NCBI GenBank assembly: GCA_963715985.1
Contig: CAVQSP010000011.1
Coordinates: 64,001-128,000, forward strand
DNA: 64,000 nt
Direction of reading: 5' to 3'
Source: an uncultured Thermoleophilia bacterium
GTDB taxonomy: Bacteria > Actinomycetota > Thermoleophilia > UBA2241
This document shows positions 1 to 64,000 of this stretch, piece after piece. Numbering within the stretch: the stretch's first letter is position 1; each line of letters begins with the position of its first letter. A program made the translations under genes and the position numbers. Under the pieces are notes generated by a model. It worked only from the letters and a program-made list of their open reading frames with translations. It made no database searches and had not been told where the DNA came from.

Positions 1-2094
<2,094 letters not shown>

Positions 2095-2102
<8 letters not shown>

Positions 2103-2904
2103 GGAGCCGATCCAGGTCGAGCTCCCACGTGGCGAGGTCGGCGAGGAGCTCGGGATCCAGAAGGTCGTAGCAAAGCGGCGTCACGGCCACGGCGCCGCCC
2201 GCGACCACGTCGAAATCGGTGTCCGCCCACTCCCCCGCCGTCGGGTGGTCGCACAGCACCGGGTACTCACGCACCGTTTCGGCCTCGCCGGCAGGCGGAG
2301 CCGGCCCGGCGCCGTGCTCGCCGAGGACCACGTAGTCGTAGCAGCTGGCGCCGCCGAGGCGTGCAGGATGGATCCCGGTGAACTCCGCCAGCGGTAGGTC
2401 GGGGAAGTTCACGTTGAGGATGCTGTGCAGGGGCAGACCGCGCGCGATCACGTGTTCCACGACGGCGCGGATGACCGGCGCAGCCTCCGGCAGCCAGCGC
2501 GGGGTCTCGCTCTCGACCGAGAAGGCGAGCGCGGGAAACCCGCGCAGAGCCGCCTCGAAGGCGGCGCCGACCGTGCCCGAGTAGGTCACGTCCGCCCCCA
2601 TGTTGGAGCCGGCGTTGACGCCCGACACGACGAGCCCGGGCACGGGGCAGCGTACGCCCAGCAGCGCGACCCGCACGCAGTCCGAGGGCGTACCGTCACA
2701 GGCGAGACCCGGCCAGCCCTCGCCGAACCGCTCCGCCCGCACGTGGAGCGGCCGGTGGATGGTGATGCCACGGGCCACCGCGCTGGCGTTGTGGTCGGGC
2801 GCGAGCGTCGTGATCTCCCCGAGGCCGTCCAAGGCGCTGCGCAACACGGCCAGCCCGGGGGCGTGGAGTCCGTCGTCGTTGGTGAGGAGGATCTGCAGGG
2901 TCAC
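2095..2904 (-). CDS. surE: 5'/3'-nucleotidase SurE
   Basis: ILLTNDDG, GTPSDCV, SGVNAGSN, YSGTVGAA motifs. GTG at 2904 lies 7 nt after TACAAT, so probably leaderless; ORF track start is 2913. Confidence 0.93.
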
Positions 2905-3055
2905 GACCCTCATTGTAGCCGACGAGGTCTCCCGTCACCCTGCACGCGAGGCCCCCGGCCCGGTACTCTGCGCAGGAGACGCATGTTCGCGCGGACGGCA
3001 GGAGAAGGCCACGGTCCGTCGTAGGAGTGCCGAGGCAAGGTAGCGAAGGAGCCGG

Positions 3056-3958
<903 letters not shown>

Positions 3959-3970
3959 GCCGGAGCCGCC

Positions 3971-5278
3971 TCAGCCGGTGAAGCTCACCTTGGGCAGCCG
4001 CGTATCGGCGCGCGCGTAGAGCTCGCCGCAGAACAGCTCCACGCCGTTGCGAGCCAGGGTGCGCGCCTGGTCGCGGGTGCGCACGCCGGTGGCGATGAGC
4101 TGCGCACCCGCACGGTCGCTGAAGCGCACCAGCAGCTGCACCACGTCCACAGCCGTGAGCTGCTCGCCCACACCGGCCACCAGCACCGGGTCCAGGCAGA
4201 GGAAATCTGGGCGAGCCTCAGCGATGAGCTCGAGCACCGTGAACTGCGCCCCGAGCCCCGCCAGGCAGAGCTGGAAGCCCATCTCGCGCACGTCGGCGAG
4301 CGTGCGCAGGAGCGACGCCGTGTTGGTGGCGAGCTCATCGGCGTCGATCTCGAACACTACGTGCTGCGGCACGAGCGTGCGGTTGAGCGAGTAGAACTCG
4401 CTCACGGCCACCACCGCCGCGCTGGGCAACTCGGCGGCGGCGCAGCCCACGAAGAGAAGGTCGTCGGGGCGCAGCCCGGCGGCCGCCCCCACCGTCGCCT
4501 CGCGGGCGGCGATGCCGTAGGCGTCCAGGAAGCTCGAGCGGCGCGCCACGTCCAGCAGCACGTCGGGGAGGCGCAGCGGCGAGTAGAAGGGACCGCGCAC
4601 GCTGCTGCGATACCCGATCACGTCACCGGCGCCCGGATCCACCACCGGCTCGAAGAGCGGTTCAAGCTCGCCGTCCTCCACACACCCGGCGAGCGTGCGG
4701 TGCAGCTCGTCGTCGTAGGCGGCAGCGCTGCCGGCAGCCGCCTGCATGGCCAGCGCCAGGCCGGTCTGCAGGTTCTGCTCGAACGTGAGGTCCGCGTCGG
4801 CGCTCAGCACCGCTGCGCCCACGGCAGGGTGCACGCGGTCGTACACGCCGGGGGCGAGGTCGTTGAGAAGCAGCGACTGCAGGCGCTCGTACACGCGGCG
4901 CGTGACGGCCGCCAGGTCCTCGTCGGCGATGAAGTCCGCCGCACGAGGCGGCGAGAGCAGCACGATGAAGGCGTCGTCTGTGAGCGTGAAGTCGCTGACG
5001 ACGTCCAGGCGCCGGAGCGTGCTGCCGACCATGCTCTCGAGATTGGCGGCCACGGCGTCGAGGATGTCGGCGACGATGTGCCAGCCGAAGATGGGCTCCA
5101 GACGCCCGTAGCGGTCGAGGCTGACGTAGAGGATCGCCACGGTGCCGCGACTCTCCAGTTCCAGGCGGATGGAATCGGCGACCAGGTTGAGCGACGGCAG
5201 CCGGCTGGGGCCGTCGCTCACGAGGCTGCGCAACGTGGTGCGCGCCTTGCGCAGTGAGTCGTCGCTCGGTCGCTGCAC
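3971..5278 (-). CDS. Degenerate GGDEF-EAL domain protein
   Basis: GGDEF-like fold with TDDAF at the signature; EAL-like C-terminus (FEPVVD, VVFEI, RPDFLCLD, LIATGV) lacking EAL and DDFGTG. GTG 5278 with GGAGG upstream. Confidence 0.8.
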   Translation of the reverse strand: MQRPSDDSLRKARTTLRSLVSDGPSRLPSLNLVADSIRLELESRGTVAILYVSLDRYGRLEPIFGWHIVADILDAVAANLESMVGSTLRRLDVVSDFTLTDDAFIVLLSPPRAADFIADEDLAAVTRRVYERLQSLLLNDLAPGVYDRVHPAVGAAVLSADADLTFEQNLQTGLALAMQAAAGSAAAYDDELHRTLAGCVEDGELEPLFEPVVDPGAGDVIGYRSSVRGPFYSPLRLPDVLLDVARRSSFLDAYGIAAREATVGAAAGLRPDDLLFVGCAAAELPSAAVVAVSEFYSLNRTLVPQHVVFEIDADELATNTASLLRTLADVREMGFQLCLAGLGAQFTVLELIAEARPDFLCLDPVLVAGVGEQLTAVDVVQLLVRFSDRAGAQLIATGVRTRDQARTLARNGVELFCGELYARADTRLPKVSFTG

Positions 5279-5303
5279 GCTGCCCCCTCCCCTCGCCCGC
5301 GCC

Positions 5304-5657
5304 TCAAGTGGCCTTCTGCTTCTCCTTGGCCTTGCCGCCCGCCGGGGCAGCCTTGCCCGCCGCGCCGTCGCTCTCGGCGTCGCCGCCGGTGCCGGCCGAG
5401 TCGCTCGAGGAGGAGCCGGACGACGCCGGGTCGCTCGAGCTGGAGGAGTCGTCGCCACCGGCGCTGCGGCGGCCGGAGCCTTTGCCGTAGTCCGTGGTGT
5501 AGAAGCCGGAACCCTTGAAGTGGATGGCCACCGGGTGAAGTACCTTGCGCAGGTGGCCGCCGCACTTCTCGCACGTCACGAGAGGATCGTCGCTCATTCT
5601 CTGAAGGACCTCGAACGAGGTCTCACAGTCGTCACAGCGATACTCGTAGATGGGCAC
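5304..5657 (-). CDS. FmdB-family zinc-ribbon protein
   Basis: MPIYEYRCDDC...CEKCGG...FKGSGFYTTDY plus Ser-rich tail. Confidence 0.92.
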   Translation of the reverse strand: MPIYEYRCDDCETSFEVLQRMSDDPLVTCEKCGGHLRKVLHPVAIHFKGSGFYTTDYGKGSGRRSAGGDDSSSSSDPASSGSSSSDSAGTGGDAESDGAAGKAAPAGGKAKEKQKAT

Positions 5658-5741
5658 GCAGGAGGCTCCTTTGCGTGATCGGAAGAGGGTCAGTCTAGCA
5701 CAGCGCCGGCGGTGGGCCGCCGCGGGTGGCGGCGCCCGGCG

Positions 5742-6437
5742 CTACGGGGCAAACGGAGCCAGGTGTCCCGCGATGATGCGCGCGGGGCGCCAGGCCCGCA
5801 AGCGCTGCCACGACGCGAGGAGCTCGGCCGCGGCCGGACCGGCGGGCGCCATGGCATCGAACTCGGCCCGTCCGGGGCCGACGGTGTCTCCGCACAGGAC
5901 CACGGGGCCGTCCGCCGTTTGTACGCAGAGGCTGATGTGCCCCTCGCAGTGCCCCGGAGTCCGCGCCCAGGCCACGCCCGGGGCAAGTTCGCCCTCCTCG
6001 CCGTCCAGGAGCTCAAGCGGAAGCGCCTCGAGAAGGCCGCCGACAAGGAGCCAGTGCGGCGCCTGCGCCTCGAGCGCGTGGACCGTTACCGGCGCCATGA
6101 GGTCGGCGCACGCCCCCGCGTGATCCAGGTGGGCGTGCGTGAGCACGATCAGGTCCACGTCCGCCGGCGCAAGGCCGCGCGCGGCCAGGGCCCGCACGAC
6201 GGGCTCGTTCTGCAGGGGCAGCCCCGGGTCCACGACGATGGTCTTCTCGCCGCGCAGCAGCACCGTGTTGGGGAAGGTGGTCATCCCCACCACCGGTTGC
6301 TCGTCGCGCAGCCGTCGATACTCGACGAACGCCTCAGGAGAGCGGAACTCGGGCAGTACCGCCACGCGCCCGTCTCCGACGCTGAAGACGAAGCGGGCCG
6401 TGGGAATGAGGACATCGACCGTGTACACAGGGGACAC
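5742..6437 (-). CDS. MBL-fold metallo-hydrolase
   Basis: THAHLDH, TPGH, CGD and terminal AGH motifs. Confidence 0.88.
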   Translation of the reverse strand: MSPVYTVDVLIPTARFVFSVGDGRVAVLPEFRSPEAFVEYRRLRDEQPVVGMTTFPNTVLLRGEKTIVVDPGLPLQNEPVVRALAARGLAPADVDLIVLTHAHLDHAGACADLMAPVTVHALEAQAPHWLLVGGLLEALPLELLDGEEGELAPGVAWARTPGHCEGHISLCVQTADGPVVLCGDTVGPGRAEFDAMAPAGPAAAELLASWQRLRAWRPARIIAGHLAPFAP

Positions 6438-6452
6438 AGGAGGCAGCGCGCG

Positions 6453-6776
6453 TCACGCGGACGCCGGCGCCGCCTCCTCCTCCTCGTCCCGCCCGTACAG
6501 GAAGTCGACCTTGTCCATGTTGAGCAGCACGAACGGGGCCGTGTCGATGAGCTCCTGGGTGGTCTTGTGGTAGATGCGGACCCTGGACAGGGTCAGGCGC
6601 GCATCGTTGAAGGAGCGGATGTAGTCCGACGCGCGCCGCGAGCTGGCGCGGGCTCCCACCCCGAAGTGCGCCATGCCGACGATGCGGAACTCGCCGATGT
6701 ACGCGACGATCTCGATCTCCTTGAACCCCGTATCGAAGTGCGGGGTCGCGCGCTCGGTGCCAAGCTCTCCGTCCAT
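6453..6776 (-). CDS. Conserved hypothetical protein (DUF6812-like)
   Basis: Good RBS and codon usage; RASDYIR...LTL...PFVLLN pattern recalled from a small uncharacterised family. Confidence 0.6.
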   Translation of the reverse strand: MDGELGTERATPHFDTGFKEIEIVAYIGEFRIVGMAHFGVGARASSRRASDYIRSFNDARLTLSRVRIYHKTTQELIDTAPFVLLNMDKVDFLYGRDEEEEAAPASA

Positions 6777-7010
6777 CTACTCCTCCCCGGCCGATCCGCG
6801 GGCCGGCCGCAGCTCCGCCTCGGCGGAGGTGGGGCCGGCTTGTGAGCATGGTGTACCCGCAAACGCGGCCCGCGAGCCGCGACCGGGGCGCAACGTGAGA
6901 CGCAGGCGCGTGAGCGCCGCGCGCCGCGACTCGCCGTGCCGCGGAGCCAACAGGACGCCGAGCGCCGCGCTCACAGCGCTGCCGTAGATGAGGGTCGTGC
7001 GTGCGCGCAT
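6777..7010 (-). CDS. Small YtxH-like membrane protein
   Basis: GSAVSAALGVLLAPRHGESRR resembles the YtxH N-terminal helix and LAPxSGxExR; sits in line with clpC. Confidence 0.55.
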   Translation of the reverse strand: MRARTTLIYGSAVSAALGVLLAPRHGESRRAALTRLRLTLRPGRGSRAAFAGTPCSQAGPTSAEAELRPARGSAGEE

Positions 7011-7022
7011 CTCGTCCCGACT

Positions 7023-9452
<2,430 letters not shown>

Positions 9453-9522
9453 GGATACCTGACCTGTGGTCCGCGAATTGGAGGGGTGAGCTTTGGAGGG
9501 TGGCGGGCCGGCCCCGGAGGGG

Positions 9523-9930
9523 TCAGACCCGCCGACGGCGGTGACCGAGGTGGACGATCTCCCCGTGGTGCACCGGCACGAGATCGAGACGGTGCGAGCG
9601 CTCGATGCGCTCGACCTCGCGGCGCATGGCGAGGGCCGCCTCGTCGAGGCGGGCGTGCAGGAGCCGCAGCTCGGCGGCCATGGCGTCCATCTGCTCTTCC
9701 ATGGCCAGCACGCGCTCGACGCCGGCCAGGTTGAGGCCGAGCTCGGTGAGCGCCTGGATGCGGCGCAGCCGATCGACGTCGCGCTGCGAGTACCGGCGCG
9801 TGTTCTTGGCCGTGCGCTGCGGCCGCAGCAGGCCGCGCCGCTCGTACATGCGCAGCGTCTGCGGGTGCATGCCGGCGAGCTCGGCGGCCACCGAGATCAT
9901 GAACAGGGCTCTCTCGTCGTCAGTGAGCAC
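9523..9930 (-). CDS. hspR: Heat-shock repressor HspR (MerR family)
   Basis: [24 protein letters not shown]...RRYS...GLNLAGV; directly downstream of dnaJ. Confidence 0.95.
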
Positions 9931-9939
9931 GGCTCACCC

Positions 9940-11065
9940 TCAACTGAGCACCGTCGCGCGCGGGTCCGGCAGCGTGGCGCCCAGCTTCTCGAAGAGCTGC
10001 TTCTGTTCTTTGGTGAGCTTCTCCGGCACCTGCACGTGGAGCTTGACGTGCAGGTCGCCCTGCCCGCCCTTGAGCTTGGGGGCGCCCTTGCCGCGCAGGC
10101 GCATCGTGCGCCCGTCCTGGCTGCCCGCGGGGACTTTGAGAGACACGTGCCCGCCGCCCGGCGTGGGGATGCGGATGCTCGTGCCCAGCGCGGCCTCGCT
10201 GATGGTCACCGGTACTTCGATCAAGATGGTGTCGCCGCGGCGCTCGAACAGGTCGTCGGGCTCCACGTGCACGCGCACGAACAGGTCGCCGGCCGGTCCG
10301 CCGCGCATGCCGGCCTCGCCCTTGCCTTTGATGCGGATCTTGCTGCCGTCCTTGACGCCGGCGGGGATCTTGACCGCGTAGCGCTTGGTGGCGTGCTGCA
10401 CGCCGGTGCCGCCGCAGGCCGGGCAGCCCTCCTCGATGATGGTGCCGTTGCCGTGGCAGCGCGGGCAGGTCTGCGGCATCGCGAAATCCGCCGAGGTTGC
10501 GCGACACCGAGCCGCGGCCCTGGCACTCGGGGCACACCTTGGGCGAGGTGCCCGGTTTTGCGCCCGTGCCGTGGCAGGTGGCGCAGGTGTCCGGCTTGTC
10601 GACGGGCACGCGCACGGTGACGCCGTGCAGCGAGTCGTCGAACGACACGGTGACGTCCACCTGGAGGTCGTCCCCGCGCTCCGCCCTGCGGCGGCCGCGG
10701 CCGCCGCCGGCGGCGCCGCCGAAGAGGTTGCCGAGGATGTCGCCGAGGTCGCCCATGTCGAACTGCACGTTGCCCTGACCGTACATGCTCGGGTCGAACC
10801 CCCGGTAGCCGCCGGCGCCGGGCCGGAAGCCGCCGGCGCCCGGGCCGAAGGCCCCCAGCCGGCTCAGCTCGTCGTACTGCTTGCGCTTGTCCGCGTCGGA
10901 GAGCGTCTCGTACGCCTCGCTGACCTCCTTGAACTTCTCCTCCGCGGCCTTGTCGCCGGGGTGCCTGTCCGGATGGTAGTCGCGGGCGAGCTTGCGGAAG
11001 GCCTTCTTGATCTCGTCCTGGGAGGCGTTCTTGGGAACGCCCAGCGTCTGGTAGAAGTCGCCCAT
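9940..11065 (-). CDS. dnaJ: Chaperone DnaJ (one apparent frameshift near 10484)
   Basis: J-domain with HPD, G/F region and four CxxCxGxG repeats split over two frames; removing one T in GGATTTCGCG restores [12 protein letters not shown]. Confidence 0.93.
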
Positions 11066-11066
11066 C

Positions 11067-11648
11067 TCAGCTCGACACGATGACCTTGGCCGGACGCAGC
11101 AGCCTGCCGTGGAGCAGGTAGCCGCGCTCCAGGACCTGGAGGACAGTGCCCTCCTCGTGCTCCTCCGAGGCCTGCGTCATGACGGCCTCGTGGATGGTGG
11201 GGTCGAAGAGCGCGCCGGGCTCGACCGGGACCTCCTGCAGGCCGTGGCCCTCGAGGGTGGCCCGCAGCTGGCCCGCCACGAGCTCGAGGCCTGCGATGAG
11301 CTGGCCCTCCTCGTGCCGGGCGCCGGCGTCCAGGGCGCGGCCCATGTTGTCCATGACCGGCAGCAAGGACTCCACGACGGCTTCGGCGGCACGCAGGCGC
11401 AGCTGCTCCGCGTCGCGCTGCGTGCGCTTGCGGTAGTTGTCGAACTCCGCCTGCAGGCGGCGCAGGTGGTCGAGGTACGAGTCGCAATCCGCGGCGAGCC
11501 TGGCGAGCTCCTCGTTGGCGGCGACCGCGTCCTCGGCCGCCGGGGCGGCCTCCTCGACCTCGACCTGCTCGGCCTTCTCCAGCGGGATCGTCTTCGCGCG
11601 CTCGCTCCTGCGCTTGCCGTCGTCTTTGGGGTGCTTCCTGTCCGTCAT
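11067..11648 (-). CDS. grpE: Nucleotide exchange factor GrpE
   Basis: [44 protein letters not shown]; ATG 11648 with AGGA RBS. Confidence 0.95.
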
Positions 11649-11713
11649 GTCCTTCGTGTTCTCCTGTCTCACGCCGGCTCCGGCCGGCCGCACCCGCACA
11701 CCCGGCGCGGCCG

Positions 11714-11739
11714 CGGCGCGGCGGCATACCGCCGCGCCG
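11714..11739 (-). terminator. 11-bp GC hairpin between hsp20 and grpE (possible partial terminator or stabiliser)
   Basis: CGGCGCGGCGG-CATA-CCGCCGCGCCG perfect inverted repeat. Confidence 0.45.
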
Positions 11740-11757
11740 GGCCAGTCCCTATCGTCC

Positions 11758-12213
11758 TCAGTCCTCGGCCTTCTTGGCCTCGACCGTCTTCTTGGCCTTG
11801 ACCTCGATACGCTTGGGCTTCTCCTCCTCGACCTTCGGCACGGTGACCGTGAGGATGCCGTCCTCGTAGGCGGCCGAGATGTCCTCGGGCTTCACGCCCT
11901 GGGGCAGCGCCAGGTTGCGCTGGAAGCTGCCGAAGCGGCGCTCCACGCGGTAGTACCGCTCCTCATCCACCGTCTCCTCGAACTTGCGCTCGCCCTTGAT
12001 GGTGAGGACGTTGTCCTCGACCTCGATCTGGATCTCGTCGGGGTCCATGCCGGCAAGCTCGGCCTTGAGGACGACGGAGTCCTTCGTGTCGAAGACGTCC
12101 ACCGCCGGCAGCCAGCTCTCCTGGCGCCCGCTCCAGACCTGGTCGACGAGCCTGTTGAACTGGTTCTGGACCTGCGTCATGTCGCGGAACGGGTCCCATC
12201 TGATGATCGCCAT
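11758..12213 (-). CDS. Hsp20/alpha-crystallin small heat-shock protein
   Basis: RWDPFRD, PAVDV, ELAGM, ERRFGSFQR, AAYEDGILTVTVPK. Confidence 0.95.
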   Translation of the reverse strand: MAIIRWDPFRDMTQVQNQFNRLVDQVWSGRQESWLPAVDVFDTKDSVVLKAELAGMDPDEIQIEVEDNVLTIKGERKFEETVDEERYYRVERRFGSFQRNLALPQGVKPEDISAAYEDGILTVTVPKVEEEKPKRIEVKAKKTVEAKKAED

Positions 12214-12290
12214 GCTAGACACCTCCTCGTGTGCCTACGGTGTGGGCGGGCGGGGTTGGCGAAAGCCGCCGCCCGCCGTGACTCCCGTGG

Positions 12291-14201
<1,911 letters not shown>

Positions 14202-14234
14202 GAAGTTCCTCCTTGCAGGGTTACGCTGCGCTGA

Positions 14235-14271
14235 AGCATAAAAGTTGAGTCGATTACTGTCAACTTTATGC
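14235..14271 (-). promoter_or_regulatory. dnaK promoter (TTGACA-17-TATGCT) overlapped by a HAIR (HspR operator)
   Basis: Plus strand 14244-14264 is GTTGAGT-N7-TGTCAAC (HAIR consensus CTTGAGT-N7-ACTCAAG), inside a longer inverted repeat. Minus-strand -35 at 14263-14258 and -10 at 14240-14235. Confidence 0.9.
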
Positions 14272-14367
14272 CCCGGTCACCGACTGCCAAAACCCGCCCC
14301 GCGCATCCACCTCCGGCAGGCTTGCGCGCCTTCGCGCCGCACGTGACCGCGGAGGTGATCACGCCGG

Positions 14368-15516
14368 ATGGCCGCACAGCCAGAGCGCCCCAGGAAGGAT
14401 CCACGTGCCCCGCTGGGTGCAGCTCGGGGTGCTGCCCGCGCTGCTCGTCATCGGCTGGTTCGTGCTGGGGGCGATAGGCCAGGTCATCTTCATCTTCCTC
14501 GTCGCCGGCCTCATCGCCCTGGTGCTCAATCCCCTTGTTCACGGCCTCGAGCACGCCCACGTCCCCCGCTACGTGGGCGTCTTCCTGGTCGTACGCAGGG
14601 TTCGTCGCTGTCGTCGTGGTCATCGCCGCGCTGGTGTGGCCGCCGGTGGTGGAGCAGCTGCGCAACCTCTCCGCGGCTCTCCTCGGCATGGCCGATCAGG
14701 CCGGCGACACCGTCACACGTCTGCAGCAGCTCTCCGACAGGCGCCGGCCTCGCCATCGACGTGCGCCGGCAGCTGCGCGCGACGCTCACGGCCGTGGCCG
14801 ACCACGTGCCGCAGTCCACCTCGAGCATGGTGGACGTCGGTGTCACCGTGGTCCGCCAGATCACCTACGGCATCATCATCGTGATCAGCATCTACATGCT
14901 GCTGGACTCCAGGCGCATCGGCCGCTTCGTGGCCCGCCACTTCCCCACGCGCAGCGAGAGCGACGGGGAGCTGTACGTGCGCAGGGCCAGGTTCGCGGTG
15001 GTCGACTACGTGAAGGCGCAGGTCCTGCTCTCCGCCATCATGGGCGCCAGCGTCGGCCTCGCGATGTGGCTGCTCAGCCTGGTCGGGGCGTTCCCCTCCG
15101 GCGGCCGCTACGCGCTGTTCTTCGGCGTCTGGGCCGCCCTCATGGAGGCCATCCCGTACCTGGGTCCGGTGCTGGCCGCCGTCCCTCCCGCGCTGGTCGC
15201 CGTCTTCGACTCCCCGCTCAGCGCCCTGTGCGTGATCATCACCTTCATCCTCATCCAGGAGGTCGAGGGCCACATCCTCATCCCGGTCATCATGGGCGGC
15301 CGCTTCCGCGTGCACCCGCTGGTCGTGATCTTCGCCATCCTCGCCGGCGGCGAGATCCACGGCATCACGGGCATGCTGATCGCCATCCCCCTCATCCGGC
15401 TGATCAAGGAGACCATCGTCTTTCTGCGCCCGCGCCTGACCTTCGGAGGCTGGTGCGCCGCGGTCGCGGGCAAGCCTGAGGAGCACCCGCCGGAGCCCCC
15501 CGTCGCTCAGGACTGA
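14368..15516 (+). CDS. AI-2E family transporter (three apparent +1 indels at about 14398, 14591, 14740)
   Basis: LIALVLNPLV, YVKAQV, IPYLGP, QEVEGHILIP, VHPLVVIFAILAGG, GMLIAIP. Hydrophobic N-terminal segments lie in two other frames; the three insertions sum to 3, so the outer ORF stays open. Confidence 0.85.
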   Translation: MAAQPERPRKDPRAPLGAARGAARAARHRLVRAGGDRPGHLHLPRRRPHRPGAQSPCSRPRARPRPPLRGRLPGRTQGSSLSSWSSPRWCGRRWWSSCATSPRLSSAWPIRPATPSHVCSSSPTGAGLAIDVRRQLRATLTAVADHVPQSTSSMVDVGVTVVRQITYGIIIVISIYMLLDSRRIGRFVARHFPTRSESDGELYVRRARFAVVDYVKAQVLLSAIMGASVGLAMWLLSLVGAFPSGGRYALFFGVWAALMEAIPYLGPVLAAVPPALVAVFDSPLSALCVIITFILIQEVEGHILIPVIMGGRFRVHPLVVIFAILAGGEIHGITGMLIAIPLIRLIKETIVFLRPRLTFGGWCAAVAGKPEEHPPEPPVAQD

Positions 15517-15947
15517 CTGACTGCCGCCGGACCTGCCGACCGGACCCAACGGCGAAGTCTGTTCTCTCGCGCGCGCGTAGGCTAACCTCCCACGCAAGGG
15601 CCGCACACACGATCATGACCGGGCGTCAACACATTTCTTTATGATTGCTAACGCCCACAGAATCGTGTATATCTGCACAAGCCCTGCATACCCCCTCGGG
15701 TGTGCAGGGCACGCGTCATCACAATGGGGAGCCAGGGGACACCAGCAGCGGGGCATCTGAGCGGGCCGCACAGCGGCTCCTCCACAGCTACGCCTCGCGT
15801 GCCCGCCCTCCCATTCTGCGCACGAATGTCGCCGTTCGTTGCCCGGGCTTCGCGCGGCGTGTTCGACAACTGATCCGCCGAGGGGAAGGAGGTGATTCTG
15901 TGAGAGCGGACAAGCGTTCTTCTTCCCCCAAACGCAAGGAGGTGACC

Positions 15948-17738
15948 ATGGCAAAGCGCCTACTGTTCGTCGCGACGATTCTGGCCGCCATCCTTGTGGT
16001 AGCGGCCCCCGCGCTGGCGTTCAACGGTGCCCGTGCCGACTACACGCCGTCCAACGCGTGCAAGATGTGCCACACCGACACACCGTCCATCCCGCAGGTG
16101 TACAACGGGTGGGCTGAGACCAAGCACGCCGAGGCCAACGCCGACGGTCAGAGCACGCGCCTGCCCTACGGCAGCGTGTGCGCCGGCTGTCACACGGCCA
16201 ACTACGCTCCCGGCAAGGTCGTCCCCTCGCCGACGGCGACCGCGAGTGCCGGCGCCACCCCTGGCGCCGTCACGTGGATCGGCACCAACGTCGACCCCGG
16301 TGATCCGCAGTCTCAGAAGGATCAGGACAGCGGCAACTTCGCGGCCTCCGAGCTGGCCGTCGGGTGCTCCTCGTGCCACCAGAGCCAGACGGCCGCCCAC
16401 GCGGTCGGCCAGGCCAATCCGGCCAACATGGCCAACCCCGACATCTGCGGCCAGTGCCACACGCGGTACTCCTACACGGTGGACACGTACACCGTGGCTC
16501 CTCTCCCCTACGTCAAGGTGAGCACGCCGCTTCCGGGCACGCCGATCACGCCGAACCCAGCGCCTACGTCGCTGATCCAGCCGCAGATGGCGATCGGCTT
16601 CTCGCCGATGGGTGACGCGGCCGGTGGCTGGCAGCCGCCAGCGCTGACCACCAACCTCAACATCCCGGAGCCCGGCTGGACGCCGACCCCGAACCCGTCC
16701 GCCACCACGGCCGGCTTCGGCCGTCTCCAGACCTACTGGACGAGCCTGGACGGCGAGATCATGCCGTGGGCACAGACCGCTCACGACGGCAACGCGCAGC
16801 AGTACGCCGAGTGGTACGGCCCCGCCGACAAGCACCGGTTCGCGCTCGAGAACCTCAAGAAGGTCATGGGCCCGAACCCGCCGGCCGAGTGCGTTGAGTG
16901 TCATTCGGCCGACTACATCATCGCGCCTGAGGACGCCAAGCCCACCGGCGAGCAGGCGAGATACGGCATCAGCTGCGTCGGCTGCCACACCCCGCACGAG
17001 AAGGGCACCGCCGAGGGCGTCTGGGAGGAGGACTTCACTCCTCAGCTCCGCTACGACGATGCCGCGACGCTGTGCGCGTCCTGCCACAACGCCTAGCTCG
17101 ACGGCAAGGTCGCCAAGCCGGGCAGCACCGTCCATCATCCGATGAAGGAGATGATGGCGGGCGTCGGCGCTATCAGCGTCATGCAGGGCTCGCCGAGCGT
17201 CCACAAGGGCAAGTGCGTCCAGTGCCACATGCCGCCGACCACCTACAGCCGCGGCAGCGTGCAGCTTGGCGCCAACCACACGTTCAAGATCATCGAGCCG
17301 GAGACGGCCGTCGACGTGAAGCCGATCCCGGTGGCCACGACGACGCCGACGCCCGGCGCTTCGCCGGTCGTGACGATGGCGACGATGCCGTTCTCCGCGT
17401 GCTCCACCTGCCACAGCCGGCCTGGCGACCAGGCGGCCACGTGGCTGCAGCACACGATCGACGATCGTCAGGTAGCCATGCACTCCTGGAACGACCAGGT
17501 CACGGCTGCTCTGACGAAGGCCGCCAAGAGGCTCGGCTTCAAGAGCACCGCGGCTGCCAACACCGCCATCAACAAGAAGCCGATGAAGAAGTGGAGCAAG
17601 GGCCAGATGAGCTTCCAGAAGGCGTTCACCAACCAGTCGTACGTGGTTGCTGAAGGCAGCTGGGGCGTCCACAACTGGGACTACGCGAGGACAGTCATCC
17701 TCACGGCGCTCTCCCAGGCCAATTCGGTTCGCAGGTAA
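15948..17738 (+). CDS. Secreted nine-heme cytochrome c (c552/NrfA-superfamily-like C-terminus) with in-frame TAG at 17094-17096
   Basis: AAGGAGG RBS; Sec signal MAKRLLF...APALA; seven CxxCH before the TAG and two after it in the same frame; C-terminal EGSWGVHNWDYA. Confidence 0.88.
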
Positions 17739-17779
17739 GTGATCTGACGCACCTGCCTTCGGGCGGCGCGCGAGTCACC

Positions 17780-17815
17780 GAAAGGGCGGCTCCCCCTCGG
17801 GGGAGCCGCCCTTTC
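17780..17815 (+). terminator. Intrinsic terminator after the cytochrome gene
   Basis: GAAAGGGCGGCTCCCC-CTCG-GGGGAGCCGCCCTTTC, 16-bp perfect stem. Confidence 0.85.
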
Positions 17816-18150
17816 ACTTGTGTGGCGCGCGGCCGGGGCGGGCACCGGTGCTTCGCCGTCCGGCTACCGGGCCTGGACGGTCCAAACAGGCCCCACCTCC
17901 ACGTCTCGTCCGTCCGGACGAACGCACATCCTCACGAATCCCGTCGTCCGAGTTGCCGATTCGGCTGCCGAAACGGCAAATACGTTGCCGAACCCTACAC
18001 AATGCCGTGGACGTTCTGTAGACTACCTGCATCCATAGCTGAAGATCGTCCCGCGCCGTCCTGCCTGCACCACGCGGCGGCGCCGTCAGCATCAGGTATC
18101 CCCGCCCTGGCCGCAGGTCAAGGCGGGACGACTGTGAAGGAGCAGCCCAC

Positions 18151-19530
18151 ATGGCAGAGTGCGTACCGAACCGCAAGCTCATCGCGGAACTCATGGAGAA
18201 GGAAGAGAAGCGGCTCGAGAACGAGACGCCCAGGTCCTACGAGCTCTACCAGCGCGCCATCAAGCACATGCCCATGGGCGTCGCCTCCACCTATCACGCC
18301 CGCGACCCGTACCCGGTCTACTTCACCCACGGCAAGGGCCCGCACATCTGGAGCGTCGAGGGCAAGGAGATCGTCGACTTCCACAACGGCTACGGCTGCA
18401 TGGTCCAGGGTCACGCCCATCCGCTCATCGTCGAGGCCATCCAGAAGCGCGCGCCGCTCGGCACCCAGTTCGGTCTGCCGACCGAGGACGCCATCATCAT
18501 GGCCGAGCACCTCGCCGGCGCCTTCAAGCTCCCGCAGTGGCGCTTCGTCAACTCGGGCTCCGAGGCCACGATGGACGCCATCCGCGTCGCCCGCGCCTTC
18601 ACCGGCCGCGAGACCATCGTCAAGATGTTCGGCTCGTACCACGGCCATCACGACTACGTCATGGTCAGCATCGGCGCCCTCGACTACGGCAAGATCGGCC
18701 CGCGCGACAACTACGCCTCGCTCCCCTACGGCGGCGGCATCCCGCAGGCCTCGATCGACATGACCATCCCGGTGCCGTTCAACGACATCGAGAACATGAC
18801 CAAGCGCATCGAAAGCCTGATCGAGCAGGGCAACCCGCCGGCCTGCGTCATCATGGAACCGGCCATGATGAACCTCGGCGTCGTGCTGCCCGAGCCGGGC
18901 TTCCTCGAGGGCGTGCGCGAGCTCACCAAGAAGCACGGCATCGTGCTCATCTTCGACGAGGTCAAGGTCGGCATCTGCACCGCCCGCGGCGGCGCGGTCG
19001 AGCGCTGGGGCGTCCTGCCCGACATGGTCACCCTCGGCAAGGCGATCGCCGGCGGCACCCCCTGCGGCGCCATCGGCGGCAGCGAGGAGATCATGGCCAA
19101 GGTCAACGACGGTACCGTCTTCCAGGTCGGCACCTACTCGGGCAACCCGCTCAGCATGGCCGCCGCCCGCGCCAGCTTCGAGCAGGTCATGACCGACGAT
19201 GCCTACGCGCACCTCAACAAGCTGAACGACCGGATCATCGCCAAGTGCGACGCCGTCTGCCCGAAGTACGACTTCCCCGGCTACACCGTCGGCATCTCGT
19301 CCAAGGGTTGCGTGAACTTCGCCCTCGGCAAGATCACCGACTACGAGTCGTTCATCAAGGAGCAGGACGCCGAGCTCGTCGCCCTGGCGTGGCTGTACAA
19401 CATCAATCGCGGCCTCATCATCGCCCCCGGCCGCGAAGAGGAGTGGACGCTCTCGATCACGCACACCGACGCGGACGTCGACCTCTTCGTGGACGCGTTC
19501 GAGGATCTCGTGCGCGACGTCACCGCCTGA
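18151..19530 (+). CDS. Class-III PLP aminotransferase, glutamate-1-semialdehyde aminomutase-like
   Basis: RFVNSGSEAT, YHGHHD, LIFDEVK, TLGKAIAGG (PLP lysine), GTYSGNP. Confidence 0.88.
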   Translation: MAECVPNRKLIAELMEKEEKRLENETPRSYELYQRAIKHMPMGVASTYHARDPYPVYFTHGKGPHIWSVEGKEIVDFHNGYGCMVQGHAHPLIVEAIQKRAPLGTQFGLPTEDAIIMAEHLAGAFKLPQWRFVNSGSEATMDAIRVARAFTGRETIVKMFGSYHGHHDYVMVSIGALDYGKIGPRDNYASLPYGGGIPQASIDMTIPVPFNDIENMTKRIESLIEQGNPPACVIMEPAMMNLGVVLPEPGFLEGVRELTKKHGIVLIFDEVKVGICTARGGAVERWGVLPDMVTLGKAIAGGTPCGAIGGSEEIMAKVNDGTVFQVGTYSGNPLSMAAARASFEQVMTDDAYAHLNKLNDRIIAKCDAVCPKYDFPGYTVGISSKGCVNFALGKITDYESFIKEQDAELVALAWLYNINRGLIIAPGREEEWTLSITHTDADVDLFVDAFEDLVRDVTA

Positions 19531-19588
19531 GGCGGCAGCAGAGGGCGTGAGGCCGGCCGCCGCAGGCGGGCCGGCTCGCAAGCACGCA

Positions 19589-19625
19589 AGAGGGCGGGCG
19601 GCCCGGCACGGGCCGCCCGCCCTCT
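19589..19625. terminator. Bidirectional terminator-like hairpin between convergent genes
   Basis: AGAGGGCGGGCGGCCCG-GCA-CGGGCCGCCCGCCCTCT, 17-bp perfect stem. Confidence 0.75.
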
Positions 19626-19667
19626 CGCGGTTCCGGACAGGCCCGGCTGACTGCGGACGGATCCGAG

Positions 19668-20516
19668 TCAGCGGCGCGCGGACGCCGCGCCGGGCTCTCC
19701 CGCCTGCGCATCGTCGGCGAGGTCGTCGAGCAGCAGGCTGACCTCCGCCCACACGCTGTCCCGGTGCGCCCGCAGCTCGGCGGCATCCTCGGCGCGGCTC
19801 TGGCGCTCGGCCTTGACGAGCAGCACGCCGGCCTCCGCGAGCCTGCCGAGGATGCTCACGACGGTCAGCTCCTCGAGCCGCGAGGCGGCGGTGATGTCGG
19901 CCACCGTGCGCCGGTCGTCCACCAGCGCGAGCACGAGGAACTCGTCGCGCCCCATCAGCATCGACCCTCGGGGCAGCATGGCGTAGTCGACGTTGCGCAC
20001 GAGGACGGTGTTGGACTGCCCGAGCACCTCCACGGCGAGGCAGTACTCCCCGCCCAGGGCCGAGATGTCGAGCAGCACCGAGTGTGTGTCGATGGTGATG
20101 AAGTCCACCTCCGCCGCCTCGGCGTCGGCGACGAACACGAAGGCACCCGCGGTCTCCAGCTTCGCGGCGACGAGCGTGTTGGCCACTTGCCGCGAGAGTA
20201 CGTCACGCAGGTCCGCCTCGGACACGTGCCCGGCCTCCACCAGCAGGGTGCCGAGGGGACGAGGTGCCGTCTCCTGCAACGCGAGGGTGTCACGCAGCTG
20301 CGCCTCATTGACCAGGGCCCGCCTGAGCAGCTGGCTGCCGATGGCCGTGTCGGTGATGACGCGCGTGGAGTCGCGGGTCTCGGCGATGCGGCCGTGCACG
20401 AAGTGGACGTCGACGAGCCGCTCGGGACACTCGATGTGCAGGGTTCCGGACCGCCGCGCACGGCCGAGCATCTGGAGGATCTCGACCACACCGAAGGTGT
20501 CGAGTGTGCCCTGCAT
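19668..20516 (-). CDS. DUF4388/PATAN-domain protein with MshEN-like repeat
   Basis: MQGTLDTFGVVEILQML...SGTLHI...HGRI start; RPLGTLLVEAGHVSEADLRDVLSRQ resembles the MshEN motif. Confidence 0.8.
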   Translation of the reverse strand: MQGTLDTFGVVEILQMLGRARRSGTLHIECPERLVDVHFVHGRIAETRDSTRVITDTAIGSQLLRRALVNEAQLRDTLALQETAPRPLGTLLVEAGHVSEADLRDVLSRQVANTLVAAKLETAGAFVFVADAEAAEVDFITIDTHSVLLDISALGGEYCLAVEVLGQSNTVLVRNVDYAMLPRGSMLMGRDEFLVLALVDDRRTVADITAASRLEELTVVSILGRLAEAGVLLVKAERQSRAEDAAELRAHRDSVWAEVSLLLDDLADDAQAGEPGAASARR

Positions 20517-20526
20517 CGCAGCGTGA

Positions 20527-20536
20527 AGTCTATAAT
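20527..20536. promoter_or_regulatory. Overlapping back-to-back -10 hexamers (bidirectional promoter)
   Basis: AGTCTATAAT gives TATAAT (+) 8 nt before ATG 20545 and TAGACT (-) 10 nt before ATG 20516; only 28 bp separate the start codons. Confidence 0.65.
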
Positions 20537-20544
20537 CGGCGGAG

Positions 20545-21195
20545 ATGAACGTCGACCTGCACACGCACACCTATCCGGCCTCGACCTGCTCTCGCATCAG
20601 CTTTCGCGACTACATCGCCTGGTGCACCGAGGCCGCCGTGGAAGCGGTGGCGCTCACCAACCACGGCGACGTCGCCGACAACCGCACGCTCGAAGGAGCA
20701 CTCGCCGCCGAGGGCGTGCTGCTCATCCACGGCGTGGAGATCAGCACGCTGTTCGGCGATTTCGTCATCTTCTCCCCCGACCTCGACTACCTGGCCACCT
20801 TCCGTGACGTGCAGGACTTCGTGCGCGCCGGTGAGCTCCGCGACGACGCCGCCATGGTGTGGGTACATCCGGCGGCGGGCGGCGGGCGCAGCGGGTCCGC
20901 CTACTACTCCGGCCTCGAGCGCATGGTGGCCGATTCCATCCACGCGGTGGAGGTCTTCAACGGCAGCTGGCTCGGCGACAAGTACGTACAGACGGCCGAG
21001 CAGATCGCCGGGCAGCTCGGCTTGGCGCGCACCGGCGGCAGCGACGCCCACGACGCCGCGGAGCTGATGGCGTGCTACACGGAGCTGCCCGACCCCATCC
21101 GTTCCACGGCGGACGTCGTGGACGCACTGCAGCGGGGCCACACGATCCCGCACCGCCGCGAAAGGGTCAAGCGGCGACGGTTCGGCATCTTCTAG
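20545..21195 (+). CDS. PHP-domain metal-dependent phosphoesterase
   Basis: DLHTHT, TNH, GVEI, HP, EVFNG, GGSDAH motifs. Confidence 0.9.
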   Translation: MNVDLHTHTYPASTCSRISFRDYIAWCTEAAVEAVALTNHGDVADNRTLEGALAAEGVLLIHGVEISTLFGDFVIFSPDLDYLATFRDVQDFVRAGELRDDAAMVWVHPAAGGGRSGSAYYSGLERMVADSIHAVEVFNGSWLGDKYVQTAEQIAGQLGLARTGGSDAHDAAELMACYTELPDPIRSTADVVDALQRGHTIPHRRERVKRRRFGIF

Positions 21196-21203
21196 GAGGC
21201 GGC

Positions 21204-21602
21204 GTGAGCACGTTCGAGGTTCGTACAGACCACCGCGTGGTGCTCGTCGACATCACCGCCCAGGTGCAGACGGCGGTGGCCGACAGCGATGCACAGGACG
21301 GCGCCGTGCTGGTGTACGTGCCGCACACCACCGCCGCCGTGACCATCAACGAGGCGGCCGACCCATCGGTGCGCGCAGACATCGCCATGGCGATGGAGAG
21401 GCTGGTACCGTCCGACCTCCCCTTCAGGCACCTCGAGGGCAACTCCGACGCGCACGTGAAGGCCAGCCTCTTGGGCAGCAGCGTCACCATACCGCTCGCC
21501 GGCGGGCGCCTGCTGCTGGGCGCCTGGCAGGGCGTGTACTTCGCCGAGTTCGACGGGCCGCGCCGCAGGCACGTCACGGTCAGCGTGCTCGCGGCGCGCT
21601 GA
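21204..21602 (+). CDS. yjbQ: YjbQ/UPF0047 family protein
   Basis: HTTAAVTINE, HLEGNSDAHVKASL, LGAWQGVYFAEFDGPRRR; GTG 21204 after AGGAGG. Confidence 0.92.
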   Translation: MSTFEVRTDHRVVLVDITAQVQTAVADSDAQDGAVLVYVPHTTAAVTINEAADPSVRADIAMAMERLVPSDLPFRHLEGNSDAHVKASLLGSSVTIPLAGGRLLLGAWQGVYFAEFDGPRRRHVTVSVLAAR

Positions 21603-21652
21603 GCGTCGCTTCTCCTCCGTCCGCGCCGCACTGCCGCGGCGCCGACCGCGCC

Positions 21653-23156
21653 TCAGCGCCCCAACACGCGCTCGAAGAGGTGCTCCAGGGGGTCGGTGCA
21701 CAGGCGGCCGCCGCCGTGCTTGAGCAGGAGGCGCTCGGCCGGCCAGTGCTGCCCGTCTGACCACATCTGTCTGAGCCAGGCGGTGGCCTCCGGCTTGCGG
21801 AACCAGTCCATTCCGTGGCGGTCCTGCAGCATCATGCGGAAGTGGCCCTCGAGCATCCACGCGCGCAGGTACTCGGCGCAGTAGAAGGCGTCGTCCACGT
21901 CCACCAGGTAGTTCTCGGGCGGCACGTCGACCTTGATGGCGGCGCTGAGCTTGCGGCTGTACACGCCGGCCACGGCCGCGAGGTCGCCCGAGCGCGCGAT
22001 GGAGCTCGGTCTCGTAGGAGAGCTTGGCCGCGTAGCGGCGGATGAAGTACAGGTCGCACACGGCGGCGAAGCGCAGGTACCCGGACGAATCCGTGAACCC
22101 GAGGATCTCCTCCAACCAGCGGGCATTGAGGACGAGGTTCTGCATGGTGAAGGCGAAGCCCTCGGTGACGGCGTTGTCGCCGAGATGCCGGTACTCGAAC
22201 GGCAGCCCGGGATCGGTGTGCGCGAAGTGCTCGGTGTGGCCGGCCTCGTGGAAGAGGGCGCCGTAGTCGTCCTGGCCGCCGTGCGGGAGCACGACCAGGT
22301 AGATCTCGCCGGGCACCCTGACGGGAGCACAGAAGGCCCGCGGCGACTTGAGCGGCCGGACCTCGGTGTCGAGGTGGACGTTGGTCTGCGCATCCAGGTC
22401 GATGCCCATGCCGGCCAGCGTGTCGCGCAGCGAGGGCACCAGCCGCTCCGATGTGAAGACCTCGTCGAAGACCGGCGCCCGCCACAGGTAGGGCAGATCG
22501 GCGAACGTGAGCTCATCGAGCGTGAGCCCCAGACGTTCGCGGGTGAGCTTGTCCATGGAGCGCTCGTACACGCCCTCGGTCTTGGCGAGAAACGCCTCGA
22601 GCTCCGCGCGCAGGTGCAGGTAGTCGTGCCCCTTCACGGTCGAGTAGAGCTCCATGTAGTCGGGATAGCCCAGGCCCACGGCCAGCGCGTGGCACTCGCC
22701 CCACATCCGCAGGAGCAGGGGGTTGAGGTGCTCCGCCGTGGCCTCGAGGCGGGCCTTCTGGATGCGCGCCCGCCGGTCCCGGTCGGCCTCGTTGGCCTGG
22801 ACGACGCCGGCCTGGCGCAGGCCGATGGGCTCGCCGTCGACCTCGATGGAGAGGCCGCCCTCGGTGTTGGCGATCTCGTCGCCGAGGAGCCTGGTCTCGC
22901 CGCCCAGGTAACCGTCCACCGCGAAGGTGACGAGGTAGGCCAGCTGGCGCTTGGGCTCGAGATCGGCGGTGGCCTCGTAGAGAGCGTCGAGCTCGAGGAC
23001 GGCGTCGCGCGTGAAGAGCTCTGGGAACCGCTCGTAGACGGCCGCGGTGTCGCAGACGGGCTTGCGCCCGGAGAAGTGCTCGTAGTACTCACGGTCGAGG
23101 GCGTCCATGAAGTCCTCGGCGCGGCGGCGATACGTCTCGAGATCGAGCGCGGTCAC
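21653..23156 (-). CDS. M3/M32-like gluzincin metallopeptidase (apparent frameshift near 21995)
   Basis: KSPRAFC, FHEAGHTEH (HExxH), downstream VTEGFA; C-terminus (FYCAEYLRAW) in the next frame; GTG 23156 with AGGAGG. Confidence 0.75.
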
Positions 23157-23360
23157 TGGGGCCTCCTTCACGGGCAGCACGTCCTCGGGTCGCGAGCCCG
23201 GCTCGCGACCCGAGGACTCTACCAGCTGCAGGGGCGCGTCTACAGCGCGCCGGGGCGCCGGGAGGTGGACAATCGACCGGCGCGGCGCAAGGGCTGCGGC
23301 GCGAGAGTCCGCGAACCGGCGGTTCGCGGCGCAGCCGGGCACCCGGTACACTGGGCGCCC

Positions 23361-24749
23361 ATGCCGCCGCGCCCCGGAGACACCCTCGACCTCGACATCA
23401 CCACGCTCGCCTACGGCGGGCAGGGTGTGGCGCGCGTGGACGAGTTCGTCGTGTTCGTGCGCGGCGCCGTACCGGGCGACCGTGTGCGGGCCCGCGTGAC
23501 GCGCCGCAAGAAGAGCTACGCGGAGGCGCGGATGCTCGAGCTTCTCACCCCTTCGCCGCGCCGCGTGGCCCCCGTGTGTGGCCACACCGCGGACTGCGGC
23601 GGGTGCGAGTGGCAGACGCTGGCCTACGAGGCACAGCTGGAGTTCAAGCAGCAGCAGGTGGTGGAGTCGCTCACGCGCCTCGGGCACCTGGACGGCTACG
23701 AGCTCGAGCCCATCCGCGGCATGGCGGAGCCCTGGCGCTACCGCAACAAGATGGAGTTCTCGTTCGGCGAGGACGACGACGGCCGCCTGCTGCTGGGCCT
23801 GCACCGTCGCGGCTCGTGGCGCGAGATCGTGGAGACCACCGACTGCCTCCTCGCCTCGGAGCGCATGAACCGGGCGCGGCAGGCGGTCGCCGACGAGTGC
23901 CGCGCCCTCGGCCTCAAGGTGTTCGGGCGCGAAGGCCACGAGGGTCTCCTCCGCCACCTCGTGGTCCGCGAGAGCCTCTCCACAGGCGACCTGCTGCTCA
24001 ACCTCTTCGTGGCGGCGCGGTTCCCGGAGGAGGCGGCGCTGGCGGAGCGCGTCGCCGCCGCCTGCGGCTGCACGTCGTTCGCCGTCACCGTGAACGACAC
24101 GCCGGCGGATGCCGCCGTGGGCGACGGCCCACACATGCTGCTGGGGCCGCCGTTCATCCGCGAGCGCCTCGCCGGCGTCGACCTGCACGTGCCGGCGACG
24201 GCCTTTCTGCAGACCAACAGCGCCATGTGCGATGAGCTCTACACCGTCGCGCTGCGCTTCGCCGAGCCCGACCCCGCCAGACCGGCGGTCGACCTCTACT
24301 GCGGCATCGGTTCGCTCAGCCTGCCGCTGGCGCGTCGCGCCGCCTCGGTCCAGGCCGTGGAGATCCAGCAGGAGGCCGTGGTGGCCGCCCGGGAGAACGC
24401 CGCGCTCAACGCCATCCGCAACGTCGAGTTCCACGCTCGCGACGTGAGGCCCCTGCTCAAGTCCCCTCCCCACGCCACCCTGGACGCCGCGCGCGCCAAC
24501 GACCTCGCGCGGCCCGCGGTGGTGCTGGTCGACCCGCCTCGCGCAGGCCTGGCGCGCAAGGCCCTGCAACGTGCCGCGGCGCTGGGCGCGGACCGCTTCG
24601 TCTACGTGTCCTGCAACCCCACCACGCTGGCCGGCAACGGGGCGGAGCTCGCCGAGCTCGGATACCGGCTCACGCGCGTGGCGCCGGTGGACATGTTCCC
24701 GCAGACGCACCACATCGAGACGGTGGCGCTCTTCGTGCGTGAGAGCTGA
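23361..24749 (+). CDS. rlmD: 23S rRNA (uracil-1939-C5)-methyltransferase RlmD
   Basis: TRAM domain, CGGC Fe-S motif, YRNKMEF, FLQTN, DLYCGIG, VDPPRAG, YVSCNPTT, DMFPQTHHIE. Confidence 0.95.
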   Translation: MPPRPGDTLDLDITTLAYGGQGVARVDEFVVFVRGAVPGDRVRARVTRRKKSYAEARMLELLTPSPRRVAPVCGHTADCGGCEWQTLAYEAQLEFKQQQVVESLTRLGHLDGYELEPIRGMAEPWRYRNKMEFSFGEDDDGRLLLGLHRRGSWREIVETTDCLLASERMNRARQAVADECRALGLKVFGREGHEGLLRHLVVRESLSTGDLLLNLFVAARFPEEAALAERVAAACGCTSFAVTVNDTPADAAVGDGPHMLLGPPFIRERLAGVDLHVPATAFLQTNSAMCDELYTVALRFAEPDPARPAVDLYCGIGSLSLPLARRAASVQAVEIQQEAVVAARENAALNAIRNVEFHARDVRPLLKSPPHATLDAARANDLARPAVVLVDPPRAGLARKALQRAAALGADRFVYVSCNPTTLAGNGAELAELGYRLTRVAPVDMFPQTHHIETVALFVRES

Positions 24750-24769
24750 GGGGCCCCTTCAGGCGTGAC

Positions 24770-25528
24770 TCAGGCGGCCGCCCGCGGCGCGCGCAGCTTG
24801 GCGAGCAGCAGATCGGCGTTCACGGCCAGGAAGGCCACGGAGAGCAGCGGCAGCGCCGGCAGCGCCGTCCACCACATGGCGGCGGCGATGGTGCCCAGGA
24901 ACGAGGCGATCATGGCCACCGCACTCCACCCCGTACGCAGGCCGAAGCGCTGCGCCGTGCCCAGGTACAGGGCGAAGAAGATGACGTCACTGATGCCGAG
25001 CCCGGTGAACGCGTCGCGGTAGGAGTACCCCGCCCAGCTCACGGCGACGGTGAAGTAGCCGACCACCACCGGGCCGTGACCCAGAAGCGCCTTGGTCGGC
25101 CCCGCTGCGACGCTCACGACGTCCACGACGGCGGACACGACAGCCACCACCACGATCCAGCTGAGGCGCTCGAGCTCGTCGGCGATCCAGATGCCGAGCG
25201 CCGCCGCCGCGACCACCTTGGCCACGTTGGCGAACGGCACCCACCCCAGCCATACGCAGAGCACCGCGACGGGCAGCGCGACAACGGCCAGCAGCGGCAG
25301 GCGTCGTCCGAGCCGCCGCAGGGGCAGCATCCCCCACACGAGCACGCCCATCAGGGCGAGCACGATGAGAGACGACAGCATGATGTCCACGCGCACCGGC
25401 GGGGACGGCAGAACGTATGAGAACGACGTCCAGAGGATGAGCGCAGCGGCGGCCACGAACGCCGGCATGAGAGCCGCAGCGAGGGGCGCGCGGCCCGTCT
25501 GGGGCCCATCGGGCGGCGGGCCGCTCAC
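24770..25528 (-). CDS. Polytopic membrane protein with presenilin/SPP (peptidase A22)-like motifs
   Basis: About 8 hydrophobic segments; SAVVDVVSVAAGPTKALL, GLGISDVIFF and TALPALPLL in presenilin order. Start (GTG 25528 or ATG 25469 region) uncertain. Confidence 0.65.
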   Translation of the reverse strand: MSGPPPDGPQTGRAPLAAALMPAFVAAAALILWTSFSYVLPSPPVRVDIMLSSLIVLALMGVLVWGMLPLRRLGRRLPLLAVVALPVAVLCVWLGWVPFANVAKVVAAAALGIWIADELERLSWIVVVAVVSAVVDVVSVAAGPTKALLGHGPVVVGYFTVAVSWAGYSYRDAFTGLGISDVIFFALYLGTAQRFGLRTGWSAVAMIASFLGTIAAAMWWTALPALPLLSVAFLAVNADLLLAKLRAPRAAA

Positions 25529-25541
25529 GGAAGTGCCGGGC

Positions 25542-26141
25542 TCAGTACGGCGGGATGTTGTCGTACCAATCGCCGAGCCGCCGGAAGGCACGCCAGAAGG
25601 CGGCCTTGAGACGCTGCTCGTCGAGCGACGCATCGATGTCCGGCGTGACGAGCACCTCCGTGCCCGGCGTGAGCTCCACGATCTCGCCGGGCTTGTACTC
25701 CACGGTGCGCGCGAGCGGCACTTCAGCGGCGTTGAGGGCCGCCACCGTCTCCTCCCCCATCGCGACGATGAGCTTGGGACTGACGATGGCGAGCTCGCGA
25801 CGCAGGTGGTCGAGGCACTTGGCCTCGGGCTTTCCGCGCACCTCGCCGCACTTCACGACGTTCGTGCCGTAGAGCTGCAGGGGGTCGATCTTGAGACGCT
25901 GGCAGCTCTTCATGAGCGCGGTGCCGGAGCGCCCGAAGAAGGCGACGCCCTCGTGCAGCTCGGACGGGCGCGCCTGGTACTTGAGCATGAAGATGTCCGC
26001 CATGGGGTGGCCGGACCCGATGACCGGCATGGTGCGCGCGTGACTGCAGCGGGAGCACCTCAGGATCTCGCCGGTGAGCTCGTTGATCTCCGAGATGGCT
26101 CTGGTCAGGTACTTGTCGTAGATCTCGTTGGGTTGCGCCAC
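25542..26141 (-). CDS. Uracil-DNA glycosylase superfamily protein (family 4-like)
   Basis: CSRC, VIGSG, FFGRSG, TNVVKC, CLDHLRRELAIVSPKLIVAMG; catalytic motifs look diverged. Confidence 0.8.
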   Translation of the reverse strand: MAQPNEIYDKYLTRAISEINELTGEILRCSRCSHARTMPVIGSGHPMADIFMLKYQARPSELHEGVAFFGRSGTALMKSCQRLKIDPLQLYGTNVVKCGEVRGKPEAKCLDHLRRELAIVSPKLIVAMGEETVAALNAAEVPLARTVEYKPGEIVELTPGTEVLVTPDIDASLDEQRLKAAFWRAFRRLGDWYDNIPPY

Positions 26142-26242
26142 GCGATTCCTCGATTCGGCGTGTCCGCTTGCTAGTTCGCGCCGTGCTCGTGAAGTCCTCG
26201 GATTCCGGCAGCAACTGCCGGGGGTCCTGGATTATACGCGCG

Positions 26243-28138
26243 TTATGCAGGGGAATCATCCTGCCCGGTGCTGCGTCCGGGCCCACTCATGGTGGTCTGG
26301 ATGAACTTGAGCGATTGCAGGTAGATGAGGCTGCGAGGGCGGCGCACGATGCGGCTCTCGGCGAGGGCCGCGACGAAGTCGCCCGGCCCGGTGAAGTCGT
26401 CGATGCCGCACATGGCGGTGCCGATGCCCGGCAGCACGTGCGAGTCGCTGCCGGCGGCGGCCGGGATGCGGTACCGCTGCGCGAACTGCTCGGCGAGCTC
26501 GTTGAAGCCGGGGAACGCGAGCCGCGAGTTGAAGACCTCCATCACGTCGAGGTCGGCCACGTTGGCGCGCAGCACGGGCGGCGCCGGGATGGTGTGCAGG
26601 CGGTCGAACGGGTGCGGCACGTAGACGACGCCGCCTTGCTCGCGGATGGCGGCGATGGTGTCCGCGAACGTCATCCCCCCGGGGATGGTGCGCTCGAGGA
26701 ACAGGCCGATGACCTCGCCCTCGCTGGACTTGACCTCCTCCCCCACGATCACGCGCACGCCGTAGCGGTCGGCGATCTCGCGCGCCTCCAGCCCGCCGGC
26801 GGCACTATCGTGGTCCGTGATGGCGATCACGTCGAGGCCCACCTCGCGGGCACGCTCGAGGATGTCGGCCACCGGCATGGCACAGTCCTTGCTGTGGTGC
26901 GAGTGCACGTGGAAGTCGGCGAACAGCTCGCGCTGCTGCCGGCGGCGCCGCGGCAGCGGCTGGCGGCGGCGGCGAGCCACCTCCTCGTACACGTCTTCAG
27001 TCTCGGCAGCCACGCGGTCCCAGTCGTAGCGGCGCACGGTGCGTGACGCCTCGTCGGCGAGCCGGCCGCGAAGTCCCGGCTCGTCGAGCAGGCGCCGCAC
27101 GGCCGCGGCCAGCTGCTTCGGCTGCCGCGGCGTGACGAGCAGGCCGTTCACCTGGTGGCGCACGACCTCGTCGTAGCCGGGCAGCCGGGAGGCCACCACG
27201 GTGGCTCCTCCGGCCATCGCCTCCAGCAGGGACACGGCCGCCGTCTCCGGGCCCAGCGAGGGCGCGCAGAAGGCGTCCGCGCGCCCGTACAGCTCGGGCA
27301 TGTCCGCGTCCGGCACGCGCCCGAGAAAGGCGACGCGGCCCGCGAACGCCGGGGGCACCAGCCGCGCGTACCGGCGCTCCTGACGGTCGGCGCCGCACAC
27401 GTCCAGCGTGAGCTCGGCCGCGCGGTCGTCCAGGTAGCGCAGCGAGCGCAACAGCACCCCGAGGCCTTTGCGGCGTGACTCGACGCCGGCGAACAGCAGG
27501 CGCAGAGGGCCGGGCTCCCTGCCGTCGCCGGCCCCGAACCGCTGCAGGTCGATGCCCGGCGGGATGACCCTGTACGCGCCCGGGAAGGTGACCGCCGCCG
27601 CGTCGCGCGTGGCCACCGAGGAGGCGATCGCGGCGTCCAGCGAGTCGAAGAGGCGACGCAGCTTGGGCCGCGTGGCGAGGAACGGCGCCGTCCGCTCCGG
27701 GTTGGCGTGGAAGGTGGCCACCAACGGGCAGCCGGCGTGGCGCAGCGCGGTCCAGCCCAGGCCGGGCACGAACGGCTCGTGCAGGTGCAGCAGGTCCAGG
27801 TCCTCGGCCTCGAGCAGGACGTCGATGTTGGCGATGAGGTCGGCAGGCGCCGCGATCAGCTTCAGCGAACGGCTCTCCCGCACCGCATACGTGGCGCCGG
27901 CGAAGAAGTAACGCGGGTACGGCTCGTCGGGCAGGAAGACCGTGTCGCGCTCACCGGTGAGCACCGCCTGGACGCGCCGGCGGGCCTCACTCACCGCCTG
28001 GCCGTCGGAGCTCGGCGCGATGACGGTGACGCGGTGGCCGCGCGCAGTGAGCCGCTCCACGAGGGACTCCACCTGGCGATTGACGCCCGAGGGTGTGGTC
28101 CACAGGAACGGCGTGAGGATGCCTATCTTGTGCGTCAT
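26243..28138 (-). CDS. PimA-like GT4 glycosyltransferase fused to a C-terminal PHP phosphoesterase
   Basis: HLHEP, PLVATFH, RRKG, E-x7-E (ETAAVSLLE) as in PimA; then DFHVHS, TDHD, GEEV, PHP, EVFN, GSDSH. ATG 28138 lies 7 nt after TACCAT. Confidence 0.88.
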   Translation of the reverse strand: MTHKIGILTPFLWTTPSGVNRQVESLVERLTARGHRVTVIAPSSDGQAVSEARRRVQAVLTGERDTVFLPDEPYPRYFFAGATYAVRESRSLKLIAAPADLIANIDVLLEAEDLDLLHLHEPFVPGLGWTALRHAGCPLVATFHANPERTAPFLATRPKLRRLFDSLDAAIASSVATRDAAAVTFPGAYRVIPPGIDLQRFGAGDGREPGPLRLLFAGVESRRKGLGVLLRSLRYLDDRAAELTLDVCGADRQERRYARLVPPAFAGRVAFLGRVPDADMPELYGRADAFCAPSLGPETAAVSLLEAMAGGATVVASRLPGYDEVVRHQVNGLLVTPRQPKQLAAAVRRLLDEPGLRGRLADEASRTVRRYDWDRVAAETEDVYEEVARRRRQPLPRRRRQQRELFADFHVHSHHSKDCAMPVADILERAREVGLDVIAITDHDSAAGGLEAREIADRYGVRVIVGEEVKSSEGEVIGLFLERTIPGGMTFADTIAAIREQGGVVYVPHPFDRLHTIPAPPVLRANVADLDVMEVFNSRLAFPGFNELAEQFAQRYRIPAAAGSDSHVLPGIGTAMCGIDDFTGPGDFVAALAESRIVRRPRSLIYLQSLKFIQTTMSGPGRSTGQDDSPA

Positions 28139-28176
28139 GGCGTTCATGGTACAGCACGCCGCCTGCCGCGAACGCG

Positions 28177-28216
28177 CGAGGGGGCGGTCAGGGCGACTGC
28201 CCTGACCGCCCCCTCG
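28177..28216 (-). terminator. Hairpin downstream of ino1
   Basis: CGAGGGGGCGGTCAGGGC-GACT-GCCCTGACCGCCCCCTCG, 18-bp perfect stem. Confidence 0.7.
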
Positions 28217-28264
28217 GGACAGCCCTGGTGCTGCGCGGCCGGCGCGCCGGCCGCGGGCGCGCCG

Positions 28265-29368
28265 CTACCCCTGGCAGACGGCGGTGGCGCCCTTGCCCTC
28301 GCCGGCGATGAACTCCTCGGTCATGCGCCGGCACTGGTCGTCGGGGTGCTGCACCGGCGGCGACTTCATGAAGTAGCTGCTGGGCGCCTCGAGCGAGCCG
28401 GCCAGACCGCGATCAAGGCCGATCTTGGCGCAGCGCACGGCGTCGATGACGATGCCGGCGCTGTTGGGCGAGTCCACGACCTCGAGCTTGAGCTCGATGT
28501 TGAGCGGCACGTCGCCGAAGGTACGACCCTCCATGCGGATGTAGGCCCACTTGCGGTCGTCCAGCCACTCCACGTAGTCGCTGGGCCCGATGTGCACGTT
28601 CTTGGCGCCCATGTCGTAGTCCAGCTGGCTGGTGACGGCATTGGTCTTGCTGACCTTCTTGCTCTCCAGACGCTCGCGCTCGAGCATGTTGAGGAAGTCG
28701 GTGTTACCGCCGACGTTGAGCTGGCTTGTGCGCTCGAGCTTCACACCGCGCTCGCGCATGAGCCGCGTGAGCACGCGGTGCACGATAGTGGCGCCCACCT
28801 GGCTCTTGATGTCGTCGCCGATGATGGGCACGCCGGCCTCGACGAAGCGCTTCTGCCAGTACGGCTCACGGGCGATGAACACGGGGATGCAGTTCACCAT
28901 GGCGCAGCCGGCGGTGAGGATCTGCTCGGTGTACCACTTGGTGGCCTCTTCGCTGCCCACGGGCAGGTAGTTGACCACCACGTCCGCCTGCGTCTCCTTG
29001 AGGATGCCGACGATGTCGGCGGTGGCGCCGGGCGCCTTCTCGATGATCTGCGAGAGGTACTTGCCGAGCCCGTCGTGGGTCATGCCGCGCACCACCTTGA
29101 CGTCCTTCTTCGGTACCTCGGCGAACTTGACGGTGTTGTTGGGCTTGGTGAAGACGGCCTCGCTGAGGTCCTTGCCGACCTTGTTCTTGTCGATGTCGAT
29201 GGCCGCCACGAACTCGATGTCGCGGATGTGGTAGCCGCCGACCACAGGGTGCATGAGGCCGGGCACGAAGTCGGTCTTCTTCGCGTTCTTGTAGAACTCC
29301 ACGCCCTGCACGAGGGACGATGCGCAGTTGCCCACGCCGATGATGGCGACGCGTACCGGGTTACCCAA
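28265..29368 (-). CDS. ino1: Inositol-3-phosphate synthase
   Basis: [48 protein letters not shown]. Confidence 0.97.
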
Positions 29369-29490
29369 GTTAGGTCTACCTCCACTGGCTGCGGCCGCTG
29401 TCGCGGCCGCAAGGTCAAAGCCGACTGCGGGCGCGCGAACGCTCCCGCCGGGCTCACAATGACGCGCGGCAGTATATCACGCGTGAGTGT

Positions 29491-30117
29491 TCAGGGGCGC
29501 CCGGCGTCCACGCGCCGGAGCTTGCGCATGACGTGCAGCATGCGCTGCAGCACGGTGAGCGAGGTGAGCGCGGCGAGCAGCCAGATGAACCAGACGAGGA
29601 CGCTCGTGCCTCCCAGGTCCCACCCCGAGAGCACGAAGCCGATGCCCAGACCCACGAGACGCTCCGGGCGCGACATGAAGCCCACCTTGCAGTCCACGCC
29701 CAGCGCCTCCGCACGCGCCCTCGTGTAGGAGACCATCTGCGAGGCGCCGAGGAACAGCAGAGCCCCACCCGCGGTCCACCACTGGTCCTGGCCGGCGAAG
29801 TAGATCGTCAGTGCGCCGGCCACCAGCAGCTCGGAGATGCGGTCCGTGGTCGAGTCGAGAAAGGCGCCGGCCTTTGTGGGACCTGCGCCGGCACGCGCCA
29901 CGGCGCCGTCGAGCGCGTCGCAGATGCCCGCGAGGACACCCAGAGGGACGGCCCAGACGAAGTGGCCGGTGAGCACGAGCGGCACGACGCCGGCCTGCAA
30001 CAGCAGGCCGAAGTACGTGAGCATGTCGGCGGTGACGCCGCGCTGTGCGAGCACGACGCCCACCTTGAAGAAGCCGCGGCGCGCGCCGTCGGTGTAGCGG
30101 GTCTTGAGGTTTGCCAC
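29491..30117 (-). CDS. pgsA: CDP-alcohol phosphatidyltransferase (phosphatidylinositol-phosphate synthase-like)
   Basis: DALDGAVAR...GAFLDSTTDR signature, SYTRARAE, RPER; adjacent to ino1. Confidence 0.88.
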   Translation of the reverse strand: MANLKTRYTDGARRGFFKVGVVLAQRGVTADMLTYFGLLLQAGVVPLVLTGHFVWAVPLGVLAGICDALDGAVARAGAGPTKAGAFLDSTTDRISELLVAGALTIYFAGQDQWWTAGGALLFLGASQMVSYTRARAEALGVDCKVGFMSRPERLVGLGIGFVLSGWDLGGTSVLVWFIWLLAALTSLTVLQRMLHVMRKLRRVDAGRP

Positions 30118-30118
30118 G

Positions 30119-30913
30119 TCAGCCGTCGCGCTCGCGCACGCGGACCGTCTGGAGCTCGCGAGTCTCGCCGGGCTGGAGGCTGACGGCCAGCGCCCAGGCA
30201 GCGGCCACCACGAGGACGCTGCCGAAGGCGTCCACGATGAAGTGGTTGCCGGTGGCGACGATGACCACCAGCACGAGGGCCGGGTACAGAAAGCCACCCC
30301 AGCGCAGCCAGCGCTGCCGCGCCAGCATGAAGACGACGAGTGCGATGAACAGCGCGTAGGCGAAGTGGAGGCTGGGCATGGCCGCGAACGGGTTGGCGAG
30401 CAGACCGTTCTCCAGAATGGCCGGGCGCTTGCCGTGCATGTAGCTCATGTCGACGATGCCGGCGGTGAAGATCATGCGTGGCGGCGCCGTGGGCAGGAGG
30501 AAGTACAGCAGCACGGCCATGAAGTTGATGCCGAGGAACCAGTTGCGGATGAGCTTCCACTGGCTGCGGCGCTGCGTGAACACCCAGACCATGGCGCCCA
30601 TGATCAGCGGAAGATGCAGGGCGCCGTACGCCCACACCATGAACCCCATGGCGCCGGGTATGGAGCTGACGTGGCTCTGCACCCACGGCTCCACGTAGAT
30701 GTGCATGGCCTTCTCGAGGTTGAGGAAGAAGAGGCCGTTGGCCATCGCCGTCGCCTCGCGCCCCACGACGACCGCCCGGGACACGTCGTAGACGGCGTAC
30801 AGGGCGAGCATGATGAGGCCCTGGCGGAGCACGTCTTCGCCGCCGGAGCGGGCGAACGAGAAGCGGGCGTCGTCGAGAAGACGCCCGACAGCGGGCTTCA
30901 TGCGGCCGTTCAC
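30119..30913 (-). CDS. PAP2_3 / Aur1-Ipt1-like lipid phosphotransferase or phosphatase
   Basis: PTAPPR, NPFAAMPSLH, TGNHFIVD motifs in a polytopic membrane protein. Confidence 0.85.
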   Translation of the reverse strand: MNGRMKPAVGRLLDDARFSFARSGGEDVLRQGLIMLALYAVYDVSRAVVVGREATAMANGLFFLNLEKAMHIYVEPWVQSHVSSIPGAMGFMVWAYGALHLPLIMGAMVWVFTQRRSQWKLIRNWFLGINFMAVLLYFLLPTAPPRMIFTAGIVDMSYMHGKRPAILENGLLANPFAAMPSLHFAYALFIALVVFMLARQRWLRWGGFLYPALVLVVIVATGNHFIVDAFGSVLVVAAAWALAVSLQPGETRELQTVRVRERDG

Positions 30914-31029
30914 GGTGCCGGTACTCCCGTCAGGTGAAGTGCATCATCGCGGCCCATCCCACGTACGATAGCAGAGCGATGGAGGGACGAGCAAATGGAT
31001 GGACGGCCGGAACGGCCGGCGAGGAGTGC

Positions 31030-31105
31030 TGGTGGGCCGTGAAGGATTCGAACCTTCGACCTTGGGATTAAGAGTCCCCTGCTCTACCAACTAAGCTAAC
31101 GGCCC
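31030..31105 (-). tRNA. tRNA-Lys (anticodon CTT)
   Basis: GGGCCGTTAGCTTAGTTGGTAGAGC...CT-CTT-AA...GGTTCGAATCC...CGGCCCACCA; 76 nt with encoded CCA. Confidence 0.98.
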
Positions 31106-31122
31106 ACTCGTCGCGAGGCGAT

Positions 31123-31151
31123 ATGCTACCAGCCGTCCGGGCCCTTGCCAA
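31123..31151 (-). promoter_or_regulatory. Sigma-70-type promoter for tRNA-Lys
   Basis: TTGGCA-17 nt-TAGCAT with TG extension. Confidence 0.6.
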
Positions 31152-31157
31152 ACCGGC

Positions 31158-31400
31158 TCAGTCTGCGCCGAAGACGTGGCGGCCGGCGACCGCGTACCCC
31201 TCTTCTTCGACGGCCGCTTCGATGGTCTCGAGCGTGACGGTGGCGGTCTCGAAGTCCACGGTGACGCTCTTGGCCTCGATGTCGACGCTCACCGCGTCCA
31301 CGCCGCCGATGGCTTTGACAGCGCCCTCGATGGCCATCTTGCAGTGATTGCAGGAGACGCTCGGCACGTTGAGCACCGCGTGCGTGGCTGCCATGGTCAT
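31158..31400 (-). CDS. copZ: Copper chaperone CopZ (HMA domain)
   Basis: VSCNHCKMAIE...AVEEEGY. Confidence 0.88.
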   Translation of the reverse strand: MTMAATHAVLNVPSVSCNHCKMAIEGAVKAIGGVDAVSVDIEAKSVTVDFETATVTLETIEAAVEEEGYAVAGRHVFGAD

Positions 31401-32209
31401 GCCTCCTCTGGGTCGGGCTTGCCGAGCTCCGCCAGCCGGTACGTAGCGGACCTGCCTTCGCCGTGATCGACGGTGACGCTGTCGACCGGCGCGAGGAGCT
31501 CAGTGACCTTGCCTTCCCCGCCGGGCGTGGAGATCATCGCGCCGCGCTTGGGGGCGCGCTTGCGGAACGAGAGATATACCTGGTGCTCGTACTTGAGACA
31601 GCACATGAGCCGCCCGCAGCACCCCGAGATCTTGGTGGGGTTCAGCGGGAGGTTCTGGTCTTTGGCCATGCGGATGGACACCGGCTCCTGATCGCCGGCG
31701 AAGGTGGCGCAGCAGAGGCTGCGGCCGCACGGTCCGAAGCCGCCTACGATGCGCGACTCGTCGCGGGCACTCACCTGCTTGAGCTCCACGCGGCGGCGCA
31801 GACGCTCGTTGAGGCGGCCGACGAGCTCGCGGAAGTCCACGCGCTCTTCGGCGAAGAAGGTGATGGTGAGCTTGCCGCCCTCGAAGGCCTGGCGGGCGTC
31901 GACGACCTTCATGTCCAGACCGAGCTCGTCGACGAGCTCGCGGCACACGCGCTTGGCGTCGAGCTCCTCCGCGCGGTGCCCGGCCATGCCGTCCAGGTCG
32001 GCCTGGGTGGCCTTGCGCATGAGGCGCTTGAGGCCGCGTGGCGCCTGCTCGATGGGCACGTCGTCCGGGCCCTTGACGAGGCGCCCGAGGTCGGCGCCCC
32101 GTGTGGTCTCGACGATCACGCGATCGCCGACGGAGACCTCGAGGTCTGCGGCCTCGAACTGGTAGACCTTGCCGCCGCCGCGGAACACGACACTGGCGAT
32201 CCTAGGCAC
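31397..32209 (-). CDS. ricT: PSP1-domain protein RicT/YaaT
   Basis: RVDFRELV, GPCGRSLCC, VSIRMAKDQNL, KISGCCGRLMCCLKYE; GTG 32209 overlaps the holB stop region. Confidence 0.92.
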   Translation of the reverse strand: MPRIASVVFRGGGKVYQFEAADLEVSVGDRVIVETTRGADLGRLVKGPDDVPIEQAPRGLKRLMRKATQADLDGMAGHRAEELDAKRVCRELVDELGLDMKVVDARQAFEGGKLTITFFAEERVDFRELVGRLNERLRRRVELKQVSARDESRIVGGFGPCGRSLCCATFAGDQEPVSIRMAKDQNLPLNPTKISGCCGRLMCCLKYEHQVYLSFRKRAPKRGAMISTPGGEGKVTELLAPVDSVTVDHGEGRSATYRLAELGKPDPEEA

Positions 32210-33335
32210 TTGCTGCGACCTCCTCGAAGCGCGCGAACATGGCTTGCAGTGCGAGCTTCTGGTCGATGTTGAGATACAGGTCTTTGCGCGTCCGGGCGAT
32301 GACGGCGAGCAGCCGTGCGTAGTGCTCCGGAGCAGCGACGGCCGCTTCGACCAGTTTGTCGGTACGGTCGCAGTTCCAGAGTACATCGGATGCCCCGCAG
32401 GCGACCACCCAGAGGTCGCGGACCCAGGCGGCCAGGAGATCGACGGCGTCCTGGGCGGCCACGCGGCGAAGTCGCGTGGCCTCGCGCTTGGCGCGCGCCT
32501 CGGCACGGTCCCGGTGCCACTTGAGGTCGCGCTTGTCCGAGAACTGCAGCTCGAGCTCGGACAGCTTGGCGGCGAGCTGCTCCTGCACGCGCTCATCGAC
32601 CTTCTTGACCTCGCGGTCGAGCACCTCGATGAAGGCGGAGGGGGGATCCGGCGTCTTGCCGCCGCGCTTCAGGGCGACCGCGTCGGCCGCGTACTTGAGG
32701 TAGTCCTCCCGCAGGCCCGCGCCGCGCGCGTCCTCCGCCAGACGCGCGGCGCGCTCCACGGCGCCTCCGGAGAGCCGCGCGATGGTCTGCGCCTGGACGT
32801 CCTGCAGGTCGTACTGCCGGCGCAGGTACTCCTCCACCTCCACGTCGCTGAGCGGGTGACACTCGACCAGCTGGCAGCGCGAGACGATGGTCGGCAGCAC
32901 GCGCTCCAGACGGTCGGTGACGAGCAGGAAGACCACGTAGGCCGGCGGCTCCTCGATGCTCTTGAGCAGCTCGTTGGCGGCCGCCGGGTGCAGGTGCTCG
33001 ACCTCGGGGATGACCCAGACCCGGCGCGGCGCGGCGAACGGCCGCAGGCTCAGGTCGGCGAGCACCGGCTTGACCTGCTCCTCGCGGATCACGTCGCCCT
33101 CCCTCTCGATGACGTGCAGGTCGGGGTGCACGCCGCGGCGCGCGCGCTCGCACTCCGCGCACACGCCGCAGCCGCCGCACGACGTGACGAGCGCGACGCC
33201 CAGCTCCCGCGCGAAGACCGTCTTGGCCAGCCCCTCGCGGCCGGCGAACAGATAGGCGTGGCTGAGCGAGTCGTCGCGCAGGGCTCGCGCGAAGAGCTCC
33301 TTGACCTGCCGCTGGCCCGGCACCGATTCGAACAC
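32202..33335 (-). CDS. holB: DNA polymerase III delta' subunit
   Basis: HAYLF, CGVCAEC, HPDLH, ANELLKSIEEPP, LPTIVSRCQ. Confidence 0.93.
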   Translation of the reverse strand: MFESVPGQRQVKELFARALRDDSLSHAYLFAGREGLAKTVFARELGVALVTSCGGCGVCAECERARRGVHPDLHVIEREGDVIREEQVKPVLADLSLRPFAAPRRVWVIPEVEHLHPAAANELLKSIEEPPAYVVFLLVTDRLERVLPTIVSRCQLVECHPLSDVEVEEYLRRQYDLQDVQAQTIARLSGGAVERAARLAEDARGAGLREDYLKYAADAVALKRGGKTPDPPSAFIEVLDREVKKVDERVQEQLAAKLSELELQFSDKRDLKWHRDRAEARAKREATRLRRVAAQDAVDLLAAWVRDLWVVACGASDVLWNCDRTDKLVEAAVAAPEHYARLLAVIARTRKDLYLNIDQKLALQAMFARFEEVAASA

Positions 33336-33341
33336 GGCCCG

Positions 33342-34007
33342 TCAGCTCCCCAGACGAAGGCCGGCGGCGCCCACAGCCTCGAGCGCCGCCGCCTCGACCT
33401 CTGCGGCCACGAGGTCCACGTCACGGAAGCCGTCGATGAGGCGCACCCGATCGGGATACAGCCGGGCCACCACCGCGAAGCCGGCCGCGACACGCTGCTG
33501 GAAGTCGAGACCCTCGGCTTCGATGCGGTCGGGGGCGCCGCCGGTACGGGCGAGCCCGACGAGCGGGTCCACGTCGAGGACGAGTGTGAGATCGGGGATG
33601 AGCCCGCGCAGGCCCGGCTCGTTGACGGCGAGCACGGCGTCCACGCCCAGCCCACGTGCGAAGCCCTGGTAGGCCAGGGAGGAGTCGACGAACCGGTCGA
33701 GCACGAGCACGCGGCCGGCGCGCAGGGCGGGCAGGAGCACGCGCTCGACGAGCTCGGCGCGGGCGGCCGCATAGAGCAGCGTCTCGGTCCACGGCGCGAG
33801 CTCGGCCGGGCCGTGCAGGAGTAGGGTGCGCACGGCCTCTCCGGCCGCCGTGCCGCCGGGCTCGCGGACCACCGTTCCCGGCGCATCCACGGGACCCACG
33901 GGAAGCCCGCAGGCGGCGAGGCGCTCGCAGAGCAGCGCCGCCTGCGTACTCTTGCCGCAGCCGTCGCAGCCCTCGAGCGTGATGAGCACCCCGGGCAGTT
34001 CGCTCAC
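33342..34007 (-). CDS. tmk: Thymidylate kinase
   Basis: ITLEGCDGCGKST, REPGG, DRFVDSSLAYQG; GTG 34007 with AAGGAG. Confidence 0.95.
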   Translation of the reverse strand: MSELPGVLITLEGCDGCGKSTQAALLCERLAACGLPVGPVDAPGTVVREPGGTAAGEAVRTLLLHGPAELAPWTETLLYAAARAELVERVLLPALRAGRVLVLDRFVDSSLAYQGFARGLGVDAVLAVNEPGLRGLIPDLTLVLDVDPLVGLARTGGAPDRIEAEGLDFQQRVAAGFAVVARLYPDRVRLIDGFRDVDLVAAEVEAAALEAVGAAGLRLGS

Positions 34008-34059
34008 GACGGTCTCCTTTGAGGCCACCGGGCCGGGCGGCGTCGGCCGCCGGGCGCGG

Positions 34060-36333
34060 TCAGTCCTTGGTGCGCGCCTTGGCCCGCGCGCGATACTCGG
34101 CCTTGCTCGGGCACTCGATATCGATGCAGAGCACCCACGGCCGGCCGCGGCCGCCGGCGCCCACCACCTTGATCTCCGGCCACCCGCAGGCGCCGCAGGT
34201 CTTGCCGGTGGGCGTGATGGTGCCGCGTTGCGGCAGGGGGAAGGTCTGGCCGCAGCCGCGCCGCGGGCGTTCGCCCTCGGCGGCTGGCTTGGGCTCCTCA
34301 CCCTCCTTGCCCACGCAGGCCACGAAGCGCTTGCCCGTCTTGCCGCGCAGCACGCGCAACTGGCCGCCGCACACCTTGCACTCGCCCAGGGTGAGGTCCT
34401 CGCGTACACCACTCTTGATGCGGTCGCGGATGTCGGTGACGTGAGAGTCCAGGAGCTTCCAGGCCTGCTCGAGCATCTGCGTGCTCTCGGCCACCACCTC
34501 GTCGCGGCGCAGCTCGCCTTCGCTGATGCGGTCCATGCGCTGCTCGAGCTCCGAGGTCATCTCGCTGGACGAGATGTCCACCGGCGCCTTCTCCATGGCG
34601 GCGTCGAAGGCGGCGATGAGCGCCACGCCCAGCTCGGTGGGCTCCACGGGGTTGTCGCGCACGTAGTTGCGGTCGTAGAGGTGCTGGATGATGTCGGCGC
34701 GCGTGGCCTTGGTGCCGAGGCCGAGATCCTCCATCTTCTCGATGAGTTTGCCCTGCCCGTAGCGTCCGGGCGGCTGCGTCTCCTTGGCTTCCGAGCGCAG
34801 GTCCAGCACTTTGAGCACGTCGCCGGGCTGCAGGGCAGGAAGCGGCCTGTCGCGCTTGGCCGCGTACTTCTCGTAGACCTCCAGGTAGCCCAGAGAGGCG
34901 ACTCGCGCGCCGTAGGCGAGGAACGGCTCCTCACCGATGCGGATGTCCACCCGCTGGCGCTCGATGACCGCCGCCGGCAACAGCGTGGCCAGGAAGCGGC
35001 GCACGACGAGGTCGTAGACCTTGGCCTGGTCGCCGCTGAGCTCCTTGGCGGGGACGCCGACCGGGTAGATCGGCGGGTGGTCGGTGGTGCGCTTCTTGCC
35101 GCGCGAGGCCGTGAGCTTGTCCTGCCCGTGGAGCCGTGCGGCCGTGGCCGCGACGGGCTGCCAGCGTGAGAGCTCGCTGAGGCTGCCGCGCAGGTCCAGC
35201 GACGGCGGGTACACCGTGTTGTCGGTACGCGGGTAGCTGATGAGACCGTCGAGGTACAGAGACTCGGCGGCGCGCATGGCCCTGGCCGGCGTCATGCCGG
35301 ACCCCGAGGCGGCGCTCATGAGCGCCGTGGTGTTGAACGGCGCCGGCGGCTTGTCGTCCTTGGGCTCGGCCTTGTAGGCCGTGACCTCAGCCGTCTCGAC
35401 CTGGGCACGACCGAGGGCGGTCTCCATGGCCTCTTGCGAGTCGAAGCGTCCCCTGGCGTGCGCCACCTCGAAGGGCTCGCCCTCGTGGTCGAGCGTGGCT
35501 TTGATCTCCCAGTACGGTACCGGCAGAAACGCGCGGCGCTCGAGCTCGCGCTCGACGACGAGGCGCAGCGTGGGCGACTGCACGCGCCCGACCGCGAGGT
35601 ACTCCGAGCCATAGCGGTACGACGCCAGCGACATGAAGCGCGTGAGCACCGCGCCCCAGATGAGGTCGATGTCCTGGCGCGAGTGCGCCGCCTCGGCGAG
35701 GTTGAAGTCCACGGTGGACGGCTTGGCGAACGCGGCCTGGACCTCTTCTTTGGTGAGCGCCGAGTACCGCACGCGCACGTGCCGGTCCACCGCCGCTGCA
35801 GGCAGCATGGGCTTGACGTGCGGGTCGCCGTTGTCCTCGAGGGCGGCCGGAGGCTCGGCCGCGGCCTTGCCGCGGCCGGTGGCGCCGGCCGCCTTCTTCC
35901 TGGGCTTGCCCGGCTTGTCGTCGGGGTGGCGCTTGAGCGCGTCGCCGCGCAGGATCTCGAGCGCTTCGTGGCCGATGAGCTCGCCCTCGCGATCGTAGTC
36001 GGTGGCGATGACCACCTCGCTGGCGCCCTTGGCCACCGTGCGCAGAGCGGCCAGCGTGCCCGCGGCGCCGGCGTCCACGACCCACGCCAGGTCCGGGGCG
36101 TCGATCATCTCGCCGAGGTGCTTGAGGCTCCAGCGGCGGTACCGGTCTGGGAAGACCGTCTCCATGACGTGCCCGCGCAGGCCGATGGCCACGGCGTCGT
36201 CGCCCTCGTAGACGAAGTGGTACGAGCGGACCTTCTGGCGGCCGCGGCCGTGCTCCTTGACCGTGACCTTGGCGCCGAGGATGTCGGCGATCTTGCGAGC
36301 GGCGTCGGCCTTCTCTGTGACGATGAGCTTCAA
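34060..36333 (-). CDS. topA: Type IA DNA topoisomerase (archaeal TopA/TopIII-like)
   Basis: TOPRIM (TEK, ATDYDREGE), GRVQSP, active site GLISYPRTD, C-terminal Cys ribbons. Confidence 0.92.
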   Translation of the reverse strand: MKLIVTEKADAARKIADILGAKVTVKEHGRGRQKVRSYHFVYEGDDAVAIGLRGHVMETVFPDRYRRWSLKHLGEMIDAPDLAWVVDAGAAGTLAALRTVAKGASEVVIATDYDREGELIGHEALEILRGDALKRHPDDKPGKPRKKAAGATGRGKAAAEPPAALEDNGDPHVKPMLPAAAVDRHVRVRYSALTKEEVQAAFAKPSTVDFNLAEAAHSRQDIDLIWGAVLTRFMSLASYRYGSEYLAVGRVQSPTLRLVVERELERRAFLPVPYWEIKATLDHEGEPFEVAHARGRFDSQEAMETALGRAQVETAEVTAYKAEPKDDKPPAPFNTTALMSAASGSGMTPARAMRAAESLYLDGLISYPRTDNTVYPPSLDLRGSLSELSRWQPVAATAARLHGQDKLTASRGKKRTTDHPPIYPVGVPAKELSGDQAKVYDLVVRRFLATLLPAAVIERQRVDIRIGEEPFLAYGARVASLGYLEVYEKYAAKRDRPLPALQPGDVLKVLDLRSEAKETQPPGRYGQGKLIEKMEDLGLGTKATRADIIQHLYDRNYVRDNPVEPTELGVALIAAFDAAMEKAPVDISSSEMTSELEQRMDRISEGELRRDEVVAESTQMLEQAWKLLDSHVTDIRDRIKSGVREDLTLGECKVCGGQLRVLRGKTGKRFVACVGKEGEEPKPAAEGERPRRGCGQTFPLPQRGTITPTGKTCGACGWPEIKVVGAGGRGRPWVLCIDIECPSKAEYRARAKARTKD

Positions 36334-36425
36334 GGTGCTACCTCTTGGGATATCCCAGACGGCTTCGGGCGATGGCAGTTAATACCACCGCCGAAACCCC
36401 AGTGTCGAGATGACGATGCGCCGGG

Positions 36426-36776
36426 TCAGGCGAGCGCGGCGACGGCGTCCTCGAGCGTGTCGTGGATGGTGAACACGCGGTCCAGGCCCGTGATGGACAG
36501 CACGCGGCCCACCGGCCGCGTGGTGACCACGAGTGCCATGGCGCCGCCGGCGGCGCGCAGGCGGCGCACGCCGCCGATGAGCACGCCGAGCGCGGTGGAG
36601 TCGATGAAGGTCACGCCGCTCAAGTCGATGACGACCTTGGCGGCGCCTTCGTCGATGAGCCCCAGCATGCTCTGCTTGAGCTGGGGCGCCGTGTACATGT
36701 CCACCTCACCCGAAAGCCGGACGACACCTACACCGTCGTCCCTGCGCTGCGCCTCCACGCCGAACAGCTCGTTCAC
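36426..36776 (-). CDS. STAS-domain anti-sigma-factor antagonist
   Basis: GEVDMYTAP, FIDSTALGVL, ITGLDRVF. Confidence 0.92.
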   Translation of the reverse strand: MNELFGVEAQRRDDGVGVVRLSGEVDMYTAPQLKQSMLGLIDEGAAKVVIDLSGVTFIDSTALGVLIGGVRRLRAAGGAMALVVTTRPVGRVLSITGLDRVFTIHDTLEDAVAALA

Positions 36777-37435
36777 GGCGCGGTCCCCGTGCTCGAAGGG
36801 CTTGGGGACGGCGTCGGCGATGCCGTCGCGGAGTCGATCCAGCCCTGGACGGCCGCCGCGTCAGGCGACGATGGGTCGAGCTCGAGGAACTTGGTGAAGG
36901 CGAGCAGGGCCGTGTTCTTGTCGCCGGCGTTGATCGCGATGGTGCCGAGGTCGAAGTAGGTCTGCGGGTCATCGGGGCGCATGCTGGACAGTTGCTGGTA
37001 CACCCCGACGGCGCTCGAGTAGTCCTTCATGAGGAGGTAGACGCTGGCCAGCTGCTCGAGGGTGTCGAGACGCTTCTGGCGCGCCACCGTGTCGCCCTTC
37101 TGCTTCTTGAGCAGCTTGATGGCCGACTTGTACGCATCCGCCGCCAGGAGCCAGTCGGTCCTCTGGGCGGTGGAGCCCTCGGCCTGCTGGTTGGCGCGCA
37201 GCACGTAGTTCTCGGCGAGGTTGATCCAGGCGACCTCGTTGGTGGGGTCGGCGGCGGTCTGCGTCTTGTACTTGGTGATCTCCTTGTCGATCTGTTCCAT
37301 AGCGGAGGTCGTCGAGCCGCCACAGCCGAGGCTGCGGTTGATGGGGATCATGACGAGGAAGCCGGCCATGATGAGTGCCATGAAGCCGAACACCCACTTC
37401 TGCCAGAACTTCACCCGTTTGCGGTCGAGCAGCAC
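36773..37435 (-). CDS. Membrane-anchored tetratricopeptide-repeat protein
   Basis: N-terminal TM helix followed by TPR-like helices (AWINLA, YFDLG, FLELDP). Confidence 0.75.
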   Translation of the reverse strand: MLLDRKRVKFWQKWVFGFMALIMAGFLVMIPINRSLGCGGSTTSAMEQIDKEITKYKTQTAADPTNEVAWINLAENYVLRANQQAEGSTAQRTDWLLAADAYKSAIKLLKKQKGDTVARQKRLDTLEQLASVYLLMKDYSSAVGVYQQLSSMRPDDPQTYFDLGTIAINAGDKNTALLAFTKFLELDPSSPDAAAVQGWIDSATASPTPSPSPSSTGTAP

Positions 37436-38935
37436 TTAGGGGGTCTCCTCTCCTGAGACGGCGGTGGTGTGCCACCAGCCGGATTCCGCGGCGCCGACGC
37501 GCACGTCTCCTGCGTGCACGCGGTCGCGGAGCTTCTCGCGCACGGTCACCGCCGCACGCCTCACAGCCTCTGCGTCGAGGCGCGTGTGGTGGTGGTCGGC
37601 GAACAGCACGTCCCCGCCCACCACTGTGAGCAGGACGTCGTCCTGGTTGGCGCCGTAGACCAGCGCCGAGTATGGATCGTCGATGGGCGCGAAGTGCGAG
37701 GTGCTCACGTCCACGGCGATGAAGTCCGCGTACTTGCCCGGCACCAGACTGCCGATGTCGGCGGCCATGCCGAGCGCCTCGGCGCCGCCGAGCGTGGCGA
37801 TGCGCACGCACTTGGGCGCGTCGAGGACCGTGACGTCACGCTCCACGGCGCGGTGCAGGAACAGCATCGTGCGCATCTCGTCGAACATGTCCATGATGTT
37901 GCTGGAGGCCGGGCTGTCCGTGCCCAAGCCCACGCGCACACCCTCGTGCAGCAGGTCGGCCAGCGGCGCCACGCCGCAGCCGAGCTTGGCGTTGCTCTTG
38001 GGGCAGTGCGCCACGGCGACGCCCTTGCTCTTGAGGATGCGGATATCGTCGCGGCTGAGCAGGACGCAGTGGACGGCGAGGAAGTCGGCGTCGAACACGT
38101 CCCACTGCTGCAGGTACTTGATGGGGCTCACGCCGAAGGGCTGGACGAGCATGCGCTCCCAGCCCATCTTCTCGCGATAGTCGTGAGCGAACTTGCCCGA
38201 GCCCGAGCGCACGTAGGTGGCCTCGTCGCGGCTCTCGGCGACGTGGCTCATGACTTTGAGGCCGCGCTCGCGGGCGAGCGCCGAGACCGCCTGGTACAAG
38301 CGGCTGGAGACCGTGTACGGCGCGTGCGGCGCCAGCCCGATGTCGATGCGCGGCGGCGCCGCCGCCTGCGCCGCTCGGAGCCGGCCTTCGATGTCGGTCA
38401 GCGTCTCTTCCAGGCGCTTGTCGTCCACGCCGAAGACCTCGAGATAGATGCGGCCGCGCAGACCGGCCTCGGCGGCCGCCTCAAGGGCGACGGCGCCGTA
38501 GCTGGTGTCGGCGATCGTGGTGATGCCGGAGGCGATGGCCTCGAGCGCGCCCAGCCGGGCGCTCAGCAGGTATTCGTCGGGGGTCAGCGACGCCTTGACG
38601 TCGACGAGGCTGATGATCCAGTCGCCGAACTCGGAGTCGTCGAGGATGCCACGGAACGAGGTGTACTCGATGTGGCTGTGGCAGTTGACGAAGCCGGGCA
38701 TGATGACCGAGCGGCCCAGGTCGACGAGGTCGGCGTCGGGATAGGCAGACGTGACGTCGGCCGCCGGGCCCACGCCGACGATGCGCTCGCCGGAGACGGC
38801 GAGTGCGCCGCCGGCGAGCACCGGTGCGTCGACAGGCAGCAGCCAGTCGGCGCGATAGATAGAGATGTCGTGGCCCGTGATGACCGCCTCGATCGTCGTC
38901 TTGGGGCACGGCGGCGTCCACGGGGGGACCCGCAC
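37436..38935 (-). CDS. Amidohydrolase (MTA/SAH deaminase family)
   Basis: PGFVNCHSH, PHAPY, HVAES, HCPKSN, GTDS. Start uncertain; GTG 38935 lies just downstream of TTGCCA-18-TATACT. Confidence 0.85.
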   Translation of the reverse strand: MRVPPWTPPCPKTTIEAVITGHDISIYRADWLLPVDAPVLAGGALAVSGERIVGVGPAADVTSAYPDADLVDLGRSVIMPGFVNCHSHIEYTSFRGILDDSEFGDWIISLVDVKASLTPDEYLLSARLGALEAIASGITTIADTSYGAVALEAAAEAGLRGRIYLEVFGVDDKRLEETLTDIEGRLRAAQAAAPPRIDIGLAPHAPYTVSSRLYQAVSALARERGLKVMSHVAESRDEATYVRSGSGKFAHDYREKMGWERMLVQPFGVSPIKYLQQWDVFDADFLAVHCVLLSRDDIRILKSKGVAVAHCPKSNAKLGCGVAPLADLLHEGVRVGLGTDSPASSNIMDMFDEMRTMLFLHRAVERDVTVLDAPKCVRIATLGGAEALGMAADIGSLVPGKYADFIAVDVSTSHFAPIDDPYSALVYGANQDDVLLTVVGGDVLFADHHHTRLDAEAVRRAAVTVREKLRDRVHAGDVRVGAAESGWWHTTAVSGEETP

Positions 38936-39050
38936 GTGAGACAGGAGTATAGGGGAGCGCCTCGCACAGTGGCAAACAGCGGTGGCGCGCGGCCGCCGGG
39001 CGCCGCCGGGCCAGCGGTATACTGCATCCGTCGACGACGGGAGACGAGCC

Positions 39051-39389
39051 GTGCACGAAGGACCCCCCAGCTTCTCGGCCGATGTCATCACCAGCAGCGT
39101 GTGGGACGCCATCAAGGACATCCCCGGCGTGAGCGACCTCTACCGCAATCCGCTGCAGTCACTCGGCGAGCGCGTGCACATGGAGCGGCGCGGCCCGGTG
39201 CGCCTGGAGCACGACGAAGACGGGCCGCTGCTCGAGATCCAGATCATCGTCGACGAAGGGGCATCCCTGGCAGCCGTGGGCGAGGCGGTGGCCCACGCCG
39301 GCGCCACGTACCTCGCGCGGACGACCGGCACGCCCATCACCCACGTGGAGGTCGTGGTCGCCGACGTCGGCGTGGTCGGCGGCCCGTGA
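39051..39389 (+). CDS. Asp23/Gls24 family protein
   Basis: DIPGV...EIQIIVDEG...TGTPITHVEVVVADV; GTG 39051 with GGAG RBS and TATACT at 39018. Confidence 0.75.
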   Translation: MHEGPPSFSADVITSSVWDAIKDIPGVSDLYRNPLQSLGERVHMERRGPVRLEHDEDGPLLEIQIIVDEGASLAAVGEAVAHAGATYLARTTGTPITHVEVVVADVGVVGGP

Positions 39390-39985
39390 GAGCGATCGAC
39401 CTCACAGGCGCCACCCGGGACCTCCTGGCGCCGTGCTGCCGTGACTGTGTCTGGTGGCAGACCCTGCCGGGCGCCACGCCCGCCGCGGGGCTGCGCGAGA
39501 CCTGGGAGCACGAGGCGGAGGCCGAGGCCGGCTTCTTCGGACGCGCCCTGCTCGAGGACGGCGCGGTGATCGGCTGGATGCACGCCGCGGCCCCCCGCCT
39601 GCTGCTGCGCACCGGTTGCCTGCCCGCCGGTCCGCCCTCCGCCGATGCCTACGTGCTCACCTGCTCGTACCTGTACGACGAGGAGTACCTGCGCGGCTTC
39701 CAGTTCCTGCTCCAGGAGATCGAAGCCTCGCTCAAGTTCCGCCGCGTGAAGGCGCTGGAGGCGTTCGGCCTGGACCGCGCGCGTCCCGGCGACCCGTTCC
39801 GCGGGTACGTGCGCGAGCTGAACCTCTTCCACCCGGAGGTGCTGGAGGGCAGCGGCTTCCGCCGGGTGCAGGTGAAGGGCGAGATCGCGCGCTTCCGTCT
39901 GGACCTCGCCACCATCGTGGAGGCGCCGCGGCACAGTGTGGCCTGGGAGCGGGTGGAGGCGCCGGCGGGGGCGCAGCCGGTCTGA
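39386..39985 (+). CDS. GNAT-like hypothetical protein
   Basis: GTG overlapping the upstream TGA; CRDCVWWQ, PPSADA, ALEAFG pattern of actinobacterial GNAT-like proteins. Confidence 0.6.
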   Translation: MRAIDLTGATRDLLAPCCRDCVWWQTLPGATPAAGLRETWEHEAEAEAGFFGRALLEDGAVIGWMHAAAPRLLLRTGCLPAGPPSADAYVLTCSYLYDEEYLRGFQFLLQEIEASLKFRRVKALEAFGLDRARPGDPFRGYVRELNLFHPEVLEGSGFRRVQVKGEIARFRLDLATIVEAPRHSVAWERVEAPAGAQPV

Positions 39986-40034
39986 CCGGCGCCGCAGGTC
40001 CCTGCGCGGCCGGCGTCCGCGCGCGCCGGCGCCG

Positions 40035-41297
40035 TCAGCGGAAGATGCGCGGCAGCCGCTGCTTCCAGTCGGCCGGCAGCACCGCGTCCAGCGCGTCGTC
40101 CAGCGTGACGATGCCCAGCGGGCGGCGCTGCTCGTCCACCACCGGGATGGCGAGCAGGTCGTACTTGACCATGATGCGGCCGACCTCCTCTTCGTCGACC
40201 TCGGCCGTGACCTGCACCACGTCGTCCTCCATGAGCTCCGCGACCTGCAGGCCCGGCTCGGCGAGCACGAGATCGCGCAGGCTGGCGACGCCGGTCAGGC
40301 TGCCGTCCTCGGCGACGAAGTAGAGATAGGTCATGGCGTGGTGCTCGGGCCGCTCGCTGCGGATCCACTGCAGCGCCGCGTCGGCTGTGAGCCCGTCGGG
40401 GAGGGCCACGAAGTCCGTGGTCATCAGCGACCCGGCGGTGTGCTCAGGGTGGCTGGCGAGCTCGCGAAGATCCTCCTCGCGCTCGTCCGGCAGGCACGCG
40501 AGCAGCTGCTGTGAGAGTTCGTCGGGGAGGTCGCTGAGGATGTCGGCGGCCTCGTCGGCCTCGATGAGCTCGAGCACGGCGGCGGCGCGTGGCAACGGCA
40601 TGTCCTGCAGCGCCGCCGAGCGCAGCTCCTCGTCCATCTCCTGCAGGGTGTCGGCGGCGAGGCCCGGGTTGAGCGCGGCCAGCACGGCCGCGCGCTCGCG
40701 CGGGCCCACCTGGCCGACGATGTCGGCGATGTCCGCCGGGTGCAGCTCCGCCAGCTCGGCGAACGCCTCCACGAAGTTGAGCCGCGAGAGCCGCAGCGCG
40801 ATGAGGTTCACGTCGGCCCACGGCACCAGGTCGCCGCTGCGCCGCGGCAGGCGGCGCGAGAGGAAGCCCAGCCCAAAGCGCTTCGCGAGGGCTCCCGAGC
40901 TGGCGTCCACGCCGAGGACCGCGAGGCTGCCGTCGCGCGGCTCCAGCAGGACGTCCTGGGCGCGCACGAAGACGCGGCGGCGCATGTCCAGCACCTGGTT
41001 GTCCAGCACCGACTCGACGAGGGCGAGCTCGTCGCCGCGCAGCGAGGCGGGCTCGAGATCGGCCGCTGCGCAGCAGAGGTGCAGCCGCTCGCCGTCCACG
41101 TCGATCTCGGCGACCTGCTCCCACGAGGCGCGCACCTGGTCGTCGTCGCGCGCGATGAAGAACGCCGTGACGAACGGGGCATCGGACGTACAGAGGGCGA
41201 GCACGTCGAGCAACTCGCCGACCTGGACGCCGGCGCTGTCGACCACCTTCATGTCTTCGAGTTCGGAGAGTGAGAGCGAGCCTAAGTGGTCGTCCAC
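40035..41297 (-). CDS. Soluble PRC-barrel / MgtE-N / CBS-pair protein
   Basis: LHPADIADI, TAGSLMTTDF, LTGVASLRDL, YDLLAIPVVD, GIVTLDD; no TM domain. Confidence 0.87.
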   Translation of the reverse strand: MDDHLGSLSLSELEDMKVVDSAGVQVGELLDVLALCTSDAPFVTAFFIARDDDQVRASWEQVAEIDVDGERLHLCCAAADLEPASLRGDELALVESVLDNQVLDMRRRVFVRAQDVLLEPRDGSLAVLGVDASSGALAKRFGLGFLSRRLPRRSGDLVPWADVNLIALRLSRLNFVEAFAELAELHPADIADIVGQVGPRERAAVLAALNPGLAADTLQEMDEELRSAALQDMPLPRAAAVLELIEADEAADILSDLPDELSQQLLACLPDEREEDLRELASHPEHTAGSLMTTDFVALPDGLTADAALQWIRSERPEHHAMTYLYFVAEDGSLTGVASLRDLVLAEPGLQVAELMEDDVVQVTAEVDEEEVGRIMVKYDLLAIPVVDEQRRPLGIVTLDDALDAVLPADWKQRLPRIFR

Positions 41298-41345
41298 GCT
41301 GACGGCTCACATCCTTTCGCCGGCCGGACCCTCAGGACGCTGGCG

Positions 41346-41374
41346 AGGATACCCGCGGCGCCTCACCCCGTCAA
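41346..41374 (-). promoter_or_regulatory. Sigma-70-type promoter for the MgtE-N gene
   Basis: TTGACG-17 nt-TATCCT on the minus strand. Confidence 0.65.
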
Positions 41375-41526
41375 CGCCGCAGCCCTGGCGCGACCCCTGA
41401 GGGCAGCGCAGATCGCCCATGTCGCTCGCGGGCGCCGAGTGCTATAGACTTCCCCGGTCCAAAGTCCATCGCCGGGGTGCGCTGTCAGGGGCGTCGCACG
41501 ACCGGCCCAGCGAAAGGAGCCGTTGC

Positions 41527-42978
41527 ATGGCGGCCGAACCGACCGTCGCCTCAGGAGGTCTCGACAACCTGTTCCACTTCAAGAAGTGGGGCACCAGCCT
41601 CACGCGCGACATGCTCGCCGGGCTCACGACGTTCATCGTCATGTCCTACATCATCTTCGTGAACCCGAACATCCTGGGCCTCGAAGGCAAGGGTCTCCCC
41701 TTCGCCGCGGCGCTCACGTCCACCTGTCTCGTGGCCGGCGTCATGACGATCATCATGGGCGCGTTCACGAACCGCGCCTACGCCATCGCCCCGGGCATGG
41801 GCCTCAACGCCGTGGTGGCCTTCAGCCTGGTCCTCGGCCAAGGCCTCACGTTCCCGGAGGCGATGGGCCTCATCTTCCTCGAAGGCGTCGCCATCCTCAT
41901 CCTCGTGCTCACCGGCTTCCGTGAGGCCATCTTCAAGGCCATCCCGCTGGAGCTGAAGAAGGCCATCGTCATCGGCATCGGCTTCTTCATCCTCTTCATC
42001 GGGCTGGTCGACGGCGGCATCGTGGTGGTCGGCAGCGGCACCCCGTTGACGCTCGGCACCTTCGTCGGCGTGCCGGTGGTGGTCACCATCTTCGGCCTCG
42101 TCATCACCATCATCATGCTGACGCTGCGCTGGCGCGGCGCTGTGATCCTCGGCATCATCTTCTCGACCGTCTTCGCGATGATCCTCAACTACGCCTACGA
42201 CAAGACATCGTTCGCCGAGGGCATCGCCGTCGTCCCCAGCAAGATCGTGGCCATGCCCGACTTCAGCCTGCTGGGCCAGTTCGACTTCGGCGCCTTCAGC
42301 AAGCTCGGCGTGACGGCGGCCATCCTGTGGATCTTCAGCCTCATGCTGTCGGACTTCTTCGACACCATGGGCACGCTCGTCGGCGTGGGCGGCCAGGCCG
42401 GCTACCTCGACGAGAAGGGCCACCTCAAGAAGCTCAACCGCCTGCTCGCCATCGACTCCATCGCCGCCATCGCCGGCGGCGCCGCCTCCTCGTCCTCCGC
42501 GACGACCTACATCGAGTCGGGGGCCGGCGTGGCCGCCGGCGGGCGCACGGGCATGGTGAGCATCGTCGTCGGCGTCCTGTTCCTGCTGGCCATGTTCTTC
42601 TCGCCCATTGCGGGCATCGTACCGGCCAGTGCGACGGCGCCGGCCCTCATCATCGTCGGCTACCTGATGATGGCGACGCTCACCGAGGCCGAGACCGAGG
42701 CCGAAGACGAGGAGTCGGGACGCGGCTTCGTGAGGCGCGCCGTCTCCGGCATCGACTTCGGCGACATCGCCTTCGGCATCCCCGCCGTGCTCACGATGAC
42801 CATCATGCCGCTCACCTACAGCATCACGAACGGCATCGGCTTCGGGTTCATCTCGTACACCTTGATCCGCATCTGCCAGGGCAAGACCAGGGAGGTCAGC
42901 TGGATGCTGTGGATCGCCACCGCGGGCTTCATTCTGTACTTCCTCGTGCCGCTGTTCCAGGCCAAGGGCTGGGTCTGA
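41527..42978 (+). CDS. NCS2/AzgA family purine permease
   Basis: AGLTTF, APGMGLNA, DFFDTMGT, YIESGAGVAAGGRTG, TYSITNGI. Confidence 0.93.
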   Translation: MAAEPTVASGGLDNLFHFKKWGTSLTRDMLAGLTTFIVMSYIIFVNPNILGLEGKGLPFAAALTSTCLVAGVMTIIMGAFTNRAYAIAPGMGLNAVVAFSLVLGQGLTFPEAMGLIFLEGVAILILVLTGFREAIFKAIPLELKKAIVIGIGFFILFIGLVDGGIVVVGSGTPLTLGTFVGVPVVVTIFGLVITIIMLTLRWRGAVILGIIFSTVFAMILNYAYDKTSFAEGIAVVPSKIVAMPDFSLLGQFDFGAFSKLGVTAAILWIFSLMLSDFFDTMGTLVGVGGQAGYLDEKGHLKKLNRLLAIDSIAAIAGGAASSSSATTYIESGAGVAAGGRTGMVSIVVGVLFLLAMFFSPIAGIVPASATAPALIIVGYLMMATLTEAETEAEDEESGRGFVRRAVSGIDFGDIAFGIPAVLTMTIMPLTYSITNGIGFGFISYTLIRICQGKTREVSWMLWIATAGFILYFLVPLFQAKGWV

Positions 42979-43069
42979 GTCACCTCTGAGGGCCGCCTGC
43001 CGGCGGCCGTCAAGACCGGGGGCCGGCCGCCGCAGGCGGCCGGCCCCTTCTGCTATCCTTGCCGCCGTC

Positions 43070-44069
43070 ATGTCGGTCCTCCTCCTCATCTTCGCGCTCG
43101 GCATCATCTTGCTGTCGGCCGAGCTGTTCACCAACGGCGTGGAGTGGTTCGGGCGCCGCTACGAGCTGGGCGAGGGCGCGGTCGGGAGTGTGCTCGCGGC
43201 CGTGGGCACCGCTCTGCCGGAGACCCTGGTGCCCATCATCGCCATCGTCTTCACGGGCAGGCCAGGCGGCCGACGACGTCGGCATCGGCGCCATCCTCGG
43301 GGCGCCGTTCATGCTCTCGAGCCTCGCCATGCTCGTGACCGGCGGCGGCCGTGGTGATCTTCTGCGTGGCGCGGCCGCCGCAAGCCGGCACGTCACCATC
43401 AACGAGGGCGTGATGCGCCGCGACCTCAGCCACTTCCTCATCGCCTACGCGCTGGCGATGGGCGCCGGCCTCGTCGCACGTGCGCACGCTGCACTACGCG
43501 CTCGCCGCCGGACTGCTCGTCTTCTACGGCTACTACGTGTGGGAGACGATGCGCGCGGAGGGCGACCTCGGCGACGACTGCAAGCCACTGTACTTCCACC
43601 GGCATCCGGAGATGCCGCATCGCTACCGCATCTTCACCCAGATCGGCGTCGCCATCCTGGGCATCGTGCTCGGGGCAGAGATCTTCGTGCACGAGGTCCA
43701 GCTGCTCAGCGAGACGCTGGGCGCGGCGCCCCTCGTGGTCTCGCTGCTCATCACGCCCATCGCCACCGAGCTGCCCGGAGAAGTTCAACTCGGTGCTGTG
43801 GATCCGCCAGAAGAAGGACACGCTGGCGCTGGGCAACATCACCGGCGCGATGGTCTTCCAGAGCACCTTCCCGGTGTCGATCGGTCTCGATCTTCACCAC
43901 GTGGCAACTGACCGAGACGGGCCTCGTCAGCGGTGTGCTCGCGCTCGTCAGCGGCACCGTGTTCTACCTCACCCTGCGCTTCAGGCACACGCTGACCTGG
44001 TGGTCGCTGGGCGGCGCGGGGACGGTGTACGCCGCCTACCTGGTGTACGTCTTCGGCTTCGCCAAGTAG
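43070..44069 (+). CDS. Sodium:calcium antiporter (CaCA); about six indels, so error-rich or a pseudogene
   Basis: Alpha repeats GTALPE and ATELPE...ALGNITG spread over three frames (shifts near 43259, 43345, 43380, 43475, 43776, 43887). Confidence 0.75.
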
Positions 44070-44128
44070 CGTGGCATGCGAAGGGCCGGGCGAGCGGCGA
44101 CGCCGCCCACCCGGCCCTGGAGCTGGTC

Positions 44129-46040
44129 CTACTTGGCGATGGTCAGCACGACCGTGGAGCCCTCCGCCACCACCGTGCCCGCGTCGGGCACCATCTTGAC
44201 GACGGTCCCCTGTGGCTGGCCGGTGCCGGGCCTCTGCTTGATGACCACGCCGAAGCCGGCGGCGTTGAGCTGGCTCGTCGCCGACGTGGAGTCCATTCCG
44301 TACACGTTGGGCACCTCGACGCCGCTGACCGTGGGGCTCGGCGTGGGCGTGGCCGTGGGTGTCGGCGTGCCGGACGAGATCACGATGTTCACGGCCGCAC
44401 CCTTGGCCACCTTGGTCCCGGCGACCGGGTCCTGACGGATGACCTGTCCGGCCGGCACCGACGTGCTTGTCTCCTGGTCCACGCTGCCCAGGGTGAGCTT
44501 GGCGTCGGTGAGCGCCTGCTGGGCGTCCGCCTGGGTGAGGCCGGTGAGCACCGGCACCGCCACCTGCGGCTCGCCGCTGCAGACCCAGTATGTGACCACG
44601 TCGCCGCGCCTGACGTCCGTGCCGGCGGCGGGCTCCTGCTTGTACACCTGGCCCTGCGGCACCGCCGACGTCTTGCCGGACTTCTGCAGGCCGCTCAGGC
44701 CGTTCTGCTTGAGGTAGTCCTGGACCTCCTGCGGCGACCACCCCGTGAAGTCCTCGAGGGCCAGCGTCTCGGAGCCCTTGCTCACCCACAGGTCCACGGT
44801 CTCGCCCTTGGCCAGCTCGGTGCCGCCCGTGGGCGCCTGCCGGCTGACCACGCCCTTGTCGTACTTGTCGGAGAACTCCTCCTGGACGCTGGCCTTGAAC
44901 CCGGCCTGTTCCAGTGTGGACACGGCGACGCTCTGCGTCTTGCCGACCACGGAGGGCACCGGCTCTCCCCCGCCGCCGCCCATCACGCGGATGAGGCCGT
45001 AGGCGGCGGCCGCGATCACCAGCAGCAGGATGACGATGACGACGATCCACGGCCAGCGGCGACGGGGCGGCCGCCGCTCCGTGCCGTAGGGACCGGGGGC
45101 CATCATCGAGGTGGCGCCGGCGGCGGCTCCCGCGGCGGCGCCGGAGACGCCGGCGCCCATGAGCCGCGTGGCCTCGGCCGAGGAGTCGAAGCGCGGCCGC
45201 CGCGACCGGCCCGCCCTCGGCGGCGGAACGCAGGTCGCGGGCGAACTGGCCGGCCGTCTGATACCTCAGGTCCGGGTCCTTGGCGATGGCTTTGAGCACG
45301 ATCTGGTTAAGGGAGTACGGCAGCCCGGGGACCAGCTGCGCGGGCTCCGGAGCCATCTCGTTGACGTGCTTGAGGGCCACCGTTACGGCGCTGTCGCCCT
45401 TGAACGGCACCGTGCCGGTGAGCATCTCGTAGAGGACGATGCCCACCGAGTAGAGGTCCGAGCGCTCGTCCACCTGCATGCCGCGGGCCTGCTCCGGCGC
45501 GAGGTACTGGGCGGTCCCGAGGATCGAGCCCACCTCGGTCATGCCGGAGTCGCCGGCGCGGGCGATGCCGAAGTCCATGACCTTGACGTTGCCGCCGCGG
45601 TCCAGCATCACGTTCTGCGGCTTGATGTCGCGGTGCACGATGCCCTCGCGGTGGGCGAACTCGATGGCCGCCAGCAGCTGCAGGCCGATGCGCACGGCGT
45701 CGTTGCCGCCCAGCCTGCCCTGGCGGCGGATGAGCTCCTTGAGCGTCTCGCCCTCCACATACTCCATGACGATGAAGTAGGTGCCGTCCACCTCTCCCCA
45801 GTCGTAGATGCTCACGAGGTTCGGGTGATTAAGGCCTGCCGCGGACTTGGCCTCACGGCGGAAGCGCTCGACGAAGGTCGGGTCGCTCAGGAAGCGCTGC
45901 AGGAGCACCTTGAGCGCCACCCGGCGGCCCAGGGTGAGGTCCTCGCAGAGATACACGTCGGCCATGCCGCCGCCGCCCAGCTTGCGCAGGACGCGGTAGC
46001 GGCCGCTCACCACCTGGTCTGGCTGGAACACGTCGCTCAC
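44129..46040 (-). CDS. pknB: PASTA-domain Ser/Thr kinase PknB (apparent frameshift near 45196)
   Basis: GGGGMA, HRDIKPQN, DFG, YLAPEQ; TM helix and four PASTA repeats continue in the next frame. Confidence 0.93.
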
Positions 46041-46101
46041 GTCTCGTTACCTCGCTCGTCTAGCCACAGATACTGTCCCGGGCGCCGTCTCCCTGCCGCG
46101 G

Positions 46102-47541
46102 TCACGGCAGGGCAGGCTGCGCCAGTGCTGTCTTGATCACGTCGGCGGCGAGCGGCGCAGCCGCCTCGCCGCCGGTCGATTGCGTGTCCTCGATGACCAC
46201 GGCGATGGCCACCGTGGGGTCCTCCGCCGGGGCGAAGGCGATGAACCACGCCAGGTTGGTGCCGTCTCCGACCTCCGCCGTGCCGGTCTTGCCGGCCACC
46301 TGGATGCCCTCGAGCGCCGCGGCCGTGCCCGTGCCGGCGTTGACCACGCGCTGCATCATCATGTTGAGCGTGCTCGCCGTGGCCGCGCTCATCGCCACCT
46401 TCCACTGCCTCGGCGTGGCCTTCTCCACCACGGTACCGGAGGCGGACACGATCTCCTGCGTGTAGTAAGGCGCCATGACGCGGCCGCCGTTCGCCACACC
46501 GGCGGCCACGAGCGCCATCTGCAGCGGCGTGGCGAGGAGCTGCTCCTGGCCGCACGCCGCCCAGGCCACCGCCAGCGGATCCATGAACGCGTCCGGCGAC
46601 AGCAGACCCTTCTTGCCGTAGCGGCCGCTGGGCACGACTTCGCCGGAGGGCAGCGGCAGCGGCGGGGTCGAGTAGAAGCCGAAGCGCTGCGACGCGGCGA
46701 TGAGGCGTTTGCGCCCCACCAGATTGCCGACCTTGCCGAACGTCGTGTTGATGGAGTAGGTGAGGGCGGTGGTGAAGTCGTTCTTGCCGAACACCGCCCC
46801 GCCGTAATTGGTCACGGTGCCGCCGAAGACGACGTAGGTGCCCGTGTCCACGAACTCGGTGTCCGGCGTCACCCTGCCGCTCTCCAGCCCGGAGGTGGCG
46901 GTGACCGCCTTGAAGGCCGAGCCCGGCGTGTAGAGCCCCTGGGTCGGCCGGTTGAGAAGCGGCGCGTCGGTCTCACTGCTGAGGCGCGCCCACTGCTCTT
47001 CGAGGTTGGCCGGGTCGTAGGTGGGCGCCGAGGCCGAGGCGATGAGGGCGCCGGTGGTGGGATCGAGCACCACGATGGCGCCCTTCTGGCCGGAGAGGGC
47101 CTTCTGGGCCTCCTTCTGCACGGCCGGCACGATGGTCAGCTTGACGGTGGCGCCCTTGGGCTTGCGCCCGAGCAGCCGGTCCACCCAGTTCTGCACGCCG
47201 AGATCCGTGGACTGGCCGGTGAGGGCGTCGTTGAGCTCCGCCTCGATGCCGCTGCGCCCGTAGCGCACGCTGTCGTAGCCGACGAGCTGCGGCGCCAGCG
47301 TGCCCTGTGGGTAGTAGCGGTAGTAGTAGCCGGAGCGCCGCTGCGAGCCCACGACCGTGGAACCGTCGAAGCCCAGGATGTCGCCGCGCTTGATCTTCAT
47401 CTCCTTGGCGATGCCGAGCCGGTTCTCCGGGCGGTCGGCGTACCACTGGGCCCGCCCCGCCATGATCCACGTGAGATTGACGATGAGCGCCGCGAAGAGC
47501 ACGACCCCGACGATGAAGATGCGCGCGATGGCCTTGTTCAC
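46102..47541 (-). CDS. pbpA: Class B penicillin-binding protein PbpA
   Basis: SAFK, SIN and KTG motifs; N-terminal TM helix. Confidence 0.92.
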   Translation of the reverse strand: MNKAIARIFIVGVVLFAALIVNLTWIMAGRAQWYADRPENRLGIAKEMKIKRGDILGFDGSTVVGSQRRSGYYYRYYPQGTLAPQLVGYDSVRYGRSGIEAELNDALTGQSTDLGVQNWVDRLLGRKPKGATVKLTIVPAVQKEAQKALSGQKGAIVVLDPTTGALIASASAPTYDPANLEEQWARLSSETDAPLLNRPTQGLYTPGSAFKAVTATSGLESGRVTPDTEFVDTGTYVVFGGTVTNYGGAVFGKNDFTTALTYSINTTFGKVGNLVGRKRLIAASQRFGFYSTPPLPLPSGEVVPSGRYGKKGLLSPDAFMDPLAVAWAACGQEQLLATPLQMALVAAGVANGGRVMAPYYTQEIVSASGTVVEKATPRQWKVAMSAATASTLNMMMQRVVNAGTGTAAALEGIQVAGKTGTAEVGDGTNLAWFIAFAPAEDPTVAIAVVIEDTQSTGGEAAAPLAADVIKTALAQPALP

Positions 47542-47550
47542 GGCCGCCCC

Positions 47551-48873
47551 CTACCCGCGCTCCGCCAGGCGCCGGCGCTCGAGGTCGGTGCCCCCACGCA
47601 CCACGTTGGCGCGGTGGGAGATCATGAGCAGCAGGGCCACGAGCATGAGGTTGGCGGTGATGGAGCTGCCGCCGTAGCTCACGAACGGCAGCGTGATGCC
47701 GGTGAGCGGGATGAGGCGCGTCACGCCGCCGAGGATGATGAAGGTCTGCAGGCCGAAGGCGAAGGCCAGGCCGGCGGCCAGGAGCTTGGAGAAGCCGTCG
47801 GGCGCCCACACGGCGATGCGAAAGCCCCGCCACATGAAGAGCAGATACACGAGGATGATGCCGACGGCGCCGAGCAGGCCCATCTCACTGGCCACGGCGG
47901 CGAAGATGAAGTCGGTCTGCAGGTCCGGCACCACGGGCTGGTGATTGGCGTAGAGCAGGAAGCCGCGCCCGAAGCCGGCCCCCAGGATGCCGCCGTCGGC
48001 GATGGTGAACAGCGACTGCAGCAGCTGGTAGCCCGTGGTGGAGGCGTGCGGCCACGGGTCGAGCCACACGCTGAAGCGGTCGTTGACGTGCGGCACGAGG
48101 AAGACGGCCACGGCGGCGGCGGCGGCAAACAGCCCGGCGCCGAGCACCACGTACACGATACGCGTGGTGGCCATGTACATCAGCCCCACGAAGATGGACA
48201 TGAACAGCAGGGCCATGCCGAAGTCCTTCATGAAGACGAGCATGGCCAGCGAGAGCACCCACATGATGAGCAGCGGGCCGAAGTACTTGTAGGCCGGCAG
48301 CGGCACCCCGAGCAGGTGATGCGTGGGCACCGAGAGCAGCACCTTCTTGTCGTTCAGGTAGCCGGCGAGAAAGATGACGATGGCGAGCTTGGCGAACTCG
48401 GAAGGCTGGATGGAGAAGCCGAAGGCGTGGATCCACAACTTGGAGCCGTTCACGGTAGTCCCCAGCGCGATCGTCACCACGAGCAGGGCGAGGCCGAGGG
48501 CGCCGATGAGGTAACGATACCGGTCGAGGCGGGCGTGGTCGCGGACCACGACGATGGTGAGCACGAAGAGCGCCGCCCCGACGAGGAGCCACTGGCCCTG
48601 CGTGAGGGCCAGCGACGGGCGGATGCGGAAGATCTCCGTGAGCCCGACGGCGGCCAGCAGGGCGGTGATCGGCAGCAGGAACGAGTCCGCCTGCGGCAGC
48701 AGGAAGCGCACCAGCAGGTGCAGGAGGAAGAAGATGGCGACGAAGACCAGGCCGTAGATGATGGAGACGCGGTTGATCTCGCGAAAGCGGCCCGCGTAGA
48801 CGGACACGTAGGCCATGGTACTGACGGCGCCGGCGATGACGAGGAACAGCAGTTCCACGTTGCGCCGGCTCAA
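47551..48873 (-). CDS. rodA: SEDS protein RodA
   Basis: IQPSEFAK, QTDFIF, PLTGITLPFVSYGGSS. Confidence 0.93.
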   Translation of the reverse strand: MSRRNVELLFLVIAGAVSTMAYVSVYAGRFREINRVSIIYGLVFVAIFFLLHLLVRFLLPQADSFLLPITALLAAVGLTEIFRIRPSLALTQGQWLLVGAALFVLTIVVVRDHARLDRYRYLIGALGLALLVVTIALGTTVNGSKLWIHAFGFSIQPSEFAKLAIVIFLAGYLNDKKVLLSVPTHHLLGVPLPAYKYFGPLLIMWVLSLAMLVFMKDFGMALLFMSIFVGLMYMATTRIVYVVLGAGLFAAAAAVAVFLVPHVNDRFSVWLDPWPHASTTGYQLLQSLFTIADGGILGAGFGRGFLLYANHQPVVPDLQTDFIFAAVASEMGLLGAVGIILVYLLFMWRGFRIAVWAPDGFSKLLAAGLAFAFGLQTFIILGGVTRLIPLTGITLPFVSYGGSSITANLMLVALLLMISHRANVVRGGTDLERRRLAERG

Positions 48874-50236
48874 GGGCTCATCCCCAGATAGGTGGCGAGG
48901 GCGAGCGCGTCGCCGCGACCGCGCAGAGCCCGCTCGTCCACGAGCTGCCGCTGTTCCGGCGAGAGCGTGGCGTAAGCGACGGAGCTGCGCCGGTACACAG
49001 CGTGAAGGTGCAGCGGCCCCACGTTGGCGGGCAGGCCGCTGTACAGGGCCAGACGGCCGTCGTCGACGCCCACGTAGTAGACGGTGCTCAGGGTGACGGC
49101 GCCGCCGATGCCGAGCAACACAAGCAGGGCGAGCACGACGGTGAGGCAGCCGAGCCCGCGGCGGCGTGGCTCCGCGGGAGAGGCCGCGTCCGGGAGCTCG
49201 GGGACGGGGTGCACCGGTGCGGCCGGCGGCTCGCGGCGGCGGCGATCGCGGCCTCGACCTCCTCGACCGGGATCTCGCCGGTGTCCTCGTCGTCGTCCGG
49301 GTCGTCGCCGGCGGTGGTGGCCGCTACGGCAGCCCCCGCGGCCGCGACGACCGTATCGCCGAACGGCGCGGGCTCGACCAGGCCGGCCGCGGCCGCCGTC
49401 GCAGCGCCGGCGACGGCGCCGCCCTCGGCACCGGGCCCGGGCGCGAGCGGCGCCGGTGCCGGCTCCGCCACGGTGACGGCCTCGTCGGCGGAGACCGCCA
49501 GCGTGACTTCGTCGTCGTCGCCTACCGCGCCCGGGTCGGGCGTCTCGAGCCGCACCACGACGGCCGTGATGTTGTCGGGACCGCCCTGTTTGCGCGCCTC
49601 GGCGATGAGCCGGCGCGCGGCCTCGTCCGGGTCCGACCGGCCCAGCGCCTTCGCCAGCTGCACGGCGTCCACGACGCCGCTGAGGCCGTCGCTGCAGAGC
49701 AGCAGCACGTCGCCGCCGCGCAGGTCCACCTCGAACTCGTCGATGCGCACGGACGGCTCGGTGCCCAGGGCGCGGCTGAGGATGCTGCGGTGGGGGTGGG
49801 TGGCCGCCTCCTCTTCGGTCAGGCGGCCCTCCCGCACCATCTCCCCGACCAGCGAATGATCGTCGCTGAGCTGCTGCAGCTCTCCCTCGCGGAGCAGGTA
49901 GGCACGGCTGTCCCCGATGTGCACGAAGTGGGCGACGGCAGCCTCCAGCACGAACGCCGTGAGTGTGGTGCCCATGCCGCTGTGGTCGACGTCGCCGCTG
50001 GCGCGCGCGTACACGGCGGTGTTGGCGGCCTCCGCGGCGGCGAGCAGGGGCTGCCCCGCCGCCACCTCCGCGGCCAGCGTCTCCGACGCCAGGGCACTGG
50101 CCACCTCGCCGGCCTGCGCTCCGCCCATGCCGTCGCACACCGCGAACAGCGGCGGAGCGACGACGTAGGCGTCCTCGTTGGTCTTGCGGTGCAGGCCGAT
50201 GTCGGTGAGGGCGCCTGGGCGGGCGACGAGCGTCAC
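48870..50236 (-). CDS. pstP: PP2C Ser/Thr phosphatase PstP (apparent frameshift near 49233)
   Basis: NED, DGMGG, HIGDSRAY, CSDGL, GGPDN; TM helix and YYVG extracellular part in the next frame. Confidence 0.9.
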
Positions 50237-50243
50237 CGGCGCT

Positions 50244-50789
50244 TCACTCCTCGAAACGGAAGACGGTCTCGCCGATACGCACCCGGCTGTCCGGCTTGAG
50301 CTGCGCTTCGGTGACCTGTTTCTCGTTCACGAACGTGCCGTTGGTGCTACCCAGGTCCTCGACGTAGTAGAACTGGCCGCGCGGCACGAAGCGTGCGTGA
50401 GTGCTGGACACGAAGTGCTCGTCGAGCACGATGTCGCTGGTGCGGGCGCGGCCCACCGTGACCCATCCTTCAAGCGGGAACATCACGCCCGGAGGGACGA
50501 TCGTGCTCTGCTCGACGATCAGTCGAGGGTCGATGTGCCCGGAGAAGTCGAGCTTCTCACCGGCCACGGTGCGCTCCGAGAGGCGCTCCTCGCGGCGCGC
50601 GTCGCGCTCCGCCGGCGTGTACGTCGCCAGCGCCCGCGTCCCGTCCGGCAGCGCCACGTCGGGCGCCGCGACCGCGGCGCCCGCCGGCGTGCGCACGTTA
50701 CCTACGGCCGTCCTGACCACCTGCCAGATGAACAGGTAGAGCAGCACGAGGATGCCTATCTTGAGGACGAGCAGGACGATGTCGATCAT
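50244..50789 (-). CDS. fhaB: FHA-domain protein FhaB
   Basis: N-terminal TM helix; VGR, VSSTHA, DLGSTNGT. Confidence 0.88.
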   Translation of the reverse strand: MIDIVLLVLKIGILVLLYLFIWQVVRTAVGNVRTPAGAAVAAPDVALPDGTRALATYTPAERDARREERLSERTVAGEKLDFSGHIDPRLIVEQSTIVPPGVMFPLEGWVTVGRARTSDIVLDEHFVSSTHARFVPRGQFYYVEDLGSTNGTFVNEKQVTEAQLKPDSRVRIGETVFRFEE

Positions 50790-50852
50790 GGGCGTCTCCC
50801 GCAGCGCGGGCGGCCGCGTGGCACAGCGGCCGCGTTCACCTCGGCGCCGGCG

Positions 50853-51662
50853 TCACGGCAACCTCTCGAACATCAGCTCCGTGGTGCCCAGCTCGATGCG
50901 GTCGCCGTGCTGCAGCACGGCCTGCTTGACGTCGCGCCGATTGAGGCGCGTCCCGTTGGTGGAGCCGAGGTCGCGCAGCATGAAGCCGTCGTCCTGGCGC
51001 CGGATCTCGGCGTGCTGGCGCGAGACGTTGGGGTCGGCGAGCACGATGCCGCAGCGCCGGCTGCGGCCGAGCACGGTGACCGCTTCGTTGAGCTCCCACT
51101 GGCCCTGTGGGCCGCGCAGCGCGGCGCGCATGGTGCTCCCCCGAGGCGGGGCAGGGGCGGCGGCCGCGACAGGCGCCGCCAGAGGCGCGGCCTCCTGATA
51201 CAGCACCGTCTGGTCGAGCAACGGGCCGGCGCCCTGCGGGGCCGCGGCTGGGGCGGCCGGCGGCACGTAGGCCGCGCCGGGCGCCTCGAGCGGCGCGTTG
51301 ACCGTGCGCGTGGCGATGCCGAACTCGCCCACGCGCAGGTCGTCGTCACAGTGCAGGTCGATGCGCGGCGGGGCCACCAGCGTCCAGCCCTCGCGCCGCG
51401 CGAAGGCGGTGACGTAGTTGGACAGCTCCGACTTGAGAGCGTCCGAGAATGCCGAGAGCTGCGTGTAGTCGGCCTCGCCGAGGTACACGTCGAACTCGTT
51501 GGGCACGTAGACGTTGGAGACTCCGACCGTCTTGTGGTCGCCCATCTCCTTGGCGAGCTTGTGCGCCAGCTCCACCGGTTGCACGCTCGACTTGAAGGCG
51601 CGTCCGAAGCCGCCTTCCACGAAGCCCTCGAGCTTCTTCTCAGCTTTCCTGAAGATCCCCAT
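50853..51662 (-). CDS. fhaA: DUF3662 + FHA protein FhaA
   Basis: VQPVEL...PNEF N-terminal domain; LGR, SRQHA, DLGSTNGT. Confidence 0.9.
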   Translation of the reverse strand: MGIFRKAEKKLEGFVEGGFGRAFKSSVQPVELAHKLAKEMGDHKTVGVSNVYVPNEFDVYLGEADYTQLSAFSDALKSELSNYVTAFARREGWTLVAPPRIDLHCDDDLRVGEFGIATRTVNAPLEAPGAAYVPPAAPAAAPQGAGPLLDQTVLYQEAAPLAAPVAAAAPAPPRGSTMRAALRGPQGQWELNEAVTVLGRSRRCGIVLADPNVSRQHAEIRRQDDGFMLRDLGSTNGTRLNRRDVKQAVLQHGDRIELGTTELMFERLP

Positions 51663-53342
51663 CGTCGCGTTCCTCCGGCGCTTCTCCCGGCGTCAGGACC
51701 AGGAGAAAGAGTATCACGGCCGCGGCGAGTGCCACGTTCAGGACGAGCGGTGTGAGGGTCGCAGGGTACCCCCACACGGCCACGGGCACGATGCGGTACG
51801 CGCAGAACACGGCGGCGAAGGCAAAGGCCCAGACCCAGAGACGGGTCTCGAGGCGGCGGCGCGAGAGCGCGAAGCCCACCGCTGCCGCCAGCCCGGCCCA
51901 CACGACGACCTGCAGGAGCGCGGCGGGCGCGATCGCCACCCCGGCGACGTGGGCCGCAGCGCTGAACGGGTCGCCTGCCGCGGCGGCCTCGGCGCCGACC
52001 CTCCAGCGCGGCTGGAACAAGGTGAACGGCCCGCGCGGGGCGCGCAGGAGGAGCAGGTACACGAGCGTGCCGGCGCCGGCCCAGGCGGCGGCCAGCGGGC
52101 CGCGGATGCGGCCCAGCAGAGCCGCCCCCGCCGGCGCCAGCAGCGTGAGGTAGAACGGCGAGAGCACGAGGGCGAGCGTTGGCCACAGCGCGACGATGGG
52201 CCGGCTGCGCGTGAGCAGGAACAGCGCCACGGCGAAGACGAGGTAGGCCACGCCCAAAGAGAGCGACACGTTGAGCACCGGGAAGGCGAGGGCCCCCAGC
52301 AGGAAGGCCAGCCCGGCCTGCGGCACCACCGCCCAGCAGGCGGTGGCGACGGCCACGATGGGTAGGGTCCAGGTAGGTGGATAGGCCGGCAGCGCGGCCA
52401 GTACCACTCCGCTTGTGACCGCGGCCAGGGCCGCCCCACCGGCGCGCTCCACGACCACGCCGGTGCGGAGCAGGGGCCGCAGCATGCGCTGGACGCCCAG
52501 CAGACGACGGGTGTGCAGGCGGCCGCTGTGCAGGAGGTCGTCCAGCGCCCCTCCCAGATCGGCAGCCGTCGGCCGGTCGCCGGGGCGCGGCGCGCAGGCG
52601 TCGTCGATGAGGTCGACCATGGCGGCCGGCAGGTCCGGGCGCAGCGTGCGCAGCGACGGCAGGCGGCCGGCGGCCACGTTGGAGAGGGTCTCGGCCGGGG
52701 TCTGCCCGCGGAGCGGGTGCTGCCCGGCCAAAGCTCGAACAACACCATGCCGGCCGAGTACACGTCGCTGGGCGGCCCCACCCGGCGGCCTGATGCCTGC
52801 TCCGGCGACATGTACGCCACGGTGCCGATGACGTCGCCGTCCTGCGTGAGCGTGTCGGCGTCCAGCAGGCGCGCGATGCCGAAGTCCATGACTTTGACGT
52901 GGCCGTCGTGGTTGAGCATCACGTTCTGCGGCTTGACGTCACGGTGGATGATGCCCTGGCTGTGGGCGAAGGCGAGCGCGTCGAGCAGCTCCACGCCCAG
53001 CGCGGCCACGTCGGCGTCGCCGAGCTTGCCGGAGAGCTTGTCCAGGGAGTCGCCGTCGACAAGCTCCCACACCAGTACCGTGCGCTCGCCGTCCCCGAAC
53101 CAGTCGTACAGGGCGACGATGTTGGGATGCGAGAGCGCCGCGGCGGCCTCGGCCTCGCGCGCCACACGGCTGGAGACGCCGCGGCGCTCGGGGACGATCT
53201 TGAGAGCGACCCGCCTTTCGAGCACGATGTCGCGGGCCGCGTAGACATCGGCGAAGCCGCCGCTGCCGATCCTCTGGAGGTCCTGGTAGCGGTCGCGCCA
53301 ATCGGCATACAGGGGCGTCGTACTATGTGCTGCGGCGGGCAT
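51640..53342 (-). CDS. Ser/Thr protein kinase with polytopic membrane C-terminus (apparent frameshift near 52733)
   Basis: GSGGFA, HRDVKPQN, DFG, YMSPEQ, DVYS; continues AGQHPL... into many hydrophobic helices. Confidence 0.85.
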
Positions 53343-53411
53343 GCGGCGGGCGGGGTCCTTTGCCGTTTGGTCGGTATTCGGTGTGGTACAATCCGAACCC
53401 TGTACGAGCTC

Positions 53412-53498
53412 GGGCGAGTGGCGGAATTGGCAGACGCGCTAGGTTCAGGGTCTAGTGCACTTACGTGCGTGCGGGTTCAAGTCCCGCCTCGCCCACCA
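53412..53498 (+). tRNA. tRNA-Leu (anticodon CAG)
   Basis: GGGCGAGTGGCGGAATTGGCAGACGCG...TT-CAG-GG..., long variable arm, GGTTCAAGTCC, CCA end; TGnTACAAT promoter at 53384-53392. Confidence 0.98.
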
Positions 53499-53524
53499 TC
53501 TTCCTGACGACGGGGGTCCGCGGA

Positions 53525-54619
53525 GTGGATTTCTTCGACGACGACGCGACCAGCGTGTCATCGAAGCGTGACTCCGACGCACCCCAGCCCGCTCCTCCCC
53601 GCCGCCGCACCGACCGCCGGCGCACGCGCATCCAGCGCATCGTCATCCTCGCCGCGATCCTCTTCGTCATCGTCTTCGGGATGGCATGGTGGGCGCGGAC
53701 CTGCCAGCACAACCGCAAGGTCGCTTCATACCGCGACTACTTCGAGAGCGTGACCACCGCCATCGCCGACTCCTCCACGCTGGGCAAGCAGCTCAACCAG
53801 CTCGTCAACAACCCCACGAAGTACTCGCGCAAGGAGCTGGTCGCCAAGCTGCAGGAGCTGAGCGCCAAGCAGGACGAGATCGCCGTGCGCGCGGACAGGC
53901 TCGAGGCCCCGGACACGCTGGCCGCCGAGCAGAGCGCCTTCGCCGAGGGCATGCGGGTGCGCGCCGACGGCTACAAGCAGCTCGAGACGGCCATGCTGGG
54001 CCTGCTCGCCAACAAGAAGGTCAGCGCCGGCGAGATCGCCGCGCTGGCCGGCTACTTCAGCGGCCCGGACGCGTACTACATGAGCCGCGTGTACCTGCCC
54101 GCCCGCAACGTGCTCAGCAAACAGGGCGTCTCCGACGTGGCCGTGCCCACCGCCACCTGGTACCTCAAGAGCCGGGTCTTCGACCTCGCGCGCCTGCAGG
54201 AGATGCTGGCCAGCGTGGGCAGCTCCACCAAGCTCTCGGGCATCCACGGGGTAGGGCTCGTGAGCGTCACCGCCCAGCCCGGCGACGTCGCCCTCATCAG
54301 CAACGGTACGACCACCGTCACAGCCACCGCCGGCCTCGGCTTCGACGTCGAGGTGCAGAACCAGGGTGACGTCAACGAGAACGACGTCACCGTCACGGCG
54401 CAGCTCAAGCTGCCCGGCGGCGACGTGCTCACGCAGACCGGCTCCATCGCCACCATGCCCGCGGGCAAGACGCAGAAGGTCACGATCACCGGCTGGGCCA
54501 TCCCGGCCCAGGCCCTGAGCAAGGTCAGCACGCTCAAGGTCACCGCCGGCCCTGTGGAAGGCGAGCGCGTCAAGACCAACAACACGGCCCAGTACAAGAT
54601 CCTCCTGCAGCTCCAGTAG
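53525..54619 (+). CDS. Membrane-anchored protein with C-terminal CARDB/Ig-like domain
   Basis: TM helix, helical region, then VEVQNQGDVNE...GE..TNN pattern. Confidence 0.65.
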   Translation: MDFFDDDATSVSSKRDSDAPQPAPPRRRTDRRRTRIQRIVILAAILFVIVFGMAWWARTCQHNRKVASYRDYFESVTTAIADSSTLGKQLNQLVNNPTKYSRKELVAKLQELSAKQDEIAVRADRLEAPDTLAAEQSAFAEGMRVRADGYKQLETAMLGLLANKKVSAGEIAALAGYFSGPDAYYMSRVYLPARNVLSKQGVSDVAVPTATWYLKSRVFDLARLQEMLASVGSSTKLSGIHGVGLVSVTAQPGDVALISNGTTTVTATAGLGFDVEVQNQGDVNENDVTVTAQLKLPGGDVLTQTGSIATMPAGKTQKVTITGWAIPAQALSKVSTLKVTAGPVEGERVKTNNTAQYKILLQLQ

Positions 54620-54623
54620 CGGC

Positions 54624-55493
54624 GTGCAGGTGCTGCGCGACATCGCCCCGTACGTGGCCATGGCTGCGGCCGCGCTCTCCCTGGCCTTGCTCATCGTCGT
54701 CATCGTGATGTGGGTGCGTCTGCGCCGCGTGCGCCGCGCCCAGGTCGTGGTCATGGGCCGCCACGAGCAGCGCGACATCGTGGAAGAGGTCGGGAGTCTG
54801 GACTCGCAGGTGCGCAATCTGCGCGAGGCGGTGGAGATCCTCACCGACCAGCTCGACGAGCACAAGGCGCACCTGGACCGCGCCCTCACCCGCCGCGCCA
54901 TCGTGCGGTACGACGCCTTCCGCGACTCCGGCGGCGAGCAGAGCGCGTCGTTCGCACTTCTGGACGACTACCGCTCGGGCGTCGTCTTCAGCGCCATCGC
55001 GGCGCGTGACTTCGCACGCATCTACGTCAAGCACCTCGATCACGGCGTCGCCGACCGCGAGCTCTCGCCCGAGGAGCGGCAGGTGGTGGCGGCCGCGGTG
55101 CCGCGGCCGCTCGGCCCCGGCGAGGACGGCGCGCGCGCTGCGCGCGCGCCGAAGTCCGCCGGCGTCCCGCGGCCGCCCGCCGCGGCCGCCGAGCCGGACG
55201 CGCTCGAGACCGCCTCCGCAGCGCCCGGCCCGGCGAGTGGCGCCGCGGCGCACGCGGCTGCTCCGGCCACCGGCTCCTCGCAAGGGCAGCCGGGCCCGGA
55301 CGGCGCCCGCCGCGCGTTCGAGTCCCTCGCCGAGGTGGAGGCAGCGCCCGCCGACGGCGACGAGTTCACCTGGGAGAGCGGCGTGCCGCCGCGCTCGCCG
55401 GGGCGCGGCCCGGCGCCTGCCGACCCCGGCCCGGCGCCTGCCGGCCCCGGCCCCGGCGCCGACGGCGGGGACGCCGGCGGCCGCCAGGCCTGA
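54624..55493 (+). CDS. DUF4446-family protein with Pro/Ala-rich tail
   Basis: VRYDAFRDSGGEQSASFALLD...RIYVK...LSPEE. Confidence 0.8.
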   Translation: MQVLRDIAPYVAMAAAALSLALLIVVIVMWVRLRRVRRAQVVVMGRHEQRDIVEEVGSLDSQVRNLREAVEILTDQLDEHKAHLDRALTRRAIVRYDAFRDSGGEQSASFALLDDYRSGVVFSAIAARDFARIYVKHLDHGVADRELSPEERQVVAAAVPRPLGPGEDGARAARAPKSAGVPRPPAAAAEPDALETASAAPGPASGAAAHAAAPATGSSQGQPGPDGARRAFESLAEVEAAPADGDEFTWESGVPPRSPGRGPAPADPGPAPAGPGPGADGGDAGGRQA

Positions 55494-55582
55494 CGTCCTC
55501 CCCGCCGGCCGCACCGCACTCCGGCCGCGCGCACGTCTGATAGCCTTTGCGCGCAGTCGCAGCGACGCGTAAGGAGGTGAGC

Positions 55583-56425
55583 GTGACAGTGGAGACCGGT
55601 CGAGTGGCGTTCCTCGGGCCCGAGGGCACGTTCACCGAGGAGGCCCTCCTTGCCAACCCGCCCGTCACCCCGCTCGCGCCGTTCCCGTATCCCTCCATCG
55701 AGGACGTCATGGACGCGGTGTCGAGCGGCGAAGCCGAGCTCGGCGTGGTGCCCATCGAGAACTCGCTGGAGGGCTCCGTGACACGGACCCTGGACCGGCT
55801 CGCCTTCGGCGACGACGCCTTCGTCATCGTGCGCGAGATCACGCACCCCATCAGCCACCAGCTCATCGCGCGACGGGAGTTCCAGCTGGCCGAGATCACC
55901 AAGGTGGTGAGCATCCCCATCGCGTATGGGCAGTGCCGCACCTTCATCCAGCAGAACCTGGCCGGCGTGGAACACGAAGCCACGGATTCCACCGCCGAGG
56001 CGGTGCGGCGCGTGAGCCGTGTGGACCGCCCCTGGGCGGCCATCGGCACGCGCCTCTCGGCCGACCTGTACGAGTGCGTCGTCCTGAGCCCCGGCATCGA
56101 GGACTCGCACGACAACCGCACACGCTTCGTCTTCCTGTCGCGCGAGGCGGCGCCGCAGGACCTCGAGGGCCGCTACAAGACCAGCATCGTGTGCGGCATC
56201 GGTGCCGACCAGCCGGGCGCCCTGCTGCTCATCCTCAGTGAGTTCGCCCACCGCTACGTGAACCTCACCAAGATCGAGTCGCGGCCCTCTCGGCAGGGCC
56301 TGGGCGACTACATCTTCTTCATCGACGTGGAAGGCCGTCAGAGCGACCCGCCCATCGAGCAGGCCCTCAAGTGCCTGCGCTGCAAGCTGCCGTGGGTGAA
56401 GGTGCTCGGGTCCTTCCCGGCTTGA
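55583..56425 (+). CDS. pheA: Prephenate dehydratase
   Basis: FLGPEGTFT, VPIENSLEG, NRTRF, LTKIESRP, FFID. Confidence 0.95.
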   Translation: MTVETGRVAFLGPEGTFTEEALLANPPVTPLAPFPYPSIEDVMDAVSSGEAELGVVPIENSLEGSVTRTLDRLAFGDDAFVIVREITHPISHQLIARREFQLAEITKVVSIPIAYGQCRTFIQQNLAGVEHEATDSTAEAVRRVSRVDRPWAAIGTRLSADLYECVVLSPGIEDSHDNRTRFVFLSREAAPQDLEGRYKTSIVCGIGADQPGALLLILSEFAHRYVNLTKIESRPSRQGLGDYIFFIDVEGRQSDPPIEQALKCLRCKLPWVKVLGSFPA

Positions 56426-56444
56426 CGAAACGGAGGGCGGCGAC

Positions 56445-57581
56445 GTGACCGAGGAGACCGGAGCTTCCGTGCCCGTTCAGCCCGGCGCTCAACCCGCGCC
56501 TCCGGCCGATCCGGCGGCGCCGGCGCGCGGCTTCTTCGTGCGCCGCGTGCAGGCCGCCGGCCAGTTCGAGATCTTCTTCGTCTCCGCCATCGGCACGATC
56601 CTCATCGTGCGCGCGGCGCTGGCCATCACCGGCTGGCCCCAGCTGGGCGGCGGCAAGATCCACTTCGCCCACCTGCTCTGGGGCGGGCTCGGCATGCTCA
56701 TCGGCATCGTCCTGTTCATCGCCCTGCAGGGCCGCCTCTGGGGCCTCCTCGCCACACTGGCCGCCGGCATCGGCTTCGGGCTCTTCCTCGACGAGCTGGG
56801 CAAGTTCATCACCTCGGACAACGACTACTTCTTCCAGCCCACCGTGGCCATCATCTACCTGATCTTCGTGGGCCTGTTCTTCCTCTTCCACTGGCTCGGC
56901 AGCGTGCGCTACCTGTCGCAGCAGGCCGCCCTGGTGAACGCCTTCGACTACGCCAAGGAGGCCGTGCTGAGGAACATGGACGAGGGCGAGCGCGCCGAGG
57001 CCCTGTTCCTGCTCGGCAAGTCCGACCAGCGCGACCCCCTGGTGGCCTCTCTCACGCAGACGCTCCAGGCGATGACGGCGCTGGCCCCACCCATCGATAC
57101 GCGCCTGCAGAAGGTGAAGGGCCGGCTCACGCGCTTCTATACCCGGCTGCTGCACCGCCGCTGGTTCAAGGTCGTGGTCGTCGGCTGGTTCCTGCTCATC
57201 GCTCTGGTAGGACTCGCCGGCGTCATCGCCAGTCTCGCCACCGACCTGCAGCTCTCGTTCGCCGAGGCCGGACTGGCGGTCACGAGCCTGATCAGCGGCG
57301 TGCTCGTCGTGATCGGCGTGGTGCGCTTCCGGCAGTCGCACCTCAAGGCGTACCGCTGGTTCGAGCGCGCCGTCCTGGTCAACATCTTCCTGGGCGGCTT
57401 CTTCAGCTTCTACATCCAGCAATTGGGCGCGCTGTACGACCTGCTCTTCCTGCTGCTCACCTACGCCACCATCCGCTACATCATCGCGGAGGAGATCAAG
57501 AGGGAGGCCGGGGACCTGGCCGCCGAGCAGGCGCAGGCGCGCGAGGAGGGGCCCGAGGCGCCCGCGTCGTCCCCCGCCTGA
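56445..57581 (+). CDS. Conserved integral membrane protein of unknown function
   Basis: Multiple TM helices; HFAHLLWGG and GFGLFLDELGKFITSDNDYF; good RBS and codon usage. Confidence 0.7.
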   Translation: MTEETGASVPVQPGAQPAPPADPAAPARGFFVRRVQAAGQFEIFFVSAIGTILIVRAALAITGWPQLGGGKIHFAHLLWGGLGMLIGIVLFIALQGRLWGLLATLAAGIGFGLFLDELGKFITSDNDYFFQPTVAIIYLIFVGLFFLFHWLGSVRYLSQQAALVNAFDYAKEAVLRNMDEGERAEALFLLGKSDQRDPLVASLTQTLQAMTALAPPIDTRLQKVKGRLTRFYTRLLHRRWFKVVVVGWFLLIALVGLAGVIASLATDLQLSFAEAGLAVTSLISGVLVVIGVVRFRQSHLKAYRWFERAVLVNIFLGGFFSFYIQQLGALYDLLFLLLTYATIRYIIAEEIKREAGDLAAEQAQAREEGPEAPASSPA

Positions 57582-57684
57582 GGGACGGCTCCGGGAGGTC
57601 GGGGCACACCCATCCGCTATATCATCGGACGGCAACTGGAGAGTCAGGGCGGAGATCCGGCCGCCCCGGGCGCAGGAGGTGAGG

Positions 57685-58149
57685 ATGGACCGCCTCAAGT
57701 GTTCGCTGCGAGCGGTCACCGACGACGACCGCAGCATGATCGCCCTTCTGGCCGACGAGACCCTGCGCCCGCTCGCCGCCGGCGCCGGCCACCCCGAGCG
57801 CTACCACGCCGAGGAGCTCATCGACCTCCTCGATCGCGCCGAGGTGTACGTGGCGGAGGCCGAGGGCGAGGTGGCCGGGTTCGTGGCCGTGGAGGCGGAA
57901 GGCGATGCGTTGGCCGTACGCTGCGTGTGCGTGAACCCGGCCTTTGAGGCGCGCGGGGTGGCCAACCAGATGCTCGACTGGGCCGAGGGCGTGGGCATCG
58001 ACCGCGGCATGACACGGCTCACCGCCCACGTGCCCGTGGCCGATAACCCGTCACGGCACCTCTATCAGCGCCACGAGTTCTGCGCACTCGGCGGGCCGAG
58101 CGACGAGATGCTGCAACTGGAGAAGCGACTGCCGCACGTGGAGGACTGA
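57685..58149 (+). CDS. GNAT N-acetyltransferase
   Basis: VNPAFEARGVA, N..SRHLYQRHEF. Confidence 0.8.
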   Translation: MDRLKCSLRAVTDDDRSMIALLADETLRPLAAGAGHPERYHAEELIDLLDRAEVYVAEAEGEVAGFVAVEAEGDALAVRCVCVNPAFEARGVANQMLDWAEGVGIDRGMTRLTAHVPVADNPSRHLYQRHEFCALGGPSDEMLQLEKRLPHVED

Positions 58150-58153
58150 GTCC

Positions 58154-59074
58154 GTGCTCCTCACGCTCATCGCGGTGCCCTACGACCTCGGTCGCGAGGG
58201 CGTGGGCAGCGGCCACGGGCCGGGCGCCTACATCGAGGGCGGCGCCGCCGAGGCGCTGCGCGACCGCGGTCACGCCGTGGAGGTGGTGACCGCCCAGCGG
58301 ACCGGCCCGTTCGTCGACGAGCTCCAGGCCGTCCTCGCCGTGGACGCGGCGGTGGCGGAGCTGGTCACCGATGCCCTCGCGCACGGCCGCCTGCCGCTGG
58401 TGCTGGCCGGCAACTGCAACGTCACGCTCGGCGTGCGCGCCGGTCTGTTGGCGGCCGGAGCGCACGGCCCGGACATCGCCACCGTGTGGCTGGACGCACA
58501 CGGCGACTTCAACACGCCGGAGACGTCCGCGAGCGGCTACCTCGACGGCATGCCGCTGGCGATGCTCACGGGGCGGGCCTTCCCCGAGACGTGGCAGCGA
58601 CTCGGCGGGTACGCCTGCGACGAGGCCTTCGTCGTTCACGCCGGCGGCCGCGACCTTGACCCGGCAGAGGCAGATGCCCTGTCGCTGTCGCGGATCGCCG
58701 TGGTGAGCGGCGCGGAGATCGGCTACCGCGGTCTCGGTGAGGCCCTGGCGCCGGCGCTGGACGACCTGGTCAAGAGGATGGGCGAAGGCGGTCATCACGC
58801 CGCCCGCCCCAAGGTGCACCTGCACGTGGACATCGACGTGCTGGACCCAACGCTCGCCCCTGCCGTGGGCTTCCCCTCGCCGGGCGGCCTCACGGTGGCC
58901 GAGCTGCTCGCCGCCGTGGAGATGACGGGCGGCCGCTTCGACCTGCGGGCGCTCTCGCTGACGTCGTTCGACCCCGAGGCCGGCGACCGCGCCAAGACCC
59001 TGCGCGCCGGCCTCTCAGTGCTCACGACGGCGGCGAGCGCGGCGGCCGTGTCGGCGGCGGACTCGCGGCGCTAG
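58154..59074 (+). CDS. Arginase/ureohydrolase family protein
   Basis: WLDAHGDFN, GMP, HVDIDVLDP, PGGL. Confidence 0.85.
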   Translation: MLLTLIAVPYDLGREGVGSGHGPGAYIEGGAAEALRDRGHAVEVVTAQRTGPFVDELQAVLAVDAAVAELVTDALAHGRLPLVLAGNCNVTLGVRAGLLAAGAHGPDIATVWLDAHGDFNTPETSASGYLDGMPLAMLTGRAFPETWQRLGGYACDEAFVVHAGGRDLDPAEADALSLSRIAVVSGAEIGYRGLGEALAPALDDLVKRMGEGGHHAARPKVHLHVDIDVLDPTLAPAVGFPSPGGLTVAELLAAVEMTGGRFDLRALSLTSFDPEAGDRAKTLRAGLSVLTTAASAAAVSAADSRR

Positions 59075-59157
59075 ACGGCGGCGCCCGCGGTCGTCAGGAC
59101 AGACCCGCAAGAAGGCGGGCGCTCAACGGGAGCGCCGGCGCCGGGCGGTCTCGTGCC

Positions 59158-60438
59158 TCAGTGGTAGATGTAGAGCTGCTCGCCCACCCAGGATTGGTCG
59201 TACATCCACTGCGCCACCCACATGGGCTCGCGCACGCAGCCGTGGCTGGCCGGGTACGGCGGCACCGGCGCGTACCCGTGCATGGCGAAGTCGGCGTAGA
59301 ACCCCATCGAGCGGAACAGCTGGCCGCCGAAGTTGGACGGCGCATACAGGCTCTTGACGAAGATGTGGAAGCTGCCCTCCGGCGTGTTGCCCGTCGCCCC
59401 GGTGGAGACGGCGATGATGCCGTACACGGCGCCGTTCTTCACGACCATGGCGATCTGCCGGCCCTTGTCCACCTCGAGATGCGTGGACGGGCTCGAGTAG
59501 CGGGGCCTGATGACCTTGGCCGTCTCGAGCCTGCGCCAGGCCTGCGGGCCGAACACGTAGTCCCGCGAGAGCCCGTAGGCCTTCTGGAAGGCCACCACGG
59601 CGTCGGCGCACTGGCTGTTGAAGGTGCTGCCGATGTACGGCACGCGGAACTTGAGCCGGTCCAGCTGGGTGAGCAGAGCACGGACGCGCGGCCCCGAGGA
59701 CCCGGTGGACACCTTGGCGTCGCTGACCTGCACGGTGGCTTTGGCGCTGCGGGCGCCGAAGCCGTCGGCGGAAGGCAGAGAGAGCTCGACCGGGAAGGCG
59801 CCGACGCCGCGCAGCGGCAGCTGCACCACGGCTCTGCCGTTGCGTGTGGCCGCCTTGATCGTGGTGACCGTGGCGCCTCGGTGGCTGACCACGGCCGTCA
59901 CGGTGCCGCTGTACTCGGCGGGGACCACCTTGACGATGAGCGAGACGTTGGCGAACGGCACGGGCGTACCGTAGGACACGCTCACCTTGGGCTTGACCAC
60001 GAGGCGCGTGGCCTCGCTGCGCGTACCGTCCGCGAGCTTGGCCACGAGCTCGCCGCTCTTGCGCGGCGTGACCTTGAGGCTGAAGGCGCCGGAGGCGTCG
60101 GTGAAGGCGGACCCGAGCCTGACGCCGCCGAGCGCGACGGCGACCTCCTGGCCGGCGACGGCCGGCCGCACAACGCCGGACACCGTGACCTCCTGCCCAT
60201 ACGTCAGCGTAGCGGCAGACGCCGCGGCGGTCACGGTCTGCGCCGGCGTGGGCGTGGGTGTTGGCGTGGGCGTAGGGGTCGGTGACGGCGTCGGCTCCTC
60301 GGTGGGCGGCGCGGTACTCGCGGGAGCGGGTGTGGCGCCGCCCCAGGCGGCGGCCGGCACGAGCAGCAGACCCAGCACGAGGACGGCGGCGAGCGCGGGA
60401 AGGCGAAGGCGCGCGTGCTTGGACGGGATGGATGACAT
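59158..60438 (-). CDS. Secreted L,D-transpeptidase with peptidoglycan-binding domain
   Basis: Signal peptide, PT linker, AVVAFQKAYGL, VSTG, MHG...SHGCVR. Confidence 0.88.
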   Translation of the reverse strand: MSSIPSKHARLRLPALAAVLVLGLLLVPAAAWGGATPAPASTAPPTEEPTPSPTPTPTPTPTPTPAQTVTAAASAATLTYGQEVTVSGVVRPAVAGQEVAVALGGVRLGSAFTDASGAFSLKVTPRKSGELVAKLADGTRSEATRLVVKPKVSVSYGTPVPFANVSLIVKVVPAEYSGTVTAVVSHRGATVTTIKAATRNGRAVVQLPLRGVGAFPVELSLPSADGFGARSAKATVQVSDAKVSTGSSGPRVRALLTQLDRLKFRVPYIGSTFNSQCADAVVAFQKAYGLSRDYVFGPQAWRRLETAKVIRPRYSSPSTHLEVDKGRQIAMVVKNGAVYGIIAVSTGATGNTPEGSFHIFVKSLYAPSNFGGQLFRSMGFYADFAMHGYAPVPPYPASHGCVREPMWVAQWMYDQSWVGEQLYIYH

Positions 60439-60607
60439 GGATCGGGCTCCTGGTCTCGCGCGGGGCGCGGGTAGTGGCGTCCGAAGAGAGTAGCACGAGG
60501 CTGAGGCTACGGTCGAGCCGGAAGGGCCGGTGCGACGGCCGGCTCAGGCGACGGCCGGACCGGTGCGATACCATGGGACGCCATCACAACGACCGCGAGG
60601 AGTCACG

Positions 60608-61870
60608 ATGCTCGACGTGAAGATGGTGCGCTCGAACCCGGACGAGGTGCGTGCGGCGCTGCTGCGCAGGGGCGCCGCCTCCACCTCGTCGCTGGACGAG
60701 TTCCTCACGCTCGAGGAGGAGCGCCGCCGGCTCCTCACCGACGTCGAGAGCATGCGCGCGGCGCGCAAGCGCGCCAGCGACGCCATCGCCACGGTCAAGA
60801 AGGCCGGCGGCGACGCCGACGCAGCGATCGCCGAGATGCGCTCCCTGGGCGACACCATCAAGGAGCGCGAGGCGTCGCTGACCGAGGTCGAGGAGCAGCT
60901 CCGCACCATGCTCCTCGAGATCCCCAACATCCCGCTCGCGGACGTGCCCGACGGCGGCGAAGAGGACTCGGTCGTGCTGCGTCACGTCGGCGAGCCGCGG
61001 GTCTTTGACTTCGAGGTCAAGGACCATCTCGACCTGGGCCTCGCCCTCGATCTCATCGACATGGAACGCGCCGCCAAAGTCAGCGGCTCGCGCTTCGCCT
61101 ACCTCAAGGGCGACCTCGTCATGCTGCAGTTCGCCCTCGTGCGGTACGGCCTCGACATCATCCAGGCCAAGGGCTTCGTCCCCGTGATCCCTCCCGTGCT
61201 CGTACGCGAAGAGGCCATGTACGGCACCGGCTTCTTCCCCACCGACCGCGCCCAGGTGTACGAGACCGTGGACGGAGATTGCCTGGTGGGGACCAGCGAG
61301 GTCCCGCTGGCGGCGATGCACCTGGAGGAGTTCCTCGAGGCGGAGAAGCTGCCGCTGCGGTACGCCGGCTACTCGAGCTGCTTCCGCCGCGAGGCCGGCG
61401 CCGCCGGACGCGACACGCGCGGCATCCTGCGCGTGCACCAGTTCGACAAGGTGGAGATGTTCAGCTTCTGCCTTCCCGAGCAGAGCGCGGCCGAGCACCA
61501 GCTCATCCTCTCGGCCGAGGAGGAGATCCTGCGGGGTCTGGGCATCCCCTACCGCGTCGTGAACATCGCCGCCGGCGACCTCGGCGCCCCGGCGGCGCAG
61601 AAGTTCGACTGCGAGGCCTGGATGCCCGGCCAGGAGCAGTACCGCGAGGTCACGAGCTGCTCCAACTGCACCGACTACCAGGCACGGCGCCTCAACTGCC
61701 GCTACCGCACCGAGAAGGGGCCGCGCTTCGTGCACACCCTCAACGGCACCGGCATCGCCGTGGGGCGCACGCTGATCGCCATCATGGAGAACTATCAGCA
61801 GGCCGACGGCAGCATCGCGGTGCCCGAGGTGCTGCGACCCTATTTGGGCAAGGACGTGCTGGCGGGCTGA
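60608..61870 (+). CDS. serS: Serine--tRNA ligase
   Basis: GTSE, FRREAG, RVHQFDKVE, EVTSCSNCTDYQARR, HTLNGT. Confidence 0.98.
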   Translation: MLDVKMVRSNPDEVRAALLRRGAASTSSLDEFLTLEEERRRLLTDVESMRAARKRASDAIATVKKAGGDADAAIAEMRSLGDTIKEREASLTEVEEQLRTMLLEIPNIPLADVPDGGEEDSVVLRHVGEPRVFDFEVKDHLDLGLALDLIDMERAAKVSGSRFAYLKGDLVMLQFALVRYGLDIIQAKGFVPVIPPVLVREEAMYGTGFFPTDRAQVYETVDGDCLVGTSEVPLAAMHLEEFLEAEKLPLRYAGYSSCFRREAGAAGRDTRGILRVHQFDKVEMFSFCLPEQSAAEHQLILSAEEEILRGLGIPYRVVNIAAGDLGAPAAQKFDCEAWMPGQEQYREVTSCSNCTDYQARRLNCRYRTEKGPRFVHTLNGTGIAVGRTLIAIMENYQQADGSIAVPEVLRPYLGKDVLAG

Positions 61871-61979
61871 GCGGCGACGCGGCGCGAGACTGCGCCCGCA
61901 ACGCTCCCATCAACGTCACCCGTCCTAGGCCTTGATGCTATGATGCGGTGCGTGTGATGCTTTGGTGCATGGAGGTCCG

Positions 61980-62273
61980 ACGCGCACGACGCTGACCATC
62001 GAGGACTCGCTGCTGGCCGAGCTCAAGCAGCTGGCCGCTCGCAGCCACCAGAGCCTCAGTGGCGTGATCCAGGACGCCCTGCGTGAGGCCCTGGCGGCAC
62101 GACGGGCGCGCGGCTCACGGGAGCCCGTCGACCTCCCCGTGTTCCGCGGAGGCAGGGGCCTGCAGCCTGGGGTCGATCTGGACAGCACGGCCGCGCTGCT
62201 CGACTTCATGGAGCAGGCGGACGCGGCCCTCGGTCGCGACCCGGAAGAGGACTCTCCCGCGGCTGTCTCGTGA
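61980..62273 (+). CDS. VapB-like ribbon-helix-helix antitoxin
   Basis: (M)RTTLTIEDSLL...SLSGVIQDALREAL...GLQPGVDLD; overlaps the vapC start. Start uncertain (ACG 61980 after GGAGG, or TTG/GTG at 61962/61965). Confidence 0.8.
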   Translation, partial: TRTTLTIEDSLLAELKQLAARSHQSLSGVIQDALREALAARRARGSREPVDLPVFRGGRGLQPGVDLDSTAALLDFMEQADAALGRDPEEDSPAAVS

Positions 62274-62697
62274 TCGTCCGGACGTCAACGTCCTTCTCTA
62301 CGCGTTCCGGGACGATCTGCCCGCCACGAGGACTACCGGACCTGGCTCGTCGAGAGGCTCGCCGGGGAGGAGGCCGTAGCGCTGCCGGGCCTGGTGCTGG
62401 CCGGCTTCATGCGCGTGGTCACGCATCCGAGGGTCTTCTCGCCCCCGACACCGACGGTCGAGGCGGCGGCGTTCATCGAGGCCCTGCGCGCGGCCCCCAG
62501 TTCGGTCACGCCCAGCCTCAGCGCCTCTCACATCGACACGTTCTTGCGCCTCTGCACTACGGGCCAACGCCAAGGGCAGCCTCGTCGCAGATGCCTACCT
62601 CGCGGCCGTCGCCGTCGAGCTGGATGCGGTGCTCATGACCAGCGACCGTGACTTCGCGCGGTTCCCGGGTCTGCGCTGGAGGCATCCGCTCGGCTGA
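62270..62697 (+). CDS. vapC: VapC PIN-domain toxin (three apparent indels)
   Basis: Reconstructed MIVPDVNVLLYA...GFMRVVTHPRVF...DAYLAA...TSDRDFARFPGLRWRHPL; shifts near 62280, 62322, 62562. Confidence 0.85.
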
Positions 62698-62947
62698 CCG
62701 GGCCGCGTCTATCAGACGCGGAATGGCATCGAGGGCGGCGATACGCGCGAGGTCGCGGACGTCGCGCCGGACAACGGCGTGCCGGTGGTCGCGATGCCAG
62801 CGCGTGCGTCTCCTCAAGAGCGGCTCACGGCTGATCGCAGGGTTTGCAGACGGCAGCGGGCAGTTCCCTCTGGACGGAGCAGACGCGACCCTGCGCTGCG
62901 GATGGAGGCGACTGCCCGCACCACAGTGAGGCGCCGAAGGGAGACGA

Positions 62948-63431
62948 TCAGTCGCGGGCGATAGCCTCGAGCGCGTCGGCGAAGTCGCTGAGCCGTTCCG
63001 CGACGGCCGCCCAGAGGGCCGGGAGGTCGGCCACAAGAGCACCGACACGCTGCGGATCGAGCCTTTGCGCGTACACGTTGCGGACCACGTGACGGAACCC
63101 GCGGTACGGCTCCAGCCGGGCGGCCAGCCCGGACTCGAGCACGGCCGGCCTCACACCCGGGATCTCCGTCGCCATCTGCTGAAGCAGCTCCTGATGCCAG
63201 TTCGCTCCGCCCGGCAGCGAGGCATCGACCCTCTCGGCGACGAGGACGAACGTCCGTTCCAGCCCGGCGTAGAAGCCGTGAAGGTTGAGCGCCGCGGCAT
63301 CCACGAGGTAATCGTCCGCCGCCCCCGTGGCCGTTGACCCAGGCACCCTGAGCTCGCGCGACCACCTCGCCGAGTACCGGTAACTCCTGACGGATGCGGG
63401 CCGCCGCGGCCCTGTAGTCGCCTGGGCTCAC
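62948..63431 (-). CDS. HepT-like HEPN ribonuclease toxin (apparent frameshift near 63339)
   Basis: ALNLHGFYAGLERTF, NWHQELL, YRGFRHVVRNVY; GTG 63431 overlaps the MNT stop. Confidence 0.82.
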
Positions 63432-63802
63432 AGAGCCACGCCGCGCGCGGCGATCGCCTCGCCGAGGCTCCGCGGACACGTGTCGAGGTCGACGAGGTCG
63501 AACTCGAACTCCGCGGAGAGAGTCAGCAGGCGGCCGAGGGCGGCATAGAGGCCTGACCCCTCGATCCCGCGCGCTGCGAGATCGATGTCGGAGCGCATCC
63601 CGAACTGGTCGTCCTCCGCCAGCGAGCCGAAGAGCACGACATCGGTGGCGCCGAACTCGGCGCGCAGGAGCGCTGCCGCCTGGTACGCCATCTCGCGAGC
63701 GGCCTCAGCGCGAACGCGGCGGCGCTCCGCTTCTTCGGCGGCACGTCGCCGGCGAGTGGCGCGGTATCCTTCAAGCTGCTCGGGTGTCATCGTGAGCGTC
63801 AT
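63428..63802 (-). CDS. Minimal nucleotidyltransferase (MNT) antitoxin
   Basis: LFGSLA...SDIDLA...FDLVDL; ATG 63802 lies 7 nt after TATACT. Confidence 0.88.
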   Translation of the reverse strand: MTLTMTPEQLEGYRATRRRRAAEEAERRRVRAEAAREMAYQAAALLRAEFGATDVVLFGSLAEDDQFGMRSDIDLAARGIEGSGLYAALGRLLTLSAEFEFDLVDLDTCPRSLGEAIAARGVAL

Positions 63803-64000
63803 CGCCGTGAGTATACCGCCGCTTGCCCTGGGTGGTCCGACGGACGCGCGTGGCCCTCGACAGTACACCCGCAGGGGATGCGCTCGTCATGCGATGCCAC
63901 CAGCTGTGTCGGGCGAGAGTGCCCACGGCGAGCGTTCGCCGCGGCGCCCCGCGCGTAGCTCAGTCGACCGCCTCGGCGGCGCCGAACGCCGCACCGCCGC

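Follow-up and report, generated by a model that had tools for sequence, protein, structure and literature searches.

A presenilin-like gene beside inositol-lipid genes

The window analysed here is a 64,000-nucleotide stretch of DNA from an uncultured bacterium of the class Thermoleophilia (Actinomycetota). A presenilin-like gene, which we refer to as PSL, lies on its reverse strand at 24770-25528 (stop codon included) and encodes 252 amino acids when translated from the GTG at 25528. The longest open reading frame is 24770-25633 on the reverse strand (287 aa, starting at ATG 25633), and a public gene call (P0001) of 252 aa is 100% identical to the PSL product and likewise begins at GTG 25528. 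This start is located 14 nt past the stop codon of the neighbouring upstream gene. Reading the sequence by eye, we saw no obvious Shine-Dalgarno motif before GTG 25528 or before an ATG near 25468. Homologues of PSL comprise 342 cluster representatives at E<=1e-3, and 24770-25528 on the reverse strand is a real, conserved gene.

The upstream neighbours share the strand of PSL. The nearest encodes a 199-aa member of the UDG superfamily (25542-26141, reverse strand; PF03167, E=1.1e-10) which scores far under the cut-off of every NCBIfam UDG model. Beyond it are genes for a 634-aa fusion of a GT4 glycosyltransferase with a PHP phosphoesterase domain (26243-28147, reverse strand), an inositol-3-phosphate synthase, Ino1 (28265-29368, reverse strand; PF01658; TIGR03450 E=1e-166 and 554.5 bits, below the 638-bit cut-off), and a CDP-alcohol phosphatidyltransferase (29491-30297, reverse strand; PF01066; NF040950 at 2.2e-38 and NF045883 at 1.1e-35, in each case short of the cut-off). 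The best models for the last of these are phosphatidylinositol-phosphate synthase and archaetidylinositol-phosphate synthase. Downstream of PSL, a RumA/TrmA-type RNA uracil-5-methyltransferase gene (23367-24749, start approximate, forward strand; PF05958 and TRAM) is convergently oriented, and 20 nt separate the two stop codons.

Consensus scans of 24500-26400 detected no promoter-like or terminator-like sites, and shuffled sequences fold as well as the 20-nt gap between PSL and RumA. In one RNA-library run, which contained a small share of the sampled words, contigs covered the neighbouring genes and the 3' end of PSL and none covered 24885-25511; contigs cannot show absence, so the result speaks neither for nor against expression of PSL. 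Nineteen DNA runs labelled as wetland or soil metagenome contained half or more of the words sampled.

Family profiles match presenilins

Single-sequence searches with the window protein gave no match in Pfam or NCBIfam and no phmmer match in the PDB. The direct comparison with PF01080, PF04258 and PF06550 that the earlier note had proposed came back empty: the window protein reached none of the three gathering thresholds, and nothing in the host genome matched these models at E<=1. Across 301 genomes of the phylum, PF04258 gave nothing over its cut-off.

Profiles built from the family gave a different result. Eight of the ten PDB sequences found by profile A1 are presenilins (PS2 at 1.7e-7; PS1 at 7e-6 to 2e-3). 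The broader family profile A3 matched PS2 with E=2.5e-11 and PS1 with 2.9e-10 to 6e-8, at a HMMER bias of 0.0. Its significant PDB matches were presenilins only, with the next non-presenilin at E=0.21, and neither A1 nor A3 had a sequence match in the PDB to the archaeal presenilin homologue PSH or to SPPL2a. The alignment of A3 with PS1 is a single stretch (profile positions 25-216 on PS1 residues 158-441, from TM3 to TM9 of PS1) that brings the aspartates, GxxD and GLGD, and the two PALP motifs into register. In the reverse direction, the Pfam Presenilin model PF01080 found nine of 47 family members at E<=1, with a weak best E-value of 0.0011. The homologue P0152 matched the same model at E 4e-4 over profile positions 159-392 of 408, and a precomputed PF01080 match exists for one among the 120 relatives listed for another homologue, P0198. 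A homologue search with profile A1 restricted to longer proteins yielded no match, which is weak evidence.

On the strength of these profile alignments, the PSL family is homologous to presenilin over the region from TM3 to TM9 of PS1. The proposal that this actinobacterium encodes a membrane protein of the presenilin/SPP (A22-like) type is thus borne out, by significant profile matches to presenilins alone and by motifs in register.

Both aspartates are invariant and the surrounding motifs are non-canonical

The PSL translation contains SAVVDVVSVAAGPTKALL, GLGISDVIFF and WTALPALPLLS, and these three motifs and the two Asp codons (25123-25121 and 24988-24986) are located exactly as the earlier note had claimed. 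We number PSL residues from GTG 25528 and assessed conservation in 73 diverse homologues, which share 27-66% identity with the window protein. Asp136 (Asp1; codon at 25121-25123, reverse strand), in predicted TM5, aligns with Asp257 of PS1 and is invariant in all 73. Gly143-Pro144-Thr145 (25094-25102, reverse strand) aligns with the Gly-Pro of CPKGPLR in PS1, at the start of a TM6a-like short helix; Gly143 and Pro144 are invariant and Thr145 is found in 69/73. Gly178-Ile-Ser-Asp181 (24986-24997, reverse strand), the GxxD motif containing Asp2, stands at the start of predicted TM6 and aligns with G382-L-G-D385 of PS1. Pro224-Ala-Leu-Pro227 (24848-24859, reverse strand), the PAL motif, lies just ahead of the last TM helix and aligns with the PALP of PS1 and PS2. 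The residues D136, S139, G143, P144, G178 and D181 are invariant in the 73 homologues and also in a set of 47; P224, A225, L226 and P227 are retained in 71, 68, 71 and 70 of the 73, and 64/71 homologues have a complete PALP. The median spacing is 42 between Asp1 and Asp2 and 44 between Asp2 and PAL. Invariance across 27-66% identity, together with the profile E-value of 2.5e-11 at zero bias, indicates that the likeness of the motifs is more than chance.

The family departs from A22 enzymes in the immediate surroundings of both aspartates. Position 180, directly before Asp2, is Pro in 31 of the 73 homologues, Ser in 22, Thr in 15, Ala in three, Val in one and Gly in one, so that the second Gly of GxGD occurs in a single homologue (full GxGD, 2/71). 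Neither the leading Gly nor the Asp varies, but the family motif is Gx[P/S/T]D in place of the GxGD of A22. The GxSD reading of the earlier note is therefore right for the window protein, which has GISD, and too narrow for the family. The residue before Asp1 is Val in 48 of 71 homologues (otherwise A8, I7, S3, T2, F1, M1, L1), and the Tyr of the A22 YD motif was found in none of the 71. The family also has conserved polar residues of its own, namely K104 in TM4 (64/73), N237 (65/73) and D239 (63/73), which have no counterpart in the presenilin alignment.

An alternative raised by these substitutions is a pseudo-protease: PSL would keep the presenilin fold but no activity, and would bind TM helices as a scaffold or chaperone while leaving them uncut. 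In 68/73 homologues Pro, Ser or Thr takes the place of the second GxGD Gly, which passages of PMC10290658 describe as needed for presenilin activity, as such a protein might show. Both aspartates are nevertheless invariant down to 27% identity, which would be unexpected after loss of catalysis and counts against a pseudo-protease, and we regard this explanation as very unlikely.

Predicted structure and membrane orientation

An AlphaFold model of the window protein (pLDDT 93.0, pTM 0.89) has eight long helices. The Asp1 helix (residues 122-142) and the Asp2 helix (179-194) are consecutive predicted TM helices; short helices at 144-151 and 153-158 follow the GPT, and a beta-hairpin (160-164/174-178) stands directly ahead of GxxD. 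When the model was compared with the PDB by Foldseek, A22 structures filled the first 16 rows listed (ranks 1-14, 16 and 17), namely 12 PS1, two SPPL2a and two PSH chains, with probabilities of 0.80-1.00; the GPCR rows that came after them had 0.12 or less. The E-values were weak (best 4.9e-3, none <=1e-3) and the TM-scores were 0.47/0.39. The fold comparison suggested in the earlier note supports A22 in the identity of its matches and falls short in their E-values and TM-scores. A second model, of the homologue P0198 from a sister subfamily (pLDDT 95.2), has a beta-sandwich inserted in the Asp1-Asp2 loop. The matches listed for it are C2/Fn3-like beta-sandwiches and include no A22 structure; they are dominated by the insert and are silent on the TM core. 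In both models the Asp1 helix is the fifth of eight predicted helices, whereas A22 has a nine-TM architecture in which Asp1 lies in TM6 and Asp2 in TM7.

Positively charged residues are unevenly distributed along the family. The mean number of Lys and Arg is 2.1 at the N-terminus, 2.0 in loop 2-3, 2.4 in loop 6-7 and 3.5 at the C-terminus, vs 0.36 in loop 1-2, 0.04 in loop 3-4 and 0.47 in the PAL loop. This positive-inside pattern suggests that both termini are cytoplasmic and that the Asp1-Asp2 loop and the PAL motif lie outside, which is the orientation of SPP and not that of presenilin. The domain also occurs with C-terminal fusions to metallophosphoesterase or glyoxalase domains, and these, like the beta-sandwich in the Asp1-Asp2 loop, fit an arrangement with the C-terminus in and the loop out. 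The description of PSL as 'gamma-secretase-like' overstates the likeness, because the orientation that we infer is SPP-like.

The fold and profile results also bear on whether PSL is related to A22 at all. The likeness of its motifs could reflect coincidence or convergent evolution, the protein being hydrophobic, or it could be an A24 prepilin-peptidase-type GxGD enzyme, and both the lack of a curated family match and Foldseek E-values above 1e-3 are compatible with this. It is, however, hard to reconcile with a profile match of 2.5e-11 at a bias of 0.0, in which a single alignment of about 190 profile positions takes in the three motifs, or with a fold search that was led, among the matches listed, by A22 structures alone. 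As for A24, Peptidase_A24 (PF01478) gave no Pfam match to the window protein at E<=10, and both aspartates of PSL fall inside predicted TM helices, whereas passages of PMC2947513 place those of type 4 prepilin peptidases in soluble regions. We consider an origin outside A22 extremely unlikely.

Distribution and gene neighbourhood

PSL was present in 66/121 sampled genomes of its class. It is single-copy, and three families of the class retain it in 19/20, 17/18 and 19/20 genomes. The survey of distribution and synteny envisaged in the earlier note also found the neighbours to be shared: in 53/55 related loci the UDG-like gene is upstream on the same strand, and in 53/55 RumA is convergent. The reported position of PSL downstream of inositol-lipid and UDG genes is therefore confirmed, and the order in class loci is CDP-alcohol phosphatidyltransferase, Ino1, GT4/PHP and UDG-like gene, followed by PSL. 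In a family from a different class of the same phylum (f19), 4/6 loci have a same-strand CDP-alcohol phosphatidyltransferase gene no more than about 1.1 kb upstream, with no Ino1 or GT4; the remaining two loci have regulators as neighbours. In five class genomes without PSL, the upstream cluster is present in part or whole, RumA is intact, and the place of PSL is taken by unrelated genes or by nothing.

This neighbourhood is the starting point for a different function on the same fold. PSL could handle inositol phospholipids or their precursors, as an enzyme or a transporter in the membrane, and its Asp pair would then serve a non-peptide substrate. It might, for example, hydrolyse lipid phosphates or carry out a step in head-group handling, having been recruited beside phosphatidylinositol-phosphate synthase. 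Such a role would be in keeping with the gene order in class loci, with the nearby CDP-alcohol phosphatidyltransferase in four of the six loci of the other class, and with a 14-member cluster in which the domain is fused to a calcineurin-like phosphoesterase. It would also accommodate the loss of the GxGD glycine and the YD tyrosine and the conserved intramembrane Lys, Asn and Asp peculiar to the family. Against this, the three presenilin motifs are all conserved in PSL together with the distances between them, as are the TM6a-like helix and the hairpin ahead of Asp2, and no A22 member is known to us to be anything other than a protease. Gene order inside one class may be mere inheritance; moreover, the five genomes that lack PSL keep lipid-cluster genes and RumA, and it is regulators, not lipid genes, that adjoin PSL in two of the six loci of f19. 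We therefore judge a lipid-directed role to be unlikely, though worth serious consideration. That PSL is functionally coupled to phosphatidylinositol-phosphate synthesis, as a conserved neighbour in two classes, seems to us improbable.

A putative bacterial intramembrane protease

The explanation that we favour, and consider reasonably likely, is that PSL is a minimal stand-alone bacterial relative of the presenilin/SPP superfamily (MEROPS A22), of about 240 aa with 8 TM helices, and a putative protease. Homology to presenilin and a presenilin-type fold are highly probable; that PSL is an active protease is somewhat more probable than the reverse. It departs from canonical A22 members in its 8 predicted TM helices, in the absence of Tyr ahead of Asp1, in its Gx[P/S/T]D motif and, apparently, in an SPP-like orientation.

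PSL would act as a cofactor-free di-aspartyl intramembrane protease, in which one Asp would activate water and the other would polarise the scissile carbonyl. The substrate would be an unwound TM helix held beside the hairpin ahead of GxxD, which we take to be comparable to the strands that presenilin pairs with substrate in substrate-bound structures. Given an SPP-like orientation, the expected substrates would be type II (N-in) helices, for instance signal anchors or remnant signal peptides. SppA exceeded its cut-off in 3/121 class genomes, all three with PSL, and no anti-correlation between the two was seen in these 121 genomes. Since the class mostly lacks SppA whether PSL is present or not, the signal-peptide idea gains nothing from complementarity.

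Presenilin and SPP proteases are described as eukaryotic, with ancestral forms in archaea, in passages of PMC9282858 and PMC2947513. Phrase searches for 'bacterial presenilin', 'prokaryotic presenilin' and 'presenilin homologs in bacteria' found no paper with these phrases in the literature covered; the protease phylogeny by Raut, Glass and Lieberman (2021, Proteins 89:232), which stood outside it, could bear on novelty. We tentatively propose, at slightly less than even confidence, that PSL represents the first bacterial clade of true presenilin-type proteases: autonomous 8-TM proteins of about 240 aa, native to one Actinomycetota class and vertically inherited, nearer by sequence to eukaryotic presenilin than archaeal PSH is, outward-facing like SPP, and built around a Gx[P/S/T]D active site of a kind not tolerated in presenilin itself.

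A bacterial family would bear on the origin of presenilin-type proteases, presenilin being the catalytic core of the Alzheimer-linked gamma-secretase. If the proposal is true, PSL would be the most compact presenilin scaffold found in nature, and A22 would then reach all three domains of life. It would join S2P, rhomboid and prepilin peptidase as a fourth kind of bacterial intramembrane protease, in a lineage of soils and wetlands where SppA is missing from almost all genomes sampled. Its very small and probably cofactor-free scaffold (about 240 aa, 8 TM) would suit studies of intramembrane aspartyl proteolysis, and the family would constitute a natural experiment on GxGD, with Pro, Ser or Thr where presenilin needs Gly.

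Relationship to known membrane aspartyl proteases

Like PSL, type IV prepilin peptidase and FlaK (A24) are polytopic di-aspartyl proteins with a GxGD-type motif in bacteria or archaea. According to passages of PMC2947513, A24 enzymes carry their Asp residues in soluble regions, several TMDs apart, and cleave outside the membrane; in the PSL model both Asp are within predicted TM helices. FlaK and PilD were absent among the Foldseek matches listed.

Archaeal PSH (MCMJR1; PDB 4HYG and 4Y6K; PF06550) is, like PSL, a small prokaryotic protein that stands alone and carries its two Asp on neighbouring TM helices; it occupies Foldseek ranks 14 and 17 for the PSL model. PSH has 9 TM helices, YD162, GXGD220 and PPL in place of PAL, as given in passages of PMC2947513, whereas the PSL family combines a strict PALP with non-canonical Asp motifs.

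SPP and SPPL proteases (A22B, PF04258) appear to match the predicted PSL fold, SPPL2a standing at Foldseek ranks 4 and 9 with weak E-values. PSL would share with them a cytoplasmic C-terminus, an Asp1-Asp2 loop on the outside and, as expected, work without cofactors; unlike them, it has neither YD nor GxGD. Among the nearest ESM-Atlas clusters is one of proteins of about 339 aa (61% Bacteria, most commonly Actinomycetota; score 0.88), to be taken as a lead only, and 24% of its 115 members carry PF04258.

Presenilin is the sole significant sequence match of the PSL family among solved structures. PSL is about half its size (about 240 aa vs about 450-470 aa), appears to lack one N-terminal helix (8 TM vs 9 in the model), has in its own subfamily no long cytosolic loop, and probably sits in the membrane in the opposite orientation. 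Its Asp motifs are VD and Gx[P/S/T]D, in place of YD and GxGD. Passages of PMC9282858 call GxGD family-defining for A22, and passages of PMC10290658 state that replacing G382 or G384 of PS1 by larger residues virtually abolishes activity. The two families nonetheless share Asp1-x2-[S/A]-V-x2-4-G-P, G-x-x-D-x-x-F, L-P-A-L-P and the Asp2-PAL spacing, together with, in the predicted structure, the TM6a-like helix and the strands ahead of Asp2.

A conserved protein family around the presenilin-like gene

The presenilin-like (PSL) gene lies in an open frame of 287 codons (24770-25633, minus strand) found by an ORF scan. The GTG start at 25528, located 14 nt past the stop of the upstream gene, gives a 252-amino-acid product (24770-25528), which is also the public gene call (P0001, 100% identical) and is used for residue numbering. 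The translation contains the three motif strings reported in the earlier note, which also placed the codons of the two putative catalytic aspartates correctly (25123-25121 for D136, Asp1; 24988-24986 for D181, Asp2). The G+C content of the region is 70-73% and long opposite-strand ORFs are therefore expected; homologues exist for the minus-strand frame only.

A Pfam search with the PSL protein returned just a chance-level match to DUF4077 (E = 0.58), and neither NCBIfam nor a phmmer search of PDB chains returned a match. Comparison with PF06550, PF01080 and PF04258 had been proposed, and none of these models matched anywhere in the source genome at E<=1 (as a control, PF06550 matched three of 14 control genomes, Haloferax and Methanosarcina among them, and exceeded its cut-off in two). 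A word-indexed search with the PSL protein identified 458 proteins at E<=1e-3; among the 120 matches listed there was no Pfam domain and the only name given was "hypothetical protein". Searched exhaustively, a set of 1.84 billion cluster representatives yielded 342 matches at E<=1e-3, 124 of them at E<=1e-10. PSL is a real and sizeable protein family.

We aligned 47 full-length representatives (27-66% identical) and then added 26 more divergent members to give a 73-sequence alignment. Both aspartates, whose conservation was central to the earlier proposal, are invariant in each. D136, S139, G143, P144, G178 and D181 are invariant among the 47 sequences and these six columns are unchanged at 73, while G112, A129, V140, T145, F184, L197, R198, N237 and the PAL motif residues P224, A225, L226 and P227 are kept in at least 90% of the 47. 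All three motifs were recovered by pattern match in 71 of the 93 representatives of at least 215 amino acids (the other 22 miss at least one pattern), with median spacings of 42 residues between Asp1 and Asp2 and 44 between Asp2 and PAL.

The residue preceding Asp2 is Pro in 31, Ser in 22, Thr in 15, Ala in three, and Val and Gly in one each of the 73 sequences, and the canonical GxGD is found in 2 of 71 PSL members. The available text of PMC9282858 treats GxGD as family-defining, and that of PMC10290658 states that larger residues at G382 or G384 of presenilin 1 (PS1) virtually abolish activity. The Tyr of the YD motif occurs in none of the 71 members, 48 of which have Val at that position. 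PSL-specific conserved polar residues are K104 in TM4 (64 of 73 sequences, plus six with Arg), R198 (70), N237 (65) and D239 (63).

Sequence homology to presenilin

An HMM built from the 47 sequences had ten matches at E<=10 among all PDB chain sequences, eight of which are presenilins (PS2, 1.7e-7; PS1, 7.2e-6 to 1.7e-3), the remaining two being polyketide synthase (0.06-0.07). With the 73-sequence profile the E-values were 2.5e-11 for PS2 and 2.9e-10 to 6e-8 for PS1, and the first unrelated match appeared at 0.21. Positions 25-216 of this profile align to PS1 158-441 as one stretch with a bias of 0.0. The PSL pattern VD-x2-SV-x2-GPT aligns on PS1 YDLVAVLCPKGPL, LG-x2-D-x2-F on LGLGDFIF, and LPALP on LPALP. 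The PSL profiles did not match archaeal PSH or SPPL2a in the PDB chain search. In the reverse direction, the Pfam Presenilin model weakly matches 9 of the 47 members (best E = 0.0011); for P0152, a member of a sister subfamily, it reaches E = 4e-4 across positions 159-392 of its 408. One precomputed PF01080 match is present among the 120 listed relatives of P0198, from the same sister subfamily.

Predicted fold and membrane orientation

The AlphaFold2 model of PSL, made with the 47-sequence alignment, has a pLDDT of 93.0 and a pTM of 0.89. Modelled helices span residues 21-39, 45-66, 68-94, 97-118 and 122-142 (D136 in the last), followed immediately after GPT by short helices (144-151 and 153-158), a hairpin (160-164 and 174-178), and helices at 179-194 (D181 near the start), 199-217 and 226-246 (PAL just before). 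Eight TM helices are thus predicted. The HMMER alignment pairs TM2-TM5 of PSL with TM3-TM6 of PS1, which leaves one N-terminal presenilin helix without a counterpart. For the hairpin comparison we presume the place of strands beta1 and beta2 within presenilin. The modelled hairpin may be read as the counterpart of these enzyme strands, and presenilin TMD6a (L268-R278) has its match in the short helix, both as named in the available text of PMC10290658.

In the structural comparison suggested in the earlier note, a Foldseek search of the PDB had no match at E<=1e-3, but the first 16 rows listed (ranks 1-14, 16 and 17) were all members of A22, the MEROPS family of presenilin, SPP and PSH. These were 12 PS1 chains, two SPPL2a and two PSH (E 4.9e-3 to 0.23, probability 0.80-1.00, TM-score <=0.47 by query length), and later rows (GPCRs and others) had probabilities <=0.16. 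The model is consistent with a presenilin fold, which Foldseek alone does not prove.

The model of P0198 (334 aa; pLDDT 95.2) has the same eight helices, with a beta-rich insertion of ~120 residues between the Asp1 and Asp2 helices. Its listed Foldseek matches are all C2/Fn3-like beta-sandwiches (E ~1e-2), with no A22 structure among them. P0198, P0152, P0171, P0193 and P0205 (~335-367 aa) all carry such a beta-sandwich of ~100-140 residues, at the position of the large loop of presenilin; P0152 has a weak Pfam fn3 match. Long and short forms both occur among close relatives.

Per sequence, the N- and C-terminal tails average 2.1 and 3.5 Lys+Arg and loops 2-3 and 6-7 average 2.0 and 2.4, against 0.36 in loop 1-2, 0.04 in loop 3-4 and 0.47 in the PAL loop. 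From this distribution and the positive-inside rule we infer that both termini are cytoplasmic and that PAL and the loop between Asp1 and Asp2 lie on the outer side. SPP is oriented in this way, and presenilin in the opposite way. C-terminal fusions were identified to a calcineurin-like metallophosphoesterase (Metallophos_2; the P0170 cluster, 478-481 aa, 14 members on several contigs) and to a glyoxalase-like domain (P0139 and P0156). These soluble-enzyme fusions and the loop-inserted beta-sandwich fit the proposed orientation.

If PSL is oriented like SPP, its expected substrates are N-in helices, signal peptides for example. The serine signal peptide peptidase SppA (PF01343) exceeded its cut-off in only 3 of the 121 genomes sampled from the class, all three of which also carry PSL, and no complementarity of SppA and PSL was seen across the 121. 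Most genomes of the class lack SppA, whether they bear PSL or not (in the control, PF01343 matched 11 of 14 genomes and exceeded its cut-off in 10).

Distribution and gene neighbourhood

The source genome (4.35 Mb, 22 contigs, 88.8% complete, 7.3% contamination) has one PSL copy. Among sampled genomes, profile searches detected PSL in 66 of 121 from the class (family by family, 19/20, 17/18, 19/20, 5/20, 3/11, 0/20 and 0/8) and in 21 of 401 from the phylum, including 8 of 31 from f19, a family of another class. Nearly all of 55 related loci from species-representative genomes are titled as Thermoleophilia, Gaiellales/Gaiellaceae, Actinomycetes or Actinomycetota MAGs. A 3.8-kb contig titled Deltaproteobacteria (L017) shares the GT4/PHP-UDG-PSL-RumA order, with 69-91% identity; this short contig is probably mis-binned. 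ESM-Atlas neighbours with scores of 0.96-0.97 are bacterial hypothetical-protein clusters, mostly of Actinomycetota. At lower scores, and as leads only, there are a cluster of 339-aa proteins that bears the automatic name "Signal peptide peptidase domain-containing protein" (0.88; PF04258 in 24% of 115 members) and Bathyarchaeota clusters (0.89 and 0.86).

Gene order in the window bears out the described location downstream of inositol-lipid and UDG genes: on the minus strand a PIP-synthase-like CDP-alcohol phosphatidyltransferase, Ino1, a GT4-PHP fusion, a UDG-superfamily gene and PSL follow one another, with a RumA-type methyltransferase convergent after. Among the 55 related loci, a UDG-like gene is upstream on the same strand in 53 (within 600 bp in 50), RumA is convergent downstream in 53, and GT4-PHP is matched in 52. 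In f19, a 200-aa CDP-alcohol phosphatidyltransferase is encoded on the same strand, no more than ~1.1 kb upstream, in four of six fetched loci, and an AI-2E transporter gene adjoins it in both loci checked; the other two have a MalT/LuxR regulator neighbour, with a hybrid histidine kinase too in the one checked. This recurrent PIP-synthase neighbourhood is the main support for an alternative reading, in which PSL has a lipid-related role. Five PSL-less genomes of the class retain part or all of the upstream cluster and RumA (CDP-alcohol phosphatidyltransferase and UDG in 5/5, Ino1 and GT4/PHP in 4/5), with unrelated ORFs or nothing between UDG and RumA, so the cluster does not need PSL.

The GT4-PHP protein (26243-28147, minus strand, 634 aa), encoded between Ino1 and the UDG-like gene, is a GT4 glycosyltransferase fused to a C-terminal PHP/PHP_C phosphoesterase. 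Such a pairing of glycosyltransferase and phosphatase, encoded beside inositol-phosphate synthase and a PIP-synthase-like protein, suggests that the fusion catalyses two steps in a pathway for inositol lipids or inositol glycosides. The UDG-superfamily protein (25542-26141, minus strand) falls far below every NCBIfam UDG cut-off (best score 52.9 bits vs 250) and has GSGHP where UDG family 4 has GE[A/G]PG; its role may differ from that of a typical DNA glycosylase. One gene call among the 32 of a sister-subfamily cluster (P0285, 538 aa) reads as a fusion of UDG to PSL. In three f19 loci (L058, L060 and L061) an ORF of 104-180 aa with no Pfam match lies between CDP-alcohol phosphatidyltransferase and PSL; the L058 spacer has a weak tblastn match to the window UDG-like protein (35% identity, E = 2e-7), the called ORF there being on the other strand. 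A conserved ORF at 21195-23150 (minus strand), with a zinc-protease-like HEAGH (HExxH) motif and no Pfam or NCBIfam match at E<=1e-3, comes after RumA in most related loci (38-77% identity).

Comparison with known presenilin-type proteases

Presenilin/SPP-type proteases are presented as eukaryotic enzymes with archaeal precursors in the available text of PMC2947513 and PMC9282858, and an archaeal A22 homologue is tabulated in that of two reviews of archaeal membrane proteases (PMC9263693 and PMC4343526); these portions mention no bacterial member. Our literature search, whose coverage did not extend to the phylogeny of Raut et al. 2021, found no paper naming a "bacterial" or "prokaryotic" presenilin or presenilin homologues in bacteria, and for "presenilin-like protease" the matches listed were only eukaryote-focused papers. 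Independent lines of evidence, from sequence profiles and from the predicted fold, support the proposal of a bacterial protein of the presenilin/SPP type, and we regard PSL as such a protein and a putative protease. The family departs from A22 in GxGD, YD, the nine TM helices and the curated thresholds, and for this reason we file PSL as a divergent rather than a plain A22 member.

Follow-up and report, generated by a model that had tools for sequence, protein, structure and literature searches.

An inositol-lipid operon conserved across Thermoleophilia, with a PimA-like glycosyltransferase–PHP fusion as a candidate PIP phosphatase

Introduction

Which enzyme takes the head-group phosphate off phosphatidylinositol phosphate (PIP) to give PI in actinobacteria, and could it be the PHP domain that is fused to a PimA-like glycosyltransferase (GT) in an uncultured Thermoleophilia bacterium? 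The original prediction for this DNA started from the premise that the actinobacterial PIP phosphatase had not been firmly identified; indeed, in a July 2026 preprint the mycobacterial enzyme is still 'long-sought' (bioRxiv 10.64898/2026.07.15.738315). Bacteroides is the only bacterial group known to have a genetic assignment for the conversion of PIP to PI (Heaver et al. 2022, PMC9246714). Cultured Thermoleophilia are described as producing PI, and one strain as producing PIM. The DNA analysed here (the window, a stretch of 64,000 nucleotides) comes from a soil actinobacterium of this class whose assembly is 88.8% complete.

Gene content of the operon

Positions 26243-30913 of the window are filled by four minus-strand ORFs, which their family profile matches identify as a PAP2_3 protein, a CDP-alcohol transferase, Ino1 and a GT4::PHP fusion (Table 1), in agreement with the genes and the common strand originally described. 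PAP2_3 is the first gene and the fusion the last of the inositol-lipid genes. The cluster is a genuine inositol-lipid operon and is strongly conserved.

Table 1. Features of the operon and its flanks, in window coordinates
Feature	Position	Strand	Size and basis
Conserved multi-pass membrane protein, downstream neighbour	24770..25528	-	five hydrophobic segments
Divergent family-4-like UDG-superfamily protein, downstream neighbour	25542..26141	-	PF03167, 42.2 bits
GT4::PHP fusion	26243-28147	-	634 aa; single ORF, no internal stop
PHP phosphoesterase domain of fusion	26243..26950	-	residues 400-634 and stop; PF02811 43.1 bits, PF13263 43.4 bits (residues 411-600)
GT4 (GT-B) domain of fusion, PimA-like	26951..28147	-	residues 1-399; PF13439 77.9 bits, PF00534 95.6 bits (residues 20-390)
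Ino1, myo-inositol-3-phosphate synthase	28265..29368	-	367 aa; TIGR03450 E 1e-166, PF01658
PIP-synthase-like CDP-alcohol phosphatidyltransferase (PIPS)	29491..30117	-	208 aa from GTG; CDP-OH_P_transf PF01066, 52.7 bits
PAP2_3 integral membrane protein	30119..30913	-	264 aa; PF14378, 135 bits, E 3.6e-39
Promoter-like site upstream of PAP2_3	31123..31151	-	sigma-70-like, consensus match alone

The ORF of the transferase extends over 29491-30297, with its likely start at the GTG at 30117, and the protein carries the CDP-alcohol phosphotransferase signature DxxDGxxAR...GxxxDxxxD from residue 67. It scores 132 bits against the NCBIfam archaetidylinositol-phosphate synthase profile (NF040950, cut-off 180) and 123.2 bits against that for PIP synthase (NF045883, cut-off 170, a value reached in just 33 of 401 Actinomycetota genomes). 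The assembly holds four CDP-alcohol transferases, among which this one is the sole PIPS-like gene, the others scoring far lower on NF045883 (33.4 and 26 bits are recorded). Ino1 reaches 554.5 bits against TIGR03450 (cut-off 638). The promoter-like site matches the consensus at 9 of 12 positions and is the sole sigma-70-like match in 24500-31600, shuffled sequences giving a mean of 0.4.

Of the two downstream neighbours, the UDG-like protein scores 52.9 bits against NF040953 (cut-off 250). The gene for the membrane protein lies downstream in 73 of 76 loci; Pfam and NCBIfam profile searches with this protein returned no match, and its Atlas clusters contain hypothetical proteins only, apart from one weak hint (0.88) of signal peptide peptidase A22B. 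The original observation that the cluster has no acyltransferase extends to the whole assembly (88.8% complete), in which no PatA-type protein (PF03279) was matched.

Conservation of the fusion across Thermoleophilia

The GT4::PHP fusion is not an assembly accident, because all 120 relatives among the matches listed carry both PF00534 and PF02811, and among 75 related loci with hits to both domains, the two hits share a frame in 69 (six loci are exceptions). A survey of the genes around the fusion, which the original prediction had proposed, found the order PIPS-Ino1-GT4::PHP kept across the class. In species-level Thermoleophilia genomes, all 64 loci with enough flank have PIPS upstream of the fusion, and of 65 loci, 63 have Ino1 no further than 2.6 kb upstream (2.7-2.9 kb in the remaining two), even where the identity of the GT domain to that of the window falls to about 30%. 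It should be noted that all of this evidence comes from a single class, so that part of the linkage is inherited gene order; indeed, the UDG-like gene, unrelated to inositol lipids, is equally conserved downstream of the fusion (77/78).

The two halves of the protein have been preserved to different degrees. PHP similarity exceeds GT similarity in 65 of 65 loci (medians of 81% vs. 68%), and 65 of 68 full-length fusions retain every one of the twelve PHP motif residues. All twelve are present in the window protein (D411, H413, H415, D421, D445, H446, E471, H512, E537, N540, D568 and H570), which bears out the original statement that its metal ligands are complete, and they are invariant in alignment A3, stand-alone relatives included. 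The equivalent of PimA K202 (K227), by comparison, is kept in 43 of the 68 fusions and lost in 25, in which the PHP domain is intact. The PHP domain, which passes the Pfam gathering scores (26.4 for PF02811 and 21.3 for PF13263) and ends in a conserved helix (residues 607-620), is the most constrained part of the protein in these alignments. Since it is kept where GT residues are often lost, the activity that selection has maintained in linkage with PIPS and Ino1 is that of the phosphoesterase.

The fusion contains no hydrophobic segment (maximum KD19 1.43) and is therefore probably cytoplasmic, as PimA is. The full-length model has a pTM of 0.83, a value consistent with domains that hold a fixed position relative to each other.

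The PimA-like glycosyltransferase domain

In the full-length model the GT domain forms two Rossmann-like halves, and its best PDB match is Mycobacterium smegmatis PimA (4n9w, E 3.8e-38, residues 7-391); judged by this best solved relative, the fused domain belongs to the PimA family. The PimA residues G16, R201, K202, E274 and E282, which we take to be catalytic or nucleotide-sugar residues (positions here from the PimA alignment), all have equivalents in the window protein (G21, R226, K227, E301 and E309).

The same genome contains a closer relative of PimA, a stand-alone paralogue at 47552-48799 of contig C12 of the assembly, which scores 224.7 bits against M. smegmatis PimA (2gej) vs. 134.8 bits for the fused domain. 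The fused GT was accordingly rejected as the PimA orthologue of this genome. Among 61 genomes of the order, 35 (that of the window included) have a copy at least 54% identical to the stand-alone paralogue.

Distribution of the PHP domain

The original prediction put the PHP domain forward as a candidate for the unidentified PIP phosphatase of actinobacteria, and as the general enzyme it fails: 309 of 401 Actinomycetota genomes gave no close relative of the window PHP (E<=1e-10), although 285 of these 401 possess a PIPS-like gene, so it cannot be the general enzyme. Stand-alone members of the PHP subfamily, about 40% identical, lie in unrelated surroundings, with no Ino1, PIPS or GT4 nearby (0/16 loci), and four of the genomes that have them lack a PIPS match. 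The other fusion partners of the subfamily are CoaE, a methyltransferase, a dual-specificity phosphatase and an OB fold.

Even within the class there are lineages in which the domain is dead or absent. In the Thermoleophilia family f2, PIPS adjoins the fusion in four loci, with Ino1 also adjacent in two of them, and the PHP domain is without HxH, DH and DxH in 3/3 sequences checked and thus catalytically dead. In the complete f2 genome G131 the PHP domain has been deleted, leaving a GT-only gene of 397 aa, and no replacement phosphatase was found in the cluster. In two f2 genomes (G184 and G322), a search with the window's PAP2_3 protein found no PAP2_3 either. Consequently, either the class has another PIP phosphatase or lineages of the f2 type leave PIP phosphorylated. 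With regard to other enzymes in the window's assembly, the PgpA family (PF04608) gave no match in its 88.8% complete sequence, in a search whose control matched in 5 of 14 named genomes, and the sole IMPase-like gene is broken into three frames.

Alternative explanations

The PAP2 superfamily includes the lipid phosphatase PgpB, and PAP2_3 might accordingly dephosphorylate PIP as PgpB does phosphatidylglycerophosphate, in which case the PHP domain would serve the GT otherwise or be unrelated to the pathway. We consider this unlikely, even though the gene is well placed for such a role: it heads the operon, it is translationally coupled to PIPS, with a single base between its own stop and the start of the latter, it is found upstream in 53 of 62 related Thermoleophilia loci, the protein has both a PSxH motif (PSLH, residue 180) and an Hx3D motif (HFIVD, residue 224), and copies are retained in 5 of 7 f2 genomes with a dead PHP. 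However, PAP2_3 is missing from the cluster in the other 9 of 62 loci, and a search with the window protein failed to find it genome-wide in 9 of 32 class genomes, among them a 98% complete genome of the same genus and six others with an intact PHP. Moreover, PF14378 is the phosphotransferase branch of the superfamily, to which Aur1/IPC synthase and sphingomyelin-synthase-like proteins belong, including the Bacteroides PI-dihydroceramide synthase; these have PF14378 and the His/Asp motifs in common with the window protein, which is nonetheless distinct from the Bacteroides family (NF052609, PhinosDhcerSyn, 21.7 bits vs. a cut-off of 480). By the positive-inside rule both motifs are predicted to lie at the outer face of the membrane, whereas PIPS and PimA-type enzymes act on the cytoplasmic side. 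Finally, in G131 PAP2_3 genes stand directly beside PimA-like GT4 genes twice more, and such pairs fit a module of head-group transferase and glycosyltransferase better than several copies of a phosphatase.

A second, rather improbable reading places the PHP domain among the nucleotide or RNA phosphoesterases (TrpH, RNase AM or pAp-phosphatase kind), its fusion to the GT having no catalytic link to inositol lipids; the structural neighbours of the domain do come from that quarter. The AlphaFold2 model of the domain (pLDDT 90.2) gave 54 PDB matches at E<=0.001 in Foldseek, with PHP enzymes in the lead: RNase AM (7ug9 at 1.1e-13, with another match at 5.6e-12; also 9etk) and Cv1693 with bound AMP (2yb1), together with TM0559 (2anu) and BVU_3505 (3e38). 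All have the PHP barrel and the HxH, DH, E, H and DxH ligands in common with the window protein, at Foldseek E-values of 1e-13 to 8e-9, TM-scores (by query length) of 0.57-0.71 and identities of 16-26%. Of these TrpH-type enzymes, those with known substrates, RNase AM and Cv1693, act on RNA or nucleotides. CoaE and the OB fold among the fusion partners of the subfamily would also fit this reading. A literature search found no report of a PHP enzyme with a lipid substrate. Against the nucleotide/RNA assignment, the matches to the NCBIfam profiles for 3',5'-nucleoside bisphosphate phosphatase (NF041577, 43.4 bits vs. a cut-off of 400) and RNase AM/RNase RNM (NF047791, 39 bits vs. 375) are weak, the domain is shorter (about 220 residues vs. 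280-290), and, unlike the TrpH-type enzymes, it is joined to a GT within a lipid operon, an arrangement that is kept across the class with the PHP domain as its best-conserved part.

Least probable of the three is a soluble route in which the GT glycosylates inositol 3-phosphate and the PHP domain then removes the phosphate, analogous to MshA followed by the MshA2 step (for which we know of no identified enzyme) or to the synthase-phosphatase fusions of compatible-solute pathways. A GT combined with a phosphatase is the usual logic of soluble glycoside pathways, the fusion gene adjoins ino1, MshA-family structures are the second-best match group (7qsg, 6.6e-15) and the NCBIfam MshA profile matches the GT at E 4.3e-18; this reading nonetheless seems unlikely, since the MshA matches reach no further than residues 170-392, the C-terminal nucleotide-sugar half, while the PimA alignment runs end to end from residue 7, which points to a lipid-inositol acceptor, since TIGR03449 scores 65.4 bits vs. 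a cut-off of 462.5, since PIPS, a lipid enzyme, is linked to every fusion with enough flank, and since decay of the GT beside an intact PHP makes no sense if the PHP domain merely clears the product of its own GT.

Proposed role of the fusion

It appears plausible that the PHP domain of the fusion is the PIP phosphatase that makes PI in this lineage, and we would give this reading a probability of roughly 0.45. It is supported by the linkage, the constraint on the PHP domain, the PimA-like GT, the lack of a PgpA match in the assembly, the topology, the PI of cultured relatives, the parallel in the preprint and the pTM; it is weakened by the f2 lineages, the nucleotide/RNA character of the solved PHP relatives, the contexts of the stand-alone PHP proteins, the presence of PAP2_3 and the restriction of the linkage to one class. 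As regards the original idea that the PHP domain dephosphorylates PIP and hands PI to the GT, the conserved operon, the PimA-like GT and the intact, constrained PHP domain speak for it, whereas the closer PimA paralogue, the dead PHP of f2 and the competing PAP2_3 leave the scheme as a whole only partly supported.

Under the PIP-phosphatase reading, the operon would make inositol phospholipids as follows. Ino1 would yield inositol 3-phosphate, which the CDP-alcohol transferase would join with CDP-diacylglycerol to form PIP. The 634-aa protein would be a cytoplasmic two-domain enzyme, presumably peripheral to the membrane, with a PimA-like GT-B domain that binds inositol head groups on the membrane surface, while the metal site of the PHP domain removes the head-group phosphate from PIP, or from PIP that has been glycosylated, and so gives PI. 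Because the catalytic residues of the GT are intact in the lineage of the window, the same protein could then add a sugar to inositol there, possibly in this order. In lineages with decayed GT residues, the GT domain might help the phosphatase to bind its substrate or to reach the membrane. More tentatively, this could be the first PHP-superfamily enzyme to act on a membrane lipid, a PIP phosphatase kept at the membrane through its PimA-derived domain; that domain would be an active GT in some Thermoleophilia and would have decayed in others into a head-group binder without transferase activity.

The operon offers a clean, class-wide candidate for the conversion of PIP to PI. Confirmation would extend the activities of the PHP superfamily to lipid dephosphorylation, show that a PimA-type domain has been reused as a targeting module, and explain how the abundant soil Thermoleophilia make their main phospholipid. 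The PHP domain would not in itself close the mycobacterial question, since most Actinomycetota, with mycobacterial-type lineages among them, gave no match to it. Were the more tentative reading true, PIP dephosphorylation would have at least three separate origins in bacteria: by a PgpA-like enzyme in Bacteroides, by a PHP enzyme in Thermoleophilia and by a still unknown enzyme in mycobacteria.

Comparison with known systems

The fused GT has the GT4 GT-B fold of M. smegmatis PimA, from which the fusion differs in an insertion in the N-terminal domain (around residues 48-105), in its C-terminal PHP domain and in the position of its gene, which follows ino1 and not pgsA1 and patA. For the phosphatase, the counterpart in Bacteroides thetaiotaomicron is BT_1525, a PgpA-like protein of the inositol-lipid cluster for which the same step is proposed and whose gene likewise stands beside those for MIPS, a PAP2-type inositol-lipid enzyme and PIP synthase (Heaver et al. 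2022, PMC9246714). BT_1525 has an unrelated fold (PgpA), is not fused to a GT and is backed by genetics and lipidomics (PMC9246714), whereas the window PHP is a sequence-based candidate. In mycobacteria, the alpha/beta-hydrolase EphE has been proposed as the PIP phosphatase on the basis of its predicted binding to PimA, though the authors of the preprint state that biochemical proof is lacking (bioRxiv 10.64898/2026.07.15.738315). EphE differs from the PHP domain in its fold and in being a separate polypeptide; nonetheless, both proposals share one idea, namely a PIP phosphatase that is physically attached to a PimA-type enzyme.

Gene Content and Conservation of the Cluster

The window has a G+C content of ~70%, and the relatives of its genes are Thermoleophilia MAGs (phylum Actinomycetota). 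According to ORF calling and Pfam/NCBIfam searches, four genes on the minus strand fill positions 26243-30913 (see the table), and their domain and family matches therefore bear out, in every item, the gene content described in the original prediction, including the full set of PHP metal ligands. Of the four CDP-alcohol transferases in the assembly, the one encoded here alone is phosphatidylinositol phosphate (PIP) synthase-like (PIPS-like). Its top NCBIfam hits, archaetidylinositol-phosphate synthase at 132 bits and PIP synthase at 123.2 bits, stay below their cut-offs, and its most likely start lies one base past the PAP2_3 stop. The earlier remark that no acyltransferase is present extends beyond the cluster, as no PatA-type enzyme was found in the whole assembly (88.8% complete). 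The sole IMPase-family gene (PF00459) of the assembly was matched as three pieces in different open frames, owing to either a frameshift or faulty assembly.

Coordinates of the cluster genes and of other features mentioned in the text (window positions unless a genome and contig are given)
Feature	Position	Strand	Remarks
PAP2_3 membrane protein	30119-30913	-	
CDP-alcohol phosphatidyltransferase (PIPS-like)	start probably GTG 30117	-	CDP-alcohol signature present
Ino1		-	TIGR03450, E 1e-166
GT4 glycosyltransferase::PHP phosphoesterase	26243-28147	-	single 634-aa ORF
UDG-like protein	25542-26141	-	PF03167, 42.2 bits
Multi-pass membrane protein	24770-25528	-	conserved; no Pfam/NCBIfam family
PSP1-holB-tmk-topA housekeeping run	31397-36333	-	upstream; named by eye from translations
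Second glycolipid-like cluster (L081)	G000:C12:39000-57000, ~8550-11600	-	stand-alone PimA-like GT4, PlsY (PF02660), further GT4
IMPase-family gene	G000:C13:64030-64742	-	three pieces
PAP2_3 beside PimA-like GT4, first place	G131 C1:475857-477656		
PAP2_3 beside PimA-like GT4, second place	G131 C1:1467885-1469710		

The survey of the GT4-PHP architecture and its neighbourhood that had been proposed as a check was run with one genome per species and yielded 255 relatives of the fusion, from which 80 loci were kept, all labelled as Thermoleophilia, Gaiellales, Solirubrobacterales or unclassified actinomycetes, apart from one short contig labelled as Deltaproteobacteria. Both Pfam families were present in all 120 relatives listed (identity down to 58%), and the GT and PHP matches shared one frame at 69 of the 75 loci that had both. 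Among loci with sufficient flank, the survey found the fusion linked to a PIPS gene (64/64) and to Ino1 (63/65, the remaining two lying at 2.7-2.9 kb), each upstream on the same strand, as was PAP2_3 (53/62); downstream were a UDG-like gene (77/78) and a membrane protein without a known family (73/76). PSP1, holB and tmk are syntenic in closer relatives only and are gone from the neighbourhood in distant orders, where the core is retained. Part of this linkage is gene order inherited within one class, a point underlined by the UDG-like gene, which is conserved to the same degree.

The two downstream genes deserve a separate comment. The UDG-like protein (median identity of 84% among related loci) is a divergent member of the UDG superfamily, for which family-4 models score far below cut-offs and in which the usual family-4 active-site motif appears altered when the translation is inspected by eye. 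For the membrane protein, the Atlas gives hypothetical-protein clusters and a weak lead (0.88) to signal peptide peptidase A22B.

The Glycosyltransferase Half

The GT domain aligns with M. smegmatis PimA (4n9w) over its whole length (E 3.8e-38). In this alignment, PimA G16, R201, K202, E274 and E282 correspond to G21, R226, K227, E301 and E309 of the fusion, so that all five residues, which have functional roles in PimA, are present. However, the fused domain is not the nearest PimA relative in the genome: the stand-alone GT4 encoded on contig 12 reaches 224.7 bits against PimA, compared with 134.8 bits for the fused domain. It lies in a second glycolipid-like cluster, whose GT4 genes may be the PimA/PimB-type pair of the organism. 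Although the bin is 7.29% contaminated, this paralogue is real, because copies at least 54% identical to it occur in 35 of the order's 61 genomes, one of them the single-contig genome G402; of the others, 20 have only the fused copy and 6 have no match at E<=1e-35.

Selection on the Phosphoesterase Half

The structure model of the PHP domain is of high quality (pLDDT 90.2; 86.8 for the full-length fusion, with a pTM of 0.83). At all 65 loci compared, the PHP domain showed greater similarity than the GT domain. The full set of 12 PHP motif residues is intact in 65 of 68 full-length fusions, whereas the equivalent of PimA Lys202 is replaced in 25 of the 68, including every Gaiellales- and Solirubrobacterales-type sequence. 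It is therefore the phosphoesterase, and not the glycosyltransferase, that selection has preserved beside PIPS and Ino1. In the fusions of Gaiellales and Solirubrobacterales type (loci L062-L080), which keep an intact PHP domain, the first Glu of EX7E is often missing along with the Lys202 equivalent; their GT half is possibly a pseudo-enzyme. The C-terminal helix was considered as an amphipathic membrane anchor, but its hydrophobic moment is outside the protein's top ten and hydrophobic residues lie all round the helix.

One Thermoleophilia family (f2) departs from this pattern. Its fusions have lost HxH, DH and DxH in all three sequences examined, and in the complete genome G131 the gene after PIPS is a 397-aa GT-only gene, with the UDG-like gene next and the PHP domain absent; the fusion protein is decaying in f2. 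A PIPS match is retained in all seven f2 genomes sampled. No replacement phosphatase was found in f2 clusters whose PHP domain is dead or missing (L095, L097 and L102), and none is near the G131 cluster; PAP2_3 was not found in two f2 genomes (G184 and G322) with the window's protein as query. Thus, either another PIP phosphatase exists in the class or PIP is left phosphorylated in this family.

Distribution of the PHP Subfamily

Among 401 Actinomycetota genomes, 92 have a PHP domain match at E<=1e-10. These comprise the window's own assembly and 30 of the class's 31 further genomes (24 with strong matches, six with weak ones, the latter from f2), 38 genomes outside the class with a stand-alone PHP protein (~220-270 aa, ~40% identical, E<=1e-30) and 23 more non-class genomes with weaker matches. 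The other 309 have none, and a PIPS-like gene is present in 285 of the same 401 (unpublished genomes enter these tallies alone, G018 in the PHP count and 15 in the PIPS count). Most actinobacteria that make phosphatidylinositol (PI) therefore do so without this domain, and the suggestion that it is the missing PIP phosphatase of actinobacteria in general has to be abandoned.

Outside the class, neither Ino1, PIPS nor GT4 was found near the stand-alone PHP gene at any of 16 loci, and the seven annotated contexts contain TldD/PmbA, purine genes, an NTP transferase, LytR and similar genes. A PHP profile searched against a library of 1.84 billion proteins retrieved 2049 cluster representatives at E<=1e-30, and a few members are fused to dephospho-CoA kinase (CoaE), a SAM methyltransferase, a dual-specificity phosphatase domain or an OB fold (P0212, P0249, P0261 and P0255). 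Given these unrelated contexts and other fusions, the subfamily in general is not specific for inositol lipids. Co-occurrence of the stand-alone PHP with PIPS (32 of 38 genomes vs. 285 of 401 overall) was rejected as evidence, being too near the base rate and coming from genomes that are related; four genomes have a stand-alone PHP without a PIPS match. At five of the 16 loci, PAP2_3 (L082, L085, L090 and L101) or PAP2 (L088) lies within a few kb; three of the four PAP2_3 cases come from one family, and nothing firm follows from them.

Proposed Role and Alternative Explanations

Taken at a probability of about 0.45, the reading preferred here is that the PHP domain would strip the inositol phosphate from PIP, or from glycosylated PIP, at the cytoplasmic face of the membrane; the PimA-derived domain would guide it and, in the window's protein, could also glycosylate the product.

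It is unlikely that PAP2_3 is the phosphatase instead. The PAP2 superfamily includes lipid phosphatases, and PAP2_3 is coupled to PIPS; however, it is absent from 9 of 62 clusters and, with the window's protein as query, was not found in 9 of 32 genomes of the class; in seven of these nine the PHP domain is intact. Moreover, its branch of the superfamily is that of the phosphotransferases, and an outward orientation is predicted for its motifs, in contrast to the fusion, which is free of hydrophobic segments. In G131, PAP2_3 is directly beside a PimA-like GT4 at two further places, which suggests that a head-group transferase (PAP2_3) and a glycosyltransferase form a module that recurs.

A nucleotide-type PHP enzyme unlinked to the pathway is more improbable still. 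The solved structures nearest to the model are the RNase AM PHP domain, TM0559, BVU_3505, BAD_1165, PsfC and Cv1693; the domain scores far below the cut-offs of the NCBIfam nucleotide-enzyme models. Least probable is a soluble glycosyl-inositol pathway, as MshA-type enzymes align with the C-terminal half of the GT domain only (6.6e-15 or weaker). The probability left over is given to none of these readings.

Comparison with Known Pathways

Inositol lipids, which E. coli does not make, have been described in relatives: PI is reported as the main polar lipid of Conexibacter woesei (PMC3035278), and PI and PIM as present on TLC in Solirubrobacter deserti (PMC10722151). No literature joining PHP to PIP or inositol lipids was found in a search from which subscription journals were largely absent. 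Elsewhere, the PIP step has been attributed to other proteins. In Bacteroides, it was assigned to BT_1525 (Heaver et al. 2022, PMC9246714), which is PgpA-like and whose deletion in B. thetaiotaomicron leads to a build-up of PIP; in the window's assembly, no member of the PgpA family was found. In mycobacteria, the enzyme is called 'long-sought' in a July 2026 preprint that proposes EphE on the basis of a predicted complex with PimA, biochemical proof being absent by its authors' own account (10.64898/2026.07.15.738315). The present finding, a variant of a known pathway, is confined to one class and cheap to test.
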